Source of the DNA: Deltaproteobacteria bacterium | GTDB lineage: Bacteria; Myxococcota_A; Polyangia; Fen-1088 | NCBI GenBank assembly: GCA_033763315.1 | Contig: JANRKS010000034.1 | Coordinates: forward strand, 32,001-96,000 | Direction of reading: 5' to 3' | Length of the DNA stretch: 64,000 nt | Shown here: positions 1-64,000 of the stretch, piece by piece | Layout: every line of letters begins with the position of its first letter | Numbering within the stretch: the first letter of the stretch is position 1 | Translations under genes and position numbers: made by a program | The notes under the pieces: model-generated | What the model saw: the letters and a program-made list of their open reading frames with translations, nothing else | Told to the model about the DNA's origin: nothing | Database searches by the model: none

Positions 1-1023
1 CCTGCAGATGATCCTGCCCTACGGTACGTGGGGAGGATCGCCCTTTTCAACCCGAAGGAGCCCTGGATCATCTATTCAGGAAGCTACGTTCAAACGAAGT
101 TCGAAGGAACTTCGCTTTCGGTGACGGTGGTTGAACAGGAGTCAAATCCAGATCGGCAGAGCTGGGCTGGGTTCATCATCGACGGCAAGCTGGAGAAGGT
201 GATCAACTTCAAGAAGACGGGTCAATCGGACACGATTGAAGTAGCCAAGGGCCTTACTGACAAGGAGCACACGCTCGTCGTGGTTAAGCGGACCGAGTTT
301 GGAGTTTTCCGATTTCTGGGTGTGACTTTGGATGCCGGAAAGCGTTTGTTGAGTCCTGGGGCCCGCTCTGCTCGCCGGATTGAATGCTTTGGAGACTCCG
401 TTACAGCGGGTACCCACGTCGAAGGCTCTGTGGGAGTGACCGATCCCAAGACCCCAGATAAGCACAACGGCTACTACTCGTGGTGTTCGATTCTCGGTCG
501 AAGCATGGGGGCGGAAGCCAACGTCCTCGGGATTCCAGGAGAAGCGCTCTACAAGGGATGGGGGGCCGGCGCTCAGCTGTTTCCCGCGAGGTGGCAAAAG
601 CTGATTCCCTACGATTGGGCTCCCGATTCGATGTGGAATTTCGCGTCGTTTGAACCACAGGTCGTAGTCGTGGCGATGGGGCAAAACGATTACTACACGA
701 CTCAGAACTTCACAGGTAACGGCGACAAAGAAAACTTCAAAGCTGCATTCTCGAAACTACTCCCCCAGATGCGGATGAAGTACCCCAACGCCCACATTAT
801 CTTGATGCCAACGTGTATGGGGCGTGACACTGCGATGCTTGATGACCTAACGAAAGCGGCTATCGCTGATTACAAGATCGCTAACGCCAGTGATGCGAAG
901 GTGCACTTCTTTGCTCCAAGCAATTCTGGAACGGTTTTTCCTGATCATCCACGGGTTGTTCATCAGGAAAAAATGGCAGCTGATCTGGAAGCTTTCATCA
1001 AAACCCTGAGCCTGGCTTGGTAG
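1..1023 (+). CDS. SGNH/GDSL hydrolase, CE2-like carbohydrate esterase (5'-partial)
   Basis: Frame open from base 1 (PADDPALRYVGR..). Beta-rich N-domain, then GDSVTAG, MGQND and C-terminal DHP motifs typical of CE2-type esterases. Confidence 0.8.
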   Translation, partial: PADDPALRYVGRIALFNPKEPWIIYSGSYVQTKFEGTSLSVTVVEQESNPDRQSWAGFIIDGKLEKVINFKKTGQSDTIEVAKGLTDKEHTLVVVKRTEFGVFRFLGVTLDAGKRLLSPGARSARRIECFGDSVTAGTHVEGSVGVTDPKTPDKHNGYYSWCSILGRSMGAEANVLGIPGEALYKGWGAGAQLFPARWQKLIPYDWAPDSMWNFASFEPQVVVVAMGQNDYYTTQNFTGNGDKENFKAAFSKLLPQMRMKYPNAHIILMPTCMGRDTAMLDDLTKAAIADYKIANASDAKVHFFAPSNSGTVFPDHPRVVHQEKMAADLEAFIKTLSLAW

Positions 1024-1091
1024 GCAGACTGGGTTATTTGCACCTGCATCGACGACCTTGTCGTGAAGACGTAGCGGAATCCGCGCTCCAC

Positions 1092-1133
1092 AAGAGCCAA
1101 GCGGAGTCTTCTCGGACTCCGCTTGGCTCTTTT
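1092..1133. terminator. Intrinsic terminator between convergent genes
   Basis: Perfect 17-bp stem AAGAGCCAAGCGGAGTC / GACTCCGCTTGGCTCTT, 6-nt loop, short T-run on +. Confidence 0.75.
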
Positions 1134-1195
1134 CCATTCGCGGGATACGCGTCAAAGCTTTCCGAGCTTGAACACTTCGGGCTTCTCCCAAAGGC

Positions 1196-1945
1196 TCAAG
1201 GCGCTTCGGGAAGTATTCCGCAGAGCCCAGCTTTCGGCTCCGCAGCGGCCGCGCACTTGCCTTCGACATCAGAGGTCGTCGCCTTCTTGCAATTCTCTGA
1301 CTTGCACTGTCCTGAGTCCTTGCAAGTGGCATCGATCTCGAGTTTTGCTGCACATTGCATCTTGGTTGCACCAGCTGGCGTTCCACAGAAGCCTTCTTTG
1401 CAGTCAGCACCGATGGTGCATTCACTTCCGTTTGCGACCGTGCCTGTTATGTAGATACACGACGCGCGAACCGAATCGATATCAGCGGCCTTTGCGTCAC
1501 ACGCCGCCGCCTTCAGATCCTCAATACACTTGGCGAGTTTCTTTCCGTCGTAGTTGACTCTGCCCGCAGTGACGGACGCCTTAAGCCCGCTCAATCCAGC
1601 TGTGTACCTCGCCGAGACTTTGGCCGCGCACTTGTCGACGTTTATCGAACAACACTTCATCATCTGCTCGCATTGCGCGGTTGCGAGCGCCAAGGGGTAG
1701 TTGGCAATCGCAATCTCTGAACCGCTGCTGCCCCCGCCTGAAGCCCCCCCCGTTCCGCCGTTTGAGCTGGAGCCGCCTGAAGCCATGCCGGCACCGCCGC
1801 CTTTCCCCCCACTGGCGCTGCCACCACTGCCACCACCGCCATCGCCTCCCGCTTCATCACTGCCGCTGCTCGAATCCTTGGAGCACGCCGTCGCGGCTGT
1901 CATCCACGCGCACATGAAAATCACGGACATCCAGTTGAATTTCAT
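1196..1945 (-). CDS. Cys-rich lipoprotein with Gly/Ser linker
   Basis: Signal peptide with lipobox (ATAC), Gly-rich linker, multi-Cys C-terminal domain. SD-like GGAAGG upstream. Confidence 0.75.
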   Translation of the reverse strand: MKFNWMSVIFMCAWMTAATACSKDSSSGSDEAGGDGGGGSGGSASGGKGGGAGMASGGSSSNGGTGGASGGGSSGSEIAIANYPLALATAQCEQMMKCCSINVDKCAAKVSARYTAGLSGLKASVTAGRVNYDGKKLAKCIEDLKAAACDAKAADIDSVRASCIYITGTVANGSECTIGADCKEGFCGTPAGATKMQCAAKLEIDATCKDSGQCKSENCKKATTSDVEGKCAAAAEPKAGLCGILPEAP

Positions 1946-2090
1946 CACTTGCCTTCCTTCCACTTAACGACGTTCGCGGAGCACCGCGACATTGTCCTGA
2001 GACGGCACATTACTCCCGGTCGGTCACGCCAATCAAGTTGCCGAATGGCTGAGTGCCCGGCCGTCCGTAAGGGCTCATTAATCTACCCCT

Positions 2091-3881
2091 TCACGTTTGC
2101 AGTGTGGGTTGTGCCAACTCGCTAAAAACGCCATGGCTTGCCGCCAATGTGGCGAAGGTGCCCCGTTCAACAATCTGCCCGCGCGCGACCACCAACACTT
2201 GGTCTGCGTGGCGAACGGTGGACAGGCGGTGGGCCACGACGAAGCTTGTGCGGCCCCGCAACAAATTGCGCAGCGCCGCTTGAATGCGCGCCTCCGTGAT
2301 TGTGTCGATGGCGCTTGTGGCTTCGTCCAGAAGCAATATGCGCGGATCCGCCAACATGGCGCGAGCGAAACACACGATCTGGCGTTGTCCCAGGGAGAGG
2401 CTTGCGCCCCGTTCGCCCACGGGCGTGGCAAAACCTTGCGGCAGGGCTTCGATCAGATCCTTTACGCCCAGGGCCTCTGCGGCGGCGATCACCTCTTCGT
2501 CGGATGCGGAAGGTTTGCCGTAACGAATGTTTTCAAGCACCGTGCCGGTCCATAAAAAGTTGGCTTGCTGCACGAGCCCCATTTGCCGCCGCAGCGATTC
2601 TCGTGTGACACCGGCGAGATCTTGATCATCCACAAACACGTGGCCGCTCGTCGGCAAATACAGCTTCGCTATCAAGGCGAGGATTGTGCTTTTGCCGCCG
2701 CCCGTTTGGCCCACGATCGCCACCGTTTGCCCTGGCTCCGCCACAAACGAAACGTCCGACAATACCGGCACATGGCTTTCGTAGCCGAAGCTTACGTGGC
2801 GCAACTCAACCCTTCCCGCGGCCACCTGCAACAGCTTTGCGTCAGCTGCATCATCCCACTCGCGTGGCGTGTCCAGCAGACGGAACACACGTTCGGCGCC
2901 CGCCATCGCAGCGAGGGCCTGATTGTATTGGGTGGCCAAGACCGGTATCGGATTGAAGAAGATTCCCGCCAAGAAGAAAAAGTGAACCAAAGGCCCCAAG
3001 TCGGTGTGCCCCGTCAAAGCGCGGTAACCGCCCACCACGACCAGCAAGGCCAAGAACATTTGCCCGTTCAGTTCCGCCAGTGGCCCGAACACCGCGTTTT
3101 GTTCCGCGACCTGCAGATTGAAGCGGGCGTGATCATGAATGAGCTCGCGAAACGCGTCTTGTGCGGCCTTTTCACGGCCAAAGCCTTGAATGGCACGCAC
3201 GCCGCTGACCGTCTCGGCCAAGGTGGCCGTCACGCGTGAGAAGCTTTCGTGCATGGCTGTGTGTGCTTCGAATAAGCGCCCATGAAAGTATCGAATGAGT
3301 AACCACAACACAGGCACCAACACGAAGACCACGCCGAAGAGCACGGGATCTTGCCACAGCATCAATGCGGCGGCGGTGAGCATCGATCCAAGTTGCACCA
3401 CACCCACGAACACCGCGTCCTGGATGCCAAGCCGGATCGTCTCTACATCCGAAGTGGCGCGAGACAGCAACCGCCCCAGCGGCATGCGCGAGAAAAAGCT
3501 CATCGGCATCGACAAGATGTGGTGATGCACTTGCCGCCGCAGATCCTGAACAATGTCTTCACCCAGCTCAAGGGCGTGGCGCAGGCGCGCGGAAAAAACG
3601 ATCTCGGTGAACAACAGCAATCCCGCAAAGCCCGCGACGCCCCATGCTGTGCCTTTGGCGTCGTGGCGTGCGATGGGGCCAGACAAGATCTTTCCCACAG
3701 ACCACGCCAAAAGCGGCAGCTGCAGCGCACGCAGGAGCGTCAACACAAACAAGACATTGCGGCGACGCGCGTACGGTCGCGTGAGCCCCCACACCCGCCC
3801 GAGCAGCGCCGCATTCATCGGCAGCCGCGGCGCTTCACGGGTTTCCCGCGGCCGAACGATGCGGAACGGTCGTCGTGTCAT
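2091..3881 (-). CDS. ABC exporter, fused TMD-NBD subunit
   Basis: TM helices, Walker A GQTGGGKS, signature LSLGQRQ, Walker B LLLDEAT, H-loop AHRL. Confidence 0.92.
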   Translation of the reverse strand: MTRRPFRIVRPRETREAPRLPMNAALLGRVWGLTRPYARRRNVLFVLTLLRALQLPLLAWSVGKILSGPIARHDAKGTAWGVAGFAGLLLFTEIVFSARLRHALELGEDIVQDLRRQVHHHILSMPMSFFSRMPLGRLLSRATSDVETIRLGIQDAVFVGVVQLGSMLTAAALMLWQDPVLFGVVFVLVPVLWLLIRYFHGRLFEAHTAMHESFSRVTATLAETVSGVRAIQGFGREKAAQDAFRELIHDHARFNLQVAEQNAVFGPLAELNGQMFLALLVVVGGYRALTGHTDLGPLVHFFFLAGIFFNPIPVLATQYNQALAAMAGAERVFRLLDTPREWDDAADAKLLQVAAGRVELRHVSFGYESHVPVLSDVSFVAEPGQTVAIVGQTGGGKSTILALIAKLYLPTSGHVFVDDQDLAGVTRESLRRQMGLVQQANFLWTGTVLENIRYGKPSASDEEVIAAAEALGVKDLIEALPQGFATPVGERGASLSLGQRQIVCFARAMLADPRILLLDEATSAIDTITEARIQAALRNLLRGRTSFVVAHRLSTVRHADQVLVVARGQIVERGTFATLAASHGVFSELAQPTLQT

Positions 3882-5734
3882 GCGGGTACCCGCACCAGCG
3901 GCCCTGGGGCAGATGGCGTCGTCTTGTGCGCGCGTGCGGCGCGTGCGTAGGCACCCTGGCTTTGCATGAGCGTGGCGTGCGTGCCCCGTTCAACGATCTG
4001 TCCGCGTTCGAGCACCACGATCTCGTCGGCGATCTGACACAGGGGCAAACGATGTGTGGCGACGATGGTGGTGCGGCCTTGCTTGGCGCGGTGAAGTGCC
4101 GCGATGACCTCGGCCTCCGTGGTGTTGTCCAATGCGGCCGTCGGATCGTCCAAAAGCAATATGGCTGGATCGGGAAGCAGCGCGCGCGCCAAAGCCAATC
4201 GTTGTCGCTCCCCTCCCGATAGGTTGCGGCCGCCTTCTTCAAGGTACGCTTCATAGGCGCCAGGCAGGCGCGACACGAAGCCATGAGCGGCCGCGAGTGT
4301 GGCCGCCGCTTCGATGTCGGCTTGCGACGCTGCGGGTGAGCCAAACGCGATGTTGTCAGCCACCGTGGTGCTAAAGAGGACGCTTTCTTGAAACATAAAT
4401 CCGATGCGCTCGCGCAAGTAAACCAGGTCAAAGTCTCTGACGTCCGTGCCGCTGATCAAAACCTGGCCCTGGGTCACGTCGTAAAAACGCGGCAGCAACG
4501 ACAAAAGCGTGCTTTTGCCGCTGCCGGTGGCGCCGAATAACACCACGGTTGTGCCGGTCGCGACCACCAGATTGATGCCGCGCAAAGCCTCCCCGGCGGG
4601 GCCATAGCCGAAGGACACGTCTCGCAATTCGATTTGCGGCGAAAATGGTGCGGGCCTCGCGCCTTGGGTTGGTGCCCGCACACCCACGGGTGCGTCAAGG
4701 ATTTCAAACACGCGCCGCGCGCTGATCAGGCTTTGTTGCAGCGAGTTCACGATGTTCGAAACGTTGGCCACGGAGGCCGCGTACTGTTGCAACAGCCCTG
4801 CAAAAACGATGGCGTCACCCAGCGACACTTGGTTGGTCATCACCAAGTGACCACCGTACGCAAGCAACACCACCAAGTTCAGGTGTGAAAGAAAATCGGT
4901 GGTGGGCGCGAAGATGGCCACCGCTTTGAACAAGCTTTGTTGCTGCGAACGCAGTTCCTGGTTTCGATCCTCGAACACCTTCTTCCGCTCAGACTCGCGC
5001 GCAAAGCCCTTGACCACAGCAATGCCTTGCACGCTTTCGGCGATCACGGTGACCACGCGGTCCAATAAGTCGCGTGAACGTTCGTAAGCGGGACGCGCGC
5101 GGCTCGAAAACCGCAGCGACGTCAAGGCCACAAGCGGCGCCGACGCCACACACGCAAACGTTAAGCCCCAGTGCTTCTTGGCCATATACACCACGGATAG
5201 CGCCAGCCCCAACGTGAGCGCGAGCCCTTGCAGCAGCACCTGATCCACGAACGCCCGCACGTTTTGAACGTCGCCCGTGACGCGGTTGATGATGGCGCCT
5301 GAGGCGGTGGCATCGAAGAAGCGAAAGCTCATGCGTTGAAGCTTTGCGTAGACCGCCTCGCGCAGAGCGGGCACAATTTTCACTTGCACCAGATGGCCCG
5401 TGGTGATGCCGTAAACAAACGACAACACCGCTCGCAACAGCGCCAGGCCCAGGACTACTAGTCCGGCTGTAAGAACCAAGCGCATGCTCGACCAGTGCAT
5501 CGGCACGTGCAGACCAAAAGGCCATCGCGGCGCCGGTGCGTTTGCGTCAAGCGCGTGTCGAATCACATCGATGGCCAACCCCGAGACGCCTAAGCCCGCG
5601 ATCGACAAACCAACAAGCAGCGCCTGAATGAGGAGGGCACCAATACAATCAAGTTTGTATTGCCACGCCAATGCTAAGAGGCGCGGCACCACCGAAGTCG
5701 TGGAAGCGGGCGGGCTGCCGTCAGGTTCGCTCAT
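3878..5734 (-). CDS. ABC exporter, fused TMD-NBD subunit (heterodimer partner)
   Basis: Walker A GATGSGKS, LSGGERQ, Walker B LLLDDPT with D at the catalytic E position, as in heterodimeric exporters. 4-bp overlap with partner gene. Confidence 0.92.
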   Translation of the reverse strand: MSEPDGSPPASTTSVVPRLLALAWQYKLDCIGALLIQALLVGLSIAGLGVSGLAIDVIRHALDANAPAPRWPFGLHVPMHWSSMRLVLTAGLVVLGLALLRAVLSFVYGITTGHLVQVKIVPALREAVYAKLQRMSFRFFDATASGAIINRVTGDVQNVRAFVDQVLLQGLALTLGLALSVVYMAKKHWGLTFACVASAPLVALTSLRFSSRARPAYERSRDLLDRVVTVIAESVQGIAVVKGFARESERKKVFEDRNQELRSQQQSLFKAVAIFAPTTDFLSHLNLVVLLAYGGHLVMTNQVSLGDAIVFAGLLQQYAASVANVSNIVNSLQQSLISARRVFEILDAPVGVRAPTQGARPAPFSPQIELRDVSFGYGPAGEALRGINLVVATGTTVVLFGATGSGKSTLLSLLPRFYDVTQGQVLISGTDVRDFDLVYLRERIGFMFQESVLFSTTVADNIAFGSPAASQADIEAAATLAAAHGFVSRLPGAYEAYLEEGGRNLSGGERQRLALARALLPDPAILLLDDPTAALDNTTEAEVIAALHRAKQGRTTIVATHRLPLCQIADEIVVLERGQIVERGTHATLMQSQGAYARAARAHKTTPSAPGPLVRVPA

Positions 5735-5917
5735 CGGTAGGGCAAAGCTATTCCATGACTGCGGCTTGGGCCAGCTTTGCCCCATGACCTTTATGATAAG
5801 TCATCCAGCCTAGAGTATAAGCAGTGTCAACCCCAAACGTGTCGCAGGCCACTTCGGCGCGCGGCTTAACGTTGTTTCCGTGCCGCGCGGGCATGCGATT
5901 GGCATAGACTTGCCGCC

Positions 5918-7273
5918 ATGGACGATTCGAAGCGAACGAACCCTGCTCCGCCCGCGGATGACGACGTCACTGTGAGCCGCCGTCGCTTGTTTTCCGGCGC
6001 CGCCTTGGCGTCCGCCGGCATCATGGCCGGTTGTGCGGTGACCAAATCGTCCACGCCGCCAGCCACCGCGGCGCAACCGCCATCACCCAAAGAGCCCGTG
6101 GCCAACGGGATACCGGGCCCTTTCGCCGGACGGGTGATTGAGGTCCATCACGATGGCTCGGTGGCCAACGGCGCGATCGTGCAAGCCGCCGTGGGGCCGA
6201 TGCTTCGCAAAGCCATGGGCGATCTTGCGTCCGCCGATGCCGTCACGGCGTGGAAACGGTTCTTCTCGCCGGGCGATCGCGTGGGGCTCAAAGTGAACTG
6301 CGTGGGGCATCCCGTCAGCGACCCCAAAAAGCACGCCGTTTACACCAGCCATGAGCTCATTCGTGAAGTCGTGGCGGCTTTGCGAGCCATTGGCGTGAAC
6401 GACATCTTGTTGTTCGATCGCTACCGCATGGAATTTCAGATTGCCCAATACCCTGAGGTTGCCAAGGAGCTTGGCATTCCGTGGGATGTCTCGGCCATCT
6501 CGTGGGACGAATCGCAGATCGATATGGAAGGGTATTCCAAAGGCGATCCAAGTGCGGAGTCACGCAACCAGGCGGCGCGCGCCGACGGCAGCCCTCGCGT
6601 GAGTGGGTACGATCCTGAGCACTTTGTGCATGTGGATTTTGTACACCCCGTTCACAACCCCACCGACCCACGCACGCGGCGTTCGCACCTGTCGAACATC
6701 GTGACCAAGAAGGTCGATAAGATCATAAACCTCTGCTTGGTCAAAGATCACGCGGCGGCGGGCGTGACGGGTGCCCTGAAAAACTTGTCGCACGGGTTGG
6801 TTGACAACGTGTGCCGCAGCCACAGCCGCAGCCAGCTCAACCAAACGGCCACGTTCATTCCAGCGGTTCTTTCCCACCCGATGATTCGCCAAAAGTGTGT
6901 GCTCAACATCATGGAAGGCTTTCGGGGCCTTTATAACGGTGGCCCGTGGGCCAGCCCTTACTTGTTCACGCCGAAGTCGCTCCTTGTGTCCACCGATCCC
7001 GTGGCCATGGATCGCGTGGCGATCGCGATCATTGACGCGCGCCGCGCCGAGGAGGGGTTGCCGCCATTGCTCAAATCGGGGGCGGCCGCCGCGCACGGCG
7101 AAGGCGAGGGGCACCTGTTTCGCGGCACAACCCACGTTGAATTGGCCGGCGCCGCGGGTTTGGGCGTCTATCACACCAGCGCCGAAGAGCTACGCCGTTG
7201 GTTGGGGCACGACCCGGTGAAGTTGGGCCGGGATCCTCGCGTGATCGAACACGTTCGTTCCGAGCTAACGTAA
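5918..7273 (+). CDS. Tat-exported DUF362-family protein
   Basis: Twin-arginine signal SRRRLF followed by AGC. GDRVGLKVN, KDH..AGVTGALKN and STDPVAMD motifs. Confidence 0.8.
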   Translation: MDDSKRTNPAPPADDDVTVSRRRLFSGAALASAGIMAGCAVTKSSTPPATAAQPPSPKEPVANGIPGPFAGRVIEVHHDGSVANGAIVQAAVGPMLRKAMGDLASADAVTAWKRFFSPGDRVGLKVNCVGHPVSDPKKHAVYTSHELIREVVAALRAIGVNDILLFDRYRMEFQIAQYPEVAKELGIPWDVSAISWDESQIDMEGYSKGDPSAESRNQAARADGSPRVSGYDPEHFVHVDFVHPVHNPTDPRTRRSHLSNIVTKKVDKIINLCLVKDHAAAGVTGALKNLSHGLVDNVCRSHSRSQLNQTATFIPAVLSHPMIRQKCVLNIMEGFRGLYNGGPWASPYLFTPKSLLVSTDPVAMDRVAIAIIDARRAEEGLPPLLKSGAAAAHGEGEGHLFRGTTHVELAGAAGLGVYHTSAEELRRWLGHDPVKLGRDPRVIEHVRSELT

Positions 7274-7291
7274 TCTGGTAAATAGCGGCCC

Positions 7292-9115
7292 GTGGCTTTG
7301 CTTCTGTCCGCCCAATCGTTGGGTCACGCCTTTGCGGCGCGTCCTTTGTTCCAAAACGTCAGCTTTACGGTAGCCGATGGTGATCGCGTGGGTCTTATTG
7401 GCCCCAACGGCGCGGGCAAGTCTACGTTGTTGAAGATTTTGGCGGGCGAGCTTGGTCCCGATGAGGGCGAAGTGGCCAAACGGGGTGGCTTGCGTGTGAC
7501 GTATTTGGCGCAAACGCCTGCATTTGCACCAGGGGCCACCGTGCGCCAAGCCGTGTCCGAAGGCGCGCCCGCAGGCGGCGGCTATGAATGGGAAATCGAT
7601 GCGCGTGTGGACGAGCTCATCGCCAAACTGAACTTGTCGCAAGACGGAATCGGCCCGGACGCCGAGGTGTCGCGTCTTTCCGGTGGTTGGCAAAAGCGCG
7701 TGGCACTGGCACGCGCGTTGGCGGGCGAGCCTGAGCTCTTGCTGTTGGACGAGCCCACCAACCATTTGGACGTGGAAAGCATCCTGTGGCTGGAAAACCT
7801 GCTTACGCAGGCGCGTTTTGCGACGATCACAATCACACACGACCGGGCATTCTTACAAAAGGCCGCCAACCGCATCCTAGAGCTCGATCGCCGCAACGCG
7901 GGCGGCCTGTTAGATGTGGCGGGCGACTACGCCACGTACCTTGAACGCAAGGCCGAAGCGATGGCGGCGCAAGAGCGCCGCGAGGACACGCTGCGGAACA
8001 CGTTGCGCCGCGAAACGGAATGGTTGCGTCGTGGCCCACCGGCCCGCACGACGAAACAAGAGGCGCGCATTCAACGTGCAGGAGCGTTGGCCGAAGAGGT
8101 GGGCGAGCTAGCGACGCGCAACCAGCAAAAGGGCGTGTCCCTCGATTTTCAAGGCGTGGGCCGCAAACCCAAGCGCCTGATCGAAGCACAGGCCATCGGC
8201 AAATCCTATGGCGGCCGCAGCGTGTTCGACAACATCAGCCTGTTCATCGGCCCGGGCAGCCGCGTGGCACTGCTAGGCCCCAATGGTTGCGGCAAATCAA
8301 CTTTGTTGCGTGTGTTGGTGAGTCACGAGAACCCCGACAAGGGTCAAGTCTTGCGCGCCGAATCGCTCTCGGTCGCCTGGTTCGAGCAAGATCGTGGCTC
8401 GCTCGATCCCGACCAAACGCTGGCCGACGCGATTTGCCCGATTGGTGATCACGTTGATTTTCGTGGCGCCCGCTTGCACCGTTATGGCTACCTCGAACGA
8501 TTCTTGTTTCGTCCCGAGCAGATGAACCTGGCCGTGGGCAAGCTGTCAGGTGGCGAACAAAGCCGTCTGTTGGTGGCGCGCTTGATGTTAAAGCCCGCCA
8601 GCATCCTGGTACTGGATGAACCCACGAATGATCTGGATCTCGCCACACTCGATGTCTTGCAAGACGCTTTGACAAGCTTCAATGGAGCCGTGCTTCTCGT
8701 AACGCACGATCGGTTCTTCTTGGACCAAGTGGCCACGCAGATCTTGGCGTTTCACACGCACCCCGACGAACACGGCCGCATCACCTCGTTTGCGGATCTG
8801 AACCAATGGCAGGCCTGGCATCCATCTCAGTTGGTGCAGCGATCTTCGAAGGCAGAGCCCAAGGCCACCGTCGAGACGAAGCGCAAGAAACTCAGCTATA
8901 AAGACCAACGCGAATGGGACAGCATCGAAGCACGCATCGAGACTGCCGAAGCCGCGGTCAAAGCGTTGGAAGAAGAATGCTTGCGCCCCGACGTTTCGGT
9001 AAACGCCGCCCGCTTGCTTGAGCTTCACGCGGAGATCGACAAAACGCGCACCAAGGTGGAGGGCCTTTATGCGCGGTGGTCGGAGCTTGAGGCGATGATC
9101 AAAGGTGACGCCTGA
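7292..9115 (+). CDS. ABC-F family ATPase (Uup-like)
   Basis: Two NBDs (GPNGAGKS, GPNGCGKS; DEPTNHLD, DEPTNDLD), no TM segments, KKLSYKDQRE C-terminal coiled coil. Confidence 0.92.
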   Translation: MALLLSAQSLGHAFAARPLFQNVSFTVADGDRVGLIGPNGAGKSTLLKILAGELGPDEGEVAKRGGLRVTYLAQTPAFAPGATVRQAVSEGAPAGGGYEWEIDARVDELIAKLNLSQDGIGPDAEVSRLSGGWQKRVALARALAGEPELLLLDEPTNHLDVESILWLENLLTQARFATITITHDRAFLQKAANRILELDRRNAGGLLDVAGDYATYLERKAEAMAAQERREDTLRNTLRRETEWLRRGPPARTTKQEARIQRAGALAEEVGELATRNQQKGVSLDFQGVGRKPKRLIEAQAIGKSYGGRSVFDNISLFIGPGSRVALLGPNGCGKSTLLRVLVSHENPDKGQVLRAESLSVAWFEQDRGSLDPDQTLADAICPIGDHVDFRGARLHRYGYLERFLFRPEQMNLAVGKLSGGEQSRLLVARLMLKPASILVLDEPTNDLDLATLDVLQDALTSFNGAVLLVTHDRFFLDQVATQILAFHTHPDEHGRITSFADLNQWQAWHPSQLVQRSSKAEPKATVETKRKKLSYKDQREWDSIEARIETAEAAVKALEEECLRPDVSVNAARLLELHAEIDKTRTKVEGLYARWSELEAMIKGDA

Positions 9116-9118
9116 GCT

Positions 9119-10474
9119 TCACTTTAGCTGAACCTCGAACACCGTATCGATCGGATCAGGCATCGCAAAGGTGTGATGCACAGGTTTGGCGACGTTCATG
9201 AACACGTCCTGGCCGCTGTCTTGGCCAAACTTGTTGGTTCCTAAGTAGGCCTCCGCACGATCGGACACCAGGCGTGCATTCACGATCCTGTTTCGCACCC
9301 CGGGCAGCAAGATGTAGCTGATCGGTGGATCCGTTACGTGAACGTAAAGTGACTTTCCCTTTTGTGTGAAGCGCCCATATTCAGGCTTGGGCAGCGCCGC
9401 CGCTCCTGCGCCATAGACGCTCTCCCCGTTGACCTGCAGCCATCGGCCCACCTCATTCAACACGCGAACTGAATCTTCGGGAATGCGCCCGCGGCCATCG
9501 GGGCCCACGTTCAGCAGCAGGTTGCCCCCTTTGCTCACAGCATTCACGAGCGCTCCCACGATCTGCTTGCTGGTCTTCCATTGCTTATCGTTGCGGTTAA
9601 ATCCCCAGCTGTTGTTTAACGTTAAACACGTTTCCCAGGGCAGCAGGCGACCCTCCGCGTCGGTGGGAGCCACCTCAGGAATGCCCTGCTCGGGCGTCAC
9701 GAAGTCGCCGGTGCTCATGCCGTGGGACACGCCGTCCCCGCCCAACCGGTTGTTCAATATCGCTGTGGGTTGTGCCTGGCGCACCACCTTAAGCAGCTCT
9801 TTGGCTCGCCACGCTTCGCCCGTGAGTTTGTCGTAAGAGAAGTCAAACCACAGCACATCCAACTTGCCATAGTTGTGAACAATCTCTGAGATCTGGCCGT
9901 GCATGTACTTGAGGTAGCGATCAAAGTCGTGGCGCTTGTCTTTCCACGCCATGTTGTCGCGTTCGGGGTGGTGATGGTCGCCAAAGTGTGGGTAATCCTC
10001 GTGATGCCAATCAAGCAAAGAATAATACAGACCCACCTTGAGCCCTTCGGCGCGGAAGGCGTCAACGAACTCGCGTACCAGATCGCGCTTTGAGGCCGTT
10101 GCCGTCGACTTGTACGTCGTAAGCTTGCTGTCGAACAAACAAAACCCGTCGTGGTGTTTCGCGGTCATGACGGCGTATTTCATGCCCGCGGCCTTCGCGA
10201 GCTTGGCCAACGCCCGCGCGTCGAAATCCACTGGGTTGAAGCTTTGAGCGAATGGCTCGTAAGCCTCCACCGAAATCTTCTCAACGCTACGCACCCATTC
10301 GCCGCGGCCCAGGGTTGAATACACGCCAAAGTGGATGAACATGCCGAACCGCGCGTCCTGCCACCAAGCCAGATTGTTGGCGGGGCGAGAAGGCGCCGTT
10401 TTCACGGCTGGTGCGGCAACCGCCGTGGTGCAGAACAGTAAGGTCAGCCCTATGACACGCTGCAAAGTCGACAT
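9119..10474 (-). CDS. Secreted alpha-L-fucosidase (GH29)
   Basis: WWQDARFGMFIHFGVYS, TAKHHDGFCLFDS, LWFD and GGNLLLNVGP motifs; signal peptide. Confidence 0.93.
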   Translation of the reverse strand: MSTLQRVIGLTLLFCTTAVAAPAVKTAPSRPANNLAWWQDARFGMFIHFGVYSTLGRGEWVRSVEKISVEAYEPFAQSFNPVDFDARALAKLAKAAGMKYAVMTAKHHDGFCLFDSKLTTYKSTATASKRDLVREFVDAFRAEGLKVGLYYSLLDWHHEDYPHFGDHHHPERDNMAWKDKRHDFDRYLKYMHGQISEIVHNYGKLDVLWFDFSYDKLTGEAWRAKELLKVVRQAQPTAILNNRLGGDGVSHGMSTGDFVTPEQGIPEVAPTDAEGRLLPWETCLTLNNSWGFNRNDKQWKTSKQIVGALVNAVSKGGNLLLNVGPDGRGRIPEDSVRVLNEVGRWLQVNGESVYGAGAAALPKPEYGRFTQKGKSLYVHVTDPPISYILLPGVRNRIVNARLVSDRAEAYLGTNKFGQDSGQDVFMNVAKPVHHTFAMPDPIDTVFEVQLK

Positions 10475-10531
10475 TGTATAGGACTATAATACCTGCCCGC
10501 GTTCCGGGCACGCAAAAACCCACCACCGGGG

Positions 10532-11833
10532 TCAATTGAAGGCCCAGCTCACATCCGCGTAGAATCCGTTAATCCGCAGCCGGTAATCGTCGTTTCCTGC
10601 GGCCCCACAGAATGCGCAGGGTTGCTGTCCCGGCGACGCTGGATCGATGTCCTCTGGCCTCACCTGACCCGCGCCGCGGCGGTGGGCGTAAGCGACGTTG
10701 AACTGCCAGGCGCCGACGCTATACCCGGCCCCCGCTGTGAACACGTGCGTCGGTGCGGGCGGCGTCCCAAATGCGGAAGGGTAGCGCTCGTTGGTGATCT
10801 TGCCATCAAAGATGTAGCCGCCGCGCAGGGCGAAGGGGCGCACACCCGACGGGGTTGGCAGCAGCCTATATTCAACGCCCGTGCGAAGAGTGAAGGCATC
10901 GCGCCAGTTGAACACGTTGGGCACGGCGGCCCGCATTGGCGTGGCGCCCGGATCCGCGGGTGGAACCCCCGTGAGTGGATACGCACCGTTTTGGTGGCCG
11001 AAGATGTATTCGCCATCAACGGCGAAGCCCCACGCCTGCCAATCGGCGCGCGCGCCAGCACCAAGTTTCGATGGCAGTACGAACGACGTTTCGATGTCGG
11101 AATAGGTCCTCTGCAAAGCGATGCCTTGATCGTTTGTCACCGTTGTTTTTGTGCGGTGGCGGTACGTGGTGCCGAGTTGCAGCCACGGCAACGGCGCCCA
11201 TTGCAGTCCCACGCGCGCACCGAGAAAGTTGGTTCCCGTCATTTTGAAATCAAGCCCCGGCGGGATCGTTGAGCCCGGCACGCCCTGAAAACGTTCGAGG
11301 CTGACGTACGTCACCCGGTAGCCCAAGCCTAAGCGCACTTGCGGTGTCAGGTTAACGGCGATCCCGGGTGAAGCTTCAAGAAACACCAAGTGGGTCTTGT
11401 TCTCGGCGGTGTTGCTGCCAACGGGGTACTTATACGTGGCGCCTGCTGAGGCCACCGGATAAAGGCCAAAGCCCAACGTCACGAGCCGGCTCACGCGATA
11501 CCCAGCGCCCAGCAAAAACAGGGGCGCCACGGTCAGCTCAGAGTCGCGATCTTTAGACAGGACGTCGGGGCTGGCGTGCGTCTTCGCCAGCAACAACGAG
11601 AAGTCTGCGATCAACGACAGACGTTGCACGTTGCCCAACCCTGCGGGGTTGTGAAACAGGGCGGAGCCATCGTTTACGTAAGAGATGGCCGTGCCGCCCA
11701 TGCCTATGTGGCGAGCGGAATACAACATCGGCGTGTCGTATCCACCGGCGCGCACCGCAGCGGACGCAAAGGTGAGCGCGCCGGCGAATGCCAACGCACA
11801 CGACAGCCGCTCACATTTGCGCGTTGCCATCAC
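10532..11833 (-). CDS. Outer-membrane transporter, OmpP1/FadL/TodX family
   Basis: Signal peptide, hatch motif SARHIGMGGT...DGSALFHNPAGL, beta-barrel pattern, aromatic C-terminus. Confidence 0.85.
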   Translation of the reverse strand: MMATRKCERLSCALAFAGALTFASAAVRAGGYDTPMLYSARHIGMGGTAISYVNDGSALFHNPAGLGNVQRLSLIADFSLLLAKTHASPDVLSKDRDSELTVAPLFLLGAGYRVSRLVTLGFGLYPVASAGATYKYPVGSNTAENKTHLVFLEASPGIAVNLTPQVRLGLGYRVTYVSLERFQGVPGSTIPPGLDFKMTGTNFLGARVGLQWAPLPWLQLGTTYRHRTKTTVTNDQGIALQRTYSDIETSFVLPSKLGAGARADWQAWGFAVDGEYIFGHQNGAYPLTGVPPADPGATPMRAAVPNVFNWRDAFTLRTGVEYRLLPTPSGVRPFALRGGYIFDGKITNERYPSAFGTPPAPTHVFTAGAGYSVGAWQFNVAYAHRRGAGQVRPEDIDPASPGQQPCAFCGAAGNDDYRLRINGFYADVSWAFN

Positions 11834-11835
11834 GA

Positions 11836-12390
11836 TCAGTTACCTGCGCTCGCGTCAGCCCCTGCGTCGGCTCCTGTGCTTGGGGCCGGTAGGCCGCTGC
11901 ACATATAGAAGATGCTGAGGCATCCGTTCTGCTGTTGGCAACTGATGCACGCGGTGCTTGATGAATCAGCGGAACAGGGCACCTGGCACTTATCAATGGT
12001 GCAGTTGAAAGCCTTTTTGTAGCAATCCAAGCACACGTCGCTAACGCTTGGGTTGATCGTTTGTTTGACGCAAGCACTGGTGCAATCGTCGCCGCCACCG
12101 TTGAGAAAACACGACCGGCCACACGTGCGGGCCGCACCACCAACGTCGTTAGCGCATACGACGTTCAAATCCGCCGCCGACGCGCACTTTCCCGCAAGCG
12201 AGGTGCCGGCTTCCAAGGTTGTTCGGTTGTAGGCCGCGAAGGTAGCCACGCACATCGCCGGCCCCACCGGACCATCAATGGCCGCATCGCCCACCGGCGT
12301 GACAGGCCCATCATCTTCATCATCGCATCCGGCTGTCGCGAGAACACCGGCCGCAGAGATCGCGCAGAGACACAGAATAAGGCGTTTCAT
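11836..12390 (-). CDS. Cys-rich lipoprotein
   Basis: Lipobox TAGC, many CxxxC/CxxC spacings, SD GGGGGAGG upstream; stop is 2 bp from the FadL-like gene. Confidence 0.8.
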   Translation of the reverse strand: MKRLILCLCAISAAGVLATAGCDDEDDGPVTPVGDAAIDGPVGPAMCVATFAAYNRTTLEAGTSLAGKCASAADLNVVCANDVGGAARTCGRSCFLNGGGDDCTSACVKQTINPSVSDVCLDCYKKAFNCTIDKCQVPCSADSSSTACISCQQQNGCLSIFYMCSGLPAPSTGADAGADASAGN

Positions 12391-12597
12391 CGTATCCTCC
12401 CCCGAAAAAAAGCCGCCCCAAAGCGAACGACGGCCTAAGGCACTTTAACGACCTGGGCGAAATGAAGCAAATCGATCGAACCCAACGGGTGATGGCGATT
12501 ACGTCGTTGCGGCTCATTGTTCCGCGAACGAAGCCAAAGTAACGGTGGCGAGAGCCTGATGTTGCAGAATCTGCACTTTCGCGCGAGCATGCACGGC

Positions 12598-14025
12598 ATG
12601 CCGCCATCTGGCCGGGTTGGGTTCGAGTTCAGCTTTTCCACGGGAAAACCCGCGCCCACGCGGCCCGTGGGTCAACGCCTGCGGCTGTTGTTCCTCGCCA
12701 ACTTCGCGGGCCAATCGTTGCCACCATTCACCGTGAAGAAAGTCAATGGCGATGATTTGGATGGCCTCGTCGCGGCGTTCTCACCGCAGGTGCACGTGGC
12801 CTTCAACAACGAATCTCCCGCCACGCTATCCTTCGCGTCGCTCGACGACTTCGCTCCAGACGAACTGTTGCGACGCGTGCCTGTGCTTATGGATTTGCAG
12901 CGCACGCGGGCTGAATTGTTGAACCCTGCCACGTTCGCTGCCACAGCGGCGCGTTTGGGCCTTGCGCAAACAACAGCGGCGCAGCCCACGCCCCCAGCAC
13001 CCACCTCACTTTTTGCAGGTTTGTTGGGTGGTGAAGTCGCAAAGCCTTCCATTCCCCCTGCGCCTTCACCATCCGGCCTTGATGCCGTGCTCGCTCGCGC
13101 TGTTGCACCACACATCGTGCCCGCAGCGGATCCGCAGCAGAAATCACTCGTGTCGGTGGTTGACCAAAACCTCGCGGATGCTTTGCGATCTGTTCTTCAT
13201 ACGCCTGCGTTTGCGTCTGTGGAGGCCGCGTGGCGGGGGCTGCAACGCGTGGTTGAGGCGTTCTCTGGCGATCCGAGCGTGGAGCTGTGGGTTGCGTCCG
13301 CGCCGCCGGAAGTTCTGCTGGCTGACGCCGTAAAGCTGCAAACGAATCTGGACGCATCTTTGCTTGGCACGCTGTTGTGCGGTGAAGACGCGGCATGGTC
13401 GATGGTGATTGTCGACCACATGTTCGGACGTAGCGTGGATGATCTCATCGCGCTTGGTGCCTTGGGCGCTTTGGCAGGTCGTGCGGGCATTTGTGCGGTG
13501 GCCAGTGGCGATGCGGCTTTGGCCGGCGGCGCAGCGTCTGATGTTCAGGAGCTTTGGCAAACGCTGCGGCAAAGTCCGCTTGCGCCGCACCTCGCTCTGG
13601 TTCATCCGCGGCTGCTGTTGCGATTGCCCTATGGTCCGCGGCGAAACGAGGTTCAGTCCTTCCCCTTCGACGAGCTTGGCACCCAAACCGAGCCCCCACC
13701 CCAACGCCTCCTGTGGGGCTCGGGCGCATGGGCGGTGGCAGGCGTCTTGGCGCGTTCCTTCACCGAGGATCCGGACGATTTGCCACTGGGGGCCAGTGCC
13801 GAGGTGGATGGCATTCCCACGCTGGTGTTTGTTGACAAGCACGGTGACAAGCAACTTTATCCCAGCTGTGAGTCGTGGCTTAGCGAGACGCAGGCGCAGA
13901 CTCTGTTGGGTTCCGGCCTGATCCCGTTGGTTGGTAACCGTAGCTTGGCGCAAGCGTCGCTCTTCCGGCTGCAATCCATTGCCCAGCCGCCCCAGCCCTT
14001 GTGGCTCCGTAAGGTGAGCGCGTAG
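12598..14025 (+). CDS. Type VI secretion contractile sheath-like protein (TssB-TssC fusion)
   Basis: TssB-like LSFASLDDFAPDELLRRVP, then TssC-like VLHTPAFASVEAAWRGL, PRLLLRLPYG and LLWGSGA. Start uncertain. Confidence 0.75.
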   Translation: MPPSGRVGFEFSFSTGKPAPTRPVGQRLRLLFLANFAGQSLPPFTVKKVNGDDLDGLVAAFSPQVHVAFNNESPATLSFASLDDFAPDELLRRVPVLMDLQRTRAELLNPATFAATAARLGLAQTTAAQPTPPAPTSLFAGLLGGEVAKPSIPPAPSPSGLDAVLARAVAPHIVPAADPQQKSLVSVVDQNLADALRSVLHTPAFASVEAAWRGLQRVVEAFSGDPSVELWVASAPPEVLLADAVKLQTNLDASLLGTLLCGEDAAWSMVIVDHMFGRSVDDLIALGALGALAGRAGICAVASGDAALAGGAASDVQELWQTLRQSPLAPHLALVHPRLLLRLPYGPRRNEVQSFPFDELGTQTEPPPQRLLWGSGAWAVAGVLARSFTEDPDDLPLGASAEVDGIPTLVFVDKHGDKQLYPSCESWLSETQAQTLLGSGLIPLVGNRSLAQASLFRLQSIAQPPQPLWLRKVSA

Positions 14026-14076
14026 CAAATACCGTTTGCTTTGAACCGGAAGGCCCTTCGGGTAACCTGCCAGGCA

Positions 14077-16062
14077 GTGCCTGGTTGCCCCGCCTGTGAC
14101 GTTGAGCTTTCCGATCCCAGCCTGCGGTTTTGCAGTGCGTGCGGGCACGATCTCAAACCGAAGGCCATTGAAGACGAGTTTGACGGTCTGATCGGCAAGA
14201 TCGTCGACGCGCGCTACAAGGTCCTTGGCCGCATCGGCTCCGGGGGGATGGGCGTCGTTTACCGCGTCGAGCATGTTCGCATGGGTAAGGTGGCCGCGAT
14301 GAAAGTGTTGCGCCGCGATTTGGTTGACGACGCCCAAGCCGCGCGCCGCTTCGTGCGGGAGGTGGAGGTGGTGAGCAAACTTGACCACCCCAACATCGTT
14401 CAAACGTTCGATTTCGGCGAATGGCGTGGGCTGCTTTACCTCGTGATGGAATTGGTGCGCGGCGAAGATCTCGCAGCGCTTGTGCGGCGTGATGGCCCGT
14501 TGTCGTTAAGCCGCGCCTTGCCGCTGTTTTCGCAAGTGTGTCGCGCGCTTGATGAAGCGCACCACGCGGGCGTGATTCACCGCGATCTCAAGCCCGACAA
14601 CATTGTCGTCTTTAGCCGCCGCGAAGGCGAGCACGTGAAAGTGTTGGACTTCGGGTTGGCCAAACTGCGCGAACGTCCCGGCATGGCTGAAGTGACGGGG
14701 GCGGGCAGTCTGGTGGGCACACCCTATTACATGGCGCCCGAACAAGTGCGCAGCGAGCCCGTGGACGAACGCACCGACATCTACGCTCTGGGGGCCACGA
14801 TTTATCGCGTGGTCACGGGCACGCCCGCGTTCTCGGGTGATTCGCCTATGGCGATCTTAACCCGCCATATCACCGATCCTGTTGAACCACCCAGCGTGCG
14901 ACGTCCCGGGCTGCCATTGGCGTTGGATCACCTGGTGCTCAAGGCCATGGCGAAAGATCCCGCCAACCGTTTTGCCACGGCAACCGAGATGCGCGAAGCC
15001 ATCGACGCGCTTTTGACGGCCCGTATTGCCGCCAATGAACACAGCCAACCTTTGCCCTCGTGGGTTGAGAATCCTGTCACCGCCAGCGCGGAGATGCCCC
15101 GCAGCACCACCGCTGTCACTGCGGTGGCCATGCCCAAGCCTGATGACAGCGATCCGCTCACGCGCCTGCGTCGCGAGGATCTTGATGATTTCGAACGCAG
15201 CCTGAAGCGCCGCCGTCTGTTTCTGCAGCTGGGCGTGCCGCTCGCGGTGATAGTGTGTGCATGGGCCGGGTGGCGTTGGATCATTGCCCCACCCGAGCAA
15301 GCCGGGCCTACGGAAGAAGAGCCCAACGATTCGGCACGCACAGCAAACTTGGCAGCAAATTCCACGCCCATCTTCGGCCAGCTTGGCTCCGAGAAGGCGG
15401 ATGGAACGCCCGACTTTGATTACTACCGCATCCCTGCAGGGAACACGCCGCGCACGCTGTTCGCGTCAGTCAGTGGCGTCAACGAGATCAACTTGGTGCT
15501 AGAGCTGTTCGATTCAGCCGGCGCGTTGGTCGGAAAATCAGATGGCGGGGGCGAAGGAGCCGGAGAAACCTTAGGGCCTTTGCACATCGGCGCGAATGAA
15601 GCGTTTTTGCGCGTGAGGCCGCTGTGGCACGAGGGACAAGATTCGAACACCGTGACTTCGCAAACGCCTTACGCGATCCGAACCTCATGGGGAAAGCCTT
15701 CCGCGGATGCTGAACTTGAACCCAACGATGTGAGGACACAAGCCTCGCCCTTGTTATTGGATACCGCCACAACGGGGCACCTGTCGTCGGTGCAAGACGT
15801 TGATTGGTTCGTGGTCAACGGTGATCCAGGCGGCCGCATCACGCTCACCTTAGAACCAAGCGCCGAGCTGCCCGTCCTGGTTGAATCACCGAACACGAAA
15901 CAAAAACTTGTGGCCAGCGCCGACGCCGCATCCATGCCTTTGGTCTTCCCCAACGATGGTCGGATCTTTGTGTCAGCCAGGCAGTCGGCACACAAAAAAG
16001 ACGCCGACGTTGATCGCACGGCGCCCTACGCCCTCATCGTTCGCAAAGCGTCGCGCGAATAA
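14077..16062 (+). CDS. Membrane Ser/Thr protein kinase with N-terminal zinc ribbon and extracytoplasmic PPC-like repeats
   Basis: CPAC..FCSACG, GSGGMG, HRDLKPDN, DFG, TM helix, two EPND...D(F/V)D(Y/W) repeats. Confidence 0.9.
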   Translation: MPGCPACDVELSDPSLRFCSACGHDLKPKAIEDEFDGLIGKIVDARYKVLGRIGSGGMGVVYRVEHVRMGKVAAMKVLRRDLVDDAQAARRFVREVEVVSKLDHPNIVQTFDFGEWRGLLYLVMELVRGEDLAALVRRDGPLSLSRALPLFSQVCRALDEAHHAGVIHRDLKPDNIVVFSRREGEHVKVLDFGLAKLRERPGMAEVTGAGSLVGTPYYMAPEQVRSEPVDERTDIYALGATIYRVVTGTPAFSGDSPMAILTRHITDPVEPPSVRRPGLPLALDHLVLKAMAKDPANRFATATEMREAIDALLTARIAANEHSQPLPSWVENPVTASAEMPRSTTAVTAVAMPKPDDSDPLTRLRREDLDDFERSLKRRRLFLQLGVPLAVIVCAWAGWRWIIAPPEQAGPTEEEPNDSARTANLAANSTPIFGQLGSEKADGTPDFDYYRIPAGNTPRTLFASVSGVNEINLVLELFDSAGALVGKSDGGGEGAGETLGPLHIGANEAFLRVRPLWHEGQDSNTVTSQTPYAIRTSWGKPSADAELEPNDVRTQASPLLLDTATTGHLSSVQDVDWFVVNGDPGGRITLTLEPSAELPVLVESPNTKQKLVASADAASMPLVFPNDGRIFVSARQSAHKKDADVDRTAPYALIVRKASRE

Positions 16063-16067
16063 AAAAC

Positions 16068-16116
16068 AAAAGGCGCGTCGGCGTCGCTTCTTTCGAGCGG
16101 GCCAAACGCGCCTTTT
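16068..16116. terminator. Bidirectional terminator
   Basis: AAAAGGCGCGT...ACGCGCCTTTT stem between convergent genes, with A/T tails on both sides. Confidence 0.65.
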
Positions 16117-16135
16117 CTATCGACCATTGTGCGCT

Positions 16136-16462
16136 TTACGCGGCAACCGCCTCCTCGTGCAGTTTGCGGCGGCTCGCGCGCTTGCGGTTCTTGTCGCGCC
16201 GTCGCTGTTCAACCAGCTTGTTAACCGCCATGTGCATGGCGTGTGAAAACGTCTCTGCTGACGCCGTCACGGTATAGAAGCGATCATGCGCGTGAAGATT
16301 GCAATGCACCACCGGTGCCTGCACATGTCCATCTGCATCCAACGCCCATTCCACATACTCGATGCGTTTGAAGTACTTCGGGAGACGCTCTGAAAGCTCT
16401 TGCGCCAACCTTCGGTGACCAGCCCTCACATCATCGCATCGGGACACGATCGTCACGACCAT
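16136..16462 (-). CDS. HPF/RaiA-like ribosome hibernation protein (divergent)
   Basis: 108 aa; RLPKYF..I..VE and ASAETFSHAMHMAVNKLVEQRRR resemble the HPF pattern; strong SD GGAGG. Confidence 0.65.
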   Translation of the reverse strand: MVVTIVSRCDDVRAGHRRLAQELSERLPKYFKRIEYVEWALDADGHVQAPVVHCNLHAHDRFYTVTASAETFSHAMHMAVNKLVEQRRRDKNRKRASRRKLHEEAVAA

Positions 16463-16740
16463 TGCATTCCTCCTTCATTGTTGAAACACACGCACTGGAG
16501 AAATTCTTCCGGCGAAAAAGCGGCTGGCGCCGAGGCACGCCGTCACTCCAAAACATCGCCCTACATAACTATTTAGGTCCCGTTTTTTGAGGTCGTCAAA
16601 CATAAAAGCAGAATTACCTCGAAGCTTTTTAATGCCCGCATTCAGTGTCGTGAGGTTACTCACCAACGGCAGCACAGCATTTCTCAGAAGCCGTGGCGCT
16701 TTCGTGAGTTAGGTCGGTGTGCCTTAACTAGAAGCCCAAA

Positions 16741-16785
16741 CGAAACAAAAGGGTCACTCGTGAGGTTTAGACACGAATGACCCTT
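16741..16785 (-). terminator. Intrinsic terminator
   Basis: 14-bp stem with one G-U pair, followed by TTGTTTCG on the minus strand, downstream of the 16841-17179 ORF. Confidence 0.7.
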
Positions 16786-16840
16786 CATGAAGCGACATAT
16801 GCCGTGCGCGTGACGCGCGGTCGACGCGAGAGACTTTGCC

Positions 16841-17179
16841 TTAAGCCGCCATCGGCTGCTCTTGGCGGCAGCTGCGACGTTCGGTCTCAAGGTGCAACAG
16901 GGCAGCGTCAAGGCTGCGAACAACCTCAAGGGCCTGATGCACGCTCCAGGCTTGCTTCAGTAAAACGTTGCTGCGCATCTCCACGGGCACGGTGGTAAAG
17001 ATCTGTCTGAAGCCTGCAATCGCCTTTTGTAACTCGTCGTTGGCTTGTGCGCGCGCCTTCTGCAGTTCTTCAACGGCGTGGTCGAGCACCGCGTTTGTGC
17101 GCTCGGTGATGGACGCCGGGAGGGAATCCTGCACGTCCTGGGGACCGCTGGCCTCAACCTCTGATGTCACGTGAATCAT
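16841..17179 (-). CDS. Hypothetical helical protein
   Basis: SD GGGGGAGGA before the ATG, own terminator, coiled-coil-like sequence. Confidence 0.6.
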   Translation of the reverse strand: MIHVTSEVEASGPQDVQDSLPASITERTNAVLDHAVEELQKARAQANDELQKAIAGFRQIFTTVPVEMRSNVLLKQAWSVHQALEVVRSLDAALLHLETERRSCRQEQPMAA

Positions 17180-17195
17180 GTTGTCCTCCCCCTTT

Positions 17196-17211
17196 TGCAA
17201 ACCTCAGGCCA
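17196..17211 (-). promoter_or_regulatory. Candidate sigma-54 (-24/-12) promoter
   Basis: TGGCCTGAGGTTTGCA on the minus strand: GG-N10-GC, close to consensus TGGCAC-N5-TTGCA. Confidence 0.45.
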
Positions 17212-17379
17212 CCCTGTATTTTCTCTAACTTCTCTCTAACTTGCTGTATTTGCTTCCACTTGGGCCCAGCCCCCGGTTCAGGGCGGAGGCTTGGTGTACC
17301 TCAAGGGCACATGACCTGTGACATAGATGTCATCCAGTCACAGGCGCTTCGCAAAAATCTATCGAACGCGGGGTGCGTC

Positions 17380-18207
17380 CTATCTTGCGAAGGCGCTCTC
17401 AAGTACGTGCGAGAGGGTGTCCTCGTCGAGGTCCGACGTCAAGACATAGTTTAGGCCATCGCGGCCACGGAAAGCGGCCGTAGAGGCTCCCTGGCCACTG
17501 CCAAAGTACACATCGCGACCACCGACCACACGGTGGCGAGGCCCCTCAAGCGACTCGTCATCGCCCTCAAACACCATCACATTGATACGGTGCTGGGCAC
17601 CCATCTTGTAGGTCAGGTAGGCGCCGAAGTTATCGCGCACGTTGATGATGCGGCCGCCCTGGCAATGCGGGCTTTCGTCATTGACCGATTCCACTGACGA
17701 CGAAGTCACAGACGCAGGCAGTGCACCCTCAATTTGCGGCGGGTGCACTGTAAAGCCGAGTCGCCCACGGAACCACGAGGCCACGCGGTTACAGTCAGGG
17801 GTTTCCACGTCCATCGGCAGTTCGACGCTGTGGGCGCGGAGGGCTTGCTGGATCACTGGCGTCTGTGACGCCTTTTGGTGCCCTGTCAAAACCACCAGCA
17901 CGGCCACCACAGCGACGGCTCCGAAGGCGGGCGTCAGCCGGGGAAACGCCAGCCAGCCCCAAGCGCTCGGCCTGTCCTCTTGGCCCGCGGTTGCCAATGT
18001 CACCGCCACTTTGCGTTCCAGGGCCGCCGGCAAAGCAGGGCGGGGCAGGTGGCTGCGTAGGGCCGACTTAAACCTGGCCTGCGCCTTTACAGCGCCGGCG
18101 CAAGCGCTGCATTCCAACAGATGCATCTCGAACGAATGCCGATCCTCCCCAGCCAATTCGCCGTCGAGAAATGCATGCACCAAGGGCTCGGACTGGGCGC
18201 ACATCAC
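17380..18207 (-). CDS. Zinc-binding (ZAS) transmembrane anti-sigma factor
   Basis: FLDGEL, HLLECSAC (HxxxCxxC), TM helix; overlaps the ECF sigma gene by 4 bp. Confidence 0.88.
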   Translation of the reverse strand: MMCAQSEPLVHAFLDGELAGEDRHSFEMHLLECSACAGAVKAQARFKSALRSHLPRPALPAALERKVAVTLATAGQEDRPSAWGWLAFPRLTPAFGAVAVVAVLVVLTGHQKASQTPVIQQALRAHSVELPMDVETPDCNRVASWFRGRLGFTVHPPQIEGALPASVTSSSVESVNDESPHCQGGRIINVRDNFGAYLTYKMGAQHRINVMVFEGDDESLEGPRHRVVGGRDVYFGSGQGASTAAFRGRDGLNYVLTSDLDEDTLSHVLESAFAR

Positions 18208-18866
18208 GACGCACCCCCGCTTTTGTTTTTGCGGTAGGTCGCCATGTCTATCGGGGCGGCTGTGGGTGAGGCCTCGCTGGCCAGGTTTGCCGCCGTTTCG
18301 GCGGACAAAATGCCCTGCTCAAGCGCGTAGGTCACAAGTTGTTTTTGCAGCAATTTGCGCCCCCGGTAAAGGCGACTCATCACGGTGCCAGCGGGGCAGT
18401 CCATGATTTCTGCGATCTCCTTGTAAGAAAAATCTTCCAGGTCGGCCAGGATCACAGCCAAACGGAATTCAGCAGGGACGGCTTCCAAGGCAGCCTCAAC
18501 GTCCTTGGACACCATTCGCCCGAGGATGTTGGCTTCATGGCTCTCAGGAACCGCCGGCGTGAACTGCCCCAAGTTTGCCGTGGACGATTCGGCTTCGTTC
18601 AGGATCTCCTGCTCACGCTCGCGCTCGCGGTATTTGTTGCGAAATACGTTCGTCATGATGCGGAACAGCCACGCCTTGCAGTTGGTGCCAGGCTCGAAGC
18701 TGTCGAAGAACCGATAGGCCCGCAGAAGGGCGTCTTGCACCAGATCTTCGGCGTCACCGGGGCTGTGCGTCAATCGAAGCGCCGCGCCGTAAAGGGCTTG
18801 CATGTGGGGCAAAGCCTCACGCTCAAACTCGCCGCGGCTGGGTTTTCTTTTGAACAAGGCCATCAC
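18204..18866 (-). CDS. ECF RNA polymerase sigma factor (SigR/SigH-like)
   Basis: DAEDLVQD, FEPGTNCKAWLFRIMTN and SYKEIAEIMDCPAGTVMSRLYRGR motifs. Confidence 0.93.
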   Translation of the reverse strand: MMALFKRKPSRGEFEREALPHMQALYGAALRLTHSPGDAEDLVQDALLRAYRFFDSFEPGTNCKAWLFRIMTNVFRNKYREREREQEILNEAESSTANLGQFTPAVPESHEANILGRMVSKDVEAALEAVPAEFRLAVILADLEDFSYKEIAEIMDCPAGTVMSRLYRGRKLLQKQLVTYALEQGILSAETAANLASEASPTAAPIDMATYRKNKSGGAS

Positions 18867-18875
18867 AATCTTTGT

Positions 18876-18901
18876 AACGGCTGGGCATTCGCCGTTATTC
18901 C
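18876..18901 (-). promoter_or_regulatory. ECF (SigR/SigH-type) autoregulatory promoter
   Basis: GGAAT-aacggcgaatgcccagcc (18 nt)-GTT, ending 9 nt before the GTG of the sigma gene. Confidence 0.7.
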
Positions 18902-18946
18902 CAGTTTACAGCGTCCTGCAAAGCTGGGAAGCCCGGCGGTTTCACG

Positions 18947-22018
<3,072 letters not shown>

Positions 22019-22143
22019 AGTGACGAAGGTCCTTTCCGCCGGCCGTTGACCATATGCGGGAGGGGCCCCCTGCGCAAGGCGAACCGGGGTCGTCCTGGCG
22101 CTGAGGCGCTAGGTGGGGGCGCCTCAGCGTGACAGTTCGGTGT

Positions 22144-23046
22144 CTAGGGCGTTGTGCCGGTGGCGACGGCTTTGCCCATCACGTGGTAGCCCTTGTCGAC
22201 GTACACGGTTGTGCCCGTGATGCCCGCGCCCAAGGGGCTGGCCAAAAAGGCAGCCGTGCTTCCCACTTCCTTGGCGCTCACACACTCAGGCAAGGGCGAA
22301 TTGGCGGTGCAGTATTGAATCATGTCGTGAATGAAGCCAATGGCCGAGGCCGCCCGCGACGCCCAAGGGCCGGCTGAAAGCACGTTCACGCGCACGCCAT
22401 ATTTGCGTCCCGCTTCGTAAGCCAACACGCGCGTGTCGCTCTCCAACGCCGCTTTGGCCGACGACATACCGCCGCCGTACCCGGGAATCACGCGTTCAGA
22501 AGCCATGTAGGTGAGCGCCAAAAAGGATCCACCTGGTCGCATAAGCGGGCTTAACCGCTGCACCATGGAGGCGTACGAATAAGCACTGACGCCCACCGCC
22601 GCTAGGTAGCCTTTGCGCGAGGTCTCAAGCAGGGGCTTTTTGACTTCAGGACCGTTCGCCAGGCTGTGCACCACGATGTCCAAGCAGCCGTCGCCGAAAT
22701 CGGCCTTGAGGCGGTCAGCCAGCCCCGCGATGCTGCAATCGCCGAGATCGCGGTAGCGCTTTGATTCTCGCACCTCGGCCGGCACGTCTTCGGCCACGTC
22801 GAAATCCGCATCCAACGGGTAGATGCGCTCGAACGCCAGCTTGCCGCCGTCGGACATCACTAAAGATTCGTCCAATTTGCCGCGCTCAAGCATGGTCTTG
22901 AAGATGCCCAGAGCCGGCGGCCACGTGCCCAAGCACACCGACGCGCCGGCCTCGGCCAACGATTTGGCGATGGCGAAACCAAAGCCTCCATCGTCAGCAA
23001 CACCGGCCACGAACGCACGCTTACCTTTGAGATTGATGCCCAACAT
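22144..23046 (-). CDS. fabI: Enoyl-ACP reductase (long-form FabI)
   Basis: AFVAGVADDGGFGFAIAK, VHSLANGPEV and YGGGMSSAKAALESDTRVLA motifs. Confidence 0.92.
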   Translation of the reverse strand: MLGINLKGKRAFVAGVADDGGFGFAIAKSLAEAGASVCLGTWPPALGIFKTMLERGKLDESLVMSDGGKLAFERIYPLDADFDVAEDVPAEVRESKRYRDLGDCSIAGLADRLKADFGDGCLDIVVHSLANGPEVKKPLLETSRKGYLAAVGVSAYSYASMVQRLSPLMRPGGSFLALTYMASERVIPGYGGGMSSAKAALESDTRVLAYEAGRKYGVRVNVLSAGPWASRAASAIGFIHDMIQYCTANSPLPECVSAKEVGSTAAFLASPLGAGITGTTVYVDKGYHVMGKAVATGTTP

Positions 23047-23136
23047 GGGGCCGATGCTTCCCCCAGCGGGGGCGCGTGGTCAAGGGGGCAAATGCGAATG
23101 TCGCCAGGCGGGCGGCTTCCGCGTATAGATGCCAGC

Positions 23137-23898
23137 GTGCCAGATTCGCAATCACCTAAAGGCCTGCCGCCAGGGCAAGGGGAACGTGTGGCCAAGGTTT
23201 TGGCCCGTGCGGGCGTGGCCTCGCGGCGTGAAGTTGAACGCATGATCGAGCAGGGCCGCATCTGCAAAGACGGCGTGGTTTTGACCTCGCCAGCGTTTTT
23301 GGTGGCGGGGGTGGCTGGGCTGGCGGTGGATGGCCGGCCCATTGAGGCTGTGGAGACGACGCGCATGTGGCGCTTTCACAAGCCATTCGGCGTCGTAACC
23401 ACGCACTACGATCCGCAGGGGCGTCCCACCGTTTTTGATCAATTGCCTGGTGAGCTGCCGCGCGTGATCTCTGTGGGGCGGCTTGATCAAAACACGGAAG
23501 GGTTGCTGTTGCTCACCAACGATGGTGAGCTGGCGCGGTGGTTGGAATTGCCGTCGTCGGGGTGGCAGCGGCAATATCGTGTGCGCGTCTCGGGCTTTGT
23601 GGATCCGTTTGCGCTCGTCGCGATCGAACAAGGTGTGACGATCGATGGTGTGCAATACGGCCCCGTGCACGCCAACATAGAACCTACGCCCACCCGCGAT
23701 GGTGTGTGGTTGTCGATCGTGATTACGGAAGGCAAGAACCGTGAAGTGCGCAAGATTTTGCGTCACCTGGGGCTTTCGATCCTTCAGCTGATGCGCGTGG
23801 CGTTCGGGCCATTCACTTTGGGCGCGCTGCCTGTGGGGCAAGTTGAAGAGGTGCCACACACCGAGGTCGCCGCGTTTGTGGCGCAGCGGCCTCGCTGA
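23137..23898 (+). CDS. rRNA pseudouridine synthase (RluB/RsuA family)
   Basis: S4 domain (KVLARAGVASRRE), VGRLDQNTEGLLLLTNDGEL, EGKNREVR. Start uncertain. Confidence 0.92.
   Translation: MPDSQSPKGLPPGQGERVAKVLARAGVASRREVERMIEQGRICKDGVVLTSPAFLVAGVAGLAVDGRPIEAVETTRMWRFHKPFGVVTTHYDPQGRPTVFDQLPGELPRVISVGRLDQNTEGLLLLTNDGELARWLELPSSGWQRQYRVRVSGFVDPFALVAIEQGVTIDGVQYGPVHANIEPTPTRDGVWLSIVITEGKNREVRKILRHLGLSILQLMRVAFGPFTLGALPVGQVEEVPHTEVAAFVAQRPR
23862..23894 (+). repeat. 33-bp direct repeat, copy 1 (in the 3' end of the pseudouridine synthase gene)
   Basis: CGAGGTCGCCGCGTTTGTGGCGCAGCGGCCTCG, identical to 27083-27115. Confidence 0.9.
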
Positions 23899-24026
23899 TT
23901 CTCGGTGGGCTTAATTGGCAGAGCCAGGCGCGAACGCGGTGCGCAAAGGGGGGGCCGTGACTTATTCTGCAACCAACCGGGCACCTGCAGTGATCGAATT
24001 GCCAGTGTCGCGATACTTGAATCAAC

Positions 24027-25688
24027 ATGGCACCCGCGACGTTGTCTGTTGTTCGCCCTCTTTACACCTTCATAGCGGTTTGGTCCTTAACCGGAGGGTG
24101 TTCGGGCGCGGTTCGTTCTACTGATAGCGGCGATGACGGTGCGGGCGGTGGGGCAGGCACGTCGGAACAAACGGGGGGCGCTGGTTCTAACGGTAGCGCC
24201 GCGGGCCCCGCGCGTGCGGCGCCAACCATGCTCCGACGACTCACGAACACTGAGTATCGCAACACATTGGTGGCTCTGTTGTCCTTGCCGCAGTCCCCAA
24301 AGGATTCACTTAGCGCCGATCCGTTGAGCAAGGCCGGCTTTGATAACTTCTCGTCACAGCTAACGGTGTCCACAACAACGGCAGCGCAATACGCGGCCTT
24401 AAGCGAGTCGCTGGTTTCGGCATGGAAGGCCCCCGCCTGCGCCGGCGCCGAAACAGATTGCGCAAAAACGTTCGTTGCAAGCTTTGGCAAGAAGGCTTTT
24501 CGTCGTCCCCTGAGTGACACGGAGCTGCAGCGTTACGTGGCTCTTTACACCGACGAGCGCACAAGAGGAACCCACGCAGGGGCGCTTGGGCAGGTGGTGG
24601 AAACGATGTTGCAATCCCCGAAGTTCCTCTACAGATCGGAGCTTGGGAATCCTGCCGATGGCGCCAATCGCAAGCTCACGCCATACGAAGTTGCCACGGC
24701 GCTTTCTTACCTATTTACGGGTTCAATGCCCGACGACGAGCTGTTTGCGGCCGCCGACGCGGATGCGCTGCGCACGCCTGCGCAGATAGAAAAGCAAGCG
24801 CGGCGCCTGCTTGGCTTGCCATCCGCAAAGAGCACGCTTCGCGGCTTCATTGAGGCTTATGCCGGCATCACACGATTGTCGGAAATCACCAAGAACGCCG
24901 AAACATACCCGCAGTTCACGGCTGCCCTTCACAGCGCGATGAAGGAGGAGACGAGCCGCTTTATTGATTCGGTGCTTTGGGAAGGTGACGGAACCTTCAA
25001 GTCTTTGTTGACCAACACAACCACCTTCGTCAATGCAGACTTGGCAAAGTTTTATGGTCTGCCTGGCGCCGCTGATCCCACCACCTTCGTGAAAGCGACG
25101 CCACTACACCGCGCTGGCCTTTTGACCCGCCCAGCGGTGCTTGCGGCCCATTCAAAGGCCAACGAATCGTTCCCCATCTTGCGTGGCAAGTTCGTGCGAG
25201 TGGCTTTGCTCTGCCAAAATCTTCCCGCGCCGCCCAAGGTTGTGCCCAAAGCGCCCGAGCCCGCCGCCAACGCCACCACGCGTGAGCGCTTTGCTCAACA
25301 CGCAAGTGACCCCGCCTGCTCTGGGTGCCATCGTTTGATCGACCCGCTTGGTTTTGGATTCGAGAACTACGATGGCATTGGCCAATACCGCGAAACAGAA
25401 AGTGGCAAACCGATCGATGCCGCGGGCGTCATCACAGACACGATCGACCTGGATGGGCCTTTCATGGGCGCGGTGGAGCTGTCGCAAAAGTTGGCGTCAA
25501 GCGCGGAAGCCCAGCAGTGCTTTGCTCTGCAGGCCTTTCGATGGATGTTCGGTCGGTACGACGCTGACGATGAAGCCAAGATCGCTGAAGCGGCGCAAAC
25601 CGCATTGTCCCGTGAGGGCTTAAATATCAAAGACCTGTTTGTGTCTTTAGCGAAGACCGATGCCTTTGCTTCCAGGACGTTCGAGTAA
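24027..25688 (+). CDS. DUF1587/1595/1592/1588/1585 (PSD) domain lipoprotein with heme-c motif
   Basis: LRRLTNTEYRNT, LQSPKFLYRSE, PILRGKFV, CSGCH, DPLGFGFENYDGIG. Confidence 0.88.
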   Translation: MAPATLSVVRPLYTFIAVWSLTGGCSGAVRSTDSGDDGAGGGAGTSEQTGGAGSNGSAAGPARAAPTMLRRLTNTEYRNTLVALLSLPQSPKDSLSADPLSKAGFDNFSSQLTVSTTTAAQYAALSESLVSAWKAPACAGAETDCAKTFVASFGKKAFRRPLSDTELQRYVALYTDERTRGTHAGALGQVVETMLQSPKFLYRSELGNPADGANRKLTPYEVATALSYLFTGSMPDDELFAAADADALRTPAQIEKQARRLLGLPSAKSTLRGFIEAYAGITRLSEITKNAETYPQFTAALHSAMKEETSRFIDSVLWEGDGTFKSLLTNTTTFVNADLAKFYGLPGAADPTTFVKATPLHRAGLLTRPAVLAAHSKANESFPILRGKFVRVALLCQNLPAPPKVVPKAPEPAANATTRERFAQHASDPACSGCHRLIDPLGFGFENYDGIGQYRETESGKPIDAAGVITDTIDLDGPFMGAVELSQKLASSAEAQQCFALQAFRWMFGRYDADDEAKIAEAAQTALSREGLNIKDLFVSLAKTDAFASRTFE

Positions 25689-25707
25689 GCCGCGAAGGAG
25701 ACCAATC

Positions 25708-27063
25708 ATGTCACATGCATTAATTCGACGTCGCAGTCTGATGAAGCGCCTCGGTGCTGCCGGCTTCCTTGCAGCGCCTGTGTTTCGCGAAGCGTTTGCC
25801 GAGGCCGCCGCAACGCCACCCTTGAGGCTCATTCTTCTGAACTTGCCAGGTGGGATCCCGTTCAAGGGAGGATCAGAGGAGCAGCTCGACACGTTTTTCG
25901 ATACGATGCTGAAGCCCTTTGCGGCGTTGCAGTCCGACGCTTTCGTTTTCGACAACATTCAAAATGGCGCTGGAGATTTGGTCTCAACCTATTTTGAGCT
26001 CGAAGGTCACGGTGGAGGCTGCCGATCGATCTTTGGCGCGGCCGTCATGGATCAAGGGTGCAAGGGCACCGCGAGCTGTGGTGCGGAGGAGAATGCGTAT
26101 CGGTATGGCACGGCGACCACGATCGACCAGCACTTGGCGAAAGCCATTGGCTCCCGCACACAGTTTCCTGCACTGCACTTTGGAACTTTGTGGGACAAGG
26201 GCCAAGGCGGTGATCACGCCGAATGCTTCTTCAACAATGGCCAACCGGTGCGCCCGATGGCCGATCCGATGGCCGCCTTCACCCGTTTGTTTGGCAACAA
26301 GGCGCCAAGCGCCAACACAGGTTCCACGGGCCCTGATGCTCTCACAGTGAATAAGCGTGCGCGCGGCAAAAGCCGCCTGGATGCGCTCTATGCTGAAATC
26401 GCCGAGGTGAAAGCGATCGCCGGTCGAACGGAGCGGGCGAAGCTCGATCAGCATCTTACGGCGCTGCGTGAGTTGGAAACACAGCTTCCCGCGGCTCAAG
26501 ATGGTGCCCCCGTGCCGCAAAAGGGGACCTCGTGCAGCACTCCTTCGGTCACAGCCGCGGCTGACATTCGCATTGTGAGTGCCGCATTCAACGGGCTCGC
26601 TTACCAAGCGCTGAACTGCGACCTTACGCGTATCGTGGCTTTGCAATGGTTGTCATCTGGCGACCATCTGCCGCGGTTTGAATGGTTGGGTTGCAAAACC
26701 GATCACCATACGATGGAGCACAGTTCAAACGGCGCCGAATACATCAAAGCGCAAACGTGGATCCTTGAGCAGATGGCGGCGTTTGTGGGCATGCTGAAGG
26801 CCACGCCCGAGGGCAACGGCAACATGCTCGACAATTCTATCGTCTATCTGGCGTCGGAGATGGGCAACGGCACGCACCTACTCAGCCCTGCGCTTTCCGT
26901 AATGTTTGGCAAGGCAGGGGGCGCCTTTCGCCCCGGGCGCCGCATCGATATGGGCGGGCGCCACATCAATGATGTGTTGCTCACGATCACGAAAACGATG
27001 GGCCTCAACGCATCCTCGATCGGTGATGCCAAATTCAATAAGGGCGTGGTGTCGTTGGCCTGA
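25708..27063 (+). CDS. Tat-exported DUF1552-family protein
   Basis: RRRSLMK Tat signal, TIDQHLA, KLDQHLTALRELE, CDLTRIV, HHTMEH, MLDNSIV; SD GAAGGAG. Confidence 0.88.
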   Translation: MSHALIRRRSLMKRLGAAGFLAAPVFREAFAEAAATPPLRLILLNLPGGIPFKGGSEEQLDTFFDTMLKPFAALQSDAFVFDNIQNGAGDLVSTYFELEGHGGGCRSIFGAAVMDQGCKGTASCGAEENAYRYGTATTIDQHLAKAIGSRTQFPALHFGTLWDKGQGGDHAECFFNNGQPVRPMADPMAAFTRLFGNKAPSANTGSTGPDALTVNKRARGKSRLDALYAEIAEVKAIAGRTERAKLDQHLTALRELETQLPAAQDGAPVPQKGTSCSTPSVTAAADIRIVSAAFNGLAYQALNCDLTRIVALQWLSSGDHLPRFEWLGCKTDHHTMEHSSNGAEYIKAQTWILEQMAAFVGMLKATPEGNGNMLDNSIVYLASEMGNGTHLLSPALSVMFGKAGGAFRPGRRIDMGGRHINDVLLTITKTMGLNASSIGDAKFNKGVVSLA

Positions 27064-27082
27064 GGCACCCACGACCGCAAAA

Positions 27083-27115
27083 CGAGGTCGCCGCGTTTGT
27101 GGCGCAGCGGCCTCG
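27083..27115 (+). repeat. 33-bp direct repeat, copy 2 (intergenic, hairpin-forming)
   Basis: Identical to 23862-23894; imperfect palindrome between convergent genes. Confidence 0.9.
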
Positions 27116-27131
27116 TTGACCGCGACCTCTT

Positions 27132-30065
27132 TTATCGCAATTTGCACATGCCCGACTTGCCGGGGCATTTGTAAATGTCTTGGCAATCAGCATCGGAATC
27201 GCAGCGTGTCTTACATGCGTTATTCACACACTTGAGGCCGTTCGCACACGCCACCGTGACTGATCCACAAGTGCCTGAACCAGTGCAGCTCGGCCTGATC
27301 TCGCTGTTTCCATCCGCGCTGCAGCTGGTGTTGCCGCAGAGCGTGCCCGATGCGGCTTGCTTACAAGCCCCGCCGCCATTGCATTTGCCGATAAAGCCGC
27401 AGGCGGTGTTGTCGGCCGTGCAACTGTCAACGTCCTCACTGCCGTCAGGCACGTTCGCGCACGTTCCCGCGGCGTTCTTGCAGCTTTGGCATGTGCCGCA
27501 CGAAGGTTTGTCGCAGCACGTGCCGTCAACGCACGTCAAGCCGGCCATGCATTCCGTTGTTGCGGCACAACCAGAACCTTTTGGCTTGAGGCCACATGAG
27601 AACGTTGAACCCACCGCCACGCAGTTCGAGCCCGCTTTGCAATCAGTGGCTTGCGTGGCAGGCGTGCATGTGGATTTACAAGTGGCGCTCGTGGAGTCAC
27701 AAAGAAAGTCGCCACACGATTGAGATGATCCCATAAGGCAGGTGCCCAGGCCGTTGCAGAACCCAGCGTTGCTGAGCGTGGCGCCGCCCGAGGGACACAT
27801 CGCTACGGTGCACATGGTGCTGGCGCTCCATTGGCTGCAACCGCCTTTGCCATCGCATTGGCCATTCGTGCCGCACAAGGTGGCGGCTGTGGAGGCGCAA
27901 TCACCTGCCAAATCGGCGCTGCCGGCGGGGACGCTCGAACAGGTGCCCGCAGATCCTGAAAGGTTGCAAGCCACGCAAGTGCCTTTGCACTCCGTGTCGC
28001 AGCACACGCCATCAACACAGAACGTGCTCGCGCAATCGGCAGCTGCGGTGCAAGAGGCTCCGATGCCTTTGGTTCCACAACGGCCTTCGGTGCACGCGTT
28101 GCCCGCTACGCATTCCGTACTGTTTTGGCAAGAGTCGATGCACGCGGTTCCAGCCGCGTTGCAGGTGTACGGATCGCACGAGCGTTTTGTGCCCGCGATG
28201 CAAATGCCTGTGCCTGAGCAGTAGGACGTCACTTGGTTTTGTCCGGCTGTGCAGTTCGCCTGTTTGCAGATTGTTGTCTCCGCGTAAAGCCGGCAACTAC
28301 CGGAGCCGTTGCACGTTCCGTCGGTGCCACAGCTGGTTCCGCCCATATCTTTGCATGTGCCCATAGGATCGATCGAACCATTCGGCACAGCGGAACACAT
28401 GCCCTCTTTGCCAGGCAGCGCGCAAGAGAAACAGCCTTTGTCACAGGCGGTGCCGCAACACACGCCTTGGGCGCACGCGCCGCTTTGGCATTCGCTGGCG
28501 GTGCTGCACACTTGGCCGTTGCCCTTTTTGCCGCACGATCCCCCGCGGCACACGTTCGGCGCCACGCAGTCGGCGTCGCTGGCGCACAGATCGGCGCAGC
28601 GATTGCCATTGCAGGTAAACGGTGCGCAAGCCAACGGAGGCGAACTCATGCACGCGCCGTTGCCGTTGCAGGTGCTGGGTGGCGATGCGGTGTTGGTGGT
28701 GGAGCTGCATGAGCCTGCTTTGCAAACCGTCCCCGAAGCGTAGAGCTCACAACCTCCCGAGCCATTACACATGCCGTTTCTGCCACAAGCGGCCACGCCA
28801 CCATCGATGCAAGCTTTCGCAGGATCACGTTGCCCAGCGGCGTAACGAGGATCAGGCGTGCGGGCCGGCACCGCCACACAACGACCAGGCGAGGCGGGCA
28901 AAGCGCAGTTACGGCAGAGGCCATCGCACGAGCTCTCGCAACAAACCCCGTCGGTGCAGAAGCCAGAGCCGCACTGATCGGACGCGCTGCAGGCCTGGCC
29001 CAACCCGCGCTTTCCGCAGCTGCCGTTGTTGCAGGTGGCAGGGGCAACGCAATCTTGGTTTCCTGTGCACATTGTTTTGCAAGCGCCAGCCGCGCAGACA
29101 AACGGGGCACAGGTGATGGCAGCGCCCAATTGGCAGCTGCCCTGGGCGTTGCAGGTGGCGGCGGGCATGAAGCTGCCGCCCGCACAAGAGCCCGGCGTGC
29201 ACACGGTGCCCGGCGCATACCGAGCGCAGCCGCCTTGGCCATTGCATTTTCCGGAGAAGCCGCAGGTAGAGACATCTGACTTGGCGCACAGCCCATGCGG
29301 ATCGTCGGCGCCCGCTTTGGCTGGCACGCACTGGCCTGGCTGCGTGGGATCTTTGCAAGTCACGCAAGGGCCATCGCAAACCGTGTTGCAACAAACGCCA
29401 TCAACGCACGTCCCGGAATCACATTCGCTGTTGTTCGCGCACGTGAGACCCACGGGCTTCTTGCCGCATGAGCCGTCCTTGCAGGCGCGCCCGCTCGTGC
29501 ATTCAGCGTCCGTCTTGCATTCAGCGAGACACGTCGATGTGGTTTTGTCGCAAATGAACGGCGCGCAGCTTTGATTGGCGCCCGCTGTACACACACCGCT
29601 TTGGCACTGCTTGGGCGCCACCAATTGCGCACCGTTGCACACCCCAGCCTCGCACGGCGTGTTGTCGGGATATTTGCGGCAACCGCCGCGGCCATCGCAC
29701 GTGCCATCAAGGCCACAGGAAGCGACGTTGCTGCGAGGGCAGGCATTTTCTTTGGCCGGCGGCGCTGCTTCAGGCACGGGCGTGCAAACGCCGACGTGGC
29801 CCGTGACATCGCAGGATTCACAGGGGCCTGTGCACGCGCTTGTGCAGCAGATGCCGGATGCGCAAACGCCGTCGGCGCAATCACCATCAGTGGTGCAGGC
29901 TCCGCCGCGTTGGACCGTACCGCCGCCTCCCACGGGAGGTGCGGCGTCTGGCGTCCCGTTGTTCGTATTTTTGACGGTGCATCCTGAGAGGACCCACACC
30001 ACGCCAAATACTGCGGCCGCTCGTCGAGCGAGGCACGAGACATAAGATCTATCGCCAGCGGTCAT
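27132..30065 (-). CDS. Large Cys-rich repeat lipoprotein
   Basis: Lipobox LSGC, then six ~155-aa modules, each starting G..C.....C.SG.C.DGVCC...C.G.C..C. Confidence 0.85.
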   Translation of the reverse strand: MTAGDRSYVSCLARRAAAVFGVVWVLSGCTVKNTNNGTPDAAPPVGGGGTVQRGGACTTDGDCADGVCASGICCTSACTGPCESCDVTGHVGVCTPVPEAAPPAKENACPRSNVASCGLDGTCDGRGGCRKYPDNTPCEAGVCNGAQLVAPKQCQSGVCTAGANQSCAPFICDKTTSTCLAECKTDAECTSGRACKDGSCGKKPVGLTCANNSECDSGTCVDGVCCNTVCDGPCVTCKDPTQPGQCVPAKAGADDPHGLCAKSDVSTCGFSGKCNGQGGCARYAPGTVCTPGSCAGGSFMPAATCNAQGSCQLGAAITCAPFVCAAGACKTMCTGNQDCVAPATCNNGSCGKRGLGQACSASDQCGSGFCTDGVCCESSCDGLCRNCALPASPGRCVAVPARTPDPRYAAGQRDPAKACIDGGVAACGRNGMCNGSGGCELYASGTVCKAGSCSSTTNTASPPSTCNGNGACMSSPPLACAPFTCNGNRCADLCASDADCVAPNVCRGGSCGKKGNGQVCSTASECQSGACAQGVCCGTACDKGCFSCALPGKEGMCSAVPNGSIDPMGTCKDMGGTSCGTDGTCNGSGSCRLYAETTICKQANCTAGQNQVTSYCSGTGICIAGTKRSCDPYTCNAAGTACIDSCQNSTECVAGNACTEGRCGTKGIGASCTAAADCASTFCVDGVCCDTECKGTCVACNLSGSAGTCSSVPAGSADLAGDCASTAATLCGTNGQCDGKGGCSQWSASTMCTVAMCPSGGATLSNAGFCNGLGTCLMGSSQSCGDFLCDSTSATCKSTCTPATQATDCKAGSNCVAVGSTFSCGLKPKGSGCAATTECMAGLTCVDGTCCDKPSCGTCQSCKNAAGTCANVPDGSEDVDSCTADNTACGFIGKCNGGGACKQAASGTLCGNTSCSADGNSEIRPSCTGSGTCGSVTVACANGLKCVNNACKTRCDSDADCQDIYKCPGKSGMCKLR

Positions 30066-30158
30066 AAGGCCTCCAAGTTTGCAAAGTCCCGCCGGCCGGT
30101 GCCGGTATCGAGCCAAGTAGCAAAGTGTAAGCTATGTCGACGGGGACGGCTACGTCGT

Positions 30159-31007
30159 TTACTTTTGCAGCGGTGTCGAGCGCGCGGCCCGCAACATCTC
30201 ATCCACGGGAGGGGTGGCTTTGATGGCCAGCTTTACAGCATAGGCCGCTTGGTGAACCAGCATGGGCAGGCCGTCCTGGTAACGGGGGGTGCGTCGCCTT
30301 GCCGCGGTCGCCAAGGGGCTCGTGGTGCCGTAGGCCATCTCGACCACAGCGGCTGCCTTGGTCAGAGCGCTTAAACCCTGCAGAAGCGCTGCATCCTCCC
30401 ACGCCGCGGCGGGGATGGCCGAGATCAACACGTCTGTGTTGGGCAAGTGTATCGCCAGTGTTTCGCTGTTGAGCGAGGCCACCTCAACCCGCTTGCGCAG
30501 GTTCTCGGGCAAGCGGTTCCTAAGAGCGCGAGCCGGGGCCACTCGACGCGCCAAAATGACCACGTGCGCGCCCTTTTTTACCAACGCCAAGAGCGCTCCT
30601 GCCGCGGCCCCGCCGGCGCCGACCATCACGAATCGCGTGCCACGTTTCACGGCCACCCCGAGATCACCTAACGCCGCCAGCAAACCTTGGCCGTCGGTGT
30701 TGTCGGCGGTTATCTCCACGGCCCCCGCTTTGCGGCGAAACACCAACGTATTCGCGGCTCCCGTCATGTCGACGGCGGCCGATCGCCGCGTGGCGATGCG
30801 CGCGGCAAGCTTCTTGTGCGGGATCGTCACATTGACGTAGTTGTATCCGTCTTTGACGAGCGCACGGATCGCTTTGCGGAAGTCTTTGCCGCTGACACTC
30901 ACCGCTTCGTACTTGCCCTTGATGCCTAGCGCTGCGTACGCGGCGTTGTGAATCTGAGGCGAGCGGCTGCGGCTGACGTCTTGCCCCAACACGGCGGCAC
31001 GAATCAT
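30159..31007 (-). CDS. aroE: Shikimate dehydrogenase
   Basis: SRSPQIHN, NVTIPHK, GAANTL, DNTDG, GAGGAA, DGLPMLVHQA. Confidence 0.93.
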   Translation of the reverse strand: MIRAAVLGQDVSRSRSPQIHNAAYAALGIKGKYEAVSVSGKDFRKAIRALVKDGYNYVNVTIPHKKLAARIATRRSAAVDMTGAANTLVFRRKAGAVEITADNTDGQGLLAALGDLGVAVKRGTRFVMVGAGGAAAGALLALVKKGAHVVILARRVAPARALRNRLPENLRKRVEVASLNSETLAIHLPNTDVLISAIPAAAWEDAALLQGLSALTKAAAVVEMAYGTTSPLATAARRRTPRYQDGLPMLVHQAAYAVKLAIKATPPVDEMLRAARSTPLQK

Positions 31008-32602
31008 TCGTCGTCCTTCCGCTTATCATCAGACGCTTGCGACGTTTGTTCCACCACGGCCACCAGCGTACCTTGTTTTAAAGTGACGTCGATGCGCTGC
31101 CCGGCGCTCACGTCGCTCTTTGACGTCACAAGGCGACCGTCGGCTGTGCGCACGAGGCTGTAGCCGCGATCCAAAACGCGCAATGGCGACAAGGCTTCAA
31201 GTTTGGCGGTGAGCCGGCCTAACGCCTGCTTTCGCGGCGCGATCGCTGCAACCGCCGCCTTCGCCAGCCGCTGCTCCAGCGCCACCACATGCGCGCGCTG
31301 AACGGCGATGCGTTTTTGCGGATGCGCGCGCAAAAGCGCCGTTTCCACAGTGCGCAGCTGGACGCGTTTGCGTCCCAGCGTCGCCTTCAAACTGTTTTCT
31401 GCGCGCGTTTGCAGATCATCAAGCGATTGGCGCCGTCGATCCAAGAGCCGGCGCGGATCTGACAGGCGGGTGGTCAATCTTTCCAACGCCAATCGCGCCC
31501 GGTGCAGCTCTCTATCGGTGCACCGGTGCAGGCGCCGGCTGGCGCTCACGAGTTCCTCGCGCAGGGCGCGCATCTCTGGAATCGCTATTTCGGCCGCAGC
31601 CGAGGGGGTGGGGGCGCGCCGATCGGCGACGAAGTCCGCGATTGTGAAGTCAGTCTCGTGTCCCACAGCCGAAATCACCGGAACGGGGCTGCGAGCAATG
31701 GCGCGGGCCACGCGCTCTTCATTGAATGCCCACAGATCTTCGAGCGAACCACCCCCGCGCGCCAAGATGATCACATCGATGCCAGGCACACGCCACAGCC
31801 GCTCAAGCGCATTGACGATGAATCCAGCCGCGCTTTCACCTTGCACGGGCGTGGGTGAAAGCACAATGCGCATGGGAAAGCGCCGGTGGGCGACATGCAC
31901 GATGTCGCGGATGACAGCGCCCGTGGGCGACGTAACCACGCCCACGCAGCGGGGCAAAAACGGCAGCGGGCGTTTGCGCTCGGGTGCAAACAGCCCCTCG
32001 GCCTCCAGCCGCTGCTTGAGTTGCAAGAACGCCAGCGCCAACGCCCCCGCGCCCGCGGGCTCGATGTCCACCAACGTCATCTGGAACTTGCCGCGCCCTT
32101 CGTAAATCGTAAGCCTGCCGCGACAGCGGACCTGCATGCCGTCGCGTGGCTTAAACTTCAGGCGTGCGGCGTCGCGCGAGAACATCACGCAGTCGACCTG
32201 CGCTTGCGCCTCTTTGAGCGTGAAATAAAGGTGGCCTGTGGGCGACGGTTTCATGCCAGAGATTTCACCCTCCACGCGCACGTCGGCATAGCGGGTTTCC
32301 AACATCACCCGCGCGCTGCGAACCAACTCCATCACTGTGAACACTTTGGGCTCACGCGGTGGCGGCGGCAGATCTGTTGGCTCAACGCCGTCAAGATCCA
32401 CCTCTGCGCTCGGGCCCACAAGTTCAACGGGAGCGGGGGAGGGCGTTGCGATGCGCACTGTGCGTCCCACCGGCGCGCGTGCGGCGGTGGTAACAGATCG
32501 CTCGGGCGGTGGCGCAGGCGACGCCGGCGCGAAAGCGTCACCCAAGAACAATTGCCGCTGCGGGGGGGAGGCGGGATCGTCGGGAGGTTTGTTGCGGCTC
32601 AC
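31004..32602 (-). CDS. xseA: Exodeoxyribonuclease VII large subunit
   Basis: VEGEISG..GHLYFTLK, RGGGSLEDLWAFNEE, SAVGHETDFTIADFVADRRAPTPS. Confidence 0.96.
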   Translation of the reverse strand: MSRNKPPDDPASPPQRQLFLGDAFAPASPAPPPERSVTTAARAPVGRTVRIATPSPAPVELVGPSAEVDLDGVEPTDLPPPPREPKVFTVMELVRSARVMLETRYADVRVEGEISGMKPSPTGHLYFTLKEAQAQVDCVMFSRDAARLKFKPRDGMQVRCRGRLTIYEGRGKFQMTLVDIEPAGAGALALAFLQLKQRLEAEGLFAPERKRPLPFLPRCVGVVTSPTGAVIRDIVHVAHRRFPMRIVLSPTPVQGESAAGFIVNALERLWRVPGIDVIILARGGGSLEDLWAFNEERVARAIARSPVPVISAVGHETDFTIADFVADRRAPTPSAAAEIAIPEMRALREELVSASRRLHRCTDRELHRARLALERLTTRLSDPRRLLDRRRQSLDDLQTRAENSLKATLGRKRVQLRTVETALLRAHPQKRIAVQRAHVVALEQRLAKAAVAAIAPRKQALGRLTAKLEALSPLRVLDRGYSLVRTADGRLVTSKSDVSAGQRIDVTLKQGTLVAVVEQTSQASDDKRKDDE

Positions 32603-33237
32603 GGCGTCCCCAAGGTGCGGGCTCGTTCGTAATCCGTGGCACTGAGCTTAATCATCTCGAGGTCCGCGATGGCGCGTCGCTTTAGCTCCTCAGCCTCACC
32701 CCGAAAGCCTGAATAACCCCATCGTTTTTCAACCTGCGCAAAGGTCAACGGCGGCCCTGCCAGTGCGGGTGCCGTGGCCGTGTCCCCCGCCACCGTCACA
32801 CCTAGCGGTCCGGCGGGCAGACGCTGTCTAAGCTCGGCCAAGGCGCGCGCGCCCATCTTCGCGGCGAAGAGGTCAGCGGCGGTTTCGGCGGTGGCGGCCG
32901 TATCAAGCGCTTTGAGCTTCTGTTCCTTGTCAGCACCTTCAGGAAAGTTGCTCAGCACCACGTCGTAGGCTTCGCGGTGGCTCTTTTGGATCGTCATCCA
33001 GGACCACCGCGTGTGCTGATCCAGAGCTTCGTAAAGCGCTTCGGCGTCTCCGCGAGAGGTGGCCGTTGCAAGAGCCTCGGCCGCCGCTTGTGCCGTCTTC
33101 GGCCCACGCGCCCCGCACGCACACACGCTGAACACGCACGCGAGCAGCCACGCCGTAAGGAACGCGCTTGCAAACGATCTGGCCGCTCGCGGGAAAAGCA
33201 CGCCACCCGGAATAGCGGAAGACGGCCGTGGGGGCAA
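32599..33237 (-). CDS. Hypothetical lipoprotein
   Basis: Lipobox-like CACG after a hydrophobic stretch; 4-bp overlap with xseA. Start uncertain. Confidence 0.6.
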   Translation of the reverse strand: MPPRPSSAIPGGVLFPRAARSFASAFLTAWLLACVFSVCACGARGPKTAQAAAEALATATSRGDAEALYEALDQHTRWSWMTIQKSHREAYDVVLSNFPEGADKEQKLKALDTAATAETAADLFAAKMGARALAELRQRLPAGPLGVTVAGDTATAPALAGPPLTFAQVEKRWGYSGFRGEAEELKRRAIADLEMIKLSATDYERARTLGTP

Positions 33238-33291
33238 GCTTGCCGCTCGCGTGGTGACTTGGGCCCGGGGCTGATAGAGTCACGCTTCCCC

Positions 33292-34404
33292 GTGCACGAC
33301 CAGACCAAAGCCCCCGACGTCCCTGCCGAGCCAGCGGATGAGTTTGCCGGCATTCGCCCCGCCCGCCGTCGACCCTCCTGGTGGGCCATCGCCGTGGTGC
33401 TGCTGTCGGGCTTTCTGATTTATCATCAACGGCACGACGTGATTTATGCGCTAACCTCCGGCGTCGCGCGTCCGCTGGGTCAAGCCGGGCAGCTGTTCAA
33501 AAACGGCCAGGCGTTGCCTGTGAACCGCTACGTGCGGATCAGCGGCACACCGGACTTTGAAAGCGCGGTCATCTTGGACACCCAAGGCGAATGGAAATTC
33601 CGTTCGTTCTTTCGCTTGCTCGAGACCGACAGAAAGCTGTTCGTCCAACGCATCGCCGGGCCCTTGCCGCTCGACATGGTTGCCCACAATAGTTTCGCAG
33701 GTCGATTGGTTCCGCTGGGCAGCGTTAGTTTTAGCGCTTCCATCCGGGCTTATTTCGACCAACACATCACTTCCACGCGCGTGTTCGATCCGGCTGTGTT
33801 TCGCGCCGCTTTTCAAGACAAACGACTTCCGGGGGCCCTGGCCGACAAGCTGGGTGAAACGGTGGCAATCGCGGGCAACCAACCCCTCGCGTTCGATGTG
33901 AGGCTCCCGCAGCGTTACCTCGTGGACGTGCCCCACGATCGTTACGAAAAACTAGAAGATGCGACGGCGGCTTTAACGGCCACGGGCGCCAAACTCCTCA
34001 GCTCCGGCAAACTGATCAGCCGCGAATCAAGTTTGAGCGGTTTCTCGTACGAGTGTGAGTTTCCCAAAGATCGTGAGCGGGCTGTGCTGAGCGCCGTAGT
34101 GGATCTGGGCAACCGCACGCGCGTCGAACCCGTGGTTCGATCCGTTGTGGCGCCCTTGTCGCAGCTGCAGCCGGCAGGCAATGGCTTTGCTGTGGTTGGC
34201 GCGAGTGATCCGCAAGCCCCGCCGAGCATTGCGTGGGACGACCTGACTTCAGTCCGGGTCGCCACCAACCTCACGATTCCTGAGGATGCCTTCTTGCTGT
34301 TGGAAGGCGAACGCCCGAGCGCGCATTACAAGTCAGTGGTGGCCACGGCCTTCTTGTTGGCTTTCGCGCTTGTGAACCTGATGGCCGTGCGCCGAAGGCT
34401 GTGA
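33292..34404 (+). CDS. Hypothetical membrane protein (N- and C-terminal TM helices)
   Basis: WWAIAVVLLSGFLIY and VVATAFLLAFALVNL flank a large soluble domain. GTG start chosen to avoid the overlap. Confidence 0.7.
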   Translation: MHDQTKAPDVPAEPADEFAGIRPARRRPSWWAIAVVLLSGFLIYHQRHDVIYALTSGVARPLGQAGQLFKNGQALPVNRYVRISGTPDFESAVILDTQGEWKFRSFFRLLETDRKLFVQRIAGPLPLDMVAHNSFAGRLVPLGSVSFSASIRAYFDQHITSTRVFDPAVFRAAFQDKRLPGALADKLGETVAIAGNQPLAFDVRLPQRYLVDVPHDRYEKLEDATAALTATGAKLLSSGKLISRESSLSGFSYECEFPKDRERAVLSAVVDLGNRTRVEPVVRSVVAPLSQLQPAGNGFAVVGASDPQAPPSIAWDDLTSVRVATNLTIPEDAFLLLEGERPSAHYKSVVATAFLLAFALVNLMAVRRRL

Positions 34405-34443
34405 GGTCACTGGGGGCGCTGGGGTCGAGGTTGCCAGACGACC

Positions 34444-35526
34444 TTATCGTTTCGTGTCGTTGTCTTGCGACAGGTAAGCCAAGATCACCTCGTCGAGGCT
34501 CTTATCGCTGATCGTGGCTGGGGCGGCCGCCGCTGGTGAGGAGGGGATGGGCGGCGCCACTTGCGCGGCCCGCGGGTTTTGGACGATAGGGTGGCTGCCT
34601 TCTTTCACCACATAAGGAACCGCAGGCCGTGGCCGTCGGGGGCGCTGGCCGTCCGGCCCCGTGCCACCCACGCCCACCACCACCGTTCGCTGCACGATCA
34701 CGCCCCCAGGAGGTGGCGACGACGACGCTGGCCTGGGCACGATGCGCTTGGCCACCGGTGGGCGAATCACCACAACCGGCGGTCGTGCGGAGGGGATCGG
34801 GGACGGGACGCGCTCTGGGGTGTTGCTGAAGGCGCCATCAAAAGGCCGCTCGCGCCCAGGACCACGCATTGAATAAACACCCAGGCCCTGGTTGCCCGGG
34901 GCGGGCGCCGGTTCCACGATGACATCGGGCAGCGGGCCCTCATCGGCGGCGATGGGCGGCAGGGCATCCAGATCGAGAGCGGGTAAATCCGCCATGGCGG
35001 CCGCTGGCTGTGCCGTGGCGGGCGGGGGCGCATAGCTGGGGTAGGGCTCCGTGTAGGCCTCGGGTTCCGCAACTGAAGGCCCCACGTGCATTTCGCCGTA
35101 GGACGCGTCGACCCGCAGATCTGAATAGGTGGCATCTGGCGACATCGGCGGCGGAGCCGCGGCCATTGGCACATCTGGCTGTGCCGGCGGGGCTGCCTCG
35201 GCCGCTGCGGCGTCAGCCATGTCCAGGAACCCGACCTCCCCGATTGACGCGAAGAAGGTTAGGATTTTGGTGTCGTAAACGCCCTGCTTGAGCTCCTTAA
35301 GGATCGCTTTGTGCTGGGTCTGCATCAGCGCTTTGACTTGATCCTCAAGCACATCCTCCGGATAGTCGGATCGCTTCGATGCGATGATCGTTCCCGCAAA
35401 AAACAAATGCGTGAAAATGCGGTTGTGGCTGACCCCGGAATCTTCGGTCTGCACGTGATAAACACGGCCGTGGTACCGAACGTTGTGGTTGAAGCCCAAG
35501 ACTGGACTGCGCGAGGCCTTCGCCAT
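34444..35526 (-). CDS. Hypothetical protein: GFNHNVRY..HVQTEDSG N-domain, Pro-rich linker
   Basis: Compact N-terminal domain recalled from myxobacterial hypothetical proteins; C-terminal KSLDEVILAYL helix. Confidence 0.75.
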   Translation of the reverse strand: MAKASRSPVLGFNHNVRYHGRVYHVQTEDSGVSHNRIFTHLFFAGTIIASKRSDYPEDVLEDQVKALMQTQHKAILKELKQGVYDTKILTFFASIGEVGFLDMADAAAAEAAPPAQPDVPMAAAPPPMSPDATYSDLRVDASYGEMHVGPSVAEPEAYTEPYPSYAPPPATAQPAAAMADLPALDLDALPPIAADEGPLPDVIVEPAPAPGNQGLGVYSMRGPGRERPFDGAFSNTPERVPSPIPSARPPVVVIRPPVAKRIVPRPASSSPPPGGVIVQRTVVVGVGGTGPDGQRPRRPRPAVPYVVKEGSHPIVQNPRAAQVAPPIPSSPAAAAPATISDKSLDEVILAYLSQDNDTKR

Positions 35527-35779
35527 TGTGCGCAAGTATACAGCAACGCTATGGCTTTTCGCTGTTCTGGCGGCATGTCTTCTTGAGCGTCGCGCTGCGT
35601 CTGGCGCATCGCCTTCGCTTAGGCCCCGGGGACGCCTGGGTTCGTGAAAAAATCTGCTGAATGTTGGTTGCGAATCCGGTACAAAAGGCAGTGGTGACGT
35701 TGTGTGCCCCAGCGTCAGGGAAGTTGTTGGTTAACGTCGGGATCCTTCGTGGTACACTCCAATAAAGGAGCGCCGCCCT

Positions 35780-36091
35780 TTGGTTAGCGTTACGGCCCGC
35801 AAAATTCGGGACATCGCCGGAGAAGCCAGTTCACCTGGCGGGCTGAGCCGCGCCTACACGGGCTACCTCGTGAGCTATCCCTCAATTGGTCGGGGCATGG
35901 TCATTTTCCGTGATCCGAAAGGTCATCGGATGGTCACAACGCCCGTTCGGCGCGTCCTTGGCGAACTAGGCTGTGACACCTTGTACGTCGAGACTGAAAA
36001 CTCGGTGTACCGTCTGACGTTTATGGCTGACGCATCCGCCAAAGCAGCGGTGGTCTCGGGCGACCAGGCCTCGGCGGCCAAAAGCGGTTAA
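35780..36091 (+). CDS. Small hypothetical beta-rich protein
   Basis: SD AAAGGAG before the TTG; extended -10 TGGTACACT upstream; VETENSVYRL motif. Confidence 0.7.
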   Translation: MVSVTARKIRDIAGEASSPGGLSRAYTGYLVSYPSIGRGMVIFRDPKGHRMVTTPVRRVLGELGCDTLYVETENSVYRLTFMADASAKAAVVSGDQASAAKSG

Positions 36092-36194
36092 ATCGCTTGC
36101 TCGAGCAGATTGAAGCCGCGACGTTCGCTTTCGCTGGGCGGCTCGGGTTTCGCCAAGTCATATGGGGCGGTATAACGGGCGCCTGGACAACCCA

Positions 36195-38177
36195 ATGAGC
36201 AGCGTCTTGTCTTCCTCCGCGCCCCGACGCGCGATCGTTCTTGCGGCAGGGCGGGGGCAGCCGATCGCCGAACCCGAAACACCCAACTGCCTCTGCAAAG
36301 TGGGTGGGATGCCACTCATTGAGCGCACGCTGCGCGTGTTGGCTGGGGCCGGCATCCGCCGCGTGGGCGTCACGATTGGCTGGCACGCCGATCTGGTTCG
36401 AGACGCGGTGAACCGCGTCCTGTCGTCCGATCCGAGCCTCGACTTGGAGATTTCGTTCTTTGTGAACGATCGATGGGATCAGCCCAACGGTCTTTCTGTC
36501 TTGGCGGCCCGCTCGTTTTTGACCGAGCGAACATTGCTGCTGATGGCGGATCAAATCGCGGCGCCTCACTTGGTGCATAAACTTGTGACCGCGGCGCCTG
36601 GCTCGGCGGAGATCGTGCTGGCCGTTGATCGCGAGCTGTCGCGTGTGTTTGATTTTGACGATGCTACGAAGGTGAAGTTATCCAGCCCACGCGCGGGCGC
36701 CACGGTGGATGGCATCAGCAAAACGCTGCTGGTCCACGATGGCATCAGTGTGGGTATGATGGTTGTGTCGCCGGCGTTGGTGCGGTGCTTGGACGAGCTC
36801 AAAACATCAAGCCTCACCGAAGGGGTCGCCTTGGCGGCCTCGCGCGGCCTGGTGGTGGCTCATGATGTGCACGGGGCCCTGTGGCAGGACGTTGATTCCG
36901 TCGATATGCGACTGCACGCCGAATGGTTGCTTCGCGTCTATGGCGGCGATCTGCTCCACCCCGCGATGAAAGCCGAAGGCCGCACGGGTGTGTCAGACAC
37001 ATTGGCGCTGATCGCGCAGTTGATGGCCGAGAAGGACACGCCTCGTTACACGCTGCTGAACCCTGGGCCGGTGATGACTTCGGCGCGGGTGAAGGCGGCG
37101 CTTGTGCATCCGGATCTGTGCCACCGCGACGGCGATTATTCTTCAGTCGTCAAACGCCTGCGCGAGAAGCTGAGGCCTGTGTTCCGTGCCAGCGCCGAGC
37201 ACGAAGTGATCCTGCTGACGGGCTCGGGCACCGCGGCTATGGAATTGGCGATTTCATCGTGCGTGCCCGCGGGTAAAAAGCTGCTGGTGGTCAACAACGG
37301 CGCCTTTGGTGATCGCATGGCAGAGGTGGGTGCTGTGCATGGCATTCCTGTTGTGATGATCCGTTGCGCGTGGGGCGAGATCCCGAACGCGGAAGACGTT
37401 GAGCGCGCTTTGCAAAATGATCCCGACATCGCCGTGGTGGCCATGGTTCACCACGAAACATCGGTAGGCGTTTTGAACCCTGTGACGGAGGTGGGCGCCG
37501 CGTGCGCCAAACATGATCGCCTGTTCATTCTCGACACGGTGTCGTCGTTGGGCGCCGAGGATTTGGATGTGATCCGCGACAACGTCGATATCGCTTATGC
37601 CTCCGCAAACAAATGCTTGCACGGCGTGGCGGGCGTGGCGTTCGCATGCATATCGCCGCGCGTGTGGCCACGCATCGAGCACGTGGCACCGCGCTCTTTC
37701 TACTTGAGCTTGTCACGTTACGAACACTATTTGCAGATGGTGAACCAAACGCCGTTCACGCCCGCCGTCACGGCGTTCTTGGCACTTGAGGCGGCGGTGG
37801 ATGAATTCACCGAACGCGGCGGGGGTGAGGTGCGCCGCAACACCTATCGCCTGCGCAACCTACGCGTGCGGCAGGTGCTCACGCAGGTGGGCTTTCACTC
37901 CTTCACGAACACTGGCCGCGAATCCTGTTCAATCTGCACGATGAAGGTGCCTCCGTTCTTGCGCGTGGATGAGCTTTACGATCGACTCAAAGAGCGCGGC
38001 TTCATCGCCTATAAATGCAAAGGGCCCTTGGCCGCCGATTACATGCAGATCGCCAATATGGGCGAACTGTCGGAGACTGACCTTGAAGGTTTCTTGGCGG
38101 CCGTCACCGAAATCGTGGATGCGGCGCGCCCGGCCGAACAACCGCCCACGCGCCGGCCGCAGCTCAAGTCGGTCTAA
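36195..38177 (+). CDS. Nucleotidyltransferase (LicC/PntC-like) fused to 2-aminoethylphosphonate-pyruvate aminotransferase (PhnW-like)
   Basis: AIVLAAGRG..WQDVDS N-domain; LLNPGPV, GSGTAAME, VHHETSVG, DTVSSLG and SANKCLHG (PLP Lys) C-domain. Confidence 0.88.
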   Translation: MSSVLSSSAPRRAIVLAAGRGQPIAEPETPNCLCKVGGMPLIERTLRVLAGAGIRRVGVTIGWHADLVRDAVNRVLSSDPSLDLEISFFVNDRWDQPNGLSVLAARSFLTERTLLLMADQIAAPHLVHKLVTAAPGSAEIVLAVDRELSRVFDFDDATKVKLSSPRAGATVDGISKTLLVHDGISVGMMVVSPALVRCLDELKTSSLTEGVALAASRGLVVAHDVHGALWQDVDSVDMRLHAEWLLRVYGGDLLHPAMKAEGRTGVSDTLALIAQLMAEKDTPRYTLLNPGPVMTSARVKAALVHPDLCHRDGDYSSVVKRLREKLRPVFRASAEHEVILLTGSGTAAMELAISSCVPAGKKLLVVNNGAFGDRMAEVGAVHGIPVVMIRCAWGEIPNAEDVERALQNDPDIAVVAMVHHETSVGVLNPVTEVGAACAKHDRLFILDTVSSLGAEDLDVIRDNVDIAYASANKCLHGVAGVAFACISPRVWPRIEHVAPRSFYLSLSRYEHYLQMVNQTPFTPAVTAFLALEAAVDEFTERGGGEVRRNTYRLRNLRVRQVLTQVGFHSFTNTGRESCSICTMKVPPFLRVDELYDRLKERGFIAYKCKGPLAADYMQIANMGELSETDLEGFLAAVTEIVDAARPAEQPPTRRPQLKSV

Positions 38178-38321
38178 ATCCCACCTATCCGAGACTAAAT
38201 TCATCCGCGGGGCAGGTTTTCCGGTAACCGGCCCGGGAATGTGCATTAATGCCCCCTCACAAGCGACGAGCCCCCTGAACAGTTCGGGGCGCGAGTCGCG
38301 GCTTACGAAAGACGTGTGGAA

Positions 38322-38519
38322 ATGCCTGAGGGAACGATTAAGAGGAAGACGGACAAGGGATTTGGGTTTATCGAGACAGGGTCCGGCCCAGACATGTTCT
38401 TTCACAGCTCCAGCCTTCAGGGTGTGTCGTTTGACCAACTGCAAGAAGGTCAACGAGTCTCCTTCACCGTGGGTCAGGGTCCTAAGGGCCCCCGCGCTGA
38501 AGGCGTGAAGGTCATCTAG
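38322..38519 (+). CDS. Cold-shock protein
   Basis: KGFGFI (RNP1), MFFHSS (RNP2), GPKGPRAEGV. Confidence 0.95.
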   Translation: MPEGTIKRKTDKGFGFIETGSGPDMFFHSSSLQGVSFDQLQEGQRVSFTVGQGPKGPRAEGVKVI

Positions 38520-38526
38520 TTACCGC

Positions 38527-38558
38527 CACGACCCGCGGTTTTGCGACCGCGGGTCGTG
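38527..38558 (+). terminator. Terminator hairpin after the cold-shock gene
   Basis: Perfect 13-bp stem CACGACCCGCGGT / ACCGCGGGTCGTG, followed by ATCTGTTGTT. Confidence 0.7.
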
Positions 38559-38583
38559 ATCTGTTGTTGATCCGACGTTCTGA

Positions 38584-38631
38584 TTGACAGGGCGGTCCCA
38601 AGTTCGTACACCCTTACGTAAACGTAAGGGT
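38584..38631 (+). promoter_or_regulatory. Sigma70-type promoter with overlapping palindromic operator for the merR-isc operon
   Basis: TTGACA (38584-89), 17-bp spacer, weak -10 TACACC (38607-12). Perfect dyad ACCCTTACGT-AA-ACGTAAGGGT at 38610-38631. Confidence 0.75.
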
Positions 38632-38636
38632 TCGAC

Positions 38637-39122
38637 ATGGACGTACCAGCTCTGCATCTTTCTTATCTCAAGGTCGGCGATCTAGCGCGCCGCACCGGAA
38701 AGACAGTGCGCGCGATCCACCTCTACGAGGAGCTGGGGTTGCTGGCGCCCATCCGGTCCAAAGGTGGCTACCGCCTTTACCACGCCCGGGCCGTTGATCG
38801 CGTCGAGTGGATTCAGAAGCTGCAAGATATGGGCTTCTCCTTGACCGACATCAAGGCGTTTTTGCAGGTGTGGGAGCAAAGCAGCACCGCTCCCAGCGCG
38901 ATGCAGACGGTGCGTGACATCTTTTCGGAGAAGCTGCGCGAAACCAACGACACGTTGGCGCGTTTGACGAAGTTGTCGCGCGAGTTAGAGGAGAGTTTGG
39001 CTTACCTCGACAGCTGCAAGTCGTGTGAGCCGGTTCATACGCAACAACAGTGTGGTTGTTGCGACATGCACGGCCACGAAGGGCATGCGCCCTTGCTGGT
39101 GGATGGCATCACCCGGCACTAA
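38637..39122 (+). CDS. MerR-family transcriptional regulator with Cys/His-rich C-terminus
   Basis: KVGDLARRTGKTVRAIHLYEELGLL..RSKGGYRLY HTH, MGFSLTDIK, tail CKSC-x8-CGCCDMHGHEGH. Confidence 0.92.
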   Translation: MDVPALHLSYLKVGDLARRTGKTVRAIHLYEELGLLAPIRSKGGYRLYHARAVDRVEWIQKLQDMGFSLTDIKAFLQVWEQSSTAPSAMQTVRDIFSEKLRETNDTLARLTKLSRELEESLAYLDSCKSCEPVHTQQQCGCCDMHGHEGHAPLLVDGITRH

Positions 39123-39140
39123 ACGTTTGAAGGAACCACG

Positions 39141-40358
39141 ATGGCTCTAAAATTCCCGATCTACATGGACAACAACGCCACCACGCCGATGGATCCGCGT
39201 GTGCTTGAAGCAATGTTGCCGTACTTCACAGAGCATTTCGGCAACTCTGCCAGCCGCTCGCACGCGTATGGCTGGGAGGCCGAAAAGGGCGTTGAGAAGG
39301 CGCGCGAGCACGTGGGTGAAAGCATTGGCGCCTCGGGCAAAGAAATCGTTTGGACTTCGGGTGCCACCGAATCCGACAATCTGGCGATCAAGGGCGCAGC
39401 GCACTTCTATAAAGACCGCGGCAACCACATCATCACGTCGCAAGTCGAACACAAAGCTGTGCTCGATACGTGCAAACGCCTAGAAAAAGAAGGCTTTGAC
39501 GTCACGTATTTGCCCACGCAGGCCGATGGCCGCATCAGCGCTGATTCGGTGGAAGCGGCGATGACCGACAAGACGATTCTTGTGTCGGTGATGTTGGCCA
39601 ATAATGAAGTGGGCGTGGTGAATCCGATTGCCGAGATCGGCGAGCGCGTCAAAGCGCGCAAGGCGCTGTTCCACGTGGACGCTGTGCAAGGGCACGGCCG
39701 CATCCCGTTCGATGTGGACGCCTGCAAAGTGGATTTGGCGTCTTTGTCCGCCCATAAAATGTACGGGCCTAAGGGCGTGGGGGCGCTTTATGTGCGTCGC
39801 AAACCACGCATTCGTCTTGAAGCGATGATCGATGGCGGTGGCCATGAGCGGGGCATGCGGTCTGGCACGTTGAATGTGCCGGGCATCGTGGGGTTCGGCA
39901 AAGCCGCGGCGCTTTGCATGGAGCTCATGCCACAGGAATCCAAACACAGCTTCGAGTTGCGCGAACGGTTGCGCAAAGGCATTCAGGCGCGCGTCAGCGA
40001 TACGTTCGTCAACGGTTCCATGGAGCACCGCTTGCCGGGCAACTTGAACATCAGTTTTGCGTACATCGAAGGCGAATCACTGCTGATGGGGCTCAAGGAC
40101 GTGGCTGTTTCGTCTGGTTCGGCCTGTACGTCGGCTTCGCTTGAACCGTCTTACGTGTTGCGTGCGTTGGGCGTCGAAGAAGAGTTGGCGCACACGTCGA
40201 TACGTTTTGGTATCGGCCGCTTCAACACCGAGGAAGAAGTGGATTACGTCATCGATTTGGTTTCACGCAAAGTGGGCAAGCTCCGTGAGCTGTCACCGCT
40301 TTACGAAATGGTCCAAGAAGGTATCGACATCAAGTCGATTCAGTGGACCGCTCACTAA
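39141..40358 (+). CDS. iscS: Cysteine desulfurase IscS
   Basis: [40 protein letters not shown] tail. Confidence 0.97.
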
Positions 40359-40385
40359 GGTTCGGCATCAAATAAGGGGATCGTC

Positions 40386-40814
40386 ATGGCATATAGCGAA
40401 AAACTTCTGGATCACTACGAGAACCCACGCAACGTGGGCAGCTTGGACAAGAACGACCCGCACGTGGGAACGGGTCTTGTGGGCGCGCCGGCTTGTGGCG
40501 ACGTTATGAAGCTGCAAATCCGCGTGAACGACGACGGCGTTATTGAAGACGCGCGCTTCAAGACGTTCGGCTGTGGATCCGCCATCGCGTCCTCGTCTTT
40601 GGCCACCGAGTGGATCAAAGGCATGAGCGTTGATCAAGCGATGCAAGTGAAGAACACGCAGATTGTGGAAGAGTTGAATCTTCCGCCGGTGAAGATTCAC
40701 TGCTCTGTGTTGGCCGAAGACGCGATCAAAAGCGCCATCGCCGATTACAAATCAAAGCAATTGGGGCGGCCAGCCGCGGCAGCGTCCGCTGAATCTGCAT
40801 CCGCCGCTAAGTAG
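40386..40814 (+). CDS. iscU: Fe-S scaffold IscU
   Basis: DHYENPRNVG, GAPACGDVM, FGCGSAIASSS, LPPVKIHCS. Confidence 0.98.
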   Translation: MAYSEKLLDHYENPRNVGSLDKNDPHVGTGLVGAPACGDVMKLQIRVNDDGVIEDARFKTFGCGSAIASSSLATEWIKGMSVDQAMQVKNTQIVEELNLPPVKIHCSVLAEDAIKSAIADYKSKQLGRPAAAASAESASAAK

Positions 40815-40845
40815 TCCTTTGTAAGGTTCAAGGAGAACACCTTCC

Positions 40846-41181
40846 GTGTCTATCGAAGTTAGCCCCCGCGCCGTTGAAGAAATCAAGAAGGCGGCAGCCA
40901 AGCGCGCCAACCCTCCCAAGGGGTTGCGGGTGGGCATCCGTGGTGGCGGGTGCACGGGCTTCACGTATCTGTTCGAGTGGGCGGACAACGATCCACGCCC
41001 AGAAGATCAGGTGCTGTCTTATGAAGACGGACGCGTGCAGGTGTTCATCGATCCGAAGAGCAAGGTATTTCTCGAGGGTTCAACTTTGGATTTTGCCACC
41101 ACGCTGATGCAACGCGGGTTCAAGTGGGTGAACCCCAATGCCAAGGGTGCGTGTGGCTGTGGCGAAAGCGTGCAGTTTTAA
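40846..41181 (+). CDS. iscA: A-type Fe-S carrier IscA
   Basis: GGGCTGFTY and NPNAKGACGCGES motifs; position in the operon. Confidence 0.93.
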   Translation: MSIEVSPRAVEEIKKAAAKRANPPKGLRVGIRGGGCTGFTYLFEWADNDPRPEDQVLSYEDGRVQVFIDPKSKVFLEGSTLDFATTLMQRGFKWVNPNAKGACGCGESVQF

Positions 41182-41268
41182 GCAACGTTGTGGGTGCGCC
41201 GCCTTGCGGGGGCGCTATCTTCGGCGTTGCCCCGTTGCCTTTGCCAGCGGGCGGGGCACGAGGCTTTT

Positions 41269-41919
41269 ATGATTTGTTGGTCCTGCCAAAAGAACGTTGC
41301 CGCCACGGAGTTTTGTTCCGCGTGTGGTGCGATTCTGCCACTTGATGGCCGCCCCGACCACTTCACTCTGATCGGCGCGCCGATGCGCTTCTCGCAAGAT
41401 ATGGCCGCCCTTGAGCGGCGCTATAAAGAGTCCACGCGCGCTGTTCATCCCGATAAGTTTGCGCGGGCCGACGCACAAGCGCGCCGCGCGGCCATGCAAC
41501 GCACAGTGGCCTTGAATGAAGCTTGGCGAACGCTGCGAGACCCGATCGCGCGTGCCGAGTATCTCGTGCGCCTTTTGGGCATTGATGTGGGCACAGAAGA
41601 CGGCACGCTTCGGCGCACGGAAACCGGGCAGGAGAAGGTTGCCGTTGATCCCACATTGCTGGCCGACATGATGGAAAAACGCGAGGCCCTCATGGAGGCG
41701 CGCGAGCAAGAGGATTACGCTGCCTTGGCAAGGCTGGCCCGGCAGGTGCGCGCCAGCTACGAGCAGGCGCTTTTGGAAGCGCAAACAGCTTTGGATAGGC
41801 AGGCCGCGGGCGACACCGAGCGTGCCGCAAAATGTTTGGTGGCGGTTCGATACTATCGCCGCTTTCTTGATTCGTTCGAAGACGGTGGCCACGCGTCGCC
41901 AGGAGCACAGCATGGCTGA
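41269..41919 (+). CDS. hscB: Co-chaperone HscB with N-terminal tetracysteine domain
   Basis: CWSC-x8-FCSAC, J-domain [19 protein letters not shown]. Confidence 0.92.
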
Positions 41920-43867
41920 AGCGTTATTTCAGATCTCAGAACCAGGAGAGTCGCGGTCGAAGGAAGCCTGCAAGGGTCGCGCGGCTGGGATTGATCTTGG
42001 CACAACAAACTCGCTCATCGCGATCGTGAATGCGGGCGAGCCCCAGTGCTTGCCTGACGAACGGGGCGAGGCGTTGGTTCCTTCCGCCGTTTATTACGGG
42101 GCGGACGGAACGATAGCGGTTGGCGCGCGGGCGCGGCACGAGTTGGCATTGGTGCACCCCAAGGACACGATTGTTTCGGTCAAGCGATTCATGGGGCGCG
42201 GGCCAAACGACGCGGAGGCCACGCGCAAGCTAACGCCCTACGTATTTGCGCCCAGCGCGGCTTCGGATCCGGTGGTGCGATTCTCTGTGGCGCAAGGCAA
42301 ACGGGCCGTTACCCCGATTGAAGTGTCAGCCGATATCTTGCGGGCGCTCAAACAGCGAGCGGAAGCGGCTTTGGACGGTCCTTTAGATGGCGTCGTGATC
42401 ACGGTGCCGGCGTACTTCGACGATGGCCAGCGGCAAGCGACGCGCGACGCTGGACGCTTGGCGGGGTTGGAGGTGTTGCGCTTGCTCAATGAGCCCACGG
42501 CGGCGGCCTTAGCGTACGGCCTGGACAAGAAGGTGGATGGCACCTTTGCCGTGTTCGATTTGGGTGGTGGCACGTTCGACATATCGATCTTGGTGCTGGA
42601 CGGCGGCGTGTTCGAGGTGAAATCAACAGGTGGCGATTCGGCCTTGGGCGGCGACGATTTTGATCGCGCGATCGCCGAAGTGCTGCTGGCGCGCGCGGGC
42701 GAAGATGCGGCGGCGGGTGGCAACGCGCAAGCGGCCCGGGCCGTGCTTGACGCAGCCAAGCGGGCCAAGGAAGCGTTGACGACGGCTCACGAAACACCCG
42801 TCTCGGTCACACGATCGGACCGGTCAGTGTGGAACGGCGTATTGACCCGTGCGGAGATGGAAGCGGCTTGCCAACCGGTGTTGAACCGATGCGCGCCCGC
42901 ATGCAAGCAGGCGATGAAAGACGCACACATTACAGTGGGAAATCTCGACGGCGTGATCCTGGTGGGTGGGGCCACGCGGATGCCGCTTGTGCGTGCGTTC
43001 GTCAAAGAGCTGTTCGGGCAAGAGCCTTTGGCTGACATCGATCCTGATCAGGTGGTGGCGCTGGGCGCCGCAGTGCAGGCTGAATTGCTGGCCGGCGGTG
43101 ACAACCCCGGCGACATCGTGTTGCTGGACGTGGTGCCTTTGTCACTCGGACTTGAGATGATGGGCGGTGTGGTGGAAAAGCTGATTCACCGCAACAGCAC
43201 CGTGCCGTGCGGCGCAACGCAGACGTTTACGACTTACGCTGACAACCAAACCGGTTTTGACTTGCACGTGGTGCAAGGCGAGCGCGAGATGGCACACGAA
43301 GGCCGGTCGTTGGCGCGCTTTAAGCTCACGGGCGTGCCGCCCTTGCCTGCGGGCATGGCGCGCTTGGAGGTGACCTTCACCGTGGACGCCGATGGCATCC
43401 TAAGTGTGTCGGCGCAAGAGTTGATGACAGGGCAAGTGGCCAGCGTGCAAGTGAAACCGAGTTATGGCCTCACGGACGAAGAGGTTGAACGCATGCTGCT
43501 GGATTCGTACGCGCACGCTGATGAAGACGTGCGCCTGCGTTTGCTCACCGAGCAACGCGTGGAAGCCGAACGAATTTTATCGGCCACACGCGCCGCGCTT
43601 GCCGCCACGCCCGAGCTTCTGCAGGGCGATGAGTTGCCGCGCATCGAAGAGTCGATGGCGGCGCTGGAATCGCTCAAAGGCGGCACGGATCACAACGCCA
43701 TTCACAAAGGCATCGAGAACTTGGATCTCACGTCCAAGAACTTCGCGGCCCGCCGCATGAACCGTGCGCTTGAACAGGGTTTGCGCGGCCGCGATTTGGG
43801 CGTCATTGAGCATGAAATTGAAGAGCACAAGGTGAAGTCACACGGAAGTTCGGAAGCTTCCCACTAA
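41912..43867 (+). CDS. hscA: Fe-S chaperone HscA
   Basis: [27 protein letters not shown]; operon context. Confidence 0.95.
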
Positions 43868-43878
43868 GGTCACACGCA

Positions 43879-44214
43879 ATGCCAAAAGTTCGTTTTTTGC
43901 CAGATGGAATTGAAACCGAAGTGGCCGCAGGCACGAGCATCCTCGAAGCCGCTCGCCAATGTGGCGCGCACGTGGGGTCTGCGTGCGGTGGCGTGTGTGC
44001 TTGTTCAACGTGCCACGTTTATGTGAAAGCCGGGTTTTCCGAGCTTTCAGATGTGCAAGAGAACGAAGAGGACATCATCGAAAAGGCTTTCGATGTGAAA
44101 GCCTCGTCGCGCTTGGGCTGCCAGGCACGCATGCAGGGCAGCGGCAGCTACGAAGTTGAGATTACGGCGGAAAGCCGCAAGGCGTTCTTAGACGAACACC
44201 CTGACCTTCGTTGA
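43879..44214 (+). CDS. fdx: ISC [2Fe-2S] ferredoxin
   Basis: CGGVCACSTCHVYV...SRLGCQ. Confidence 0.93.
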   Translation: MPKVRFLPDGIETEVAAGTSILEAARQCGAHVGSACGGVCACSTCHVYVKAGFSELSDVQENEEDIIEKAFDVKASSRLGCQARMQGSGSYEVEITAESRKAFLDEHPDLR

Positions 44215-44228
44215 ATCGTTGGCGCCGC

Positions 44229-44981
44229 TCACTTGGTCTTCGGGGCCAGCTGGGGGAAGTGCGTGGCCAATTCACCCATATCGACCCAAGCGCCAAGTTC
44301 GAGATCGGAAGGAAGCTCGACGCCTCCGTAAGCCACGCGGCACAAGCCCAAGACGTGGCTTCCCAGCGCCGCGAAGATCCGACGCACTTCGTGATAAGCG
44401 CCGCCCACGATGGTGATGCTCGCCAGGGCTTGCGTCTCGGGTGGCTGCACGAGGGCCACGTGCGCCTCGTGAGCGGCCAGCGGCCGTAGCTGCAAGACGT
44501 TCGGCTCGTGGCCGTCGTCGAGCACAAGCTTGTCGGGCAGCGTACCCGCGGGACGAGCCAAGGCGGCGTGGTAGGTGCGTGAGATCTCGTTCTTCGGATG
44601 CGTGAGCTTGTGCAACAGCTGGCCGTCTGTCGTCCACAACAACAAGCCCGTGGTGTCCTTGTCGAGGCGGCCCACAGCGCGTAAGTCGTCGAACAACGGC
44701 GCGTCGGCGATCAACTGCGCGGCTATGGGATGTTCACGATCTTTGAGCGCCGTGACATAGCCGGTGGGTTTGTTCAGCAGCAAGGAGAAGCTCTCTCGTA
44801 GCGTGACTTCGTCGTCACCGATTGTGACAGTCAACGGCAGCGCCGACTCAGCGATCGAAAAGCCGCCATCCTCCACAACATCGCCGTTCGGAAGCGTGAC
44901 CTGGCCTGCTCGAAGCCACTGGGTTACGTGCTTGCGCGAAGCACCCAAAGTGCGCGCGATGAGGCGATCAATTCTTGGCAT
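44229..44981 (-). CDS. rRNA pseudouridine synthase (RsuA-like)
   Basis: S4-like N-terminus, LNKPTGYV, VGRLDKDTTGLLL, GAYHEVRR. Confidence 0.88.
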   Translation of the reverse strand: MPRIDRLIARTLGASRKHVTQWLRAGQVTLPNGDVVEDGGFSIAESALPLTVTIGDDEVTLRESFSLLLNKPTGYVTALKDREHPIAAQLIADAPLFDDLRAVGRLDKDTTGLLLWTTDGQLLHKLTHPKNEISRTYHAALARPAGTLPDKLVLDDGHEPNVLQLRPLAAHEAHVALVQPPETQALASITIVGGAYHEVRRIFAALGSHVLGLCRVAYGGVELPSDLELGAWVDMGELATHFPQLAPKTK

Positions 44982-45041
44982 GACCCGCTTTCATCGCGTG
45001 CCAGCTGCAGCGGCGCAAGGTAGAAACGGCATTCCGTGACG

Positions 45042-45512
45042 ATGTCTGAGCGTTTTTTGCATGTGGTGCTGGTGGAACCCGAAATCCATTGGAATACGGG
45101 CAACGTGGGCCGCACGTGTTTGGCGCTCGGCGCGCAGTTGCATTTGGTGGAGCCGCTGGGGTTTTCGCTCGACGAGCGCCAAGTCCGGCGGGCCGGGCTG
45201 GATTATTGGCCGCGGGTGGATCCAAAGTTGTGGCCGTCCTGGGACGCCTTTGAAGCGGCCTTGCCGGCCCTAGGGCAGCCGTTCTTTTTTGCGACGGGCG
45301 CGTCCCGCAGCTATTGGGACGCGCGCTTTCCAAAGCCCTGCGTTCTCATCTTTGGCCGAGAGAGCGTTGGCTTGCCACGTGGCTTGTTGCAGCGCTACGC
45401 CAACGATCTTTGGCATCTGCCCATGCAGCCAGACTCGGTGCGGTCTTTGAACCTTTCGACGTCGGCGGCTGTCGCTATGTACGAGGTGACCCGACAATGG
45501 GCGGCCCGATAG
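45042..45512 (+). CDS. trmL: tRNA (cytidine/uridine-34 2'-O)-methyltransferase
   Basis: VLVEPEIHWNTGNVGRTC, RRAGLDYW, FGRESVGLP, RSLNLS. Confidence 0.92.
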   Translation: MSERFLHVVLVEPEIHWNTGNVGRTCLALGAQLHLVEPLGFSLDERQVRRAGLDYWPRVDPKLWPSWDAFEAALPALGQPFFFATGASRSYWDARFPKPCVLIFGRESVGLPRGLLQRYANDLWHLPMQPDSVRSLNLSTSAAVAMYEVTRQWAAR

Positions 45513-45644
45513 TCCGCGTGTCTGTTAGGTAACGGCAAATGTGGCGCCGCCGCCAATCCCCTGGCGGGTTCGCCTCAAGGTCACATAGCCTTCGCCCGAA
45601 AAACCAAGGGAATACTTGCCCCTATAAAGGGGCCTGGAGAGGAC

Positions 45645-48050
45645 TTGGCTCTGGCCGCTTTGACTTCCACCCTCAGATTTGGGGACTACGACGTAGACAT
45701 GCTGCTCGGGCCGGGCAGCGTGACCGAGACCTATCGGGCGTCGCGCAATGGCGGCACCTCGGTGGCATTGAAGCTGCTGCGCCCTGACCGTGGGGGCAGC
45801 GATCCAAAAGTCCGCGACGCGTTTATTGCCATTGCCAAGCGCAACAAGACTTTGCGGCTGCCTGGCGTCGCCAAAGTGGTGGACATCCACGAGGGTCCCG
45901 ATGATGTGTTCATCGCCACCGAACTATTGGACGGCGTGAACCTCGAGGGCTTGTTCGATTCAGCCACGGCCTCCGGCAGCATGGACCCACAACTTGTGGG
46001 GCAAATGGGCGTGCAGATTGCGCGCGTGCTCACCCGGTTGCATGAGCGGCGTGAGCCGATCGTTCATGGCGGTCTGTGTCCCGCGAATGTGATCGTCACG
46101 TCCGGCGGGCGCGTGACGCTTGTGGATCCAGGTATCTCAGCGGCTTTGCGTTCGTTGACTGAGTACCCGGTCGACCGCAGCTGGTTCACAGCGCCTGAAG
46201 TGCTGCTCGATAAGCAGGCGCCCTCGGTGGCGTCCGATATCTACGGATTGGGTGCGGTGCTCTTTTACCTGCTCACGGGCGAGCCGCCTGTGATGGGTGA
46301 AACAGAAGAGGAGCTGCAGGAGCTGTTCGATGAAGGCCCGCCCACGGTGCCTGGGTTGCCCGATTGGCTTGAAGACAGCCTCGCCGTCATGTTGTCTCGC
46401 GATCCGCACGATCGACCGCGGTCAGCGGCGGCCGCCGCCTTAAGTCTCAACCCTTTCCCCGAAGGGGCCACACGCCTTGGGGCCATCGTGTCGGGGAACA
46501 CACCAGGGCCGATCAGCGTGGGCTATCCACAGACCAGCGAGTTCGATCCGATGGTGGGTCGCGGCACGATGGTGTTGGGTGACGCCGTTTCGCCCCAATC
46601 GGCGTCGAGTTCGTCTTTGTCGGCTGTTCCAAGTGATGGTGGCCTTGGCTTGGAAGCGGATTCCCCTGAGAACCCTTTCGATGCGCAAGGCTCGGAAGCC
46701 GGCGTGCGCCCAGCGCTGGAGTCGCAAGTGCCGCCCGCGCCCGCCGCGAAGGCCAAAGCGCCCCCGGCCACGCCACCGAAACCCGCCCCCGGCCCGATGA
46801 CGCTCACGCCTCTGCGTCCCGTCGCGGTGTTAGACGCGGCAGCGCAGCCGGCGCTGGGGCTGTCAAACGAACCGCAATGGGCTGACAGTGCGCCTGCACC
46901 CGTGGCCTTGGCCAGTGAGCCGCGCTGGGCCGATGATGGCATTTCGATTGGTTTGTCGAACGAACCGCAGTGGGCCGATAAGCCCGCGTCGAAGGGCGGC
47001 CCCGCATTGCCGAATGAGCCCCAATGGGTGGACGCAGGGGCCTCGATGGTGGCCGCGGCCCGCATGCCTATGCCCGGCATGGATGATTACCTCGATCTTC
47101 CGGGCGCCGCACCCCTGGGCGCAAGTTCCAACGGCATTGGTGTGGCCGCCAGAGTGGAGCTGCCTGAGCTGGACGTTGACATGGCGAGCCCCACGATCTC
47201 GCCCGCGGTGCACGAGGACGATGATCGCGCGCCGCAGGGGTTTGTGAGCTTCGGTAACCGCACCAGCGAATCACCCGTTGATGTGAGTGCTTTGGGGGCC
47301 GTTGGGTTCTCTGAGGAAGACGAAGAAGCGCAAGCGGCGGGAGGGGGCGGGGTTCAGGGCATCGTGTTGCCTCAGGTTCCGCGCCGTGCTGGATCCGCGC
47401 GTAAAGGCGCCGCTGCGGCAAAATCGTCAGGTTCGCTGGCCAAGGTGGCCATCGTGTTGGTTGTGCTGGCGGGCGGGGGTGCTTTGGCGATGAAGATGTT
47501 GTCGAAGCCGGTCACCGTCCTGCCCGGTCCAGAGCAATTGGCGAAAGAGAACCCCAGCGAGGCCGCGGCCGAAGTGAAGGCCACGGCGCAAAAGCCGCCC
47601 GAGGATTCGCAGGCGCGTGGCGAATTGACGATCATCACAACGCCGCGCGGAGCCACCATTTGGGTGGATGGCCAAGAAAAAGGCAAAACGCCATTGACGG
47701 TGCAAACGGCCCCGGGCGCGCATCGTGTGGTGATCGTGAAGCCAGGCTTCAAAATGTTGCGCGAAGTGACCGACACGGCGGAAGGGCTCACGATCAAACG
47801 CACCTTGCCGCCGGCAAACATCAACTTTGGCGGCAACGTAATGTTGAAGGTTGAGTGCAAGACAACGGGGAAATATCCCGTGTTTATCGATGGAAAAGAC
47901 ACGGGCTTGTTGTGTCCCATCGAGGGCGTCAAAGTGCCCGATGGCAACAGGCTCATCGGCGTTTACGTGATCCCAGACAACAAGATCTGGAGTTTTGAAC
48001 GCGAAGTGAACGCGGGCACCAAAGCCCATCGCGTCGTCTTTAGTTACTAA
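45645..48050 (+). CDS. Ser/Thr kinase-like (probable pseudokinase) membrane protein with PEGA domain
   Basis: VALK kept, but HGGLCPAN replaces HRD, DPG replaces DFG and the P-loop is degenerate. Low-complexity linker, TM helix, PEGA (TTPRGATIWVDG..GKTP). Confidence 0.82.
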   Translation: MALAALTSTLRFGDYDVDMLLGPGSVTETYRASRNGGTSVALKLLRPDRGGSDPKVRDAFIAIAKRNKTLRLPGVAKVVDIHEGPDDVFIATELLDGVNLEGLFDSATASGSMDPQLVGQMGVQIARVLTRLHERREPIVHGGLCPANVIVTSGGRVTLVDPGISAALRSLTEYPVDRSWFTAPEVLLDKQAPSVASDIYGLGAVLFYLLTGEPPVMGETEEELQELFDEGPPTVPGLPDWLEDSLAVMLSRDPHDRPRSAAAAALSLNPFPEGATRLGAIVSGNTPGPISVGYPQTSEFDPMVGRGTMVLGDAVSPQSASSSSLSAVPSDGGLGLEADSPENPFDAQGSEAGVRPALESQVPPAPAAKAKAPPATPPKPAPGPMTLTPLRPVAVLDAAAQPALGLSNEPQWADSAPAPVALASEPRWADDGISIGLSNEPQWADKPASKGGPALPNEPQWVDAGASMVAAARMPMPGMDDYLDLPGAAPLGASSNGIGVAARVELPELDVDMASPTISPAVHEDDDRAPQGFVSFGNRTSESPVDVSALGAVGFSEEDEEAQAAGGGGVQGIVLPQVPRRAGSARKGAAAAKSSGSLAKVAIVLVVLAGGGALAMKMLSKPVTVLPGPEQLAKENPSEAAAEVKATAQKPPEDSQARGELTIITTPRGATIWVDGQEKGKTPLTVQTAPGAHRVVIVKPGFKMLREVTDTAEGLTIKRTLPPANINFGGNVMLKVECKTTGKYPVFIDGKDTGLLCPIEGVKVPDGNRLIGVYVIPDNKIWSFEREVNAGTKAHRVVFSY

Positions 48051-48070
48051 TGCACCGCTCGCGAAGTGCA

Positions 48071-50680
48071 CTAGCGCCGCAGTTTCTCTTCGGCACGCAC
48101 GAGGCCGGCGTTGGCCGCCGCGTTGTTAGGTTCCAACTTCAGTGCCTCGCGGTAGGCGGAGGCCGCTTTGGCGTATTCGTCGTCGAAGAAAAACGCCTTG
48201 CCCAAAAGCACATAGCCTCGCGCCTTCGCACCTTGTTCGACCGCTTTTTCGGCCAACAGCTGCGCTTGGAATAAGTGATCGGCGCGGAATTCTTGTTCGG
48301 CCAGCTGCAACGTGGACTCGAAGGCAGGGGGCCCTGCGGGAGCCACGGGCGATAAATCAGGTTTGTGTTTCTCGGCCGTTTTCGTGGCGTGTTGTGCGGG
48401 CGCCGCCGTTTCTTTACGCGGAGGAGGCGCGGCGGCTTCTTGAACGATGGGCGCTGTGGGAACAACGGTGGGCACAGGGGCGGGATCTGCGGGAGGCGGC
48501 AGGGGGGCGGCCCTCTGTGGCGCGTGGGTCACCGGCGCGGCAACGGCTGGTGTTGGTGCTCGCGTCTCGATTTGATCGCGTGGGTGAGGCTCTCGCAAGA
48601 CGAAGTAGGCGCCGCCGCCCAGGAGCGCGACGCCTGTGAACAACAGCCACAGCTTTTGCCTGCCCAGCACAACGCGAGGCATGCGCGCGGTGGCCGAGGC
48701 TGTGACGTGCGAGGCCGCGTTCGGCGCTTTCATGGCCATCACACTTGAGCCGTTGGCGCGCACGCGTTCGAGGATCTTCACCAACGCCTGGCGTAACTCT
48801 GTCATCGACTGAGGTCGATCGTCGGGGCGCCGCTCAAGTGCCCGCATGATCAGCTTTTCAAGTTCAGGTGGCAGATCGTTGCGCCATTGTGTGATGGGAA
48901 CCGCCGGATCGTGAAGCTTGCGCTGCCACACTTCCTGTACGGACTCGCCTGGATCTGGCGATTCGCCGCCCGTCAGCATGTTGTAAAGCAGGCCGCCCAA
49001 GGCATAGATGTCGACGCGGAAATCTACGTTTTTGCCCGAATCCACTTGCTCGGGTGCCATGTAGCGTGGCGTCCCAACCGCGGCGTCGGTCTTCGTCAAT
49101 TCGTCGCTGGTGGTGGAGCGAAGGAACTTCGCCACACCAAAGTCGAGCACCTTAACGAGTTCGTTGCCTTCGCGCTCGCGCACCAGCATCACGTTGCCGG
49201 GTTTGAGATCGCGATGAATGATGCCCGCCCTGTGCGCCGCTTCGAGCGCGCGGCAAATTTGGATGCTGATCACCAAACAACGTTCGATTGATAACTGGCC
49301 ATCACGCCGAATCAGCTTGCTTAGATCGACGCCATCCACGTATTCCATGACGAAGAAAAAATCTCCGCCCGGTGTGGTGCCGCAGTCGGTGACGTCAGCG
49401 ATGTTGGCGTGGCCGATCTGCGACGCGGCGTTGGCCTCAAGTTTAAAACGTTCGATGAGTTCGCTCTTGCGACGTTCCGCATGACGCGGGACCTTGATCG
49501 CCACGCGTTTGCCGATGCCGGTGTGGTGGCCTTCATAGACGCGTCCCATCGCGCCTTCACCGATCAACCTCTTAACGTAATAACGCTCGGCCAACACCAA
49601 GCCAATCATCGGATCGGCTGGTGTCATGTTTTCGGGAACGGCGGCCAAATACGTGTCTGAAGGGCGCGCCTTGATGGTGGCGACGGCCCGCGCCACCATC
49701 GCTTCCTCTTCGGCGGCCTCTGACTTTGCGTCGGCGTCAAACAGCTGCGTGAGAAAATGCGAAAGCCCAAGCTTGCTTGCGTCTTTGGGGGCAAAGCGTG
49801 CGAGCGACTGCCCGAACCCGGCCGCACTTTGAAAACGTTCAGCCGGATCCGAAGCCAGCGCTTTGAGCACAACGCGATCAAGGCCTTCTTCCACCGCGCC
49901 GTTGAACTGTGACGGCGGTGGCACCGCGCCCGCGGCGGCGCGCACTTGTTCGTTGGGGTAAAGCTGGCGCCCTGTGAGCAATTCCCACAAGATCAATCCC
50001 AGCGAAAAAATGTCGCTGCGGTGATCGATCGGTCGGCCCGTATGCTGCTCGGGCGACATATAGCTGACCTTGCCCCAATTGATGCCGCTGATCGTTTGTG
50101 CCAGCTTGCTGCGCCATTTGGCCAAGCCAAAGTCGATCAACTTCACGCCGCCTGTGTAAGACAGCATCACGTTCGAGGGTGAAATGTCGCGGTGAACGAG
50201 ATCGAATCGTTCCAGACCATGGGCGTAGGCCAACCCTGCTGCAATCTCACTGACCAGATGCAAAGTCACCCCAAGAGGGAAGCCCACTTTGCGAACGGCG
50301 CACCGGTTCCAAAGCTCTGCGAGCGTCTTGCCTCGCAGATATTCCATCGCCAGGTAACCTTGTTCGCCCACCACGCCGAAGTCGAAAACGTAGACGAGGT
50401 TCTCATGCGAAAGCTTTGTGACCACTTTCGCTTCGTCTAAAAAGCGTTTGCCCAGTTCATGCGGCTCGCGGCCCGGCGATTCGAGTTGCCGAATCACTTT
50501 CAACGCACACACGCGCTCAGCACCTTCTTGGCCGGTGAGCGCCATGAAGATCTGCCCCATGCCGCCTTGACCTAGCTCTTTGAGCAAGGTGTAGCGCGCG
50601 CCGAAAGGGCGAGGGTAAAGGTCGCTTAGCGCACCTCGGGGCTTGCTGGTTTGGCTCAGGGACACGGCGGCGGGGGGCAT
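48071..50680 (-). CDS. Dual-domain Ser/Thr protein kinase with TM helix and C-terminal TPR
   Basis: Two kinase domains (HRDISPSN/DFG; HRDLKPGN/DFG), TM helix, Pro-rich linker, TPR (YAKAASAYREALKLEPNN). Confidence 0.92.
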   Translation of the reverse strand: MPPAAVSLSQTSKPRGALSDLYPRPFGARYTLLKELGQGGMGQIFMALTGQEGAERVCALKVIRQLESPGREPHELGKRFLDEAKVVTKLSHENLVYVFDFGVVGEQGYLAMEYLRGKTLAELWNRCAVRKVGFPLGVTLHLVSEIAAGLAYAHGLERFDLVHRDISPSNVMLSYTGGVKLIDFGLAKWRSKLAQTISGINWGKVSYMSPEQHTGRPIDHRSDIFSLGLILWELLTGRQLYPNEQVRAAAGAVPPPSQFNGAVEEGLDRVVLKALASDPAERFQSAAGFGQSLARFAPKDASKLGLSHFLTQLFDADAKSEAAEEEAMVARAVATIKARPSDTYLAAVPENMTPADPMIGLVLAERYYVKRLIGEGAMGRVYEGHHTGIGKRVAIKVPRHAERRKSELIERFKLEANAASQIGHANIADVTDCGTTPGGDFFFVMEYVDGVDLSKLIRRDGQLSIERCLVISIQICRALEAAHRAGIIHRDLKPGNVMLVREREGNELVKVLDFGVAKFLRSTTSDELTKTDAAVGTPRYMAPEQVDSGKNVDFRVDIYALGGLLYNMLTGGESPDPGESVQEVWQRKLHDPAVPITQWRNDLPPELEKLIMRALERRPDDRPQSMTELRQALVKILERVRANGSSVMAMKAPNAASHVTASATARMPRVVLGRQKLWLLFTGVALLGGGAYFVLREPHPRDQIETRAPTPAVAAPVTHAPQRAAPLPPPADPAPVPTVVPTAPIVQEAAAPPPRKETAAPAQHATKTAEKHKPDLSPVAPAGPPAFESTLQLAEQEFRADHLFQAQLLAEKAVEQGAKARGYVLLGKAFFFDDEYAKAASAYREALKLEPNNAAANAGLVRAEEKLRR

Positions 50681-50709
50681 CCTACAACAGGACGGTGTGA
50701 CTGTGGGTG

Positions 50710-51483
50710 TTAAGCCTCATTGACGACCGGGTTCTTCAAACTACCCACGCCGTCGATTTCGACCTCGCAAACGTCGCCATCCAACAAATCAGCTGTCCCT
50801 ATGGGCGTGCCGGTTGAGACGATGTCGCCAGGGTTCAAAGTCATGATGGTGGACACGTAAGCCACAAGTTCCCACGGCTCGAAGATCAGGTCTTTGCCTG
50901 TGCCTGTTTGTCGGGTTTCGCCGTTGACCTTGCAGCGGATGGTCACCGCGTCGATGTCCACAGGGCCCTCTTCAATCCAGGGGCCAAGGGGCGAGAAGGT
51001 GTCGAAGCCCTTGCATCGCGCGAAGTAGCCTTCTTCAGCTTGGATGTCACGCGCCGTTACGTCGTTGAAGCAGGTGACGCCCGCACCGAACGCCCGCGCG
51101 TATGCGGCTGTAACCCGGTGGCAACGCCGGCCGATGACAATGGCCAACTCCGCTTCGTGTTGAACCTTCTGTGAAGCGCGGGGGCGCACGATCGCATCGC
51201 CGGGTCCCACCAAAGACGAGGGCGGCTTAAAAAACACCAACGGGCGTTTGGGAACCGGCTTCTTGCGCTCTTGGGCGTTGCCCAAAAAATTGTGGGCGAC
51301 GCAAACGATCTTCGTTGGTTCGCAGGGGGCCAGCAGTTTGACATGGCTTAGCCCGAACACCTGACCCGTGGGCTGGCCGCCCTCCCAGGCGGGGGCGTTA
51401 AGGAGTTCAACCGGGCCGGCCGGAGAGGCCATGCGGCCGTAAGAGATACCGATGGGTGTTTGAACGCGAACGAACTTGGCCAT
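50710..51483 (-). CDS. Fumarylacetoacetate hydrolase family protein
   Basis: PTKIVCV, FFKPPSS, HEAELAIVIG, NDVTARD, KGFDTFSPLGP, PGDIVSTGTP. Confidence 0.93.
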   Translation of the reverse strand: MAKFVRVQTPIGISYGRMASPAGPVELLNAPAWEGGQPTGQVFGLSHVKLLAPCEPTKIVCVAHNFLGNAQERKKPVPKRPLVFFKPPSSLVGPGDAIVRPRASQKVQHEAELAIVIGRRCHRVTAAYARAFGAGVTCFNDVTARDIQAEEGYFARCKGFDTFSPLGPWIEEGPVDIDAVTIRCKVNGETRQTGTGKDLIFEPWELVAYVSTIMTLNPGDIVSTGTPIGTADLLDGDVCEVEIDGVGSLKNPVVNEA

Positions 51484-51614
51484 GAGATGCCTTTCGGTTT
51501 TACCGTGCCGAAAGACATTGAGGAAAAAACGCAACGTTGCACGCCGCGGTGCGTTTGACCTATGTGGGGAAACCAGAGTCCGAACGCCCGTGCATAGTCG
51601 AAAATTTGGGAGCC

Positions 51615-51977
51615 ATGAGCGGGGCCACGATACTTGGAGCCGAGGTTGTCATGGCTGTCATAGCTGCTCCCAAAAGAGGTCTAGCAAAACGCTGGCTGGT
51701 GCGTGCAGGCGCCGCCTTGGCGTTGGCGGTCACCTTTGGATATACGCCGTACCACCTTTATACCCGGTCGGGATTTGCTCGGTACCTTGAGCTTCGCGCT
51801 GATCTGGCCGAAATGCGCCGAGGCAACGACAACCTTCAAACCGAGATCGCACGGTTGCAGCGAGAAGCTTGGTCATTGCGCGATGATCCTCGCGCGATCG
51901 AGAGCGTGGCACGTCACGAGCTTGGCTGGGTCAAGCCTGGCGACGTGATATTGGATCTTCGTGAGGCCACCGAGTGA
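51615..51977 (+). CDS. Septum formation initiator (FtsB/DivIC family)
   Basis: TM helix, coiled coil, IESVARHELGWVKPGD. Start uncertain. Confidence 0.8.
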   Translation: MSGATILGAEVVMAVIAAPKRGLAKRWLVRAGAALALAVTFGYTPYHLYTRSGFARYLELRADLAEMRRGNDNLQTEIARLQREAWSLRDDPRAIESVARHELGWVKPGDVILDLREATE

Positions 51978-54175
51978 GGCTTTCACGGGCCAAAGATCGC
52001 GTGGGATTTGCCGTCTCACGCGCGGTGCGCGCCGTGTGGGGCTTTGTCGTGGTTGTTGGCTTCACATTCTTATTGTGGCGCGGCTTTTTCCCCGACTTGT
52101 GGGCCGAGGGTGAAGTGGGCGTGGGCCCGGCGATCGCCGCCGCGGTGCTGGCGGCTGTGTTGGCAGCCAAGCTTGCGGCGCGCTTGCAAACGAACGAACG
52201 CCGTCGCAGCGCTTTGCGCGAAGCTGTGTCTGACGTTGAGCTTGGCCTGTTGCTGCTGACGGCCACGTATGTGTTCTTGTCGATCGTGGGCGGGCCCAAG
52301 GCGGCTGTTCATCCGCTTGTCTATGCGCTCGTCAGCTTCTTGGTGACGTTTCATCGCCTTGAGGTTGGCGTGCCTTTGGCGGTGGCTGCGGTGGGCTTCG
52401 AGGCGTTGCTCGCGTTCTCGGAGCAAGCTCCACTCGATGCGCCGCGGGTTTTCTTTGGCCACGCGGGCTTCATCGTGGTGTTCGCGGGTCTAAACGTGGC
52501 CTTCTTGCATGCGGAGGTGGCGCGGCAGCGGCGCGAGCACCGCAAGCGCCTCGAAGAAGAAGTGGCGTCGATGCGGGAAGAGGCCCGCGACTTCCGTTTG
52601 ATCTCCACAGCGCTTGGCAGCGAAAGCCGTGTGCGCTCACGCGCCGAAGAGGTTGAAAAACTTTCGCAAGGCTCCATCGAGACGATCCACCAACAGCTGT
52701 TCTACACACTGGATCTGTTGCGCAAGGCCCTAGGCCTGCAAACGTGCGCCTTGCTGTGGCTGGATAGCCGTGGGCAAAAGCTAAAATTGAAAGAGCTCTC
52801 AAGCGATTCGCCCCACATCGCCGAGGCGCCAGTGCCTGCGGGTCACGGGGTGTTAGGCGCCATTCTCAAAGATGGCAAACGCCTTACGCTTGAATCACCG
52901 CGCTTGTCGATGTTGCCTTATTACCAAGGCCCGGCGGATGTGGCGGCCTTTGTGGGCGTGCCTGTGTTCGAGGGCCGCGTTGTGCGCGGTGTGCTCGTGG
53001 CCGATCGTGGTGCCGGCGGCCCGTTTGCGCCTGGCGAAGTGGGGTTGGTTGAATCGGCCGCGGCTCAGATCGTGCGCGTGGTCCAGTCTGAACGCGTGTT
53101 TCAGGCCGTTGAGCGCGCCAAAAATGAACACGAAAGCTTTTACCGCGCGTCTGCTGAACTTAACCGCGCTTTAACGCTGGATGAGGTTTACGAAGCCGCG
53201 ATCGCCGGCGCGCGTGGCGTATGTGATTTTGATCTGGCGGTGATAGCCACCTATGACGCGAACCACGGCGCCCACAACATTTGCCGGGTCGAAGGTGAGC
53301 TGTCCGAAGCCCTCAGCGGCAAACAATTCAAGGATCCCACGGCGCTTTTGTCGATGGTGGTCAAGAACAAGATTGCTTTGCCTGCGGGTGGCCAGTGGCG
53401 CGAACGCGAGGATGGTTACGTCTTCGATCCCAACGTGCGCACGCGTGAATTCGAATCCCTCTTGGTGCTGCCTTTGGTCGTCAAAGATGAGGTTACGGGC
53501 ACGTTCACCGTGGCTTCAAAACGGGCGGGCGCCTTCCCGAACGACCGCCGCGAAATGCTGGGCGTCATCGCAAACCAGGTGGCCATTAGCATGCAAAACG
53601 GTCGCATGTACCAAGTGCTGGAAGAGCAGGCGACCACGGACGGCCTCACGGGGCTGGTCAACCACCGCACCTTCCAAGAGCGGTTTGCGGCGATGCTGAC
53701 GCGCGCCGAGCGCCACAGCTTTCCGGTGGCTTTGCTGCTGACCGACATCGATCACTTTAAGAAAATCAACGACAACTACGGCCATCCCACGGGCGACGAA
53801 GTGCTGCGCCGGGTGGCGAAGATCCTCAAGGGCAGCGCGCGCAAGATCGACATCGTGGCGCGCTACGGGGGTGAGGAATTTGCGATTGTGCTGGAAAGTA
53901 CCGATCGCGAGGGCGCCCGCCAATTGGCCGAGCGCATTCGCTCGGAAGTGGCCAAACAAAGCTTTGATTCTTCCAAAGGTCCCTTCAAGGCCACTTTGTC
54001 GCTGGGGGTGGCTCTGTACCCCGAAGACGCGCGCACCAAGACGGAAATCATTGCCCGCGCGGATCAATCGCTTTATGCGGCCAAGCATGGTGGCCGCAAC
54101 CGCACCGTTTGCCACGGCGACGTGGTGACGCCCGTCGCGGCTCCTGAGAAGAAGCCTCTGCGCGCCGCGGGCTAA
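51974..54175 (+). CDS. Membrane diguanylate cyclase with two GAF domains
   Basis: N-terminal TM bundle, two GAF domains, TDGLTGL, DIDHFKKIND, RKID I-site, GGEEF. Confidence 0.93.
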   Translation: MRLSRAKDRVGFAVSRAVRAVWGFVVVVGFTFLLWRGFFPDLWAEGEVGVGPAIAAAVLAAVLAAKLAARLQTNERRRSALREAVSDVELGLLLLTATYVFLSIVGGPKAAVHPLVYALVSFLVTFHRLEVGVPLAVAAVGFEALLAFSEQAPLDAPRVFFGHAGFIVVFAGLNVAFLHAEVARQRREHRKRLEEEVASMREEARDFRLISTALGSESRVRSRAEEVEKLSQGSIETIHQQLFYTLDLLRKALGLQTCALLWLDSRGQKLKLKELSSDSPHIAEAPVPAGHGVLGAILKDGKRLTLESPRLSMLPYYQGPADVAAFVGVPVFEGRVVRGVLVADRGAGGPFAPGEVGLVESAAAQIVRVVQSERVFQAVERAKNEHESFYRASAELNRALTLDEVYEAAIAGARGVCDFDLAVIATYDANHGAHNICRVEGELSEALSGKQFKDPTALLSMVVKNKIALPAGGQWREREDGYVFDPNVRTREFESLLVLPLVVKDEVTGTFTVASKRAGAFPNDRREMLGVIANQVAISMQNGRMYQVLEEQATTDGLTGLVNHRTFQERFAAMLTRAERHSFPVALLLTDIDHFKKINDNYGHPTGDEVLRRVAKILKGSARKIDIVARYGGEEFAIVLESTDREGARQLAERIRSEVAKQSFDSSKGPFKATLSLGVALYPEDARTKTEIIARADQSLYAAKHGGRNRTVCHGDVVTPVAAPEKKPLRAAG

Positions 54176-54335
54176 CCGTGAGACAAAGCACGCTCTGTCT
54201 TCGCAACGGCCGCGTCAAGCGGTAGTCTCCGTGGTGATGATCGCCACGGGTTTCGACGTTGACGAACTGCGGCGCTTCGGCCATGAAGACGGCGTGCGCT
54301 CCTCGTTTTGTCGCCCGGGCCAACTTCAGCAGCTG

Positions 54336-56918
54336 ATGGCCTGCGTGTTCCTGGGTGTGTGTTTGGCGTTCGCGAGTTCTGGGCAGGCCGCGCCAGTGGC
54401 AGCGTCTGCAAAAGCCAGCTTGGTGCTGACGCTGCACAAGGAGTTGCCCGCCACGGCCGTTTTCGCGCCGCTCGAACAAATTTCGGTTGATGTCACGCCG
54501 CCCACCAAAGGCTTGCATCTGGAGGTGAGCGATCCACGAGGCCACGTTTATGTGAGCGTGAATGACTTGCCACCTGGCCAACGCTTCCGCGTGGAAGGGG
54601 CGCTCGGCGTGCACAAACTGCAAGTGAGCCTGCGCGGGAAGGTGATGTTAACGCGTGAACTGCTGGTCGACGCGCACACGGACGTCAGCTGCACGAACGC
54701 GCTCTTCGATGTTGAGCTGCGGCGTTTGGCGGCACAGCTGCGTGCGGCAGGTTCGGTGGCCACGATTGACGGTGCAACCGTGCGCTTGTTGTCGAACGAG
54801 CTACGCGAAAGCCGTTATGTCAACGCAGCGACGCGCTTCTTCGAGACGGATGTGCGTTCCGGCCTCGACCTGTTTCTGAACGCGCAGCGACCCAGTGGCT
54901 TGGTTTATTCGGCGGTTCAACGCGACGATCACTACGATCCTTACACGAACAGTTACCCAGGCGTCAGCATGGCCCGCGACATGTTCGGCGAAGACTTTAC
55001 CGCCCGCTCCCGCGATGGCCGCTGGTTCTTCGAGCGAACGCCTAGCTTCGCCGACGTGGAATCGATGGCGGTCGGCTGGGCCCATGACGTGTGGCAGGCA
55101 ACGGGAGATGATGAATGGCTCGCGGCCGTCATGCCTACGCTTGAGAAAGCGCTGGGATATCTACAAACCGATCCTCTGCGTTGGTCGCCTGAAAAGCAGC
55201 TGGTCAAGCGCGCGTTCACGATCGACGTCTGGGGCGCGCAAGACGCTTTGTCCGGAAAAATCCATCCACGCGGTGGCCTCAACAAAGCAGGCTGGTTCGA
55301 CGGATTGTTCATCGATCGCGATTCCGCCATGGGCATTGCTCACGGTGACAACACTGCGTTTTATGAAGCGGCCACTTTGATGGCGCGCATGAACGCGCAC
55401 CTTGGCAACCCCGAGCGAGCCAGCCAGTGGACGCAGGCCGCAGAGAATCTGCGTGAGAACCTCGATAAGACGGCTTGGAACGGCACGTTTTATCGACATT
55501 TCGTGCGCCTTTTGGATAACCCCCTGTGGCAGCAGCTCGAGGGCAACGAGTCGCGGCAGCTTTCAATGTCGAACCCCTTCGCTATCACACGAGGGGCCGC
55601 CACGCACGCGCAAGCGCTAGCCATCGTGGGCGAATACCAGCGGCGCTATGACAAGTGCAAGGGCCAATGCTTGGGCGAATGGTCTGCCCTGGATCCGCCC
55701 TTCCGCAAGGGGTTCGGCCACTGGGGGCCTTACGAAGGCCCGAACGGCAACCTAACGCCGATCGTTGCCGGTGCGTTGGGGCACGCCGCCTTAGAGCACG
55801 GCGCTGAAGTGTATGGTGCGGACATCTTCCGCAGGCTGCTTGAGTTGCAGCGACGTCACGCCGGCTTGCATGGGTTCTACAATGTCAACGCGCGCCCGAT
55901 AGGCTGGCAACCCGAAGAGTTTCAATCGGTCGATCTGCGAACAATCGCCAACCGCCACCTGCGTGGGGATCAGCCGTCGGGATTCATAGAGCATCCGGAC
56001 AATGACCTGCGCGCCTTTCCCACAGGCCGCAACTTCTTTTTAGGAAAACCTTTCGATGTCATCGATCCCAAGGACAACGGCGGCCGCGCGGCTGTGGTGT
56101 TGTGGGGCGCTGGCAGTCCCGGGCCGCGCGAGACAACTGTGGCCGGCATCGGCAAGAAAGCGCGGAGCATCTATTTTTTGCACTCCGCGGGCAACATCCG
56201 TCGCCAATCCCGCGTGGGTGAGTATGTGGTCAACTATGCCGACGGCAGCAAGGTGCGCATTCCCTTGGTGGTCGGTCGCAACATAGGTGGTTGGTGGGCT
56301 GAAGGCGACGCAGGCGAATGGCGCGTGGCTTGGCGTGGAAAGAATCCACACGTATCCATTGTGGCCATGGGCGTTTGGGGCTGGGAAAACAATCAGCCCA
56401 ACAAAGAGATCGAAAGCATCACCATTCGCGCTTCTGGCCAAGGTCGCATACAGCTGTTGGGCATTTCGTTGTCGTCAGGCCCCGTGCAGTTTGATCGCGG
56501 TGAAGTTGCGTCGGATACCGCCTCAACCTGGGCCGCGGGCGTGGTGTGGAAGGGCGCGATGGAGTCGCTGGCGGGGGTGGTGGATCGCGATCGCTTGATG
56601 GAGCACGTGGCGCTTTCGCCGCGTTGGCTTGCACTCGGTGAAACGCGCGCGGCCGTGACGGTTCGCTATGGGCCCTCACGTGGTTACGTGGCCTACAGGT
56701 GGGAACACAGAAGCGGTGATCGGACACAGTCGCTTGTGTTTTCGGGCAGCGGCAAGCGCTTTGATTTTCGCGTGCTGATGCCTGCCGCGCAAAAGCCGCG
56801 AGACGTTACGTTGAACGGCAAGAAGCTGCGGTTTCGCACCGAAACCGTCGAAAACAGCGTGTATGCAGACTTCTCACTCGAAGGTACATCCGCGGGCGTT
56901 GTTGACGTGACTTACTGA
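54336..56918 (+). CDS. Secreted (alpha/alpha)6-barrel glycoside hydrolase-like protein
   Basis: Signal peptide; WQATGDDEWL and AENLRENLDKTAWNGTFY helical-barrel patterns; beta-rich inserted domain. Family not assignable by eye. Confidence 0.6.
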   Translation: MACVFLGVCLAFASSGQAAPVAASAKASLVLTLHKELPATAVFAPLEQISVDVTPPTKGLHLEVSDPRGHVYVSVNDLPPGQRFRVEGALGVHKLQVSLRGKVMLTRELLVDAHTDVSCTNALFDVELRRLAAQLRAAGSVATIDGATVRLLSNELRESRYVNAATRFFETDVRSGLDLFLNAQRPSGLVYSAVQRDDHYDPYTNSYPGVSMARDMFGEDFTARSRDGRWFFERTPSFADVESMAVGWAHDVWQATGDDEWLAAVMPTLEKALGYLQTDPLRWSPEKQLVKRAFTIDVWGAQDALSGKIHPRGGLNKAGWFDGLFIDRDSAMGIAHGDNTAFYEAATLMARMNAHLGNPERASQWTQAAENLRENLDKTAWNGTFYRHFVRLLDNPLWQQLEGNESRQLSMSNPFAITRGAATHAQALAIVGEYQRRYDKCKGQCLGEWSALDPPFRKGFGHWGPYEGPNGNLTPIVAGALGHAALEHGAEVYGADIFRRLLELQRRHAGLHGFYNVNARPIGWQPEEFQSVDLRTIANRHLRGDQPSGFIEHPDNDLRAFPTGRNFFLGKPFDVIDPKDNGGRAAVVLWGAGSPGPRETTVAGIGKKARSIYFLHSAGNIRRQSRVGEYVVNYADGSKVRIPLVVGRNIGGWWAEGDAGEWRVAWRGKNPHVSIVAMGVWGWENNQPNKEIESITIRASGQGRIQLLGISLSSGPVQFDRGEVASDTASTWAAGVVWKGAMESLAGVVDRDRLMEHVALSPRWLALGETRAAVTVRYGPSRGYVAYRWEHRSGDRTQSLVFSGSGKRFDFRVLMPAAQKPRDVTLNGKKLRFRTETVENSVYADFSLEGTSAGVVDVTY

Positions 56919-56972
56919 AAACGTTGGTCTTCGCGAAAAAACGTCCGATACTTTGAGCTGCGAGGTGCGTGC

Positions 56973-58526
56973 ATGCGATTTCATCATGTCAACGTTATGC
57001 GTGGCTTGTCGGCACTGGCGGTGATTGTTCTTGTTGCAGCCACAGGGTGCGACGAAAAAGCCAACGGCTTGGGCGATGAGGACAGTGGCATCGCAAACCC
57101 AAACGACGGCGGCGGTAGCGTCACCGATGGCAATGGCAGCGCGGATGCCTTCTCCGTCGCCTTCTCTGACGCATTAACAATGCCGCCCAAGATGGAAGCC
57201 GAATGCGGCCCATCAAAGCTCTGCCCCGCCGGAAAAAAATGTTTGGCGGGCAAGTGCCAAGATGATCAATGCGCGGCCAATCCGAAATTCACCTGCACGG
57301 CCGATAAGGCCTGCCAAGCCACGTGCGTGAAGGTTGAGAACAAATGTGCCGGCGTCACGTGCCCTGCGATGAAGACCTGCGTAGATGGCGCCTGCGTTGC
57401 CGGCTGCTTCAAAGAACCGTGCAACGACGTTCAGTGCAAAGAAGGCGAATTTTGCGATCCAAACAACGGCAAGTGTTCAAAGCTGAATGCCTGTGAGGGC
57501 GTCTGCCCCGCCGGCCAAGCCTGCAACCTCACGTGCATTCCGAAGGTCAACGCCTGTGACAATGTGGCCTGTAAGTCTGATGAGTTCTGCGTTGCCGGCG
57601 CATGCGTGAAGAACCCCTGCGCCACGGTGACTTGCCCGGTGGGCAATGTCTGCGTCAACGGCGCGTGCGTGGATACGTGTGCATGCACGATGTCGTGCAA
57701 CCAACAATCCAAGTGTGTGCAGGGCGTTTGTGAGTGTGCCCCTAAATGCGAGGCTGGAAAGTGTGGCAGCGATGGTTGCGGCGGCACTTGTCCCTGTCCG
57801 GGCGGCACCAAGTGTTATCAAAATTCATGTTGCGTGCCGAACTGCCCCGCCAACGGCAGCAAAGCGTGCATGAGCGATGGTTGTGGCGGAAGTTGCAGTT
57901 GCCCTGCGGGTGGCGGCAGTTGCTATCAAGGCAAGTGTTGTCAGAAGACTTGCCCTGCGGATGGAAGCAAGGCGTGCATGAGCGATGGTTGTGGTGGCAC
58001 GTGTGGATGCCCATCAGGCCAGGGCAGCTGCTATCAAGGCAAGTGTTGCCAGAAGAATTGCCCTGCGGATGGAAGCAAGGCGTGCATGAGCGATGGGTGT
58101 GGAGGCACGTGTGGGTGCCCGTCAGGCGAGGGCAGCTGCTATCAAGGCAAGTGTTGCCAGAAGAATTGCCCTGCGGATGGCAGCAAGGCGTGCATGAGCG
58201 ACGGGTGCGGTGGCACCTGCGCGTGCCCGAGCGGCAAAGGCAGCTGTTACCAAGGCATGTGCTGCGCGCCCGTTTGCCCCGCCGGTACCTGCGGCGGCAA
58301 CGGCTGTGGCGGAACTTGCAAGTGTCCCGCCGGCTCCACCTGCAACAACGGCAAGTGTTCGGCGAAGGCCTGCAGCCCCGCCTGTGGATGTGGCCAGGTT
58401 TGTTATGACGGGCAGTGCATCGCACTGACCTGCGACGCGGACGAGTTCAAGTGCGGCTGCTCGTGCTGCCCGCTTGGCAACAGCTGCATTGCTGGCCAGT
58501 GTTTGCCGCCGGGCGCGGTGCCTTAG
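56973..58526 (+). CDS. Cys-rich repeat lipoprotein
   Basis: Lipobox ATGC; C..V.C.....CV.G.C repeats, then DGCGG.C..C repeats. Confidence 0.85.
   Translation: MRFHHVNVMRGLSALAVIVLVAATGCDEKANGLGDEDSGIANPNDGGGSVTDGNGSADAFSVAFSDALTMPPKMEAECGPSKLCPAGKKCLAGKCQDDQCAANPKFTCTADKACQATCVKVENKCAGVTCPAMKTCVDGACVAGCFKEPCNDVQCKEGEFCDPNNGKCSKLNACEGVCPAGQACNLTCIPKVNACDNVACKSDEFCVAGACVKNPCATVTCPVGNVCVNGACVDTCACTMSCNQQSKCVQGVCECAPKCEAGKCGSDGCGGTCPCPGGTKCYQNSCCVPNCPANGSKACMSDGCGGSCSCPAGGGSCYQGKCCQKTCPADGSKACMSDGCGGTCGCPSGQGSCYQGKCCQKNCPADGSKACMSDGCGGTCGCPSGEGSCYQGKCCQKNCPADGSKACMSDGCGGTCACPSGKGSCYQGMCCAPVCPAGTCGGNGCGGTCKCPAGSTCNNGKCSAKACSPACGCGQVCYDGQCIALTCDADEFKCGCSCCPLGNSCIAGQCLPPGAVP
57843..58274 (+). repeat. 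Four tandem 108-bp (36-aa) coding repeats
   Basis: Units start at 57843, 57951, 58059 and 58167 (CPADGSKACMSDGCGGTCGCPSG.GSCYQGKCCQKN). Confidence 0.9.
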
Positions 58527-58536
58527 TCCAAGAGGA

Positions 58537-58563
58537 GCCAAGCGTCGCCACCCGACGCTTGGC
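58537..58563. terminator. Hairpin between convergent genes
   Basis: Perfect 11-bp stem GCCAAGCGTCG / CGACGCTTGGC; no clear U-tract. Confidence 0.5.
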
Positions 58564-58578
58564 AAGGCATTTCGGCGC

Positions 58579-60411
58579 TTAATCCATGCGCCATTGCGGC
58601 GGCAGGCCGTCGAGAACGAACGCGTCGGCGGCCTCGGCGGGAACCGCTTTCGAGAACAAGAAGCCCTGGATCTGGTGGCAACCCAGCGCGTGGATTTGCA
58701 CCAGCTGCGATTGGGTTTCCACGCCCTCGGCTGTGACCGACAACGACAAGTTGTTGGCCAGCGCAATCATCGAGCGCACGATCTCGTTGGCTTTCGGTGA
58801 TTCAGCCATGCGTGCGACGAAGGAACGATCCACCTTCAGACCATCCACCGTGAAGCGTTCCAATTGCCCAAGCGACGAATAGCCCATGCCAAAATCGTCG
58901 ATGCACACACGGATGTCCATGCGGCGCAGCTCATCCAAGATCTCGCCCGCACCCGCCGTGCCTTCCATCAACGCGCTTTCGGTCAGCTCTATCGTCAAGT
59001 CACGTGGATCGACGGAGGTTTCGCTGAGCACACGCTGAATGTCTTTGAGCAAGGTGGGCTGCAGGAACTGTCGCGGCGATAGGTTCACGCTCATCTTTGG
59101 CGCAGGACCTGGGTATTGCGTCTGCCATTTGCGCAGCTGCAAGCACGCTTCTTCGAGGCCCCATAACCCTATGGGACAGATCAGCCCCGTCTCCTCCGCC
59201 AAGGGGATGAATTCATCTGGGCCCACCAAACCTCGCTCGGGGTGCGCCCAGCGCAGCAGGGCCTCAAAGCCCACGAGCCGCCTTGCGGCCGTGTCGATGA
59301 TGGGCTGGTAATGCAGCACAAATTCACGCCGCTCGATGGCTCGACGCAGATCCGTTTCGAGCTGCAGCAGCGAGCGCGCGCGATCGTGCATGCCCGTTAA
59401 GAAACGAACGTGCCGTGCGCGGCCTTGCGCTTTGGCTTGGTACATCGCGATGTCGGCGTCACGCAGCAAATCTTCGGCGCGATCGTATTCGTCACCACCT
59501 AAGGTGATGCCGATGCTCATCGTGCAGTAAACCTCCACGCTCGACACTTGAAACGGCGTGCTCATTGAGCTGTGGATTCGCTCGGCCACCTTCTCAGCGT
59601 CGCCGGCGTCACGCACGCTCTCAAGCAAAATCACGAACTCGTCTCCGCTCAAGCGGGCCACGGTGTCACCGGGGCGCAAGCACGTTTCGATACGCCGGCC
59701 CAAGGCCACAATCAGTTCATCGCCTGTGGCGTGCCCTAGACTGTCGTTGATGCCTTTGAACCGATCAATGTCCAAGAACAACACGGCGTACGGCGAATCC
59801 TTGCGCCGCCGCGCCCGCCGCATCAGCTGCCCGAGGCGATCCAAAAACAACGCTCGGTTGGGCAGATGGGTCAACGGGTCGAAAAAGGCCTGCTCAAACA
59901 GCTGATTTTCGGCCTGCTTGCGCGCGGTGATGTCCCGCGAGATACCGAAGGTTCCCACCACCTTACCCAGGGCATCGCGCAACGGTAGCTTGGTGGTCGA
60001 AACCCATTTCACACCGCCGCCAACGAAATTTTCCTTTTCGTCTTTGCCCACCATCGGGCGGCCGGTGGTCATCACCTCTTGCTCGTCCTGCCGTGCGGCC
60101 TCGGCGTGGCTCTTTCCGAAAAAATCGAGATCGGATTTGCCAACCGCGTCGTCGGGCGATCGCAGGCCCAGATAGCGGCACATGGCGCGGTTGATGCGGA
60201 TGAACCGGCTCTCGGCATCCTTGAAATAGATGTTGTCCGGGAGGTTATCCATCAACGCGGCCAACAGAAACGCATCACCCGCAGACCCCTGGGGGTTCGC
60301 AAGCATTTCGGCCAAGGCCGCTTCCTCACCCCGAACCTCCGTCACTCCCGGCTCCTCCAACCCCTCATCCCCATTCAGGAGGCCCGTGGGCGCTTTTGTT
60401 GTGGCGCTCAT
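58579..60411 (-). CDS. PAS-GGDEF-EAL c-di-GMP enzyme
   Basis: PAS/PAC (LMDNLPDNIYFKD..GTFGISRDITARK), SGDEF, EALLRW, DDFGMGYSSL, AEGVET. Confidence 0.93.
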   Translation of the reverse strand: MSATTKAPTGLLNGDEGLEEPGVTEVRGEEAALAEMLANPQGSAGDAFLLAALMDNLPDNIYFKDAESRFIRINRAMCRYLGLRSPDDAVGKSDLDFFGKSHAEAARQDEQEVMTTGRPMVGKDEKENFVGGGVKWVSTTKLPLRDALGKVVGTFGISRDITARKQAENQLFEQAFFDPLTHLPNRALFLDRLGQLMRRARRRKDSPYAVLFLDIDRFKGINDSLGHATGDELIVALGRRIETCLRPGDTVARLSGDEFVILLESVRDAGDAEKVAERIHSSMSTPFQVSSVEVYCTMSIGITLGGDEYDRAEDLLRDADIAMYQAKAQGRARHVRFLTGMHDRARSLLQLETDLRRAIERREFVLHYQPIIDTAARRLVGFEALLRWAHPERGLVGPDEFIPLAEETGLICPIGLWGLEEACLQLRKWQTQYPGPAPKMSVNLSPRQFLQPTLLKDIQRVLSETSVDPRDLTIELTESALMEGTAGAGEILDELRRMDIRVCIDDFGMGYSSLGQLERFTVDGLKVDRSFVARMAESPKANEIVRSMIALANNLSLSVTAEGVETQSQLVQIHALGCHQIQGFLFSKAVPAEAADAFVLDGLPPQWRMD

Positions 60412-60531
60412 GCGGTTCGTGCACAGCTGTTCGCTCTGCACTTCGATTGTCGCACAGCCACCGTGTGCACCGCAAGGCGCTCCTGAGGTCAGGAATGCTT
60501 TGCGGCGCTTTTGGCGAGCTTTGTCGCAGGG

Positions 60532-63856
<3,325 letters not shown>

Positions 63857-63860
<4 letters not shown>

Positions 63861-64000
63861 TGTGATTGTGCGGTGTTGCGCCTGAACTCAAGTGAACGCA
63901 AGGAGAAGATCAAGGCCTCAACGGCCGTCACGGCATTCACGTTGCCTGCCAAGGCTTCGTCCGCTTCGGCGAGCGCATCGAGCGCCTTGCGAATGCGCGG
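63857..64000 (-). CDS. holB: Probable DNA polymerase III delta' subunit, 3' end (partial)
   Basis: Open frame ..ALDALAEADEALAGNVNAVTAVEALIFSL..* overlapping the ricT-like ATG (ATGA). NVN..E.L motif and known holB-yaaT synteny. Confidence 0.6.

Follow-up and report, generated by a model that had tools for sequence, protein, structure and literature searches.

Organization of the isc locus

The window, by which the whole 64,000-nt stretch of DNA is meant, contains a complete set of isc genes for Fe-S cluster assembly preceded by a gene for a MerR-like protein. The features of this unit and of its upstream boundary are listed below, with coordinates of the window.

38316-38519: cold-shock gene, upstream of the terminator
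38527-38558, + strand: intrinsic terminator, 3' of the cold-shock gene, with a 14-pair stem (10 G-C) followed by a T-rich tail
38584-38589, + strand: predicted -35 hexamer TTGACA, kept in relatives
38607-38612, + strand: predicted -10 hexamer TACACC after a 17-nt spacer, TATnAC in relatives, assigned from conservation
38610-38631, no strand assigned: 22-bp perfect palindrome ACCCTTACGT-AA-ACGTAAGGGT, presumed operator of the MerR-like protein
38637-39122, + strand: merR-like gene, 161 aa (Pfam MerR_1, MerR and MerR-DNA-bind)
39141-40358, + strand: iscS, cysteine desulfurase (NF010611, 679 bits, cut-off 548; TIGR02006, 661 bits, cut-off 643)
40386-40814, + strand: iscU, scaffold (TIGR01999, 231.8 bits, cut-off 192.4)
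40846-41181, + strand: iscA-type gene, A-type carrier (PF01521; TIGR00049, 102 bits, cut-off 58.8)
41269-41919, + strand: hscB, co-chaperone (TIGR00714, 73.9 bits, cut-off 46.75)
41912-43867, + strand: hscA, chaperone (TIGR01991, 809 bits, cut-off 708.55)
43879-44214, + strand: fdx, [2Fe-2S]-type ferredoxin (PF00111), final gene of the unit

The terminator insulates the unit upstream, the merR stop codon is followed after an 18-nt gap without a terminator by iscS, and the gene after fdx (44229-44981) lies on the opposite strand. The start of hscB was set by eye at the ATG of MICWSC..., within a long open reading frame that opens at 41188, and with this start at 41269 the product carries an N-terminal extension of the form CxxC-x10-CxxC. 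The start of hscA was placed at MAEALF..., which gives an 8-nt overlap with the end of hscB. The product of the iscA-type gene scored below the cut-off of the IscA equivalog model, as did the ferredoxin against TIGR02007 (91 bits, cut-off 132). No metal efflux or uptake gene is among the members of the unit. The terminator, the promoter and the order of the genes from merR to fdx had been described in a sequence-only reading of the window, and all were found at the places given there; its statement that the window is free of Rrf2 genes was likewise confirmed over the full 64,000 nt.

Promoter and palindrome

A consensus promoter scan of 38200-44700 called no sigma-70-type site, because the -10 hexamer TACACC is without the final T. 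The assignment therefore depends on conservation in relatives, and the promoter of the merR-isc unit is a predicted one and not a mapped one. The palindrome extends from within the -10 hexamer to about +12, across the expected transcription start. The 7.63-Mb genome contains no second copy; the site scores 36.9 bits against 11.5 for the next best match, using a matrix built with the site at 38610-38631 left out.

A palindrome core of at least 12/14 was present in 53 of 81 upstream regions; of 1600 segments drawn at random from these loci, 9 reached this level. Among the 63 regions with a core of at least 11/14, 44 have TTGAC with its first T 35-40 nt ahead of the palindrome centre. Distant loci that lay outside the matrix gave a similar picture; in 20 of 23, palindrome matches were confined to positions 13-242 nt ahead of the regulator gene, and in three of these 20 the regulator is a paralogue placed in front of an ECF sigma gene. 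No match was obtained in nine isc loci that lack merR. No other element of the promoter is strongly conserved, and the palindrome accompanies merR even ahead of a sigma-factor gene. We infer from these distributions that the MerR-like protein binds at 38610-38631. Most relatives, and two of the ECF-linked paralogues, have the same geometry of palindrome and promoter as the locus described here. One family of the phylum has the palindrome just upstream of the -35 hexamer, so the position is not uniform, and this placement agrees less well with simple occlusion of the promoter.

The MerR-like protein

Pfam searches of the MerR-like protein returned MerR domains only (PF13411, 4e-16; PF00376, 2e-11; PF09278, 2e-10), and the Rrf2 domain PF02082 was absent. 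The protein has the N-terminal helix-turn-helix (HTH) and the long dimerization helix that define the MerR family, and its structure matches were confined to MerR-family members both by sequence profile and by fold. In the AlphaFold2 model (mean pLDDT 87.3) a helix at residues 85-127 is followed by a cysteine-containing loop, predicted with moderate confidence (pLDDT about 70), and by a short C-terminal helix.

The C-terminus reads SCKSCEPVHTQQQCGCCDMHGHEGH and includes C127, C130, C139, C141 and C142 together with H134, H145, H147 and H150. A tail of five cysteines and several histidines, as the sequence-only reading had it, is therefore present in this protein, but only four of the cysteines are invariant. 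C127, C130, C139 and C142 are conserved in 24 close sequences and also in a set of 61 that reaches down to 30% identity; C141 and the HGHEGH run, kept in close relatives only, are specific to the clade. The motif CxxC-x8-CxxC was found in 91 of 103 loci and the same motif with x8 or x9 spacing in 101 of 103, so that the cysteine pattern held when its conservation was checked.

Equivalog models did not claim the protein. Its scores were below the cut-offs for CueR (74.4 bits, cut-off 147.4), ZntR (57 and 168), MerR (59.9 and 150.85), CadR-PbrR (57.3 and 151.45), SoxR (TIGR01950; 55.2 and 116.9) and HspR (39 and 105). A literature search found no paper on this MerR subfamily, and the gene apparently belongs to a large subfamily without earlier description. 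Source annotations of relatives read 'copper efflux regulator', a name that was assigned automatically.

A direct metal-ion sensor of the CueR, ZntR or CadR kind would take up a thiophilic ion such as Fe(II), Zn(II) or Cu(I) at the four cysteines, possibly with histidines, and would tune isc expression to metal supply or to the poisoning of cluster assembly by metal. The nearest models and structures are those of metal-sensing MerR proteins (the CueR model at 74 bits; MerR 4ua1, CadR, PbrR and CueR), the cysteine loop appears in the model at the position of the metal-binding loop, H134, H145 and H147 are added in close relatives, and the automatic annotation points the same way. We nevertheless regard this reading as improbable, since the CueR, ZntR, MerR and CadR cut-offs were all missed, the histidines are not conserved across the subfamily, the unit holds no efflux or uptake gene and no second operator is present in the genome. 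The promoter also differs: metal-sensing MerR activators work from a spacer of 19-20 nt, and here the spacer is 17 nt with an operator placed after the -10 hexamer.

Conservation of the merR-isc arrangement

The iscS gene lies directly 3' of merR in 79 of 80 related loci (52-90% identity), the exception being a contig that stops 92 nt past merR, and in 19 of 20 distant loci (37-47% identity). An even sample of the phylum comprised 201 genomes, of which 64 had an IscU above the cut-off and 41 of these 64 had a merR orthologue; in each of the 41 the orthologue was on the same contig as iscU, 1.3-1.9 kb upstream of it. One additional genome has a 30%-identical member, with the motif CKNC-x8-CQQC, ahead of iscS-iscU-fdx. 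A MerR-type gene thus occupies the regulator slot in 42 of the 64 ISC-bearing genomes sampled, or about two thirds. The arrangement is far beyond chance, and the adjacency of merR and iscS, proposed from the window as a point to be checked in relatives, was kept in the related loci, in the distant loci and in the sampled genomes.

Elsewhere in the phylum, in four isc loci belonging to two other families, the gene immediately 5' of iscS is an Rrf2 gene. These loci, with an Rrf2 gene in the same slot, and the genome-unique presumed operator on the promoter of the MerR-like gene itself bear out the suggestion that this gene stands in place of iscR. Rrf2 genes are absent from the window, but two Rrf2 matches with three-Cys motifs were found in the genome, both on other contigs. 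Neither reaches the IscR equivalog cut-off of 207.55 bits (57.8 and 69.1 bits), and no Fe-S assembly genes are near either of them. No SufB was found in the genome, and ISC is the only Fe-S machinery found there.

The two Rrf2 genes could allow an arrangement in which one of them controls isc in trans and the MerR-like protein plays a lesser part, acting as a fine-tuner or on another target. In Myxococcus xanthus, isc is reported to be repressed in trans by holo-RisR, an Rrf2 protein of subgroup IS6 whose gene is at the suf operon and whose site covers the -10 hexamer and the start (PMC9973013). The RisR site TkGAC-N7-GTCCw is absent from the isc promoter described here; the stretch 38584-38599 comes near to it, but its spacer is N6, its final base is wrong and relatives do not conserve it. 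Control by Rrf2 in trans is judged highly improbable for this operon, given also that the strongly conserved element of the promoter travels with merR and that the Rrf2 genes are remote from Fe-S assembly genes.

Comparison with known regulators

Nearly all that is understood about the control of Fe-S assembly comes from Rrf2-type regulators and SufR. IscR, the [2Fe-2S] Rrf2 protein of E. coli and other Proteobacteria, resembles the MerR-like protein in being encoded by the first isc gene, in having a promoter site for autoregulation and in its Cys-based sensor. It differs in its winged helix, compared with the MerR HTH and coiled coil here, in its ligands (three Cys and one His, compared with four Cys as CxxC-x8-CxxC) and in controlling a regulon, whereas one presumed operator was found in the whole genome here. 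As the first gene of the isc unit with a presumed site of its own on the promoter, the MerR-like gene would function like iscR. RisR comes from the same phylum and has the task proposed for the MerR-like protein, but it is a trans-acting Rrf2 protein and its site is unrelated to the palindrome.

SoxR, a [2Fe-2S] redox sensor of the MerR family, has the same fold and provides the top Foldseek match (2zhh). Both proteins have four cysteines directly after the dimerization helix, and the cysteine loop is at the position of the SoxR cluster and of the metal in CueR and ZntR. The SoxR motif is CxxCxC-x5-C, a spacing different from that found here. SoxR activates from a long-spacer promoter, compared with a 17-nt spacer and a palindrome over the expected start here, and the paralogues placed ahead of an ECF sigma gene recall SoxR and SoxS.

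MerR, CueR, ZntR, CadR and PbrR are closest by sequence, with a sensor loop at the end of the long helix and a long palindrome of similar size. Unlike these metal sensors, the MerR-like protein has no Cys opening the dimerization helix, where it reads WE-x3-TAP-x-AM, and its isc unit has neither their 19-20-nt spacer nor metal transport genes. HspR, CarH/LitR and GlnR have MerR-type DNA-binding domains and repress from promoter-overlapping operators; their sensor modules are different or absent, and they have no specific similarity to the MerR-like protein. MliR of Bizionia argentinensis is a further MerR-like regulator, described as iron-responsive and as having no effector domain and no cysteines (PMC9478572, available part). 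It shares with the MerR-like protein the family and a link to iron homeostasis, and the available part of that paper gives no link to isc.

Proposed regulation of the isc operon

The MerR-like protein probably does the job of IscR for the merR-iscSUA-hscBA-fdx operon. A MerR-type dimer would bind the 22-bp palindrome at the -10 hexamer and start of the operon. A palindrome that runs from within the -10 hexamer over the start, combined with a normal 17-nt spacer, implies that the DNA-bound protein would block transcription; the layout of a canonical MerR activator, with the operator inside a 19-20-nt spacer, was not found. The bound state would thus repress, with no activation by DNA twisting of the kind typical of MerR proteins. 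The sensor would be the four-Cys loop directly after the long dimerization helix, most likely holding an Fe-S cluster delivered by the ISC machinery. Repression would be exerted by the protein with its cluster in place, and loss of the cluster under high demand, iron shortage or oxidants would lift it. This negative feedback would be that of holo-IscR on the isc promoter, placed on a different fold. The negative sign of control and the identity of the cofactor are both inferred, and we consider it about an even call that the product is an autorepressor dedicated to the isc operon and senses through the four-Cys loop, most likely by way of an Fe-S cluster.

The computed data do not separate Fe-S from zinc, CxxC...CxxC being also a classic structural or redox zinc pattern. 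The main rival reading keeps the autorepressor and its operator, but has the four cysteines hold Zn; thiol oxidation would form disulfides, release Zn and DNA, and induce isc or, for the paralogues, the ECF stress sigma gene. Such a protein would act as a switch for oxidative stress and would not measure how well clusters are supplied. Two CxxC pairs are the usual layout of Zn-thiolate sites, and both pairs are invariant here. Subfamily paralogues with the same Cys motif head an ECF sigma gene in some loci, and a stand-alone member is present in genomes that have SUF only; these contexts show that the sensor is not bound up with Fe-S assembly itself, and its signal may be a broader one. The motif and operator position shared by the ECF-heading paralogues would suit a general stress signal, and the member retained in SUF-only genomes likewise fits the Zn-thiolate switch.

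SufR senses cluster status through a cluster of its own. The same is described for IscR, RirA and RisR in the available parts of the sources (PMC11672702, PMC9973013), so that these characterized dedicated regulators of Fe-S operons argue against a zinc-based switch. A pure thiol switch would moreover be blind to iron shortage and cluster demand where ISC is the sole assembly system, and no computed result prefers Zn to Fe-S. Zn-thiolate sensing is accordingly held to be possible but on the unlikely side.

Read with an Fe-S cluster, the subfamily could form a third class of dedicated regulator of Fe-S biogenesis, beside the Rrf2 proteins (IscR, RisR, RirA) and SufR. Such a MerR-fold repressor would hold an Fe-S cluster at its CxxC-x8-CxxC motif, monitor the supply of clusters and switch off its own isc operon through an operator at the start site; it would have displaced Rrf2 in most ISC-bearing Myxococcota, and its paralogues would drive ECF sigma genes by the same sensor. 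This broader proposal is put forward tentatively, as falling a little short of an even call. If a cluster is bound at these four cysteines, a second fold has come to serve the feedback logic known from IscR, and it does so with a repressor geometry that is unusual among MerR proteins; SoxR would be the one other lineage of this family that senses by means of an Fe-S cluster. Most orthologue-bearing genomes lack a SUF system as a fallback, no SufB match being found in 40 of the 48 sampled genomes with a merR orthologue. With a cluster at the four cysteines, the subfamily would be a new class of Fe-S or redox sensor with a simple readout of one protein and one 22-bp site, a possible biosensor part, and one purified protein and one promoter fragment would be enough for a direct test of the question.

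The isc operon and its promoter

The operon is headed by merR, a gene for a MerR-like protein, and its composition and order are exactly those listed in the sequence-only reading, with the terminator, promoter, merR, iscS to fdx and the 18-nt gap all present. The next gene beyond the 3' end lies on the opposite strand, and no known RNA families or tRNA were found within the operon.

Features of the isc operon and its upstream region (positions in the window)
38316 to 38519: cold-shock gene, upstream of the operon and ending at the terminator
38527 to 38558: strong terminator, 14 pairs
38584 to 38589: putative -35 element, TTGACA
38607 to 38612: putative -10 element, TACACC, after a 17-nt spacer
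38610 to 38631: perfect 22-bp palindrome, ACCCTTACGT-AA-ACGTAAGGGT, the presumed operator
38637: ATG of merR, a 161-aa ORF
18 nt past the merR stop: start of iscS, then iscU, the A-type carrier gene, hscB, hscA and the [2Fe-2S] ferredoxin gene

Because the consensus promoter scan made no call in the region, the promoter was inferred from conservation. A promoter of the classical MerR kind, with a 19-nt spacer that holds the palindrome and TAAGGG as the -10 element, was rejected, as the positions of the matching -35 vary between loci. A leaderless transcript starting at the ATG was also rejected, since in many relatives the palindrome lies 40 to 110 nt from the start codon and its distance from TTGAC is kept. 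At 38584 to 38599 there is a near match only (N6, last base wrong) to the site of RisR, the Rrf2 protein that controls isc in trans in Myxococcus xanthus, and this match is unconserved. One soil metatranscriptome, which exists as contigs only, contains 6% of the sampled words, and this carries no weight as evidence of expression.

Two further observations concern this region. HscB has an apparent N-terminal CxxC-x10-CxxC extension before its J-domain (41269 to 41365; start picked by eye, longest ORF from 41188), and a zinc-finger-like N-terminus of this type is known in eukaryotic HSC20. At 36162 to 38177, two genes 5' of the operon, a MobA-like nucleotidyltransferase domain and a class-V aminotransferase domain (Pfam) are joined in a single ORF of 671 aa.

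Linkage of merR to isc

The merR-iscS adjacency, whose conservation the sequence-only reading had left to be checked, proved to be conserved. Among 80 loci from Polyangia and Myxococcales MAGs, with merR at 52 to 90% identity, iscS is directly 3' of merR in 79, the contig of the 80th stops 92 nt past merR, and the gene order is unchanged in all contigs of sufficient length. At lower identity (37 to 47%) merR adjoins iscS in 19 of 20 fetched loci, and in one further genome a 30%-identical member with CKNC-x8-CQQC heads iscS-iscU-fdx. In a sample of 201 genomes drawn evenly from the phylum, where an orthologue had to reach E <= 1e-24 and span the Cys region, and IscU had to score above its cut-off, 48 genomes contained an orthologue, 64 contained IscU and 41 contained both; in each of these 41 the orthologue was on the same contig and strand, 1.3 to 1.9 kb upstream of iscU. 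Among twelve other fetched loci, an Rrf2 gene sits directly 5' of iscS, in the slot of merR, at four isc loci from two families. Five isc loci from two other families have no regulator in that slot.

In one family of the phylum (L083, L084, L088 and L089) the operon takes a variant form, in which merR, a NifS-like desulfurase gene, iscA and hscB are accompanied by a distant Hsp70-like gene (31 to 35% identity) and iscU is missing. The desulfurase is shorter than IscS and 52 to 56% identical to it, the four genomes also hold SufB, and no operator is recognisable at L088 and L089.

The merR protein

The merR ORF contains a MerR helix-turn-helix and a MerR-DNA-bind domain and is outside every curated equivalog, the best NCBIfam model being CueR (74 bits vs a cut-off of 147), with SoxR at 55 vs 117 and no cut-off reached. 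A word-index search gave 3257 candidates, of which 3156 proved to be relatives at E <= 1e-3, and the best 120 of these are all at least 68% identical. In an alignment of 24 of the best 120, the invariant residues include the cysteines C127, C130, C139 and C142 together with E131, P132, G146, H147 and G149, and C141 is variable. Among 1.84 billion cluster representatives, the threshold E <= 1e-30 was reached by 70 proteins and E <= 1e-10 by 764. In the best 150, CxxC-x8-CxxC occurs in 52 and the wider pattern CxxC-x5-12-CxxC in 78, and many of the others are partial fragments. When 61 sequences down to 30% identity were aligned, the only invariant positions were R25, Y30, L69 and the four cysteines. 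The motif CxxC-x8-CxxC is present in 91 of 103 genomic loci and the x9 form in 10 more, and the HxH that follows is kept in only 43 of the 103. Since the four cysteines are invariant and the fifth cysteine and histidine run are limited to clades, the sensor is taken to be the four-cysteine site. The Cys/His tail described from the sequence thus stands in its four cysteines, and C141 and the histidines are a clade feature.

A MerR fold is predicted by AF2 (mean pLDDT 87.3), with a long helix at residues 85 to 127 followed by a Cys loop, for which pLDDT is about 70, and by a short helix at the C-terminus. The loop occupies the position at which SoxR, CueR and ZntR hold their cluster or metal. 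When the PDB was searched by sequence profile and by fold, the matches were exclusively MerR-family proteins, led by MerR, CadR, PbrR and CueR by sequence and by SoxR in Foldseek. The tail (residues 118 to 161) had no usable match in the ESM Atlas. Direct sensing of a metal ion by merR is improbable.

The operator

An alignment was made of 81 upstream regions, 80 from the loci above and one from the window, and the conserved pattern is TTGAC(A/G/T), 17 to 18 nt, TAtnAC and immediately (A/T)C(C/T)CTTACGT-nn-ACGTAAG(G/A)GT. At least 12 of its 14 fixed core positions are matched in 53 of the 81 regions and at least 11 in 63, counts that include one locus with only 14 nt upstream and are lowered by about ten loci with a mis-set start codon (ATG inside the palindrome). 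Of 1600 random 133-nt segments taken from these loci, only 9 matched at least 12 positions, and some of the 9 may be the site itself. In 44 of the 63 regions the palindrome is centred 35 to 40 nt past the initial T of TTGAC, so that the site covers about -9 to +12. In some clades the variant is shorter and contains a single central ACGT, and the outer ACCC-N14-GGGT is retained there through a second GGGT.

With a weight matrix built without it, the site in the window scored 36.9 bits and the next best in the 7.63-Mb genome 11.5 bits. No second operator was found in the genome at 12 bits or more, and a 5.4-bit match at 9328 of the window is inside an ORF. The predicted regulon is the isc operon itself.

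As an independent check, 6 to 15 kb were scanned at a threshold of 8 bits in 23 distant loci from outside the matrix set. In 20 of these the sole matches of at least 8 bits sit 13 to 242 nt upstream of the regulator gene, and three of the 20 are four-Cys paralogues (38 to 39% identity) followed by an ECF sigma gene instead of isc.

ECF-linked four-Cys paralogues (positions in the fetched loci)
L091, 7061 to 8157
L109, 3036 to 4159
L110, 6287 to 7468

L109 and L110 again have the layout -35, 17 nt, -10, palindrome. Nine isc loci without merR gave no operator match. Because the site is present with distant regulators and ECF-linked paralogues and absent from isc loci lacking merR, it tracks the regulator gene rather than isc, which is the best available evidence that the palindrome is the operator of this protein. 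The genomes of L091, L109 and L110 also contain a merR-led isc-like operon.

In four merR-isc loci of one family (L085 to L087 and L090) the site is just upstream of the -35 element and not over the start, and given this position the direction of control may differ between clades.

Proposed regulation and sensing

Classical activation by MerR twisting requires an operator within a 19- to 20-nt spacer, and no spacer of this kind holding the operator was found at the isc promoter. A merR dimer would instead bind over the -10 element and start of an otherwise normal promoter and repress it. The regulator would be transcribed together with the genes it controls, which would make a negative autoregulatory loop. 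It is very probable that merR is a dedicated isc autoregulator acting through the palindrome.

An Fe-S cluster on the four cysteines, delivered by ISC, has about an even chance of being the sensor. The holo form would repress and loss of the cluster would derepress, as is known of the characterised regulators of Fe-S assembly, SufR among them. IscR, RirA and RisR are described as regulating Fe-S assembly in this manner in PMC11672702 and PMC9973013. Counted in support of an Fe-S sensor is the apparent lack of a second assembly system in the organism; SufB is absent from its genome (90.85% complete) and unmatched in 40 of the 48 genomes that contain an orthologue. A Zn-thiolate or disulfide redox switch on the same cysteines is rather unlikely; it would suit the paralogues linked to ECF sigma genes and the members that stand alone in SUF-only genomes. 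The sequence-only reading, that a MerR protein sensing Fe-S or metal could replace IscR and feed back on cluster biogenesis, is confirmed in what it observed and partly supported in its interpretation.

The stand-alone members (L115, 3809 to 4324; L116, 3668 to 4180; L117, 2333 to 2842) have four cysteines, CKSC-x8-CDEC, and about 30% identity. Their genomes belong to the same class and are SUF-only, with no IscU, and the gene is not beside suf. In four loci an ORF that resembles RibA (GTP cyclohydrolase II) by eye recurs close to a distant four-Cys MerR gene.

RibA-like ORFs, named by eye (positions in the fetched loci)
L107, 1823 to 2821
L115, 808 to 1701
L116, 2296 to 2976
L117, 2859 to 3791

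Comparison with known regulators

In the main texts of the open-access literature searched, no account of isc or suf being regulated by a MerR-type protein was found. For M. xanthus no regulator gene is reported at the isc locus and control is by RisR, and MerR goes unmentioned in that study (PMC9973013). The section on unconventional MerR metal sensors in a 2024 review names CoaR, MliR and NimR only, and MliR is described as lacking cysteines in the abstract of PMC9478572. The present case is a MerR fold combined with a new four-Cys sensor, a repressor geometry and a new task, in a subfamily that is common, apparently unpublished and simple to test.

That no Rrf2 gene is in the window stands, with the qualification that the genome has two, on other contigs and away from Fe-S genes, scoring 58 and 69 bits with the IscR model vs a cut-off of 208. 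They are at 1492 to 1959 of L001 and 1351 to 1953 of L002, loci fetched from this genome; one is RirA/NsrR-like (128 and 124 bits, under the cut-offs) with C-x7-C-x5-C, and the second has C-x9-C-x5-C and is beside an ORF named by eye as polyprenyl-synthase-like.
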